In this document: one piece after another, positions 1-13,317 of the stretch
Layout of the letters: each line of letters begins with the position of its first letter
Position numbering within the stretch: the stretch's first letter is position 1
NCBI GenBank assembly: GCA_964354495.1
Contig: CAYHAA010000031.1
Location: 1-13,317 of the forward strand
DNA from: an uncultured archaeon
GTDB taxonomy: Archaea > Asgardarchaeota > Thorarchaeia > Thorarchaeales > Thorarchaeaceae
DNA: 13,317 bases
Direction of reading: 5' to 3'
Program-made: the position numbers and the translations under genes
Notes under the pieces: model-generated
Told to the model about the DNA's origin: nothing
Seen by the model: only the letters and a program-made list of their open reading frames with translations
Databases searched by the model: none

Positions 1-94
1 AGGGTGGCTCAACAGGAGAGGTAAAGAGCAAATTCTCTATGCTTCGGGCAACCTGTACGATTGCACCGCATTCCCCGCCGTCGAAGGCCCGTAC
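1..94. repeat. Dispersed repeat copy R1 (may continue left of the window); close homolog of 12793-12886
   Basis: AGGGTGGCTCAACAG...AAGAGCAA.TTCTC...GC.TCGGGCAACCTG(T)ACGATTGCACCGC.TTCCCC...GTCGAAGGCCCGTAC aligns end to end with 12793-12886; both are 94 nt. Confidence 0.9.
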
Positions 95-146
95 TGCCGC
101 TGGTCAAGAAACCCGATATAATGAGGACGAGTCTTGTGTAATCGTG

Positions 147-2027
147 CTATTCTTTGGATAAGAGATGAGTCTTGAAGAAATCAATGCGACCTGCAAGTTC
201 CCTTACTGCTTCATCTTTTCGGATAGTGACATGACCGGATTCAGGCTTTACATGAAGTTCAAGAGGATGATTACGAGAATACAGCCGGTTTGCAAACTCG
301 AGAACCGGAGGAAAGGGTGTACGACTATCATTTGAGGCAACGCTTATCGCCAGTGGAGCCTTGATATCATCGACTCTGCTTATCGGTGACCGTTCGAGCA
401 TCAGAGCTCGATTCTCATCAGGATTGCCCCACATTTCCTTGATGAACTCCTTGAATATGGCATCACCATGGTCAGCCATGTACGTCCAATCCGCTACAGG
501 AACAACAGCATACCCGGCAGCCCATCTCTCAGGTTGGAATGCTAGTCCTGCTAGGGTCATGAAACCACCATATGATGCACCAGTAATGCCTACTCTCTTT
601 GGATCGATGCCAAAATTCTTGACAATATAATCCACTCCAGAGCTGACATCCTGCAGATCTGCTCGCCCAGCCTCTTGAAATAGGGACTTGTTGAATGCCA
701 ATCCATAGCCCGTCGATCCTCTAAAGTTCGGTGCGAAGACTGCAAAACCTTCCTGTGTGAAGACCTGTAGAGTACCCAAGAAAAAGTCCGAGAAATGTGA
801 AGACGGCCCCCCATGGATCCATGCCAAACAAGGATAGCCTCCAATAGGTCTTGGTCTAGAGGGGAGTAGTAGAAATCCATGGATGGTGGTCCCATCAAAT
901 GAAGAATTGTATGAGATTGATTTAGACTCAACAACAGGGAATTCTTCCGTGTCTATTAGTTCGGACTGCCAACGGGTCACTTTCTTGTTTTGACCACTCA
1001 TGAGATTATGAGACCAAAGCTCTTCAGGCATTGCAGCATCAGAATGATTGTAGAACAATAGCTGTTTACCCTTGTTATCTCTTACATAGTATGGTGTGTT
1101 TGTACCTATAGGCAAATTCAGCAATTTCATTGTGTTTTCATCTATATCTATCTCATGAACTGTTGAGCGTCCATCTCTCATTGCTTGTTGGTAGAGCTTG
1201 TTTCCATCAGGACTCCAAATGCATTGTGCAAGTTCTCCTTCAGGTTGCGGAAGCTCTCTCAACTCTCCAGTTTCAGCGTTGTAGATTGATAACCTTCCAA
1301 AGTCACCCTTGGGCTGAAGCAACGGAACAAGAGGCCGTTTTGGATTCCATTGCTGCAGAAACCAGTAAGGGGGCAGAGTAGGTATCTCAGAGATTACTTC
1401 TGCAGTTCCGGGATTGAATATAACAAGAGCACCCTCTTGCCATCCTCCTGGGCGAGCACCTTGAGCAAAAGCAAGACTGGGATGACCCCATTCAACAAGG
1501 ACCGGAACCAACCTCGCAACGCATTCATCATCAAGAGCCGGTTCTGGAGTTGCCTTTAGGTCATTGGAGATCTTCGATACATGATGACCATCCTCGTACG
1601 ATCCGCAATAGATTACATTAGCTCCATCAGGCGACCAATCAAACCAGAGAAGGCGATGAGGCTCGATTTCTGAAAACACCAGTTCTTGTATATCATCTGA
1701 TTGCCTAAAGCCACGAAGAGTGTCAAATCGACATAGGTATGATTTCTCCGAACCGTCGGGGTCTGCTGCGGCCAGAGTGTACTTATCATCAGGTGAAAGA
1801 AGAGCAGGCAACGGAACGAACTTGACAGTACTAGGCAGTAGAGTCTCTTTCTTCGTAGGTCTTCTCAAAGAACTTCTTATGAGAGAGTAGCCTCCAGACT
1901 CAGCTAGCCTCTGGTATAAGAAGAGGTCCCCGCTTTTCGAGAAGTCTGTTGGAGTTGTAAAATATGTCGCTTCAAGTGCAATCTTTAGACGTTCATAGAT
2001 GGATATCAAATGATTCCCTCCTAACAT
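147..2027 (-). CDS. S9 family (prolyl oligopeptidase / acylaminoacyl-peptidase-like) serine peptidase, 626 aa
   Basis: C-terminal alpha/beta hydrolase with IHGGP, NFRGSTGYG, nucleophile elbow GASYGG, Asp in NDSRT and His in ESGH; N-terminal WSPDG-type beta-propeller repeats. Confidence 0.92.
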   Translation of the reverse strand: MLGGNHLISIYERLKIALEATYFTTPTDFSKSGDLFLYQRLAESGGYSLIRSSLRRPTKKETLLPSTVKFVPLPALLSPDDKYTLAAADPDGSEKSYLCRFDTLRGFRQSDDIQELVFSEIEPHRLLWFDWSPDGANVIYCGSYEDGHHVSKISNDLKATPEPALDDECVARLVPVLVEWGHPSLAFAQGARPGGWQEGALVIFNPGTAEVISEIPTLPPYWFLQQWNPKRPLVPLLQPKGDFGRLSIYNAETGELRELPQPEGELAQCIWSPDGNKLYQQAMRDGRSTVHEIDIDENTMKLLNLPIGTNTPYYVRDNKGKQLLFYNHSDAAMPEELWSHNLMSGQNKKVTRWQSELIDTEEFPVVESKSISYNSSFDGTTIHGFLLLPSRPRPIGGYPCLAWIHGGPSSHFSDFFLGTLQVFTQEGFAVFAPNFRGSTGYGLAFNKSLFQEAGRADLQDVSSGVDYIVKNFGIDPKRVGITGASYGGFMTLAGLAFQPERWAAGYAVVPVADWTYMADHGDAIFKEFIKEMWGNPDENRALMLERSPISRVDDIKAPLAISVASNDSRTPFPPVLEFANRLYSRNHPLELHVKPESGHVTIRKDEAVRELAGRIDFFKTHLLSKE

Positions 2028-2052
2028 GAGTAGACTAATTTAGTAGTGCTCC

Positions 2053-2064
2053 TGACATAAAACT
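2053..2064 (-). promoter_or_regulatory. Putative TATA-containing promoter (AGTTTTATGTCA on minus strand) for the peptidase; identical 12-mer at 3356-3367
   Basis: Exact 12-bp match between 2053-2064 and 3356-3367. The TTTTAT core lies ~30 nt upstream of the ATG at 2027, a spacing compatible with a leaderless or short-leader archaeal transcript. Confidence 0.5.
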
Positions 2065-2110
2065 TGTTCGATGAACATACCATCTGACAAGAAGTCTTAG
2101 TGAAAATGAG

Positions 2111-2174
2111 AGGGCGGCTCAACAGCGAACAGCAAGGGCAAGTCCCCTGATTACCTGACCCCGTCAGTCTGTAC
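2111..2174. repeat. Dispersed repeat copy R2 (internally deleted); homology to R3 extends left to ~2053
   Basis: AGGGCGGCTCAACAGCGAACAGCAAGGGCAAGT matches the first 33 nt of R4 with 2 mismatches, then ACCTGAC, CCCGTC and GTAC blocks occur in the same order as in R4. Preceded by an A-rich tract (TGAAAATGAG). Confidence 0.85.
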
Positions 2175-2179
2175 TCCGT

Positions 2180-2258
2180 ATCCATCTGAGATGGATGAAC
2201 ATTGAAGAATTGTTCATGGGAGTGGCGCAGTGGCTTTTGGGGACCACCTTCTGGTGGT
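2180..2258. other. Cluster of perfect short hairpins 3' of the minus-strand nuclease gene (possible terminator or RNA stability elements)
   Basis: ATCCATC-TGA-GATGGAT (2180-2196), ATGAACA-N9-TGTTCAT (2195-2217), ACCACC-TTCT-GGTGGT (2243-2258). Confidence 0.45.
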
Positions 2259-2295
2259 GGGTTCTTTATTCTCTAATAACTCACACTTGTTCCTG

Positions 2296-3306
2296 TCATG
2301 GTATTGAAAATGCTTTCTGCAATATTCCTTTTTCGATGCCTTTTGCTTTCTTACTTTTATAGCCAATGGTTTTATTCCGAAAGTATCTCATCATTATTTC
2401 CTTATCACTAGAAACCTCGCTCTCAGAGATATATTGGAATATGCTTTCCCATGTAACCCTTAGAAACTTCCTTCGCTGATTCTCCTTGATGTGCTTCCCA
2501 AAGATGGCCTCGATATCCGCCTCTCGTTTAGACCGCACCAGATTAATGAGATAGAAATCTACTTTCTGCTGATCTGCCATCCAAGTTCCAAGAATCCAGA
2601 ATCGTAATAATTCATACAGCCCCTCATTCACAACCTTTTCAAATTCGGAGTGAAAGACTTTGAAGAACCAATTCTCTCCACCAGTCAAGTATTTCTTTTT
2701 TCTTCTTGAAATGTAGGATGGGTCTTTCTTTGGGGGGTTCTTTTTGTTTGGAGCATCTAACTTTGCCTCAATGAAGAACAGTGCACGGTCAGTATGGATT
2801 ATAATATCCGGTTCTGAACCCTGAGATCTAGTTTCACCAAACTTGTCTCTTGCTGTATTCAGTGGCGACCAACCAGCATCTTCTTTCTGACTATATGACC
2901 AATAGATTACTTCAGAGGATTTAGGTGATGTGTTGGTTATAGAGCTCAACATTCTTTCGACAAGATTATTCTTCTCCAAGAATCTAAAAACATTCCAACA
3001 AACGGCATCTTCGCAATTGTCGTGTTCCATTCGACACCTTCTTTTAAAAACCTTAATTCTCTCTAATAACTCTAAGTCTAGCTGTTCTTTCCAGAGCAGA
3101 TTATCTGATACGTTCGGGTATTGAAAGGTTGAAGGGGAGATGACAATTCTGTCTCGGGGACACCTGAAATTCTCTCTAAATTCTTGGCCCTTTGTTTCAT
3201 TTGTCATTTTTTCAACAATTTCACTGCAACCTTTAACTGGACATTCAACTTTTGTGTCGGTAATTTCGATTTTTTCCTTCAATTCCTCTGCACCGAGCAT
3301 TTTCAA
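2296..3306 (-). CDS. PD-(D/E)xK putative restriction endonuclease (PGN_0703-like), 336 aa, with N-terminal Cys cluster
   Basis: SEPDIIIHTDRALFFIEAKL catalytic motif; upstream EDAVCWNVF motif resembles the PGN_0703 family; CPVKGC...CPRD possible Zn site; visibly more AT-rich than its neighbours. Start is TTG 3306 or ATG 3300. Confidence 0.7.
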   Translation of the reverse strand: MKMLGAEELKEKIEITDTKVECPVKGCSEIVEKMTNETKGQEFRENFRCPRDRIVISPSTFQYPNVSDNLLWKEQLDLELLERIKVFKRRCRMEHDNCEDAVCWNVFRFLEKNNLVERMLSSITNTSPKSSEVIYWSYSQKEDAGWSPLNTARDKFGETRSQGSEPDIIIHTDRALFFIEAKLDAPNKKNPPKKDPSYISRRKKKYLTGGENWFFKVFHSEFEKVVNEGLYELLRFWILGTWMADQQKVDFYLINLVRSKREADIEAIFGKHIKENQRRKFLRVTWESIFQYISESEVSSDKEIMMRYFRNKTIGYKSKKAKGIEKGILQKAFSIP

Positions 3307-3355
3307 CTCTTATCATTCCCTCCATGACATAAGCAGACCAGTTTAGTAATACCCT

Positions 3356-3367
3356 TGACATAAAACT
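3356..3367 (-). promoter_or_regulatory. Putative TATA-containing promoter, copy of 2053-2064
   Basis: Identical 12-mer TGACATAAAACT at a similar distance from the repeat core as in R2. Confidence 0.45.
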
Positions 3368-3412
3368 CGTTTGGCGAATATACTATCTGACTAAAAACTG
3401 TTGAAAAAGAAA

Positions 3413-3490
3413 AGAGTGGCTCAACAGCGAGCAGCAATAGACTGGTTTCAGAGAGGATAAACTCTGCGTTTCTTGGGTCGAAAACTCACT
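3413..3490. repeat. Dispersed repeat copy R3 (most diverged; right boundary approximate)
   Basis: AGAGTGGCTCAACAGCGAGCAGCAA matches R4 at 23/25; a distal GCGTT...GTCGAA block is retained; A-rich tract (TTGAAAAAGAAA) on the left as in R2 and R4. Confidence 0.75.
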
Positions 3491-3579
3491 TTGCAGCTGG
3501 AATTGCATTGATAACTCAAACGAACAACTTTCTTATTGAAAGGAAAGCCTCATTGTGATCATATCGTGGTGAAGGACTA

Positions 3580-4383
3580 ATGAACATTGATGAGTTCATA
3601 GAGAAACTAAAAGAGATCCGGGATTCTGGATTTGTCGAGTCCCACAGAGCGGGAGATACAGGAATTGGCAAAACTCTCGAAGATAAGTTAGAAATCAATG
3701 AGAACAATATAGCTGGTCCTGATTTTAGTGTTTACGAGTTAAAATCTGGCAGAAGGCAATCCAGTTCAATGATTACGCTTTTTACGAAAACGCCCGATCC
3801 TAAGGGAGCAACAAAGGAACTAGTAGACCATTTCGGTTACAAACATCGAAAGGGGTCTTCCAAAACAAGACAGGTGACTCTTGTTCATGTAGCTGAAGAA
3901 AGCGAATTCATTCCACTTGAAGACAAGGAGCTTCATGTCACTGTGGATGCACTCAGACCAAACAGCGTCGGATTGCAGCTTAAGTTCGTTGGAGATAGAT
4001 TGTACTTCAAGAATGACAAAGGTGTCATCGCTTACTATGACAGGGATGAGTTGGAGAAGACATTTGAGAAGAAGTACAAGAGCATGGTCTATGTCATAGC
4101 AGACTGCAAAAGCGACGGGAAGAGAGAGTCCTTTTGGTTTAACGAGGCATATAGACTTGATAGATTCGGTTTCTCAACATTCTCCAAATTAATCAAAGAT
4201 GGTCTTCTAAAGGTCGATTTACGTGTGGGACATTATCCAGATGGAAGAGTGCACGACCATGGGACTGGTTTCAGAATCTTACCTGTTCATTTTCCAAAAT
4301 GCTTCGAAGTGATTGAATGCATCCTGCCACTTGAAGAAGTATACCAAAAGGCAATCATTCCGGAACTGGATGGAAGAAACTGA
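3580..4383 (+). CDS. MvaI/BcnI family type II restriction endonuclease, 267 aa
   Basis: GDTGIGKTLED...NENN...PDF...ELKS.R...MITLFTKTP and C-terminal HDHGTGFRI are typical of this family; adjacent to a methyltransferase. Confidence 0.88.
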   Translation: MNIDEFIEKLKEIRDSGFVESHRAGDTGIGKTLEDKLEINENNIAGPDFSVYELKSGRRQSSSMITLFTKTPDPKGATKELVDHFGYKHRKGSSKTRQVTLVHVAEESEFIPLEDKELHVTVDALRPNSVGLQLKFVGDRLYFKNDKGVIAYYDRDELEKTFEKKYKSMVYVIADCKSDGKRESFWFNEAYRLDRFGFSTFSKLIKDGLLKVDLRVGHYPDGRVHDHGTGFRILPVHFPKCFEVIECILPLEEVYQKAIIPELDGRN

Positions 4384-4409
4384 ATCGAATATTCGCCCTA
4401 ATCTGTCAA

Positions 4410-5699
4410 TTAGACCTTTCGCAGAATAACTATGTGCTCATTGTGCATTGTATCAGCCTTGAACCCTTCGACATTCTCTGGCGCATTCTGCCAAGGCATC
4501 CTCTTGGTTGGGATATTCCGAGGGATTGTGCACTCATGGTCGAAACCTAGAACTGTGCCTAGCTCTGCTGTAATCTTGTCCGTTGGAATTCGCACCCGAG
4601 CCATCAGACGGTTGCCAATCACAATGCACGCATGTCCGTTTCTCTTCAACTTCTGATACATTGTTTCAATAGATTGATTGTAGTCAAAGAAGAAATTGAA
4701 AAACGCCTTCGCCCGTTTTGGGCTGTTCTTGCGTACTCTCTCATAGGTCTCATTCAGAGTCTTGCTTTCAAGAAGAGTCTCATCAAATTTCTTAGAATTA
4801 CTGCCACCAAGCCCTCGCCTGTCTACCGATTGCACCTGTTCATAGTCAAGTCCAATCCAATGCGCAGGATATCGTGAGAATTGCCCATATGCAACAGTAG
4901 TACTGTGATCACCGTATGGGGGAGATGTGACAATAAGGTCAATAGAACTGTCATCTATTGGGGCTTCTCTGTTGTCAGCATATATCACTCTCGACATACT
5001 ATAGTCTTCCGGCAGCGCCTTCACAAAGGGTGCCATCAGAGGGATGCATCTTCTGACATTGGCTCGGAAGACTTCATAGACATCAGGAGTGAACGACTTC
5101 TGCTCATCCTCCTTCATTCGAACAATCTTGAACTCTGCCTTCTTCAAGTTGGATGTCTCTCGTGCTGTGTGCGCTAGGCAGAGTCTAAAGAAGTCCCTGA
5201 CAGGTTCATCCTCAACTGACTCGATTGCTTTCTTGATGACTGCTAGGTCAGCCTGAACATATTCCTTGAACCAGAGATTTGCGTTATGCATCGCTGGAAT
5301 TTCGAGGGTACCATGTAACTGCTTTCTGACTGATGCTATCTTGTTACTAAGCCTCTCGCTTGCTCGACGAAGAACATCGTTATCAATTGGGGTCGTCTTG
5401 ACCTTTGAAAGGAATACTGCGAAAGGATTGAGATCAGTACCGACTGATGTTCTACCCGTGAGCATTGACTCAACGAGTATTGAACCAGAACCACAGAATG
5501 GGTCCCAAACCAAGTCATCCTTTTCTGAATAGCGCTCAATGAGCTTCCTCGCAACCTGAGGAATCATTCTGGCTGGGTATGGATGGAGACCGTGAGTCAT
5601 GTACTTCGTGTCTGCCCCTGCAAACGTCCAGTCCTCTACTGGTTCTTCCCTATTGTCAGGGTCGAAGTCAGGCAATCTACTCTGTTCCATCATTACCAT
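4410..5699 (-). CDS. DNA methyltransferase, probably N4-cytosine, alpha-class motif order (M.MvaI-like), 429 aa
   Basis: THGLHPYPARMIPQV, motif I DPFCGSG precedes motif IV TSPPY; convergent with the REase (26-nt gap). The target sequence cannot be read from this. Confidence 0.9.
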   Translation of the reverse strand: MVMMEQSRLPDFDPDNREEPVEDWTFAGADTKYMTHGLHPYPARMIPQVARKLIERYSEKDDLVWDPFCGSGSILVESMLTGRTSVGTDLNPFAVFLSKVKTTPIDNDVLRRASERLSNKIASVRKQLHGTLEIPAMHNANLWFKEYVQADLAVIKKAIESVEDEPVRDFFRLCLAHTARETSNLKKAEFKIVRMKEDEQKSFTPDVYEVFRANVRRCIPLMAPFVKALPEDYSMSRVIYADNREAPIDDSSIDLIVTSPPYGDHSTTVAYGQFSRYPAHWIGLDYEQVQSVDRRGLGGSNSKKFDETLLESKTLNETYERVRKNSPKRAKAFFNFFFDYNQSIETMYQKLKRNGHACIVIGNRLMARVRIPTDKITAELGTVLGFDHECTIPRNIPTKRMPWQNAPENVEGFKADTMHNEHIVILRKV

Positions 5700-5703
5700 T
5701 CTA

Positions 5704-5728
5704 TCTCCTGTTGTTAGCTGTTATATAT
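5704..5728 (-). promoter_or_regulatory. Putative TATA box and Shine-Dalgarno of the methyltransferase
   Basis: Minus strand ATATATAA (5728-5721), then AGGAGA (5709-5704), then ATG at 5699. Confidence 0.55.
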
Positions 5729-5773
5729 CCAGTCCTCAGTATCTCTGAGTGTATCCTGCTCATTGATTCCTTC

Positions 5774-6300
5774 AGAAACGTAGGAGGTGATCCCCGATCT
5801 GTTGGTAGGAAGAGAAGATGCCCTGCTTGTGCCCGTGCAGGGACGTCCGACCTGCTAAGTAACAGTCGAAACCTGGAACCCCTAGTCCGACCGCAGTTGG
5901 TGAGTGAAACTTCTCCACCTTCAACTTCCATGTTCAGCACTCCTCATGACTCCTGTCACCAGCAACCAGCAGGACCTCTCCAGCTGGGCGTGCATGAGTT
6001 TCGCTGTGCCTCATTGGAGCATGACTCCTCTTCACAGACTGAGCATCTGTCCGCTGCGCTGTATTATCATGGTCACCAGAACCCACGATGGCAGACGGCG
6101 TTTCCATGGTCTTTTCCATGGCTTGGTCGGTACTACTCGCAGACTCCTCAAGAGAGGTCTGGTCATAGCAGTCAGCCACGGTGCTCCCTACAAGCGAAGC
6201 TGGCAACTTCTTGGGAACTGAGGACATCCCTTTAGAACGAGCCCTCCGGGTCTTCGGGGAGGCCTTCCGTATTGGCGGAAGCCAAGTCCCTAGTCCTTCC
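5774..6300 (-). ncRNA. Putative TnpB omegaRNA (scaffold overlapping the 3' coding tail and trailer; candidate guide ~5793-5774); boundaries uncertain
   Basis: Position 3' of tnpB (established for TnpB omegaRNAs); hairpins such as CCCTGC-N10-GCAGGG near 5821-5842 and CTTCCG-N6-CGGAAG near 6265-6280; a ...GGGGATCAC end resembling IS605-type right ends. Inferred, not demonstrated. Confidence 0.45.
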
Positions 6301-7676
6301 TCACCCCTCAAGGAGGGAATGAGCCTAATCAAACGCAGACCGATGTTGATCGCTGCGTTCTTGTCCGCGTTATCGCGGTACCCACATGTGTGACAGAGGA
6401 AATAGCTCTGCTTTGGTCGATATCCTGTAGACCCACACTTGTGACACTTGATGCTGGTCCAAGCCTCCGGAACTGAAAACACCCTCTTGGGATTGAATCC
6501 ATTCAGACTGAGCTTGTGTTGGAGCGCGTTGGTGATGCGAGCAAAGGACCATCGGTTTATCAGCCCACGAAACCGGCTCCCCTTTCCATCACCCTTTCGT
6601 GCGCGATTACGGATTCCTTTTAGTTGCCCTATTGCGACAAAGAGATCATAGCGTTGCGCCAGTTCAAGAACGTGCTCGGAGAGCTGTTTCACGAGCTTCC
6701 CGTCATAGTCGAAACTGACATTCTCACGCTTAGAGCTCATTGCACGAAGGCGTTTCGTGACCTCATCTGTTGATTGAACATTCCTCAGACGGGTGTCGCG
6801 CTCCACCTGGAGGCTTGCCACCATCCCATCATAACGCTCAATCTGTTTCGCTTTTTCGCAGTCGGTCCAGAACCTGACCTGTCGAAAGCCGCTCTGAGTC
6901 AGTACAACAGAACAGACTGCCTTCTTTATCCCGAGGTCTATCCCTATCACTGCAGGGGGTCTTTGTTCAGGCTTGATCGAAGTGACATCGACCTTGACCT
7001 TGAAGACCACCCACCACTTTCGCTTCCTGTCCTTCACAATCTGAATGGACTTCCTCTCTCCCAGACTCAATTGGTTGAGATGATAAGAGGAAGGACTCAG
7101 AGGAATTGCCAGTCTATCGTGACGTACTCTTCCTTCTCTCACTGAGTCGAGAGCATCACGAAGGATGAGCCAGTGCTTGATCTCCTTGTCAGGAGTATAC
7201 ACAAACTCGAACATCCTCGTGAACATGTGACGAGGCAGCTTCCTCGAACTGTACCCCTTTGCCTGTAGGGGCTTGTTCCTACCTAGAGCGAGATACACCT
7301 TCCACATTGCAATGGCTGTCTCTCGGCACTCCTGGAGTTCATTTGTTGAGATGTTTGGGAATCGTTGTTTGAAGTCGTGAGGAACGTTCTTCGTATCAGT
7401 CCGCAGTGTCAGTTCGTCTAACTTTCCAGCATCGAGTTGTTTCTTGTTCGTTCCAGCAAGGAGGTTTCTCTCATGTTTCTCAATTACTCCCAGATAGGCC
7501 TTGATGACTCTGGTGTCCCTTCCTGTGATTCTGGACAGGCGTGTCTTCTGTCTCTCCGTCATCACATCCCATCGGACAGGGACTTTGACCGTCGTCATCA
7601 CGCCACTGGAGCGACCCATGAGATTCCGCCTCGCGTATATAAATTCCCGACCTGTTTCCGGTCGAGGGAGTTTCAC
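5934..7676 (-). CDS. tnpB: TnpB-family (IS200/IS605, solo IS1341-like) RNA-guided endonuclease with rearranged RuvC-II and long C-terminal tail; true start probably 7619 or 7598
   Basis: RuvC-I VIGIDLG, Zn ribbon CHKC...CHTC, RuvC-III NADKNAAINI. The canonical RuvC-II Glu position reads AIGQL, with an alternative Glu in VPEAWTS. TTTATATA at 7643-7636 lies inside the annotated N-terminus. No tnpA in the window. Confidence 0.88.
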   Translation of the reverse strand: MKLPRPETGREFIYARRNLMGRSSGVMTTVKVPVRWDVMTERQKTRLSRITGRDTRVIKAYLGVIEKHERNLLAGTNKKQLDAGKLDELTLRTDTKNVPHDFKQRFPNISTNELQECRETAIAMWKVYLALGRNKPLQAKGYSSRKLPRHMFTRMFEFVYTPDKEIKHWLILRDALDSVREGRVRHDRLAIPLSPSSYHLNQLSLGERKSIQIVKDRKRKWWVVFKVKVDVTSIKPEQRPPAVIGIDLGIKKAVCSVVLTQSGFRQVRFWTDCEKAKQIERYDGMVASLQVERDTRLRNVQSTDEVTKRLRAMSSKRENVSFDYDGKLVKQLSEHVLELAQRYDLFVAIGQLKGIRNRARKGDGKGSRFRGLINRWSFARITNALQHKLSLNGFNPKRVFSVPEAWTSIKCHKCGSTGYRPKQSYFLCHTCGYRDNADKNAAINIGLRLIRLIPSLRGEEGLGTWLPPIRKASPKTRRARSKGMSSVPKKLPASLVGSTVADCYDQTSLEESASSTDQAMEKTMETPSAIVGSGDHDNTAQRTDAQSVKRSHAPMRHSETHARPAGEVLLVAGDRSHEEC

Positions 7677-7856
7677 TCAACCTCTTTCTCCGGAGATTGA
7701 CTGATAACCTCCACACTTTATCTGATGCAGGGAAGTATATAAATTCATTAAACGTATTTCATATTATTGAGATATATTGTCCAATAGTAGGATATTGGGC
7801 AAAATAGAAAAGGGAATATCCCGCTACACTAGCACATTGCGTCTGGAGACGATTAA

Positions 7857-10800
7857 GTGTCATCCACGGAGCCAGCGGAGATCATAGTAAATGCACAGAT
7901 TCTTGGTCTTAGAGCTTTAGTTGATTTGCTGAGAGAACGAACAACCAAGGACACCCGATACTTACATACACTAGGACAGCAGCGTCTGCTATCAGCGCTA
8001 GAAGAGTGGCAACAGAGCATCGAGCACGGAAGCCCCAGGTTCAATGCGGTTGCAGAAGAAGAAAAACATCTTCGAGATTTCGAGCTTGAGAACATCTGGG
8101 AAACAACAAGTAGCTATGGTAACACTGAAACAAAACGTGTCAGAAGCGAGAGAGATGGAGTAGTAGGGCCTCTCAATAGACTCATCAACATCTTCGGAGG
8201 CGAGTTGAAAAATCACTTTCTTCTCCTGTATCCACTTGAAGCACCTGCTAGGATTGGCAGACAAAGGAGCAAGACAGTCTGGGGATATCAAAGTGAAGAA
8301 CTGGGTGATGTCCCTGTCGCTCATGGAGTAGACCTGCCTGAGCTTGATCTGGCGGATATGGTCCGATCTTTCGGTCGGGAACTGTGCCGGAAGTCGTTTA
8401 TCTTCGGGGCTCCTACAAATGCCTTTGATGCATACTGCTTTCTTCTCATTCGCCATCTTTCGTCATATGTAGACTATGTCTATACCAATGGCCGGTGCGG
8501 CAGTGCTCAGTTCCTGCGTTCGAAAACAAAGGCAGACAAGAAAGTAAAGGAGGACCCCTGTGCTGCTGAGGTCCTACGAGAGATTGTCGATGAACTAGGA
8601 AGTCTGTATGGTAGAGGGCCTACTCCTCTTTCATCACCATCAAGAATCCAAGAGAAGAGAGGGAAGCGTACAACAAAGAAGTTCTTCAAAGATCAGATTG
8701 AGAAGCTTCATAGACTAAGTAAAAAGAGACCGCAAGAGAAGAAGGAACTGCTGACATGGGCCAAGTTTCTCGAGACACTCACAGCCAGTAAGAAGCCAAA
8801 ACTACGAGATAGCGATGCTCAACACCTCTACGAGATTGTCCGGAATATTTCCAGATATGAAGGCGACAAATATCACAGATTTCTGACTGATGGATTGCCG
8901 CAGGTCTACAAAGCCGAATCAGTGATTTTACAGGGAGACCAATTCCTTCAACGGGGAGAAGACATCCTTATTGTCGGAGAATCCAAGATTCGGACCGATG
9001 AAGGATCTGGTCGAATAGACCTTGCAGTATACATAAGGACCGAGATACCTAACCCAAACCGACCTGGAAAAATAGCCGTCATGAGACCAATCGGAGTCTT
9101 TGAGATAAAATCACAGACCGGTTTCGACTGGGAGATTAGGACCAAGAAGACAAGAGGAAAAAAGAAGAAGACTGTTGTAAGGTTCATCGTGAGAAAGAGA
9201 GGGCTCACCGATGACGAATGGACTAATGCCCTTGCAGAGGTACCATCAAGAGGTGCAATTAGGCAGTTGAACCTCTACGCCTCTGGACTTGTCAGAGAAT
9301 ATAGAAGACTGACTGGAGATGAGACTGTCACGGATATTCTCAAAGGCGTCATTCTTGTTGACACACAGTTCGATGTAACTCTCAACAGAGAACTAGTGAT
9401 GTCTCTCCTGAAAGACGTCGCGAGTAGTCAGATTCTGAATGGCAAGGTTGGGAAAGGCAACCGATTGCTGATTCGGTCGAAGAGTTCAATGGCAAAGAGA
9501 GCGGCACTTGTGCTTCTGTCATCAGACAAAGGACAGGCTGAAGGGTTGAAGTCAGAGAGAAAAGCACTGGACTCTAAGGTCCTGTACAATCCCTTATCCA
9601 ATGTTGAAGGTGGTTCTTCACGACATATTATCTACCTGAGTGCAAGGTCTGCATCTAACTCCGGTTTCACTTCTGCATGGATTGCGCGATACTGGCACGG
9701 AATGCAGTATCTTCAACAACTGAGTGAGGACCATGGGAACAGACCAGTCGTATGGCTAGACCTTACTGGTGATTTTAGTGATAGCAACCTCGCGAAAGTT
9801 CGACTCAGAATGCAGCACCAAGACGCTGCGACAGAAACCTTCTTCGATAACATCAGGTTTATCGACCTCTCAGCCAATGTTGAGGGATTCTTATTCAGGG
9901 GAACAAATCCGCCAAATATACCAGCGCTTGGCAAGTGGCAGGACAAGATTGTGGTCGTGAGTGGGTGGGAACGGATCGAGAAGTCGACGCCGCCTCGATT
10001 GAAAAGCGCACTAGCTGAACTTGAGAGATACCTAGTCCAGGAGATGCATCGTACCGGATGCCCATCTGTCTGGTTTCTCGAGCCAAGACCCGACGAGAGG
10101 ACCTCGGAGATATATCACACAAGGTGCTTGATTCCCTTTTGGTCTTCTTCTCCTCATCAACAATATGTCACAGATGTTGTCTGGAATCTTCCGATTCGTC
10201 CGTACACATCAGTTCAGACCACTCCAATGCTTGATGACCTTCGAGTTATTGTCTACCAGACAAAAGATACTATCAAGACTGAGGCGATTGAGTTTCCACT
10301 CCTGAGGGACTGGTCTTCAAGGTTCTGGAGCAAGCGTAGCAAGAGAAAGACTTCGAAGGTGCGCAGCAAAGAGAGCAAGGGGAGAGTTGCGCTCACTCCG
10401 CAAGACGTGCTAGGCAGTGCTCAGCTCTCGAAAGACCTTATCTTTGATTCCATAGACCTCATTCCCTGGCTTCGAGACCTCTGGCATCAAGACTTTGCGA
10501 GGACACCAAATGACATCCGTCAGGATGTCCGATTCGATACTACAACCCTGTATGGTAATCCATCACCACGGTCAGGTGTCATGTCGCGAATGATGTATCG
10601 TGCCAAGATCAAAGGTACACGAGGAAAAAGGGGCTATATGACCTCTCAGCAACTGATTCCTAAGGAATCAATCACTCATCCAAGACACTACAGAAGATAT
10701 CGCCGCATCCAGAGAAATACTCTGAATACACAGAGCTACAGCGCACCAGATGAGAGACTTCTCGAGTTCAGACAATTCAGGGAGCAGACTGCTCAAAATG

Positions 10801-12749
10801 TGGAGGTCAGGCGTCTGAGGCAGACCCTGACTCTTCTATCGAAATGGAAGGAACCATGGACATCAGAATCAGCGTGGCAAGAGTTTCTCAAACAGCTGAA
10901 GCAGGTGGTTCCAAAAGAAGGGGTTCTTGTTCAGATTGGTGACATCAACGAGATCTCAGAATTGCTGAGGAACGATGACATCTCATCCAGTTTCTGGAGC
11001 TCTCTGCTATGGACTCGAGAGGGAAGACTTGGAAGTCATCTACGGTTGTGCGAGCAAGACCATCTGAGGGATCTTCTTGAGACTAATCCCCACGTGACCA
11101 CCTCCTTTGGCAACTATCTTTTCCTCCTCCTGCTTGCAGTCTCCAGAAAATACCCCGAACTGACTATTGAACAGATGCAACATCTCTGGGAGCCCGTGAA
11201 GGCATGGCATCTTCGTCAGGTCGGATTCTACCTGAGAAAGACGCAGGGGGAGCGCATTGAACCGAAGTTCGATGTCAGAGCTGTCTGGTCAAATCTATGC
11301 AAGAGAGCCACAACATTGATCAAGATGTCATTGCCGGTCCAGTCAGCTGTTCGATATGGACAACTGCTGATTGCCCCATATGGCGATGATTATGACTACT
11401 GGGTATTCATAGAGGACAGGTTCGACAAGAGCCGGTTTCAATCGGGACTTATCATCGGTCAGAATCCCTTTGCATCATCGACATTCATGAGATGGACAGA
11501 GATGGACAATCATGAGATTGCACTCCATGCGAAGTCTGTTGTAGCTGAAGAAGTCTACGACCTACTTGTGAGCAACGTCAGTGGAATCGAGTGTGTCTGG
11601 CTCTTAGCTGAGGGAGAATGGAATCTTCAGGGCGAGCTGGTCATAATTCCTCGCAAGAGGTCAGCAATAACCAGTATCAGAGGCATGCAAATCAAGCCGC
11701 TGGTAGCTGACCGAATTCCTGAAGTGCCGTTTGGTGTGAGAATGCCTCCTAGAATCAAACAACGAGTCAGAGAGGATCTCTCTCAGATTGCTCGTCTGCG
11801 TCAGAGCATCCTGAGTGTTCAGTGTGCTCTTGGGATCGACTCCGGTATGTACGCAGTCCGCTTTGAGGAGGGGCGAGAACAGATTGACATGAGAGTTGTG
11901 TATAGGACTTCGGATCTCTTACACATCCTCCGCATGCCTCTTGTGGAGGGCATTCCGTTACAGAGTTCACAAGATTCAGATGTGTATCTGACATGGAATC
12001 CGTACGAGGACATCGACTATGGCGAACTCCAGCTCTTTCGACCGTATGTGGAGAGGAAGACCCCATATGTGCATGTTCGGGTGCCACTTCCAATGACAAG
12101 TAGAGAACTTCTTGAACGACCTCCTGCAGAAGTGGAGATTATCATCTTTCATGATGAGAGCGAGTGCCCCATCGTTGATGGTAACGCTTCTGCTCATGGG
12201 TCCTGTTGGAGAGTGAAGGCTGAGGGCGAGCAGGAGAGTCCCCGCTTTGATGCGTTGACCGACCATGCCCTCTCAGACCATGATATCTCCAGTCTGATTG
12301 TTTCAGGGGAGGTCTTTCTTGAGGAGGGCAGATACAAGCTCAACATCACCTTTGACAGCAGTCCAAGTGCAAGAGAGGGCATTGTCTTCAGAGAGAGTAG
12401 ATTGATTGCACGAGCGCTTGGCTTGAAGTCAGTCACACCGGGTGTCTTTCTTGAGCTTGACACGGAGCAGCTGAAGTATGTACTCACCAACTATGGCGAT
12501 GGTATTGCAATGGGCATCTACTCATCTCTCACTGAAGAGAGGATCAGCTCGTTCAATCTCATCCCCCAGGGAAGATGGCAAATTGATGAGGTCATGGAGG
12601 GATTCATCGATGAAACGGAGGAGTTCATCGAGTCGTATTTCGGTAAGGGAGAGAGACCTGAGAAACGCATTATCGACTACGATGAGATACTTGAAGAAAC
12701 ACAAGACCTATTGAAGAGAATAAAGAAAGGACTACCTCCACTTAGATAG
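7857..12749 (+). CDS. Large uncharacterised protein, 1630 aa, with a PD-(D/E)xK nuclease domain and a possible degenerate P-loop/RecA-like domain
   Basis: Uninterrupted 4.9-kb ORF; GESKI...GRIDLAVY...VFEIKS...QLNLY matches E...D...ExK...QxxxY. IIYLSARSASNSGFTS / VVWLDLTG / IVVVSGWE follow the spacing of Walker A, the next strand and Walker B but lack GKT and DE. Confidence 0.75.
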   Translation: MSSTEPAEIIVNAQILGLRALVDLLRERTTKDTRYLHTLGQQRLLSALEEWQQSIEHGSPRFNAVAEEEKHLRDFELENIWETTSSYGNTETKRVRSERDGVVGPLNRLINIFGGELKNHFLLLYPLEAPARIGRQRSKTVWGYQSEELGDVPVAHGVDLPELDLADMVRSFGRELCRKSFIFGAPTNAFDAYCFLLIRHLSSYVDYVYTNGRCGSAQFLRSKTKADKKVKEDPCAAEVLREIVDELGSLYGRGPTPLSSPSRIQEKRGKRTTKKFFKDQIEKLHRLSKKRPQEKKELLTWAKFLETLTASKKPKLRDSDAQHLYEIVRNISRYEGDKYHRFLTDGLPQVYKAESVILQGDQFLQRGEDILIVGESKIRTDEGSGRIDLAVYIRTEIPNPNRPGKIAVMRPIGVFEIKSQTGFDWEIRTKKTRGKKKKTVVRFIVRKRGLTDDEWTNALAEVPSRGAIRQLNLYASGLVREYRRLTGDETVTDILKGVILVDTQFDVTLNRELVMSLLKDVASSQILNGKVGKGNRLLIRSKSSMAKRAALVLLSSDKGQAEGLKSERKALDSKVLYNPLSNVEGGSSRHIIYLSARSASNSGFTSAWIARYWHGMQYLQQLSEDHGNRPVVWLDLTGDFSDSNLAKVRLRMQHQDAATETFFDNIRFIDLSANVEGFLFRGTNPPNIPALGKWQDKIVVVSGWERIEKSTPPRLKSALAELERYLVQEMHRTGCPSVWFLEPRPDERTSEIYHTRCLIPFWSSSPHQQYVTDVVWNLPIRPYTSVQTTPMLDDLRVIVYQTKDTIKTEAIEFPLLRDWSSRFWSKRSKRKTSKVRSKESKGRVALTPQDVLGSAQLSKDLIFDSIDLIPWLRDLWHQDFARTPNDIRQDVRFDTTTLYGNPSPRSGVMSRMMYRAKIKGTRGKRGYMTSQQLIPKESITHPRHYRRYRRIQRNTLNTQSYSAPDERLLEFRQFREQTAQNVEVRRLRQTLTLLSKWKEPWTSESAWQEFLKQLKQVVPKEGVLVQIGDINEISELLRNDDISSSFWSSLLWTREGRLGSHLRLCEQDHLRDLLETNPHVTTSFGNYLFLLLLAVSRKYPELTIEQMQHLWEPVKAWHLRQVGFYLRKTQGERIEPKFDVRAVWSNLCKRATTLIKMSLPVQSAVRYGQLLIAPYGDDYDYWVFIEDRFDKSRFQSGLIIGQNPFASSTFMRWTEMDNHEIALHAKSVVAEEVYDLLVSNVSGIECVWLLAEGEWNLQGELVIIPRKRSAITSIRGMQIKPLVADRIPEVPFGVRMPPRIKQRVREDLSQIARLRQSILSVQCALGIDSGMYAVRFEEGREQIDMRVVYRTSDLLHILRMPLVEGIPLQSSQDSDVYLTWNPYEDIDYGELQLFRPYVERKTPYVHVRVPLPMTSRELLERPPAEVEIIIFHDESECPIVDGNASAHGSCWRVKAEGEQESPRFDALTDHALSDHDISSLIVSGEVFLEEGRYKLNITFDSSPSAREGIVFRESRLIARALGLKSVTPGVFLELDTEQLKYVLTNYGDGIAMGIYSSLTEERISSFNLIPQGRWQIDEVMEGFIDETEEFIESYFGKGERPEKRIIDYDEILEETQDLLKRIKKGLPPLR

Positions 12750-12773
12750 CAGACAGCATTTCTATTGATTAGA

Positions 12774-12792
12774 CAATGAATGAAAAATGAAA
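12774..12792 (-). terminator. Putative oligo-T terminator after R4 (analogous tracts at ~2101-2110 and ~3401-3412)
   Basis: Minus strand TTTCATTTTTCATTCATTG directly after the repeat core; T-rich tracts are the known archaeal intrinsic terminator type. Confidence 0.45.
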
Positions 12793-12886
12793 AGGGTGGC
12801 TCAACAGCGAACAGCAAGAGCAAGTTCTCCACTTTGGCATCGGGCAACCTGACGATTGCACCGCGTTCCCCGTCGAAGGCCCGTAC
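12793..12886. repeat. Dispersed repeat copy R4, in the 16S rRNA 3' trailer
   Basis: 94-nt homolog of 1-94, ending 64 nt beyond the 16S 3' end; followed on the minus strand by a T-rich tract. Confidence 0.9.
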
Positions 12887-12889
12887 CTC

Positions 12890-12945
12890 TCTTGCATTCC
12901 CGAAGGACTGCAAGACCAAGCTGCTTCTACCTCTATGAGATAGAA
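12890..12945 (-). other. Two hairpins in the 16S 3' trailer
   Basis: UUCUAUCUC-AUA-GAGGUAGAA (12945-12925) and UCUUGCAGUCC-UUCG-GGAAUGCAAGA (12915-12890, C(UUCG)G tetraloop, one G/A mismatch). Confidence 0.6.
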
Positions 12946-12959
12946 AACATAGGAGGTGA

Positions 12960-12990
12960 ATGATGGAAGACGAGATGACTCTCGACTTCT
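12960..12990 (-). other. 16S micro-intron I4, 31 nt, after A1531 (E. coli numbering), just 5' of the anti-SD core
   Basis: Central helix GAUG/CAUC, bulges GA^A and AU^U, intron stem GAAG-U-CGAGA / UCUCG-U-CUUC; predicted cuts give GGAUCACCUCCU exactly. The outer exon helix is minimal. Confidence 0.88.
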
Positions 12991-13022
12991 TCCATCCGCA
13001 GCTTCCGCTACGGATACCTTGT

Positions 13023-13052
13023 ATTTCGCCGCGCCACGAAGTGTAACGCAGT
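13023..13052 (-). other. 16S micro-intron I3, 30 nt, after A1499
   Basis: Central helix GUCG/CGAA (3 pairs plus G.A), bulges UA^A and AU^A, intron stem CUGCGU/GCGCGG; removal gives GUCGUAACAAGG. The boundary can slide by 2 nt; this register is the best BHB fit. Confidence 0.8.
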
Positions 13053-13155
13053 TACGACTTCTCCCCACTTGCCGTCCCAAGATTCGTGGTCGCCCAGTGG
13101 ACGACACCTCACCCAAGAACAGCTCGCGTGGAGCGACGGGCGGTGTGTGCAAGAA

Positions 13156-13185
13156 TTCCCCGGAGGCGCGAAAATCGCACCCCCA
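13156..13185 (-). other. 16S micro-intron I2, 30 nt, after ~C1386
   Basis: Central helix CCCU/GGGG, bulges GC^U and AA^U, 10-bp intron stem GGGGGUGCGA/UCGCGCCUCC; removal gives GUCCCUGCUUCUUGCAC (canonical length). Confidence 0.85.
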
Positions 13186-13232
13186 GCAGGGACGTATTCT
13201 CCGCGCGATAGTGACACGCGGATACTAGGGAT

Positions 13233-13262
13233 ATCCTGATGCGCATCGAAGTGGTGCGCAAA
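13233..13262 (-). other. 16S micro-intron I1, 30 nt, after A1339
   Basis: Central helix CCUG/CAGG, bulges GA^U and AU^A, intron stem UGCGCA/UGCGCA behind a U.U mismatch; removal gives CUGGAAUCCCUAG. Confidence 0.88.
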
Positions 13263-13317
13263 TCCAGGTTCACGCGGGTGAGTTCCAACCCGCGATCCCG
13301 ACTACGACTGGGTTTCG

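Follow-up and report, generated by a model that had tools for sequence, protein, structure and literature searches.

Copies of the 16S rRNA trailer set apart accessory gene modules in an array beside the 16S gene of a Thorarchaeaceae archaeon

Introduction

How do unrelated genes come to be stacked at the end of a ribosomal RNA gene, each block set off from the next by the same short repeat? The question is raised by a contig (C31) of the metagenome-assembled Thorarchaeaceae genome G000 (97.7% complete, 3.8% contamination). The stretch analysed, called the window below, is 13,317 nt long and ends within the 16S rRNA gene. The original prediction read it as an integron-like array of mostly defence cassettes that is anchored at the 16S 3′ flank, delimited by a free-standing recombination element other than attC and built by a recombinase encoded elsewhere.

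The integron integrase, IntI, is a tyrosine recombinase with an IntI-specific insertion. Its attC sites are imperfect inverted repeats of RYYYAAC and GTTRRRY that form hairpins of 57–141 nt, and integron cassettes are mostly co-oriented and promoterless and share a common promoter. In archaeal pre-rRNA, leader–trailer inverted repeats around the 16S form processing stems.

Results

All four same-orientation repeat copies proposed for the window are present. The window is organized as follows.

1–94, minus strand: repeat copy R1, a displaced 16S-trailer copy; T-run lost at the contig start; 80% identity to 12793–12886
147–2027, minus strand: module 1, prolyl-oligopeptidase-family (S9) serine peptidase, 626 aa
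2024–2093, minus strand: promoter-like stretch and first codons; 77% shared with 3327–3396, upstream of the module 2 gene
2100–2202, minus strand: repeat copy R2, a complete short-type trailer; T-run 2100–2110, core 2111–2125
2296–3306, minus strand: module 2, REase-ARP-family nuclease, 336 aa
3400–3440, minus strand: repeat copy R3; T-run, core AGAGTGGCTCAACAG (3413–3427) and ~13 nt of arm
3580–5699: module 3, part a, type II restriction–modification (R-M) pair; MvaI/BcnI-family endonuclease 3580–4383 (plus strand) and N4/N6 DNA methyltransferase 4410–5699 (minus strand)
5934–7676, minus strand: module 3, part b, TnpB/Cas12f-like gene, 580 aa; the genome has 16 TnpB matches, this gene included
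7857–12749, plus strand: module 3, part c, 1630-aa protein from a large paralogue family of the genus
12776–12950, minus strand: repeat copy R4, the working 16S trailer; T-run 12778–12792, core 12793–12807
12951–13317, minus strand: 16S rRNA gene, 3′ part, cut by the contig end; anti-Shine–Dalgarno complement 12951–12959

The extents of three copies require revision. R2 is real but spans 2100 to 2202 rather than 2111–2174; it resembles the working trailers of two related genomes (G017 and G005), contains the hairpin CCATCTGAGATGG and stops where the 16S 3′ end would start. R3 is clear over 3400–3440, and 3441–3492 is at best a degenerate remnant. R4 had been taken for an element of its own, 64 nt short of the rRNA; in fact one continuous unit runs from the T-run (12776) through a 94-nt stretch and a 64-nt proximal trailer to the 16S 3′ end (12951). 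Its core (12793–12807) is the base of the processing helix, its inner box (~12866–12886) is complementary to the leader, and its proximal trailer (12887–12950) holds two small hairpins. Other copies extend the unit into 16S helix 45, equivalent to 13014–13028. The 16S gene itself carries a 31-nt palindromic insert (12960–12990), a 30-nt insert in the helix 44/45 linker (13023–13052) and one of ~71 nt further 5′. R1 is composite: its core AGGGTGGCTCAACAG occupies 1–15, the first ~25 nt past the core are of the type found in other species (GGAGAGGTAAAG), and the remainder is host-like.

The repeat is the 3′ flank of the 16S rRNA transcription unit, comprising the trailer strand of the pre-16S leader–trailer helix and an oligo-T terminator. 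What had been proposed as a free-standing recombination element is a strand of the processing stem of the rRNA operon together with its terminator. The 16S leader contains GGCTCAACAG and CCCCGTTAAGCCTGTAC, and their complementary partners in the trailer are CTGTTGAGCC and GTACGGGCCTTCGACGGGG. Pairing runs from the core to the inner box in G000, G012, G017 and G005, with duplexes of −72 to −77 kcal/mol and z-scores of −6.7 to −8.4 relative to shuffled trailers; these values were obtained with flanks cut to the boxes, folding of long flanks being uninformative. Since leader–trailer complementarity is kept across four species, the repeat has the property expected of the trailer strand of a pre-16S processing stem. 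Four copies in G000 and G012 and nine in other genomes also include the last 50–80 nt of the 16S gene (helix 45). R4 is the working trailer and the remaining copies are displaced duplicates. Like the trailer strand of known archaeal processing stems, R4 is correctly placed to work as one; those stems are single-copy, however, whereas here the trailer strand occurs ~17 times without a leader partner, at module junctions.

Conservation among the copies is confined to positions −10 to +17 (~100 copies, 20 genomes), a ~27-bp end composed of the T-run plus GGCTCAACAG. A TCCACTCA-like box ~30–45 nt to the left of the core also appears, by eye, to be complementary to the leader. In Rfam the window gives the 16S gene only, and the tail of contig C17 and contig C30 give nothing; the repeat is therefore no known RNA family.

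Besides the four copies in the window, 13 more lie on C17 and C30. The C17–C30 join is an exact 55-nt overlap and the C30–C31 join is probable; taken together the three contigs form a roughly 35-kb array of ~17 modules, bounded by the single 16S gene on one side and by conserved chromosomal genes on the other. Each module has 1–4 genes in either orientation, with their own promoters, and measures 0.3–9 kb. A core profile built from 102 copies gave 15 matches at E<0.3 in the 3.3-Mb genome, all on one strand and solely on C17, C30 and C31, and a regular-expression scan of the core with up to two mismatches returned the same copies plus chance matches and the 16S leader. Anchoring at the 16S 3′ flank is thus upheld, and the genome-wide scatter expected of a MITE or terminator family is not seen. 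As an array of swappable modules set apart by 16S tail copies, the site resembles an integron. We found no published description of such arrays in the literature.

Because C17, C30 and C31 all break inside repeats, and the genome is a metagenome assembly with some contamination, the array might be a mixed-strain assembly artefact or a generic terminator or MITE family. Whole arrays beside the 16S gene are, however, carried by single long contigs in two relatives: a 120-kb contig of G012 contains the 16S gene, 12 copies and then the conserved flank also found on C17, and a 243-kb contig of G017 contains seven copies adjoining the 16S gene. With no copy elsewhere in G000 either, we give a non-biological origin virtually no credence.

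The description of the cargo as mostly defence is only about half right. Toxin–antitoxin (TA), R-M and nuclease modules are present, but so are peptidase, MFS, SAM methyltransferase, GNAT, BNR, LVIVD and surface-protein genes. The module 1 peptidase has no close orthologue in 27 other genus genomes (best 34% identity), and the module 2 nuclease is found in only three of the 27, in one of which (G016) it again adjoins a trailer copy. The promoter-like stretch at 2024–2093 has no copy beyond 3327–3396 in the genome or in the fetched arrays. The 1630-aa protein had been called a giant nuclease but has no nuclease signature; it has no Pfam or PADLOC match, and a protein atlas gave no usable match. 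Its closest relatives (54–55%), in G015 and G007, also adjoin the 16S trailer. We considered C31:1–12793 as a recent insertion, given that G012 lacks the stretch; since relatives of the giant gene lie at the trailer in G015 and G007 too, the difference from G012 gives no direction, and the idea was dropped.

Contigs of related populations, from four sequencing runs, show many different left-hand contexts joined at 12776–12793. Those of one related population leave 6426–7799, most of the TnpB gene, unmatched and join across it, and this gene is therefore probably a secondary IS insertion; stretches simply without cover in these runs are uninformative. No single public run contains more than 15% of the words of the window.

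The array is not an integron, because it lacks an IntI or other tyrosine recombinase, its repeat forms no attC hairpin and its gene orientation is mixed. Neither TIGR02249 nor PF00589 has a match in G000, and 14 of 14 control genomes match. PF00589 is likewise without a match in 20 of 28 genus genomes (G000, G012 and 18 more); where it does match, in the other eight, the hit is on another contig or, in G015, on the array contig away from the copies. Searches for Cas1, Y1 transposase and reverse transcriptase gave no match in G000. The recombinase supposed to be encoded elsewhere therefore finds no tyrosine recombinase or integron integrase to stand for it, only two small IS607-like serine recombinases, neither near an array. 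No recombinase domain occurs among the Pfam-scanned array proteins of G000, nor any integrase gene or match in the array stretches of the genus (~100 junctions, 20 genomes).

The view that the repeat is not attC holds up on both box counts and folding. An RYYYAAC-like box is present in 85 of 100 copies and, as anticipated, is unpaired: the complementary GTTRRRY is found 45–140 nt away in none of them, and any GTTRRRY at that distance in four of 100. Folding z-scores of the unit, from +1.4 to −2.7, do not go beyond chance, and a structured RNA or attC reading of the repeat is ruled out on the same two grounds. Gene orientation in the array is roughly 60:40, some modules hold 2–4 genes, and a promoter-like stretch precedes minus-strand genes.

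Of the 24 genus genomes, 21 contain the repeat element; all 16 genomes from other groups lack it. Gene content between the copies is not fixed: modules are gained, lost and re-ordered across species, which fits the original prediction. Four genomes each show a different right-hand neighbour at the end of the GNAT module, and the position of an LVIVD module differs between G000 and G012. Relative to the core, six neighbour switches fall within the intervals −10 to +27, +2 to +15, −7 to +17, +2 to +7, +2 to +17 and −12 to +18, which overlap at about +2 to +7. On sequence comparison, the neighbour switch maps inside the ~27-bp conserved end (TGAAAAATGA–AAAGGGTGGCTCAACAG).

A second array in G000 bears on how such sites are used. 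It consists of five copies of the 3′ end of a carboxyltransferase gene, each of which ends with the stop codon; AbiE and Fic modules separate the copies. This array speaks against a single att-specific recombinase and favours a mechanism that is based on homology or not yet known.

These observations allow us to weigh a strict integron-like system, in which a dedicated recombinase, encoded elsewhere or on a helper element, would recognize the ~27-bp core, excise modules as circles and integrate them at any copy of the core. In its favour, ~100 displaced copies from 20 species have an almost unchanging core, with divergence everywhere beyond +17; conservation flanks the overlap of the switch intervals, with the T-run on the left and GGCTCAACAG on the right; and the cargo of TA pairs, GNATs, methyltransferases and R-M systems is typical of chromosomal integrons. 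The absence of a tyrosine recombinase from 20 genus genomes and of any TIGR02249 match speaks against it, as do the location of the IS607-type serine recombinases away from the array, the core without dyad symmetry (by eye) in a unit without hairpins beyond chance, and far arm ends that are ragged rather than exact. Moreover, one sequence-specific enzyme would not serve both the trailer array and the identically built carboxyltransferase array. We regard such a system as rather unlikely.

The portion of each copy beyond the core, its arm, reveals where the copies come from. In G017, the first 45 nt of the displaced arms are 87–100% identical to the working trailer in six of six cases, and a copy in G000 reaches 98% identity across 239 nt that include helix 45. 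Other arms are of a foreign type, so that not every arm duplicates the resident trailer. The far ends are ragged and gather at three places: the trailer hairpin, the 3′ end of the mature 16S and the position directly 3′ of the 30-nt linker insert. Most arms end before reaching the 16S gene. The working 16S genes of G012 and G017 are without the 31-nt insert that their displaced copies have, and it seems that the 16S 3′ end, with or without this insert, has been exchanged along with modules.

Could classical integrative elements, plasmids or viruses each with its own integrase and a replacement 3′ end, have inserted successively at helix 45 or the trailer and later decayed to their cargo? At least nine independent arms in seven genomes start inside a 12-nt interval at the 5′ strand of helix 45, a stem–loop comparable to the anticodon- and T-loop sublocations of tRNA-targeting integrases (Williams 2002 as cited in 10.1101/2020.12.28.424599); sister genomes have different working 16S ends, as though these had been swapped; and Heimdallarchaeum is reported to carry elements inserted next to its single 16S gene (PMC8813620). 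Nevertheless, the ~100 junctions contain no integrase, modules of 0.3–9 kb and 1–4 genes are small, most arms fall short of the 16S gene and the mapped switches lie at the terminator end rather than at helix 45. We consider this origin improbable. Reverse-transcribed 3′ fragments of pre-16S would account for a fixed terminator end, set by the transcript, and for ragged far ends clustered at the hairpin, the 16S 3′ end and the linker insert, set by structure or processing sites. G000 has no reverse transcriptase, though; the modules have genes facing both ways with their own promoters, including multi-gene R-M systems, and the protein-gene array stops at a stop codon rather than at a transcript end, making this origin highly improbable.

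Discussion

We lean, by a modest preference, to the interpretation that duplicates of the 16S trailer mark accessory modules and arise and spread without an integrase, by duplication and by exchange through recombination at the repeats. No integrase would be needed for this process. Insertion would duplicate part of the resident trailer or 16S end, leaving one end exact at the terminator and the other ragged, within a hairpin, either the small one of the trailer or helix 45. Modules carrying such arms could then be excised, re-inserted and exchanged between genomes via the conserved core-proximal 20–50 bp, with host homologous recombination on the repeats as the simplest agent, and crossovers further in could swap the working 16S 3′ end.

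Several aspects fit less well. No circular or empty-site junction was seen among the contigs of related populations, although such contigs cannot show these forms. Crossovers, from few independent events, cluster in ~25 bp even where two copies have in common an arm of ~100 nt at 90% identity (C17|12341); plain homologous recombination would spread them wider, and this clustering counts against the interpretation we prefer. The exact end common to ~100 modules and the invariance of the core without rRNA function look more like an enzyme site than passive homology. Recombination at the repeats also leaves unexplained how a new gene first gains an arm, and the arms of foreign type are not duplicates of the resident trailer.

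A broader process is possible, and we advance it tentatively: Thorarchaeota may have a so far undescribed means of DNA capture at the 3′ ends of 16S, tRNA and some protein-coding transcription units, with long target duplications, and may then reshuffle the modules so formed at a short site that is conserved. The terminator or stop codon would set one end of each duplication, and hairpins the other. Either a novel type of recombinase or breaks linked to transcription termination or to R-loops could drive the process. If true, such capture would do the work of an integron without an integrase.

Three known systems invite comparison. Tandem islands at the 3′ ends of tRNA and tmRNA genes, such as the tycheposon-built islands described in Prochlorococcus (10.1101/2020.12.28.424599; Williams 2002 as cited there), likewise have direct repeats that equal the 3′ part of a stable-RNA gene, one of them within the intact gene, as is found here; successive insertions at one site displace older ones outward, and accessory and defence cargo with remnants lies between partial gene copies. 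They differ in their target, which here is the 16S 3′ end and trailer rather than a tRNA. Furthermore, neither intact nor fragmentary tyrosine or large serine recombinases are found in or near the arrays described here, nor anywhere in most genus genomes; the units have 1–4 genes with ragged far repeat ends, and the mapped exchange point is at the terminator end of the repeat, not within the gene.

Integrons and CALINs (attC clusters without an integrase) have been reported in Archaea, with enrichment in Asgard lineages (PMC9668308). The arrays share with them an ordered series of small modules at one repeated site, order and content that vary between relatives, TA, GNAT and methyltransferase cargo and, as in CALINs, no adjoining recombinase. 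In contrast to integrons, there is no IntI, the repeat has no R″/R′ inverted boxes and is no more stably folded than shuffled sequence, it is a functional part of the rRNA operon, and genes face both ways with their own promoters. In Ca. Heimdallarchaeum, HeimM2 and HeimV2 are inserted between the single 16S rRNA gene and a tRNA-Arg (PMC8813620), so that there too an Asgard archaeon receives foreign DNA at the flank of its single 16S gene. Those are, however, single elements of 8 and 44 kb with mobility genes (a homing-endonuclease-like gene, viral genes), and an array of repeated 16S ends is not described there (PMC8813620).

The 27-bp core of the neighbour switch and the two hairpin hot spots of arm ends provide experimental handles. 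The apparent exchange of 16S 3′ ends matters for 16S-based typing of these organisms. If the arrays are an active integrase-free system, they would be a main means for Asgard archaea, which are the closest known relatives of eukaryotes, to acquire and rearrange their accessory and defence genes. They would also show that the end of an rRNA gene, and even of a protein gene, can be a gene-capture site, as is known for tRNA genes.

Identity of the repeat

The four same-orientation copies of the original prediction are all real, but the unit had been drawn too short. In the reference copy (copy 4, the working 16S trailer, 12776–12950), a T-run at 12778–12792 is followed by a conserved 15-nt core at 12793–12807, and the unit extends through the 94-nt stretch that holds this core and a 64-nt proximal trailer up to the 16S 3′ end. 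Three copies on contig C30 (6–188, 2044–2200 and 8577–8815) run on into the 16S gene itself, reaching the equivalent of positions 13014–13028. The 16S leader on contig C15 contains, in the rRNA sense, GGCTCAACAG and CCCCGTTAAGCCTGTAC, which are the complements of CTGTTGAGCC and GTACGGGCCTTCGACGGGG in the trailer. Leader–trailer duplexes in four species have predicted energies of −72 to −77 kcal/mol (z = −6.7 to −8.4 relative to shuffled trailers). Based on this complementarity and the duplex z-scores, we identify the repeat, from its sequence, as the trailer strand of the pre-16S leader–trailer helix, followed by an oligo-T run on the rRNA strand.

The prediction that the repeat is not attC was correct. 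An RYYYAAC-like box is present in 85 of 100 copies, its complementary partner is found in none of the 100, and predicted folding of the repeat is no stronger than that of shuffled sequence. In addition, ∼40% of the copies (locus L002, 1056–1067, among them) have another semi-conserved box, (A)GA(G/A)TCCACT(C/G)A, at a distance of ∼30–45 nt on the left side of the core and often directly 3′ of a plus-strand gene's stop codon. Judged by eye, this box is complementary to AGAATTCCCTCA of the leader, and the processing helix may for that reason extend past the T-run.

Layout of the array and its modules

The window comprises all of contig C31 in a 3.3-Mb archaeal genome (G000; 51 contigs, 97.7% complete). 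A core scan allowing up to two mismatches, combined with BLAST of 12701–13317 against this genome, located copies beyond the window on two contigs only: five within the last 9 kb of C17, and eight on C30 (seven cores and one copy at the contig start). A profile built from 102 cores found no further copy anywhere in the genome at E<0.3. The end of C17 and the start of C30 share 55 identical nt, C30 stops right where a core would be expected to start, and C31 starts within a core. In the sister genome G012, a single 120-kb contig spans the entire locus, in the order C15-syntenic genes, 16S gene, 12 copies over ∼15 kb, MBL-fold hydrolase and C17 genes. Thus, the order in G000 is probably C17, C30, C31, 16S, C15, with C30 joined to C31, giving an array of ∼35 kb and ∼17 repeats; we regard an artefact as scarcely conceivable.

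Features of the window
147–2027, minus strand, S9 peptidase
2296–3306, minus strand, REase-ARP-family nuclease
3580–4383, plus strand, MvaI/BcnI-type endonuclease
4410–5699, minus strand, N4/N6 methyltransferase, partner of the MvaI/BcnI-type endonuclease
5934–7676, minus strand, TnpB/Cas12f-like gene
7857–12749, plus strand, 1630-aa protein, no family match
12951–13317, minus strand, 3′ part of the 16S rRNA gene, at the right end of the window

The modules of the window are accessory. Among 27 genomes of the genus, the peptidase has a close orthologue in none, the REase-ARP-family nuclease is found in three and the 1630-aa protein has close relatives in three. The latter belongs to a large family of 1400–1900-aa paralogues across the genus, with at least eight members in G000. 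Its nearest relatives (54–55%; G015:C131:25960–30825 and G007:C339:6–3635) also adjoin the 16S trailer, and short remnants of its C-terminus lie immediately to the left of cores in four genomes (G002, G006, G009 and G042). Modules outside the window encode four VapC, ParE, GNAT, a SAM methyltransferase, MFS, two BNR proteins, LVIVD and a DUF11 protein.

The TnpB gene (the genome contains 16 TnpB matches) is probably a later IS insertion into its module, since contigs of a related population (public run X2) join 6426 to 7799 across it, with or without other sequence in between. These contigs contain the R-M pair and the giant gene and leave most of 5934–7676 unmatched.

At 2010–2093 and 3310–3396, the minus-strand peptidase and nuclease genes have in common 70 nt of upstream sequence that includes a TATA-like TTTTATG, as well as their first codons. 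The start of the nuclease gene is uncertain, because translation from the common ATG (3330) would meet a stop after five codons; the ORF list places the start at TTG 3306.

Variation across the genus

Of 24 further genomes in the genus, 21 contain the element; it was found in none of the 16 genomes from other genera of the phylum. In a comparison of ∼100 copies from 20 genomes, genus-wide conservation is limited to −10 to +17 relative to the core (TGAAAAATGA–AAAGGGTGGCTCAACAG), and the arms past that stretch are species-typical. Modules recur in several species with differing neighbors: the end of a GNAT/ParE module meets four different next modules in G000, G012, G002 and G021, and an LVIVD module differs in position between G000 and G012.

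Switch points around the core were mapped with copies that share their left flank with one copy and their right flank with a copy of another genome. Informative sites switch within −10..+27, +2..+15, −7..+17, +2..+7, +2..+17 and −12..+18, over few independent events. In contigs from four other public runs, many different left-hand contexts meet the repeat at 12776–12793, and the right-hand exit points are variable.

The repeat has an exact near end, at the T-run, and a far end that is ragged, yet non-random. A 12-nt interval in the 5′ strand of helix 45 holds the ends of at least nine independent arms from seven genomes, and no arm penetrates the 16S beyond that strand. At least 15 arms of the short type end inside a small hairpin, CCATCTGAGATGG, 6–20 nt past the 16S end. 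The majority of arms are similar to the working trailer of their host (six of six in G017); in G000, one copy matches it at 98% identity over 239 nt. Arms of foreign type also exist, including copies 1 and 2 of the window.

Recombinases and a second array

No tyrosine recombinase, integron integrase, Cas1, Y1 transposase or reverse transcriptase was found in the 97.7% complete G000 genome, and 20 of 28 genus genomes lack a tyrosine recombinase. The sole recombinase-family genes found in G000 encode two 201-aa serine recombinases (C22:1317–1724 and C24:10937–11335), neither within an array; the distance from one of them to a TnpB gene is 2.3 kb (IS607-like). Descent from decayed classical elements appears improbable, and an origin by copying of RNA more improbable still.

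An array of the same build occupies a quite different target in the same genome. At C10:101275–110015 (locus L056), the 3′ end of a carboxyltransferase (PF01039) gene is present in five copies with lengths from 87 to ∼1050 nt. Each copy terminates at the stop codon; AbiEi/AbiEii and Fic/DOC modules, together with unknown genes, separate the copies, and the contig stops within the fifth. Further same-strand direct repeats occur at C10:2000–32600 (∼8 units) and C3:84818–95527 (4 units of 50–100 nt), where ARAGORN finds no tRNA gene.

Proposed origin of the array and probable exchange of the 16S end

The tight clustering of switch points, and a core that is invariant in copies without rRNA function, would suit an integron-like system with a site-specific recombinase. 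We consider such a system possible but doubtful, as a single sequence-specific recombinase is hard to fit to targets as unlike as a 16S trailer and the 3′ end of a protein gene. For the same reason we lean, by a small measure, toward a process free of integrase. In such a process, insertion would produce a second copy of part of the 3′ end already in place; this duplication would stop precisely at the gene's functional end on one side and within a hairpin on the other. Arm-bearing modules would later move and be exchanged through recombination within the conserved sequence next to the core, for which host homologous recombination would be the simplest agent.

The nearest described arrangements are islands stacked in tandem at tRNA/tmRNA genes, for example tycheposon islands (10.1101/2020.12.28.424599), the integrons and CALINs of archaea (PMC9668308), and HeimM2 and HeimV2, inserted beside the single 16S gene of Heimdallarchaeum (PMC8813620). 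Term look-ups in these sources and in PMC11529989 found no description of an integrase-free array built from repeated 16S ends.

Relative to the archaeal model, the 16S gene carries inserts at 12960–12990 (31 nt), 13023–13052 (30 nt) and about 13150–13250 (∼71 nt), which may be mini-introns. Deleting the 31-nt palindrome from the sequence gives back the canonical GGAUCACCUCCU end, and the 31- and 30-nt inserts are missing from the working 16S of G017, G005 and the 16S contigs of other populations. A 29–31-nt palindromic insert before the anti-Shine–Dalgarno sequence is present in each of the 12 displaced copies containing helix 45 and in the working 16S of G000 and G015, but is missing from the working 16S of G012 and G017, though their displaced copies carry it. 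This mismatch of alleles points to the 3′ end of the working 16S gene having itself been exchanged over time.

Follow-up and report, generated by a model that had tools for sequence, protein, structure and literature searches.

Homing endonuclease genes reside in archaeal rRNA introns, where the nuclease cuts the intron-less allele and the intron interrupts the recognition site. A related arrangement is known for TnpB and its omega RNA in IS200/IS605 elements, such as ISDra2 (Karvelis 2021, PMC8612924): the scaffold lies over the 3' end of tnpB, one guide follows right after the end of the element, and the target is the allele without the disruption, with a short TAM in front. A homing role for IS605-family TnpB is summarized in bioRxiv 10.1101/2023.11.20.567912. 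The standard task of a TnpB is to cut the 'empty' allele, upon which the element-bearing allele is copied in. In IStrons, a group I intron is combined with an IS605-type TnpB (PMC4227781, bioRxiv 10.1101/2023.11.20.567912), and the self-splicing intron is itself the transposon. For Asgard archaea, aCas1-TnpB loci have been reported (groups Cas1H-Asgard-1 and -2; Altae-Tran et al. 2023, PMC10691335) whose guide was left undefined, a variable stretch upstream of GTTCACTCA being suggested. Our full-text literature searches returned no report connecting TnpB guides with archaeal intron sites.

The window, i.e., the whole stretch of DNA that we analyzed, is the entire 13.3-kb contig C31 of a 3.3-Mb Thorarchaeota (Asgard) MAG with 97.7% completeness. 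On its minus strand, the 16S 3' end and trailer are followed by a 1630-aa ORF (on the opposite strand), tnpB, a 235-nt spacer and a DNA methylase gene. The features referred to below are the following:

12982..13317, minus strand: 3'-terminal 336 nt of the 16S rRNA gene, at the contig end (Rfam)
13220..13270, plus strand: site 1 in the host 16S, with GGAT (13220..13223), ACTAGGGAT, intron I1 and TCCAGGTT; the U1 target, split 9 nt from the TAM
12941..12997, minus strand: site 4 in the host 16S, with GGAT (12997..12994), GGA, intron I4 and TCACCTCCTATGTTTTCT; the 18-mer target, with the split 3 nt from the TAM
7857..12749, plus strand: partner ORF, 1630 aa, divergent from tnpB and of a type paired with tnpB paralogues, corresponding to what the literature calls 'aCas1'
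5934..7619, minus strand: tnpB, encoding 561 aa if counted from the ATG at 7619 (a GTG at 7676 is the start in the ORF list), stop TGA at 5936..5934
5887..6306, minus strand: predicted omega RNA scaffold region of approximate extent, overlapping the tnpB 3' end (DNA-level conservation among paralogues)
6125..6130, minus strand: candidate anti-repeat CCGACC, pairing with GGTCGG (class-specific complementarity, 33 scaffolds)
5896..5925, minus strand: terminal scaffold hairpin with the conserved loop GTTTCACTCAC at 5910..5900 (family alignments)
5887..5892, minus strand: GGTCGG, the scaffold 3' end and guide-adjacent motif (conservation is lost here; paralogue empty-site test)
5870..5886, minus strand: U1 (site 1), ACTAGGGGTTCCAGGTT, the scaffold-adjacent guide, matching the antisense strand of intron-less 16S
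5837..5852, minus strand: head GGTCGG (5852..5847) and U2 (site 2), ACGTCCCTGC, with a 16S match over the first 10 nt only and a hairpin next
5794..5799, minus strand: head of U3, GATCGG, with one mismatch to GGTCGG
5776..5793, minus strand: U3 (site 4), the 18-mer GGATCACCTCCTACGTTT, copying the intron-less 16S 3' end and the start of the trailer
5699..4410, minus strand: DNA methylase (MTase) gene, adjoined by an MvaI/BcnI-type endonuclease gene

From sequence comparison, we consider it probable (about 0.6) that an Asgard aCas1-TnpB element anchored beside the 16S gene carries a small guide array at its 3' end, to which the 18-mer belongs as one unit, and that the TnpB so guided recognizes, and probably cuts, intron-less 16S.

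Like IS200/IS605 TnpB, the element has its scaffold over the tnpB 3' end, a guide right after the element end, and a target consisting of the undisrupted allele behind a short TAM. Unlike it, the locus strings together several guides where those elements have one, and its four targets are sites within an essential rRNA gene at a distance of several kb; a mini-intron that is presumably spliced, and not the transposon, would supply the protecting disruption; there is no Y1 TnpA gene, and the partner is a 1630-aa protein. As in IStrons, an intron and a TnpB guide system are functionally entangled and splicing would render the DNA disruption harmless, whereas the introns here are separate 30-nt hairpins in another gene, predicted to be host-spliced, and they would block the guide and not compete with it. 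In common with homing endonucleases, an intron-less rRNA allele would be cut and the intron interrupts the recognition site; the nuclease here is, in contrast, RNA-guided and encoded in trans outside the introns, with one enzyme for four introns. The likeness to aCas1-TnpB loci comprises the Thorarchaeota host, a giant ORF divergent from tnpB and GTTCACTCA downstream of tnpB. In contrast to the published description (PMC10691335), the guide starts after GGTCGG, downstream of GTTCACTCA, the guides are 16S-derived, and a Cas1 fold in the partner was not confirmed.

The tnpB product matched Pfam PF07282 (Cas12f1-like TNB domain; 6.8e-13), the NCBIfam model guided_TnpB (2.1e-26, 93 bits at a cut-off of 100) and PDB TnpB/Cas12f chains down to 2e-8. 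The locus combines the OMEGA features of a RuvC/TNB protein, a scaffold overlapping the tnpB 3' end with a variable guide, and a guide equal to the DNA after the TAM in the uninterrupted target. The RuvC-I and RuvC-III Asp residues align with 8j3r, and the canonical RuvC-II Glu is a Gly (AIGQL). Rearranged RuvC sites with a relocated Glu are regarded as active (PMC10691335), and by analogy with those rearranged branches a relocated Glu is possible in this TnpB; since the canonical RuvC-II Glu is absent, target cleavage is presumptive. No Y1 TnpA gene was found in the window, and its long ORFs had no match to any transposase family. Partner-type ORFs are paired with tnpB paralogues at at least four loci of the same genome. 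The 1630-aa partner gave no sequence match in Pfam, NCBIfam or PDB, and a Foldseek search with residues 750-1630 gave no match either; VIA-align of residues 130-700 returned a weak match to Cas4-like nucleases (Z 7.4 and 6.3; residues ~254-560). No Cas1 fold was found in the partner by Pfam, NCBIfam, PDB, Foldseek or VIA-align. Upstream of tnpB, at 7647-7680 on the minus strand, we also noted an inverted copy of the loop motif (TTGAGTGAAAC), then a hairpin ending in a further GGTCGG, then a TTTATATA box; this stretch may mark where a tnpB-only sub-element ends on its inner side, or it may have a regulatory function.

The scaffold end was located with eight tnpB paralogues of the same genome (43-48% identity). 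Their DNA is conserved through the last ~300 nt of the ORF and on to a hairpin with loop GTTCACTCAC and a short motif, beyond which all copies differ. This guide-adjacent motif is GGTCGG in the present subfamily and GGTCAG, GGTCAT, GGTCTT or GGTTTT in others, and conservation ends at the GGTC(G/A/T)N motif in the eight paralogues and in 33 scaffolds. The motif is complementary to a hexamer ~235 nt upstream, and across the 33 scaffolds, from this and related genomes, both co-vary in three or four states: CCGACC with GGTCGG (9/10), AAGACC with GGTCTT or GGTTTT, ATGACC with GGTCAT, and ATGACT with AGTCAT. When the classes are swapped, at most 4-5 of the 6 pairs are retained. For one paralogue (L6), empty sites in two genomes (G006 and G012) read ...TTGTACAT joined to AAGAAGTATATGG, the second part being the sequence after the motif in this genome. 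The guide therefore starts right after the motif, and the preceding target base belongs to a TAM ending in AT. The TAM of that paralogue is ACAT, and the apparent TAM of the present subfamily is GGAT or GAAT. Our first placement of the scaffold end, at ...CACTCACCA, was moved ~12 nt on to GGTCGG by more copies and the empty-site test. In the window, the boundary lies between GGTCGG and GGATCACC, in place of the GATCAC end that the first-pass annotation of this DNA had allowed for; conservation stops ahead of the 18-mer, and that annotation's refuting condition, an 18-mer that is invariant scaffold in homologues, was not borne out. Short RNA-library contigs (metatranscriptomes, three studies) matched only 5940..6306 of the 1.4 kb searched, one of them at 100% over 232 nt, which fits a stable scaffold RNA. 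Among these assembled contigs none covered 5400..5940, and they are uninformative on the omega RNA 3' end and the 18-mer.

Minus-strand positions 5793..5776 read GGATCACCTCCTACGTTT, then CT, starting 141 nt past the tnpB stop. The 16S gene of the window reads GCGGATGGA, a 31-nt insert (12990..12960) and TCACCTCCTATGTTTTCT, and removal of the insert leaves a 17/18 match to the 18-mer. The location (~140 nt past the stop), the 17/18 identity to the intron-less 16S end plus trailer, and the interruption by I4 after GGA were as first annotated. Two same-genus 16S genes (G017 and G005) have the exact intron-less joint GGATGGATCACCTCCTATG, so the 'spliced' 16S end is a real allele. Anchored at its first base, U3 is exact over 13 nt to the G017 16S, where GCGGAT precedes the target. 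In the 3.3-Mb assembly, both strands taken together, GGATCACCTCC has a single occurrence, at the site of the 18-mer, and ~0.005 matches of 17/18 to the 18-mer are expected genome-wide (by arithmetic). Against intron-containing DNA alone, the 18-mer matched 14/15, a value reached in 7 of 500 shuffles; this match is marginal, and the decision was therefore left to the relatives.

Close homologues of this TnpB (62-80% protein identity) were collected from same-genus genomes, other Thorarchaeota MAGs and metagenomes. In the window, three units follow past 5887, with heads GGTCGG (U1, 5886..5870), GGTCGG (U2, from 5846) and GATCGG (U3, from 5793). The homologous loci have the same construction with 1-6 units each, in differing sets and orders. 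All 14 subfamily loci with a readable 3' flank (~12 distinct) carry units that copy 12-27 nt of intron-less 16S, and no 16S-derived units were found in tnpB copies of the 54% and 47% subfamilies. When 26 units from 10 loci were anchored at the first base and compared with the intron-less G017 16S, 20 mapped to four positions, the matching prefix being 9-24 nt long; for shuffled units it was mostly 7-9 nt, and at most 14 in 300. On either strand, the matches begin with the base after GGAT or GAAT, their targets being preceded by CGGAT or AGAAT, and each of the four positions spans one site at which Thorarchaeota 16S genes have a mini-intron of 30-31 nt:

Site 1, antisense: ACTAGGGATTCCAGGTT, best match 17/17 (L120 and L137; L127 too)
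Site 2, sense: ACGTCCCTGCTTCTTGCA..., best match 27/27 (L138); 20 nt exact in another further locus
Site 3, antisense: ACCTTGTTACGACT, best match 14/14 (L131, L141, L143 and L120)
Site 4, sense: GGATCACCTCCTATG, best match 15/15 to G017 (L126)

U1 matches the G017 16S at 16/17, with GCGGAT 5' of the target. U2 is degraded in the window, while site-2 units in relatives are exact over 17-27 nt (18 in L136, 17 in L140 and 27 in L138). No intact target for U1-U3 was found in the genome's own assembly. The unit next to the scaffold can be any of the four sites across loci, for instance site 1 (U1) in the window and site 4 in L126. Unit lengths are irregular (34-69 nt), and the heads measure only 6-12 nt or are degraded forms of the terminal hairpin. 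The tails resemble a shortened terminal hairpin plus head, with a full copy once (L131), and module duplication therefore belongs to the process. As in the omega RNA arrays of Sigma-associated TnpB and in CRISPR arrays (PMC10691335), a repeated guide-adjacent module with different guides lies downstream of the nuclease gene; the present units differ in their short or degenerate heads and irregular lengths, and direct repeats of at least 20 nt with uniform spacers, as in a CRISPR array, were absent.

The 18-mer itself recurs among the relatives. The first 12 nt of U3 are identical in G015, and a metagenome locus (L126) has a 16S-end unit matching the trailer of this window at 19/19 and G017 at 15/15. 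In L126, GGTCGG is followed by GGATCACCTCCTATGTTTT directly after the scaffold, so that the site-4 segment is the scaffold-adjacent guide. At the position of the U3 head, GGTCGG is found in G015, L126, L137 and L135. In G007, the position of the 18-mer continues into >100 nt of the 16S trailer repeat. These relatives, G007 and L126, decide for homology over chance, and the 18-mer is neither a chance match, nor invariant scaffold, nor an MTase promoter feature. The proposal that it belongs to a TnpB guide system and derives from the intron-less 16S end gained support from the guide-adjacent head copy, from its scaffold-adjacent place in L126 and from the target's position after GGAT. As the guide of this particular locus, the 18-mer fared less well: U1 is the scaffold-adjacent guide, and the 18-mer comes third in the row, 94 nt past the end of the scaffold, its head mismatched to the anti-repeat and without direct scaffold contact. 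In this genome the anti-repeat may pair alternatively with heads further downstream and so bring the 18-mer into use, or the 18-mer may be a guide in storage or in decay; the evidence for its use here is weaker, given the third position, the mismatched head and the hairpin (U2) in front.

Certain site-3 units of G023 and L121 correspond to intron-containing alleles, e.g., ACCTTGTTAATCGA at 14/14 to the G012 allele, which hints that an arms race fits better than simple protection. The unassigned units of G023 had no match to the 23S of the present genome, and no unit among the loci examined or in this genome matched the intron-less joint of the 30-nt intron in the Rpo1N gene (contig C3, ~192000). 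In G023 (L093/L015; C138 ~5340-5480), a second TnpB with 59% identity is inserted in the scaffold of one copy of this subfamily, just before CCGACC. It has 16S-derived units of its own, AAGGTATCCGTAGCGGAAG and (G)AAGTCGTAACAAGGTAT, which start after different bases and therefore probably rely on another TAM. Guides of other paralogues correspond to an antisense tRNA 3' end (L003 at C27:7137 of this genome and L032 in G012:C22) or resemble a tRNA T-arm (L002 at C6:13479 of this genome), and structural RNA genes seem to be preferred neighbors of this element family.

Alignment with intron-less genes of the same genus showed four inserts of 30-31 nt in the 16S fragment of the window, all on the minus strand:

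13262..13233, minus strand: I1, after GAACCTGGA
13185..13156, minus strand: I2, after ACGTCCCTGC
about 13052..13023, minus strand: I3, after GAAGTCGT(A)
12990..12960, minus strand: I4, after GCGGATGGA

The inserts have features of bulge-helix-bulge introns, being absent in close relatives and having a hairpin that joins the exon/intron ends; the hairpins are strong for I2 (z -3.6) and I4 (z -2.8) and weaker for I1 and I3. I1-I4 lie 9, 10, ~8 and 3 nt from the inferred TAM, and all introns observed lie 2-10 nt from it, in the seed where TnpB target pairing starts. In G045 (L151, C2) and the metagenome locus L121 (1835-1868), an unrelated 30-nt intron (I1') lies in the site-1 target, 2-3 nt from GGAT. 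A different intron in the same 20-nt target means that this target was split independently. Units and introns were then compared genome by genome:

G044: perfect 27-nt site-2 guide after the scaffold and an off-type site-3 unit; intron I2 only
G045: units for sites 1, 3 and 4; introns at all four sites
This window: units for sites 1, 2 (degraded) and 4; introns at all four sites
G015: site-1 unit (degraded, 14/17) and site-4 unit; introns I3 and I4, no I1
G017: no units, a 75-nt element remnant; no introns
G005: no units found; no introns

One exception is the site-3 unit of G044, a genome without I3; the head of this unit is off-type and its first base is missing. G045, the window and G015 have both a site-4 unit and an intron at site 4. 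G012 and G014 carry introns, but the incomplete assemblies of both yielded no TnpB of this subfamily. With so few genomes, all of them related, the co-occurrence of units and introns is not statistically independent. No 16S of this genome was found beyond the 336-nt fragment at the contig end.

Further observations concern individual 16S loci. In L121 (Ga0164311_10000125, 476-4165), tnpB lies ~356 nt downstream of a complete five-intron 16S with no giant ORF between, and this 16S bears a further insert, near position 890, to which no unit was found to correspond. In G017 (C205, ~134903), ~2.8 kb downstream of the intron-less 16S, there is a stray I4-like hairpin followed by ATCACCTCCTATG and trailer; recombination with stray copies of this type could add or remove I4. 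On the plus strand at 12955-12975 of the window, the 16S end with I4 reads AGGAGGTGA and then ATGATGG, a perfect ribosome-binding site plus starts that is repeated in the copies on contig C30; this is probably a by-product of the anti-SD sequence.

The first-pass annotation had proposed that TnpB may target the intron-less allele at I4. On the sequences compared, this was right at its core and mistaken in one detail, where in the RNA the 18-mer lies, and the phenomenon is larger than the 18-mer alone, extending to all four introns and 14 loci; the alignment of homologous 3' flanks that it had called for placed the scaffold end at GGTCGG and showed guides repeatedly hitting rRNA intron junctions, at the four sites. 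A TnpB with such a guide would recognize, and probably cut, 16S genes without the intron. The host's own 16S would escape because the intron splits the target seed. Protection would then come from introns in a linked essential gene and not from the transposon's own insertion, and introns and neighboring island would be kept, or spread, as a set. A single nuclease would thereby cover four sites that are too conserved for escape by point mutation. An extension of this reading, which we regard as quite unlikely, is that the array is written and not inherited: the Cas4-like/'aCas1' partner would capture 16S pieces next to GGAT or GAAT behind a duplicated terminal module, which would place the locus midway from a single omega RNA to a CRISPR array, with new units chasing escaping intron alleles and mini-introns being the only viable escape mutations at invariant rRNA sites.

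Alternatively, the 18-mer could be a relic of integration, namely the old 16S 3' end displaced when the island integrated with a replacement end, and functionless now; we judge this unlikely. The 16S end and trailer form a direct repeat between gene cassettes of the window (1-102, 2099-2152, 3398-3445 and 12750-13040), and the repeat is also found on two other contigs of the genome, C30 (eight copies) and C17 (63913-68938). In three of the C30 copies, the repeat extends over the terminal ~35 nt of 16S together with an I4-like hairpin, and Rfam detected no 16S gene on C30 or C17 despite these 16S-end copies. Such trailer repeats between unrelated gene blocks resemble a cassette array that has the end of the rRNA gene as its anchor. 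A paralogous TnpB element adjoins a displaced 23S end, and the G007 unit, continuous with the full trailer, fits a displaced 16S end in agreement with both the cassette-like repeats and the 23S-end paralogue. The G007 locus is also compatible with the idea, raised in the initial annotation, that the guide steers the island to the rRNA trailer. The degenerate state of the site-4 unit in G007, G023, L131 and L140 points the same way as a relic. However, homology ends after 12-20 nt, the length of a guide, in the window, G015, L137 and L141, and the units always start exactly at the head motif and correspond to sequence exactly after GGAT in the gene. Moreover, displaced gene ends cannot account for the units that copy three internal 16S sites, two of these in antisense. 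Since the displaced flank of a TnpB element is its guide, this alternative partly merges with the reading of the 18-mer as a unit of a 16S-targeting guide array.

There is a slim chance that the TnpB is a nuclease-dead, RNA-guided DNA binder (TldR-like) whose guides regulate or mark rDNA with no cutting. The Gly in place of the canonical RuvC-II Glu would agree with this, as would the presence of the element at one 16S-adjacent locus across several species (the window, G015, G044 and G045), with a remnant near the G017 16S; low mobility is typical of exapted TnpBs (PMC10691335). However, the RuvC-I and RuvC-III Asp residues are kept, rearranged sites with a relocated Glu are regarded as active (PMC10691335), and the rDNA targets in the host are split by introns, which would leave the guides without anything to bind at home. 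The remaining reading, that the match arose by chance or serves a plus-strand gene as its Shine-Dalgarno sequence (GGAGGTGATCC on that strand), has practically negligible probability and is refuted by the recurring unit pattern in the comparative data: one GGATCACCTCC is about the chance level for a 3.3-Mb genome and the match to intron-containing DNA alone is weak, but in >10 loci the motif holds a constant position with respect to the head motif and is accompanied by three other 16S-derived units, no plausible plus-strand start codon was seen by eye just downstream, the spanning plus-strand ORF (5579..6235) has no Pfam match and overlaps the MTase gene start and the tnpB 3' end on the opposite strand, and a distant MTase homologue lacks the motif upstream.

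We know of no accepted explanation for the patchy distribution of tiny, ORF-less introns at the most conserved sites of archaeal rRNA and essential protein genes. Guides that read the intron-less versions and are encoded a few kb away provide a concrete, testable cause for such mini-introns. In a natural drive, homing or toxin-antidote-like, the mini-introns would serve as the resistant allele; alternatively, they would be the only escape for sequences that are unable to mutate. [quoted passage not shown]

Follow-up and report, generated by a model that had tools for sequence, protein, structure and literature searches.

Segments matching insert-free 16S rRNA genes follow the right end of a TnpB element in a Thorarchaeaceae genome

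Downstream of a tnpB gene in an uncultured archaeon of the Thorarchaeaceae lies a 20-mer that matches the 3' end of the 16S rRNA gene in a form that the neighbouring 16S gene itself does not have, which raises the question of what such a sequence is doing there. The window analysed is a stretch of 13,317 nucleotides, and its features are collected in Table 1. A preliminary description had placed the 20-mer about 140 nt past the tnpB stop codon, noted its 17/18 identity to the intron-less 16S end, and proposed it as the guide of a TnpB that may cut intron-less 16S alleles. Upon re-reading, the match was confirmed. The 20-mer GGATCACCTCCTACGTTTCT runs on the minus strand from 5793 to 5774, starting 141 nt past the stop codon (TGA, 5936-5934), and the 3' end of the 16S gene reads, also on the minus strand, ...GCGGATGGA, then 31 nt (12990-12960), then TCACCTCCTATGTTTTCT. 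When this end is joined without the 31-nt insert, here termed I4, it becomes GGATCACCTCCTATGTTT, which is identical to the 20-mer at 17 of 18 positions, and the match spans the I4 junction between GGA and TCACCTCCT.

The preliminary description had also left room for a match that was partly due to chance. A chance origin was rejected, since none of 200 dinucleotide-shuffled windows gave a match to the 20-mer at two or fewer mismatches, the 12-mer GGATCACCTCCT has a single occurrence in the 3.3-Mb genome, namely at this locus, the array segments described below find split matches only in 16S, and orthologous loci carry the same sequence. Indeed, the junction GGTCGG|GGATCACCTCCT is also present 3' of the orthologous tnpB in G015, G007, G023, L106 and L111, and in G007 the sequence continues from this junction through the entire 16S trailer. 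Furthermore, GGATGGATCACCTCCT corresponds to actual insert-free 16S alleles within the genus (G012, G017 and G005).

Table 1. Positions and strands of the features in the window
Feature	Position	Strand	Remarks
Type II restriction-modification pair	3580-5699	both	context, outside the array; syntenic in G015
MvaI/BcnI-like endonuclease	3580-4383	plus	restriction-modification pair
Methyltransferase	4410-5699	minus	restriction-modification pair, 3' of the array
Last array unit, 20-mer GGATCACCTCCTACGTTTCT	5774-5793	minus	insert-free 16S tail and first trailer bases
Unit B filler with hairpin CCCTGC..GCAGGG and third terminus-like hexamer GATCGG (5799-5794)	5794-5836	minus	
Unit B segment ACGTCCCTGC	5837-5846	minus	sense 16S; 10 nt identical, ~24 nt decayed copy
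Unit A filler (17 nt) and second GGTCGG (5852-5847)	5847-5869	minus	weak likeness to right-end terminus (z 0.8-2.5)
Unit A segment ACTAGGGGTTCCAGGTT	5870-5886	minus	16/17 to antisense of 16S AACCTGGAATCCCTAGT; scaffold-adjacent
Right-end hairpin with motif TTTCACTCAC and terminal GGTCGG (5892-5887)	5887-5927	minus	~20 family copies
OmegaRNA-scaffold-like DNA, ends ...GGTGACAGGAGTCATGAGGAGTGCTGAACATGG	5928-6160	minus	alignment and alifold, 18 copies, covarying stems
tnpB ORF, 580 aa	5934-7676	minus	Pfam, PADLOC and PDB matches; paralog tails
Giant ORF, 1630 aa	7857-12749	plus	conserved divergent partner of tnpB
16S trailer module, ends in repeat ...GTTGAGCCACCC	12776-12950	minus	multi-copy in genus
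16S rRNA gene, 3' part	12951-13317	minus	Rfam RF01959, 85 bits, 12982-13317; cut by contig end
Insert I4, 31-nt hairpin (the intron of the preliminary description)	12960-12990	minus	between GGA and TCACCTCCT
Insert I3, 30-nt hairpin	13023-13052	minus	inside AGTCGTA^ACAAGGT; splits site of relatives' unit C
Insert I2, 30-nt hairpin	13155-13184	minus	inside ACGTCCCTGCT^TCTTGCAC; splits unit B site
Insert I1, 30-nt hairpin	13233-13262	minus	between AACCTGGA and ATCCCTAGT; splits unit A site

The TnpB element and its right end

The tnpB product matched Pfam family PF07282 (6.8e-13), Cas12f and Cas12u in PADLOC, and TnpB and Cas12f chains in the PDB (1e-12). The gene is intact, with the RuvC-I Asp, the RuvC-III Asp and the zinc finger of a TnpB-type TNB domain (CHKCG..CHTCG, CxxC..CxxC) all kept, and the RuvC residues D247 (GIDLG) and D438 (NADKNAA) are invariant in the family. 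The canonical RuvC-II Glu position aligns to Gly350, likewise invariant across the family; clades with Gly at this position have been described as "rearranged", with an alternative Glu (PMC10691335). The ORF reads through the scaffold region because the upstream stop codon used by the paralogs is absent. This tnpB is a member of the Asgard "aCas1-associated TnpB" family, whose transposons were described as Cas1H-Asgard-1/2 (Altae-Tran et al. 2023, PMC10691335).

The giant ORF accompanied tnpB at all 17 loci examined, and the gene order 16S - giant ORF - tnpB - array was found on single contigs in MAGs from different studies. The giant ORF is probably the "aCas1" of the literature, where its family is described as a Cas1-homolog partner (PMC10691335). 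Searches with Pfam (on four pieces of the protein), PADLOC, the PDB (single sequence and profile) and the ESM Atlas returned nothing significant, an hhalign comparison with a Cas1 gave a probability of 0.6%, and a first scan of the genome contigs with the giant protein gave no match. The homologues are strongly divergent in a 13-sequence alignment, and Cas1-like motifs (PLNxLLNYxGAxLR and H..LDFxDMIR) as well as PD-(D/E)xK-like ones are recognised at motif level only.

An alignment of the 3' flanks of homologous TnpB loci, as the preliminary description had advised, placed the boundary of scaffold and hairpin at GGTC(GG), 5892-5887. About 20 paralogous and orthologous copies share a common scaffold and a covarying terminal hairpin, here with the motif TTTCACTCAC at 5910-5901, and diverge right after GGTC or GGGTT; at the DNA level, a structured scaffold kept in 18 copies is followed by locus-specific flanks. 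The candidate guide position predicted from this boundary is 5886-5870, adjoining the scaffold. The preliminary description had considered that the 20-mer might be invariant scaffold in homologues, or that strains lacking tnpB might carry the same sequence upstream of the methyltransferase. The former was rejected, as scaffold and hairpin stop 95 nt upstream and the 20-mer drifts, and no strain of the latter kind was found.

At the left ends, no conserved motif was found beside the stop codon of the giant ORF in 17 copies, and a simple IS605 anatomy with a left-end TAM was rejected on this ground. A search for other DNA-level copies of the element in this genome yielded none, the paralogs being recognised at the protein level only.

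Guide-like units and interrupted 16S sites

The array at this locus consists of three units, each led by a GGTCGG-type hexamer: A (antisense to 16S), B (sense, decayed) and the 20-mer (sense tail), and relatives carry an additional unit C, antisense to 16S. When the units were matched by blastn-short against the insert-free 16S of G017, the hexamer GGTCGG was directly followed in each by 12-27 nt of insert-free 16S, on either strand. The match amounted to 17/17 for unit A in L106 (16/17 at this locus), 27/27 for unit B in L107 (17-18 nt in G007, L109 and L110), 14/14 for unit C in L106, L111 and L115, and 12-20 nt for the tail unit. The unit in first position varies by lineage; scaffold-adjacent units keep 17-27 perfect bases, and units further downstream are decayed, as is unit B in G000 and G023. 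The only true repeat between units is GGTCGG(AC), 6-8 nt, so that the near-identical direct repeats of at least 20 nt that mark a CRISPR array were not found, and the fillers bear a weak, marginal similarity to the right-end terminus (z 0.3-2.7). In L115, unit C directly precedes the methyltransferase leader, with no tail unit.

In insert-free 16S, CGGAT stands immediately before segments A, C and tail, and AGAAT before segment B, an arrangement like that of a TnpB protospacer and its TAM; this TAM-like motif was derived solely from the four 16S sites. CGGAT occurs nine times on both strands of 1700 nt, three of them directly before segments. In the organism's own 16S, the matched sites are interrupted 3-11 nt past CGGAT or AGAAT by 30-31-nt hairpin inserts, unit A spanning I1, unit B spanning I2, the relatives' unit C spanning I3, and the tail spanning I4. 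The preliminary description had asked whether guides repeatedly hit rRNA insert junctions, and every array unit indeed spans one. Furthermore, a whole-genome split-match scan found each of the four segments once, only in 16S, with splits of 30, 30, 30 and 31 nt and with cggat or gaat in front, and detected no intact (unsplit) target of any of them in this genome. Only five insert sites were found in the whole 16S of six genomes, and four of the five lie inside array segments, for which we roughly estimate a chance of ~1e-5.

The first unit was then compared with the 16S of the same genome in five genomes, all of them related MAGs (16S is missing for G007, G046 and L115). In four of the five, the unit next to the scaffold has its matching site split in the genome's own 16S: A is first and I1 present in G000, B is first and I2 present in G045 (27/27) and G047, and A is first in G048, where a different, independent 30-nt insert lies 5 nt away from the I1 site within the same unit A protospacer. 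The exception is G015, where A is first and the site is intact, and where the guide itself is corrupted by a 1-nt deletion after nt 12. Units in other positions can match intact sites, as does unit C in G045. As for paralogs, the guide-position 21-mer of C6 has a split match with a 29-nt gap at C1:379879, a locus with no recognisable tRNA; the same 29 nt are kept in G012, and thus no insert-free allele was seen.

Like archaeal introns, the inserts are polymorphic (present or absent) at conserved rRNA sites among relatives. I1, found by the split-match scan, interrupts the unit A site 9 nt after CGGAT and is absent in G015, G012, G002, G017, G005 and G045. I2 is present, with compensatory stem changes, in G000, G012, G045, G047 and G048 and absent in G015, G002, G014, G017 and G005, and I3 is present in G000, G015, G012, G002, G044 and G048 and absent in G014, G017, G005 and G045. 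The I4 hairpin is maintained by covariation among copies, and I4 is absent in the 16S of G012, G017, G005 and G045. As to a co-occurrence of I4 with this TnpB, contemplated in the preliminary description, I4 is also found in G002 and G014, which lack this tnpB; rRNA inserts in general occur in G012, G002 and G014, all lacking this tnpB. RNAfold gave for I4 two stems, of 9 bp and 5 bp, separated by a single 3-nt bulge and capped by a tetraloop, the 5' junction lying within a helix, and no canonical bulge-helix-bulge motif (two 3-nt bulges, 4-bp helix). By eye, I2 and I3 showed no exon-2 pairing for a central helix, and no similarity was seen between inserts and element ends or between fillers and inserts. 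The mature 16S tail ...TCACCTCCT ends at 12951, as aligned with insert-free alleles of the genus; the remainder of the 16S gene was sought in this genome and is not assembled.

Possible origin and function of the array

On balance, and by a modest measure of confidence, we favour the explanation that the units serve, or once served, TnpB as guides to insert-free 16S DNA, of which the 20-mer would be the last and oldest. The Asgard aCas1-associated TnpB element, with the array beyond its right end, sits some 7 kb downstream of 16S, and the TnpB-omegaRNA complex would recognise insert-free 16S DNA through the scaffold-adjacent unit (here A, 5886-5870). The linked, insert-bearing 16S would escape because its protospacers are split in their TAM-proximal part, and the array would escape self-targeting because GGTCGG stands in place of the TAM. 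The downstream units would be former guides displaced from the scaffold. The tail unit is probably the original flank, most likely a 16S 3' end displaced or duplicated upon integration of the element; under the rule that the guide is the right flank, the tail would once have been the guide. This is supported by G007, which retains the tail with the full trailer, by C17, which carries a copy of the 23S 3' end, and by the C27 and G012 copies, whose flanking direct repeats (46-60 bp) derive from the 3' half of tRNA-Gly. Such an origin would also suit the alternative offered in the preliminary description, in which the guide directs the island to the rRNA trailer. Of the original TnpB-guide proposal, the part that stands is that sequence downstream of tnpB matches insert-free 16S across insert junctions, whereas the assignment of the 20-mer to the guide position does not. 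The consequence may be plain tolerance of a self-targeting element, or a cleave-and-rescue or homing-like advantage for the chromosome that carries the element and an insert-bearing 16S.

The latter option could be extended, tentatively and on the unlikely side, to a toxin-antidote, cleave-and-rescue-like drive, in which several guides against universally conserved sites of the essential 16S are combined with a tightly linked "recoded" 16S. The target sites of the linked 16S would be broken by harmless 30-nt inserts, and insert-free chromosomes or incoming DNA would be cut, after which the linked allele would serve to repair them or would take their place. The Cas1-like partner may assemble the guide set, in which case the locus would be an extant transitional form from TnpB omegaRNA to type V CRISPR array. 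If this were true, selection for small insertions in the stable-RNA genes of archaea would have a concrete cause. The favoured explanation would itself mean that a transposon nuclease has as its target a host gene both essential and invariant, with insertions, not mutation, shielding the host copy; we know of no earlier natural case of this kind. It would also link small inserts in Asgard rRNA genes to mobile-element conflict, an old idea for tRNA introns that has come without a mechanism, and the array could be a step on the way from a TnpB with one guide to CRISPR arrays with many, beside a Cas1 homolog.

It is unlikely, in our judgement, that the array is a structural relic only, in which the 20-mer is a target-site duplication or displaced end from Cas1-like (casposase-like) integration, the other pieces are debris rather than guides, and the overlap of segments with insert sites reflects shared hot spots. 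The integration context is consistent with such a relic: direct repeats at 12959-12942 and 5790-5774 enclose 7.15 kb, a length shared by the C27 copy with its 46-bp flanking direct repeats; those of the G012 copy are 60 bp, both being the tRNA-Gly 3' half, and those of C31 and G015 are 16S tail repeats. G012 also has a right-end remnant and a tRNA half left of the element, the C17 paralog adjoins the 23S gene with the duplicated 23S 3' end beginning at its right end, the tail and trailer persist in G007, and flanking repeats were noted in the literature (PMC10691335). However, 185 nt of trailer follow the left repeat before the giant ORF, and the two repeats are therefore not simple element boundaries. 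Moreover, a relic leaves unaccounted for the origin of A, B and C from distant 16S positions and both strands, their exact starts after CGGAT or AGAAT and after GGTCGG, their spanning of insert sites, and the contrast between perfect scaffold-adjacent and decayed distal units.

Somewhat less likely still is spacer-like acquisition, in which the Cas1-like partner would insert short pieces of TAM-adjacent DNA where the omegaRNA gene ends, duplicating the terminal repeat, to give a minimal CRISPR-like array with the newest spacer beside the scaffold. A Cas1 homolog was reported as the TnpB partner, and GTTCACTCA was said to resemble the start of a CRISPR repeat (PMC10691335). The unit lengths of 15-27 nt are spacer-like, the first unit differs among lineages, and the stretch after each unit resembles the right end of the same genome, as in G007 (CTTTGCATCGGGTCGG vs CTTTGCAACGGTCGG) and G015 (TTTGACTTGATTTC..CAGGTCGG vs TTTCACTCGCCTTCTCAGGTCGG). 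Against this, the true repeat is as short, and the likeness of fillers to the terminus as weak, as given above, and Pfam, PDB and hhalign gave no Cas1 homology for the giant ORF. Units A, B and C are common across genomes, which implies slow turnover, and this could be loss via recombination between GGTCGG copies; in addition, every "spacer" is self.

That the 20-mer is the present TnpB guide, directing cuts at I4-less 16S ends, is very improbable. Its 17/18 match, the terminus-like hexamer GATCGG before it, the CGGAT before its target and an oligo-T run at its end in G015 would suit a guide, but it stands 95 nt past GGTCGG (5892-5887), the right-end terminus shared across the family, with one to five unrelated units in between that vary by genome. 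Known TnpB RNPs require a guide contiguous with the scaffold (ISDra2 structures), and the 20-mer is not. Furthermore, the 20-mers of G007 and G023 each have two mismatches within the 12-mer that real 16S keeps invariant, and the pairwise divergence among 20-mers, about 15-20%, equals that of adjacent non-coding DNA, so the drift looks neutral. From sequence comparison, the 20-mer is best read as the oldest and last array unit, apparently not positioned for guiding at present. Finally, an RNA-level role, with segments acting on rRNA as C/D-box-like guides, processing guides or anti-Shine-Dalgarno decoys, is hardly credible, for although A and C are the antisense of 14-17 nt from conserved parts of 16S and the tail repeats the anti-SD sequence, half of the units (B and tail) are sense-oriented, no adjoining C or D boxes or other Rfam RNAs were found, and the strict CGGAT/AGAAT adjacency and the position at the TnpB right end suit DNA targeting.

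Relation to known elements

Among known systems, the IS200/IS605 elements are those for which Karvelis in 2021 and Meers in 2023 are said to have described TnpB-omegaRNA homing (ISDra2, IS605 family). As there, an RNA-guided nuclease stands at the right end of a transposon, the guide is DNA beside that end, and the target is a TAM plus guide at the empty site, the occupied site being protected by TAM displacement (reviewed in PMC13565253). In contrast, the present element has no TnpA and is partnered by a giant Cas1-like protein; it has more than one guide-like segment, none being its present flank in the genome; and every such segment matches a host gene that is essential and whose linked copy would owe its protection to inserts, not to the transposon.

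With the Cas1H-Asgard-1/2 elements the locus shares a Thorarchaeota host (the orthologous contigs are Candidatus Thorarchaeota), tnpB with a large partner gene, loci with flanking repeats, a variable stretch followed by conserved GTTCACTCA after tnpB (here TTTCACTCAC), and the RuvC-II Glu to Gly change of the "rearranged" class. The guide of this family was tentatively assigned to the variable stretch that precedes GTTCACTCA rather than to the sequence beyond the hairpin (PMC10691335), whereas here 16S-identical segments follow the hairpin and GGTCGG as a small array, and the host sites are split. In the literature searched, no 16S-matching array after the hairpin was found for the 16S-linked clade; the favoured explanation, if true, would show where the guide lies in a TnpB family for which published work had left this open.

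IStrons, which combine a group I intron with an IS605-type TnpB (PMC4227781, bioRxiv 10.1101/2023.11.20.567912), similarly tie TnpB elements to RNA insertions that make gene interruption harmless, with a conflict between guide and intron function. They differ in that no group I ribozyme is present here, 16S being the only Rfam family in the window, and in that the 30-nt hairpins lie 7 kb from tnpB, not around it, with tnpB outside the interrupted gene. Archaeal rRNA-intron homing endonucleases are, as far as the cited account goes, LAGLIDADG enzymes in bulge-helix-bulge introns (Dalgaard 1993, cited in PMC13565253). In common with these, conserved rRNA sites would be recognised across the insertion point, insert-bearing alleles would be immune, and the inserts are polymorphic among close relatives; here, however, the predicted nuclease is RNA-guided, encoded in trans and of several specificities, and the inserts are ORF-less, with no canonical BHB motif found. 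From casposons and elements that integrate at tRNA 3' ends, the locus differs in lacking PolB and clear terminal inverted repeats, in the presence of TnpB, and in a Cas1 homology that searches did not confirm; it resembles them in the Cas1-family integrase partner proposed in the literature for the aCas1-TnpB family, and in copies that lie at the 3' ends of tRNA-Gly, 16S and 23S genes, with the gene end duplicated.

The 16S match and the right end of the TnpB RNA gene

The window makes up an entire 13.3-kb contig of the 3.3-Mb MAG G000 (47.7% G+C), and the titles of its orthologous contigs read Candidatus Thorarchaeota. We examined the minus-strand 20-mer GGATCACCTCCTACGTTTCT, which starts 141 nt beyond the tnpB stop and was taken in the preliminary description for a candidate TnpB guide against insert-free 16S. 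The 16S gene of G000 ends in ...GGATGGA, a 31-nt hairpin insert and TCACCTCCTATGTTTTCT; joined without the hairpin, this end matches the 20-mer at 17 of 18 positions, and none of the window shuffles yielded such a match. Each of the four 16S tails assembled for G000 bears the insert, and the 20-mer is the sole site of GGATCACCTCCT in the genome; insert-less 16S genes are found in three genomes of the same genus. The match to an insert-free 16S end thus stands.

The right-end boundary was placed by aligning the 3' regions of the tnpB paralogs, of which G000 has five to six and genomes of the genus up to 15. A scaffold-like conserved stretch with covarying stems, ending ...GGTGACA..GGAACAyrG, was found to be followed by a terminal hairpin with GTTCACTCA in its loop and, after 4-10 nt, by GGTC or GGGTT, past which unrelated copies differ. 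The window's terminus is GGTCGG, which puts the start of the 20-mer 95 nt further on. This tnpB belongs to the Asgard "aCas1-associated TnpB" family, for which Altae-Tran et al. (PMC10691335) described the GTTCACTCA motif and flanking repeats, leaving the guide undecided. Since the usual stop (..CGATGA) is absent, the tnpB frame extends across the entire scaffold region to 580 aa, versus about 550 in the paralogs, whose tails are probably 'conserved' as protein because they are RNA scaffold. In the window and the paralogs, the tnpB TATA box is closely preceded by a hairpin, CGACC-GGAAACA-GGTCGG, with the terminus hexamer in the 3' arm; the GGTCGG/GGTCAG variant co-varies between both sites in the window and on contig C6 of G000.

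Features of the window and of other G000 contigs
Feature	Position	Strand	Details
16S gene 3' end		-	370 nt; first in minus-strand order
16S trailer		-	175 nt; directly after 16S
Hairpin insert in 16S end	12990-12960	-	31 nt
Giant ORF	7857-12749	+	1630 aa; opposite to 16S, between trailer and tnpB
TATA-upstream hairpin	7690-7720	-	
tnpB		-	Pfam TNB domain
tnpB read-through of scaffold	5934-6260	-	
Non-coding DNA with 20-mer			~235 nt; between tnpB and methyltransferase
Terminus GGTCGG	5892-5887	-	
Unit A	5886-5870	-	ACTAGGGATTCCAGGTT; antisense 16S; 17/17 in L106, 16/17 in window; split by I1, AACCTGGA^ATCCCTAGT
Unit B	5846-5837	-	ACGTCCCTGCTTCTTGCACACACCGCC; sense; 27/27 in L107, 17-18 nt in G007, L109, L110; 10 nt identical left in window; I2, ACGTCCCTGCT^TCTTGCAC
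Unit C			ACCTTGTTACGACT; antisense; 14/14 in L106, L111, L115; I3, AGTCGTA^ACAAGGT
Tail unit (20-mer)	5793-5774	-	sense; I4, GGA^TCACC
Type II methyltransferase/endonuclease pair			past non-coding stretch
Two further genes			after the pair; short trailer-end copies between genes
N4/N6 methyltransferase	4410-5699	-	
MvaI/BcnI-like endonuclease	3580-4383	+	
REase-ARP family restriction endonuclease	2296-3306	-	
S9 peptidase	147-2027	-	
Trailer-end copies	1-94, 2103-2143, 3402-3440		
16S-trailer module	12776-13014; C30 (L002) 8577-8815, 6-188, 2044-2200		
23S-associated paralog	C17 1-260; 12687-15795		L090, L184
tRNA-Gly repeats	C27 7083-7128, 14290-14335		L089
C6 paralog, guide position	C6 13480-13460		L088
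Split match to C6 guide position	C1 379879-379930		L197

Array units and the inserts that split their 16S sites

Comparison with tnpB orthologs (G015, G007, G023, L106, L107, L109, L110, L111 and L115; TnpB identity 63-80%) revealed one design: past the terminus come one to five units, with a further GGTCGG closing each, and in six genomes the final hexamer runs straight into GGAT(C/T)A(C/T)CTCCT. When the array flanks were searched against the insert-free 16S of the related genome G017, every unit opened with a 16S-identical segment directly after GGTCGG. Distal units are decayed (unit B in G000 and G023); scaffold-adjacent units retain 17-27 perfect bases.

The G000 16S carries four 30-31-nt hairpin inserts (I1-I4) within its last 330 nt, each inside one array segment. 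A whole-genome split-match scan of G000 located each segment once, in 16S only, and no intact copy of any of the four. Furthermore, the full 16S genes of six genomes have only five insert sites, four of which are those of I1-I4. The fifth, GACTGAA^ACTTAAAGGAATTG in the 900 region, is occupied by a 30-31-nt insert in G048 (L187) and G047 (L188); none of the array units was seen to match it. Just 5' of the segments, the matching 16S strand reads GCGGAT, ACGGAT, GCGGAT and GAGAAT; CGGAT has just nine occurrences in 1700 nt, both strands counted, and the array position equivalent to this CGGAT/AGAAT run is GGTCGG. Judged by sequence, this is the layout of a TAM and protospacer in the target and of a right end and guide in the element. 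Since the inserts interrupt each protospacer at a distance of 3-11 nt from the TAM-like motif, their splicing state is irrelevant to DNA targeting. They are uniform in size, with hairpins preserved by compensatory changes (I1 and I3 of G000 are ~60% alike), and no canonical bulge-helix-bulge motif was found in them.

The suggestion that TnpB guide sequence spans the insert junctions of insert-free 16S is borne out, four times and with a TAM-like rule, but for the 20-mer itself a role as present guide is not upheld. The 20-mer is the last unit in every array, extending in G007 to a full 16S tail and the entire trailer. Since the 20-mers of different genomes diverge by 15-20%, the same as adjacent DNA, and in two genomes are mismatched within 12 nt invariant in real 16S, they bear no sign of present upkeep as a guide. 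The simplest reading is integration of the element at the 3' end of 16S, with the tail copy as its original right flank; two paralogs, the C17 copy next to 23S and the C27/G012 copy at tRNA-Gly, show a similar pattern. As is the rule for TnpB, this flank would have been the first guide, and units A-C would be later arrivals, inserted between right end and tail; the array fillers resemble the right end only weakly, compatible with nested insertions or repeat-duplicating integration. The present candidate guide is unit A, at the scaffold-adjacent position.

We also compared the first unit with the genome's own 16S. The site is split in G000 (unit A, by I1), in G045 and G047 (unit B, 27/27 in G045, by I2), and in G048 (unit A), where the protospacer is interrupted 5 nt away by another 30-nt insert, an independent event. 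G045 has uninterrupted I3 and I4 sites, its unit C and degenerate tail lying at distal positions. In G015 the site for its first unit A is intact, but this guide is one base short through a deletion after nt 12. Among genomes lacking this tnpB, G017 and G005 have no inserts, and G012, G002 and G014 have some. In a small sample of related genomes, the association is suggestive, not proof. A 16S-matching TnpB may act in cleavage, immunity and drive; a literature search found no paper describing a TnpB guide-like array against insert-free 16S.

The partner protein and other copies of the element

In 17/17 loci tnpB has the giant ORF as its divergent partner. The product of this ORF was unrecognised in all database searches made, with no Cas1 homology by Pfam, PDB or hhalign, and shows Cas1-like and PD-(D/E)xK-like features at motif level alone: an invariant IDL...EIK pattern (D388, E416, K418) fits a PD-(D/E)xK nuclease, and PLNxLLNYxGAxLR and H..LDFxDMIR in the first 200 residues resemble Cas1 active-site helices.

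On G000 contig C17, a paralogous giant-ORF/tnpB pair is found ~5 kb past the 23S gene, with a duplicate of the 23S 3' end starting at the right end of the element. There, GGGTC is followed by AAAGATATCCACTTGC (13/14 match to 23S) and, fifty nt further, by a 137-nt copy of the 23S 3' end (98.5% identical); the real G000 23S has a 91-nt insertion directly after ...AGAUAUCCA (model position 2882). The 3' half of tRNA-Gly is repeated (46-60 bp) on both sides of the copies on C27 and in G012. On C27, 46-bp direct repeats of tRNA-Gly(TCC), 87% identical, surround the two-gene element, the right one beginning at the giant ORF stop codon; in G012 (L083) the left repeat also holds a right-end remnant. 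The guide-position 21 nt of the C6 paralog, GCCGCAGGTTCGAATCCAAGG, matches a C1 site as 6 + 15 nt with a 29-nt split (~0.003 hits expected by chance); the site is no recognisable tRNA, and the 29 nt are retained in the G012 ortholog.

Downstream of the array lies defence-type cargo, and the methyltransferase leader is kept in G015 and L115. Three further copies of the module of helix 45 3' half, 31-nt insert, anti-SD tail and trailer lie in C30, none with a 16S body. Shorter pieces, comprising the final 40-110 nt of the trailer up to its end GTTGAGCCACCC, separate cassette-like genes (for PIN toxins, methyltransferase, MFS and BNR proteins); in G012 at least nine such pieces, ~1.4 kb apart, form an array downstream of 16S. 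The pattern resembles either an integron-like cassette array or successive integrations at the 16S 3' end.

Follow-up and report, generated by a model that had tools for sequence, protein, structure and literature searches.

Hairpin-only introns of the bulge-helix-bulge (BHB) type, shorter than 50 nt, are known in the 16S rRNA genes of Thermoproteales, Desulfurococcales and Aigarchaeota, and their published catalogue holds 13 loci: 374, 548, 722, 781, 803, 901, 908, 919, 978, 1093, 1205, 1213 and 1391 (Jay and Inskeep 2015, PMC4496867). In tRNA genes, non-canonical and multiple introns are cut by a splicing endonuclease, EndA, of the broad-specificity (alpha-beta)2 type. The Asgard EndA has been reported to be of this type, with an L1 loop, and such enzymes accept the relaxed HBh'/BHL forms of the BHB motif as substrates (PMC5829648). 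Intron-rich tRNA genes were described in the Asgard Atabeyarchaeia and Freyarchaeia (PMC11291895; bioRxiv 10.64898/2026.10.13.758758) with no mention of rRNA, and archaeal intron gain is still open for the Asgard tRNA genes (bioRxiv 10.64898/2026.10.13.758758). Pre-mRNA can also carry BHB introns, as does that of cbf5 in Crenarchaeota (PMC2738675).

We analysed a window of 13,317 nt, which is an entire contig (G000:C31) of a Thorarchaeia metagenome-assembled genome (MAG) of 3.3 Mb in 51 contigs. At one end of this window, the 3' part of a 16S rRNA gene is interrupted by four inserts of 30 or 31 nt. They are very probably ORF-less BHB mini-introns that would be cut by EndA and rejoined by RtcB; from the sequence and from its relatives, we infer their cleavage, the ligation of the exons and their absence from mature ribosomes.

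Like the introns of Jay and Inskeep, these inserts are ORF-less and hairpin-only, remain below 50 nt while keeping the BHB core (here 30-31 nt with a 9-10-bp hairpin), occupy highly conserved 16S regions and primer sites, occur in some relatives and not in others, and are found alongside long introns at site 908 (here inserts of 740-900 nt, in the genomes G014, G064 and G085). They differ by their host, an Asgard lineage and not TACK thermophiles, by their uniform size of 29-33 nt across the class, by their number of up to five per gene, by their clustering in the 3' domain and by one terminal exon of 9 nt. The four positions in the window (1339, 1386, 1499 and 1531) are absent from the 13 catalogued loci, and only 908, outside the window, is common to both sets. 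This comparison had been suggested by a sequence-only reading of the window, which knew of no report of such a density, size or site. For the four sites this holds in the literature searched (few subscription journals), where neither they nor rRNA introns in Thorarchaeota nor rRNA mini-introns in Asgard archaea were found; the minimal size had already been published (PMC4496867). The novelty lies in the lineage and the sites, in a density of four inserts in 310 nt, in their uniform size, in the 9-nt terminal exon and in the discordant intron alleles. ORF-less rRNA BHB mini-introns would be extended from thermophilic TACK archaea to the Asgard archaea, and the published catalogue would gain six 16S sites, including one at 3 nt from the anti-Shine-Dalgarno (anti-SD) sequence.

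The 16S rRNA gene and its four inserts

The 16S gene occupies 12951-13317 on the minus strand, corresponds to E. coli positions of about 1285-1540 and is truncated at the contig end (13317), which also cuts the match to the Rfam model of the archaeal SSU rRNA (RF01959; 12982-13317, minus strand, 85 bits). Insert boundaries were placed by gap-tolerant pairwise alignment with an intron-free 16S of the same genus (G005, L005:1501-3002), and the E. coli numbering was taken from the rrsA locus (L059). Exon pieces were defined by alignment to same-genus 16S, and the trailer by a blastn search of window positions 12701-13060 against the genome and by alignment to contig C30. The features are, in the direction of transcription:

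13263-13317, minus strand: 16S exon piece
13233-13262, minus strand: putative mini-intron 1, 30 nt, after E. coli A1339
13186-13232, minus strand: 16S exon piece
13156-13185, minus strand: putative mini-intron 2, 30 nt, after E. coli 1386, in the 3' strand of h28
13053-13155, minus strand: 16S exon piece
13023-13052, minus strand: putative mini-intron 3, 30 nt, after E. coli A1499, at the h44/h45 junction
12991-13022, minus strand: 16S exon piece
12960-12990, minus strand: putative mini-intron 4, 31 nt, after E. coli A1531, 3 nt before the anti-SD CCUCC
12951-12959, minus strand: 16S exon piece, the 9-nt terminal exon left by mini-intron 4
12765-12950, minus strand: 16S trailer

Against the G005 16S, all four are clean insertions of 30, 30, 30 and 31 nt after E. 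coli 1339, 1386, 1499 and 1531, and deleting them restores conserved 16S sequence at each of the four sites. The coordinates proposed from the sequence alone proved exact, and the proposed placement at the P-site, h28, the decoding centre and the anti-SD was confirmed by the numbering. Boundaries are unique at sites 1339 and 1531 and are fixed at site 1386 by the allele of the related genome G012; at site 1499 the alignment allows them to shift within 3 nt, and 13023-13052 is the placement selected by the BHB register. Introns of rRNA generally cluster at conserved functional sites, and the location of the inserts at such hotspots is thus expected and not odd.

All four inserts are built in the same order. 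Mini-intron 1 consists of T, a 9-bp hairpin (7/9 paired, loop ACUUC), CAGG, which pairs with exon CCUG, and AU. Mini-intron 2 consists of U, a fully paired hairpin (9/9, loop AUUUU), GGGG, which pairs with exon CCCU, and AA; its fold has a z-score of -3.2. Mini-intron 3 begins with A, followed by a 9-bp hairpin (9/9, loop ACUUC), CGAA and AU, and its CGAA forms three of the four pairs with exon GUCG, where most relatives have all four. In mini-intron 4, A precedes a 10-bp hairpin (9/10, loop GUCA), and CAUC, which pairs with exon GAUG, precedes the final AU.

The assembly itself calls for some caution. The gene is split over contigs: its first 508 nt form the start of contig C15 (G000:C15:1-508), positions of about 509-1256 are missing from the assembly, and the estimated contamination of the MAG is 3.8%. 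The gene middle being unassembled, an intact full-length 16S is assumed. These facts would fit a pseudogene, a mis-binned contig or an assembly artefact, an explanation to which we nevertheless give next to no probability. The intron-bearing gene is the sole 16S found in the assembly, and the second, intron-free copy that would have spoken against the sequence-only reading was sought there and not found: only truncated 3'-end copies exist, and every one that includes h45 also has intron 4. A single 16S match is also the rule in several relatives with few contigs. Moreover, about 25 other species, assembled independently, have inserts at the same sites. The exons are conserved, and their sister in the exon tree is a same-genus genome with 99% support. 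Intron 4 is further reproduced, without differences, by an 83-nt DNA contig from a public run (X1) that spans 12941-13022, though this run may be the source sample. The sequence-only reading had suggested that many more inserts may lie in the remainder of the gene. The count over the 16S and 23S genes gives four in the 16S 3' part and none in the first 508 nt of the 16S or in the genome's own 23S, and the stretch of about 509-1256 is the unassembled one.

Shared template, folding and splicing enzymes

The inserts follow a common template of 1 nt, a 9-10-bp hairpin with a loop of 4-5 nt (often AYUUC), 4 nt pairing with exon positions -6 to -3, and 2 nt. In an alignment of 14 intron copies (A2), the 13-pair structure is paired in 96% of the cells, and sliding the partner by 1-3 columns lowers this to 33-48%. 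Each of the 13 pairs has changed on both sides, and none of 500 shuffles scores as high as the alignment itself. The central 4-bp helix between exon and intron is paired in 98% of the cells of these copies. Among 51 small inserts of the class (25-35 nt, from 33 Thorarchaeia 16S loci), it has all four pairs in 41 and three in 8, and 47 of the 51 meet the template, compared with 0.26% of random genomic 30-mers under a relaxed template. The four-nucleotide partners of exon and intron differ from site to site (CCUG/CAGG, CCCU/GGGG, GUCG/CGAU and GAUG/CAUC), and at site 1531 of G067 an altered exon, GCUG, is matched by intron CAGC, a case of co-variation. The structure of the inserts is far beyond chance.

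Cuts placed after the second nucleotide of the bulge, following the BHB rule, coincide with the boundaries derived from comparison at all four sites. The claim that this geometry regenerates canonical rRNA is thus borne out, the predicted cuts being those given by the intron-free homologue. Minimum-energy folds contain the central helix, a 3-nt 5' bulge and the inner hairpin at three of the four sites; that of intron 4 favours a 9-bp helix in a slipped register, in which the 5' bulge is hidden, and we count this as a weakness. No outer exon helix closing the 3' bulge appears in the folds or by inspection. A strict hBHBh' motif, with two 3-nt bulges each closed by a helix, is ruled out by this 3' site, and the motif is a relaxed HBh'/BHL form, as had been proposed from the weakness of the outer helices. 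The naming follows the nomenclature of Marck and Grosjean 2003.

With no outer helix, cleavage would rely on a broad-specificity EndA, an activity that can be predicted for this host. The genome encodes two EndA paralogs, at L021:1216-1779 and L022:1168-1803. The alpha paralog can be aligned over its full length to catalytic chains of crenarchaeal heterotetramers (Aeropyrum pernix EndA, 3p1z_B, E 1e-42), keeps the catalytic Tyr, His and Lys and shows no gap through the region taken as the crenarchaeal-specific loop (CSL-like). The second paralog lacks the His and resembles structural (beta) subunits. Together they show an EndA of the two-subunit, predicted broad-specificity type, which settles the subunit type that the sequence-only reading had proposed to check. 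RtcB is also encoded (588 bits).

The following course of events can be proposed. In the pre-16S rRNA, exon nucleotides -6 to -3 would pair with the four intron nucleotides that precede the last two, forming the 4-bp central helix. The 5' splice site would lie after the second nucleotide of the 3-nt bulge, between the central helix and the 9-10-bp hairpin of the intron, and the 3' splice site two nucleotides past the central helix, in an unpaired stretch without outer helix. Both would be cut by the heterotetramer-type EndA, with its catalytic alpha and structural beta subunits; RtcB would ligate the exons and probably also circularise the intron of about 30 nt. Splicing would restore the conserved sequences of the P-site (1338-1340), h28, the h44/h45 junction and the segment before the anti-SD. 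Splicing so near the mature 3' end would constrain the order of pre-16S processing in Asgard archaea.

The template of 1 nt, hairpin, 4 nt and 2 nt is also present in the genome's own tRNA-Asn, tRNA-Leu, tRNA-Thr and tRNA-Arg genes, and a copy interrupts rpoA':

G000:C3:34293-34513, plus strand: tRNA-Asn gene with five inserts of 23-32 nt
G000:C15:12493-12522, plus strand; G000:C21:29277-29306, minus strand; G000:C36:1210-1239, minus strand: 30-nt inserts in the T-loops of three tRNA genes (Leu, Thr, Arg)
G000:C3, about 191999-192028, minus strand: 30-nt insert in rpoA'

The tRNA-Asn gene gives a canonical 77-nt tRNA only once its inserts are removed, and no other tRNA-Asn gene was detected in the genome. 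The three genes interrupted in the T-loop are detected by ARAGORN only after removal of the insert. On the unspliced genome, this program finds no tRNA for Asn, Ile, Phe, Thr, Trp, Tyr or Val, so that many tRNA genes are probably heavily interrupted. The rpoA' insert (exon AUAG, intron CUAU, 8/9-bp hairpin, loop AUUUC) contains two in-frame stops, and its excision restores the conserved GYPIDSGIMDP; judged by its reading frame, it is a predicted BHB intron in an essential mRNA. With non-canonical tRNA introns, the 16S inserts share the relaxed HBh' motif and the type of enzyme, the difference being that the host RNA is here an rRNA, while the cited Asgard studies treat other classes. With the cbf5 introns, they share a splicing machinery that would act beyond tRNA, here through the copy in rpoA', an intron outside the window, in another gene and another lineage. 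The presence of the template in tRNA genes and rpoA', where its removal would be obligatory, is the strongest indirect argument for 16S splicing.

The inserts could also be excised, by EndA or another RNase, and the exons left unjoined, giving a fragmented mature 16S. DNA alone cannot separate excision without ligation from excision with it, and the inserts resemble the bacterial intervening sequences, which are removed by RNase III without ligation, in being short hairpins of rRNA genes, patchy among strains. Those sequences, absent from mature rRNA, are found at the tips of helices, do not depend on pairing between exon and intron, and leave the rRNA in fragments. Here, with four cuts in 310 nt, the P-site, the decoding centre and the anti-SD tail would be broken into pieces of 47, 103, 32 and 9 nt; RtcB is present, and the copies of the template in tRNA and rpoA' need ligation to give a product. 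We regard unligated exons as quite unlikely.

It is highly improbable that the inserts are lineage-specific expansion segments that the mature rRNA retains. Their stable hairpins and constant size would fit this reading, and unusual expansion segments are known in Asgard rRNAs (PMC7594248). However, expansion segments occupy peripheral tips and are conserved within genera, whereas the inserts lie in the conserved core, within universally conserved single-stranded or helix-28 sequence, and their presence varies between genomes with 98-99.7% identical exons. An expansion segment would have no reason to keep 4 nt complementary to the upstream exon, and the genome's own 23S is free of such inserts. 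Inserts retained at 1339/1340, in h28, at the h44/h45 junction or before the anti-SD should moreover be incompatible with ribosome function.

Transcript data were also searched. Contigs of two wetland metatranscriptomes match the conserved exon pieces only, and not the variable h44 of this organism, at 13053-13155; they run from exon to exon and have foreign flanks (e.g. another trailer after CCUCCU), which assigns them to other organisms. A third RNA run gave no contig on this stretch, and each of the runs searched shares at most 40% of its words.

As a genome finder, a covariance model built on the 14 intron copies (R1) was discarded. In the own genome it returned its training sequences and one weak match, C18:52570-52606 (E 0.07), which was dropped as lying in no open frame on its strand. 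At the tRNA-Asn locus it recognised one of the five introns, weakly, the model being dominated by the letters of the exon-specific helix. Two scans of the genome with strict motifs had 29 matches against 15 in shuffles and 10 against 5-7; six of these 10 are real (two 16S-type, three tRNA and one rpoA'). This small enrichment gives no sign of hundreds of copies.

Distribution and turnover in Thorarchaeia

A survey of the class, in which 87 genomes were searched, gave 33 16S loci. Inserts of 29-33 nt recur at eight 16S sites (696, 908, 1339, 1345, 1375, 1386, 1499 and 1531), and G071 and G086 reach the maximum of five in one gene; four are present in G085, together with a 740-nt insert at 908. 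Genomes of the same genus carry different subsets: 1339 and 1499 in G033, 1386 and 1499 in G012, 1499 and 1531 in G015, and none in G005 and G017. G014 combines the 1339 insert with a 900-nt insert at 908.

Taken site by site, the 1339 insert is present in G014, G033, G054 and G085 and missing from G005, G017, G012 and G015. That of site 1386 occurs in G012, G063, G071, G086 and G093 and is missing from G005, G017, G033, G014 and G015. The 1499 insert, missing from G005 and G017, is shared by 16 other Thorarchaeia 16S genes, and the 1531 insert, missing from G005, G017, G033 and G012, by G015 and eight genomes of other genera. Beyond the class, site 1499 was scanned for an insert of 27-35 nt between fixed flanks, which we take to be near-universal in 16S, in one genome per species over 185,579 species. 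All matches came from 16 MAGs, 11 titled Thorarchaeota and five titled only archaea.

In a tree of the exons only, the presence of the introns is patchy. The exons of G093 and G097 are 99.7% identical, and the former has the 1386 intron only, the latter the 1499 intron only. The alleles themselves do not follow the exons, their identities being discordant with those of the exons. The gene of the window and its sister G012 have 98.0% identical exons, and their introns share only 17/30 nt at site 1499 and 20/30 nt at site 1386. Conversely, the site-1386 intron of G012 is 29/30 identical to that of G071, with exons 93.4% identical, and the site-1499 intron of the window is 26/30 identical to that of G071. 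This discordance points to lateral exchange or to a long-lived polymorphism. With near-identical exons interrupted at different sites, and alleles common across genera, the Thorarchaeia 16S would provide a clean test case for intron gain.

The inserts may also affect how these organisms are detected. The site-1499 intron presumably splits the target of the universal primer 1492R, and the site-908 intron that of 907R/906F; poor amplification or products of unusual size would therefore be expected for about half of the Thorarchaeia 16S genes of this survey. In searches with covariance models, interrupted 16S genes are fragmented or missed, and the gene of this genome is unreported in some such searches.

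Longer inserts were also observed. Those of 740-900 nt at 16S site 908 are found at three loci (L009 in G014, L052 in G064 and L056 in G085), and their initial bases resemble the 30-nt inserts of the same site; the site-908 mini-introns may be deletion remnants of long inserts. A 783-nt insert interrupts the 23S of G009 (L032). At 16S site 1517, in the h45 loop region, G041 (L047) has an insert of 89 nt that opens with a similar hairpin, whose loop is AUUUC, and may represent tandem or nested mini-introns.

Repeats beside the 16S 3' end

The segment of the 16S gene from h45 through the trailer is repeated in direct orientation, with 80-98% identity, in the window and on two other contigs:

Window, 1-94, 2103-2143 and 3402-3440: three short copies of the 16S 3'-end/trailer repeat
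Window, 12765-13026: copy at the 16S gene
G000:C30 (L023), 6-188, 1087-1174, 2044-2200, 2993-3067, 5289-5409, 6119-6258, 8577-8815 and 9708-9879: eight copies
G000:C17, 63927-68938: four copies

Three of the eight C30 copies start at h45 and carry a variant of intron 4, with compensatory changes, and the anti-SD. The trailer repeats separate single genes or small groups of genes, which in the window include an S9 peptidase, a REase-ARP nuclease, restriction-modification genes and a TnpB-like ORF. Their arrangement resembles a gene-cassette array with the 16S 3' end as its anchor, and the array may be a vehicle for intron 4.

Such an array raises the question of whether insert 4 is mainly a recombination or attachment site and not an intron. 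The three truncated copies on C30, in which h45, insert 4, the anti-SD and the trailer follow each other in direct orientation, would suit this role, as would the shorter trailer copies that separate genes in the window and on C17. Yet insert 4 shares the template of the other sites, including the exon-complementary CAUC and the GCUG/CAGC pair of G067; it occurs in the full-length 16S of several genera, and the repeats that lack h45 lack the hairpin as well. Insert 4 is therefore very unlikely to serve mainly as an attachment site, and a dual role as intron and recombination site is possible.

Beyond the intron reading itself, the four inserts could belong to one mobile family of Thorarchaeia mini-introns of about 30 nt, established in 16S (at least eight sites), in tRNA genes and in at least one mRNA (rpoA'), and moving laterally between lineages. 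The spread at site 1531 may use the truncated 16S 3'-end copies, and the clustering of the introns could keep the pre-30S inactive until splicing. We put this forward as a tentative scenario, more doubtful than probable; its lateral component is based on intron alleles that are near-identical across genera and different between sister genomes.

On the other side of the trailer, the window encodes a 1630-aa ORF (7857-12749, plus strand) with no Pfam match, which converges on the 16S trailer.
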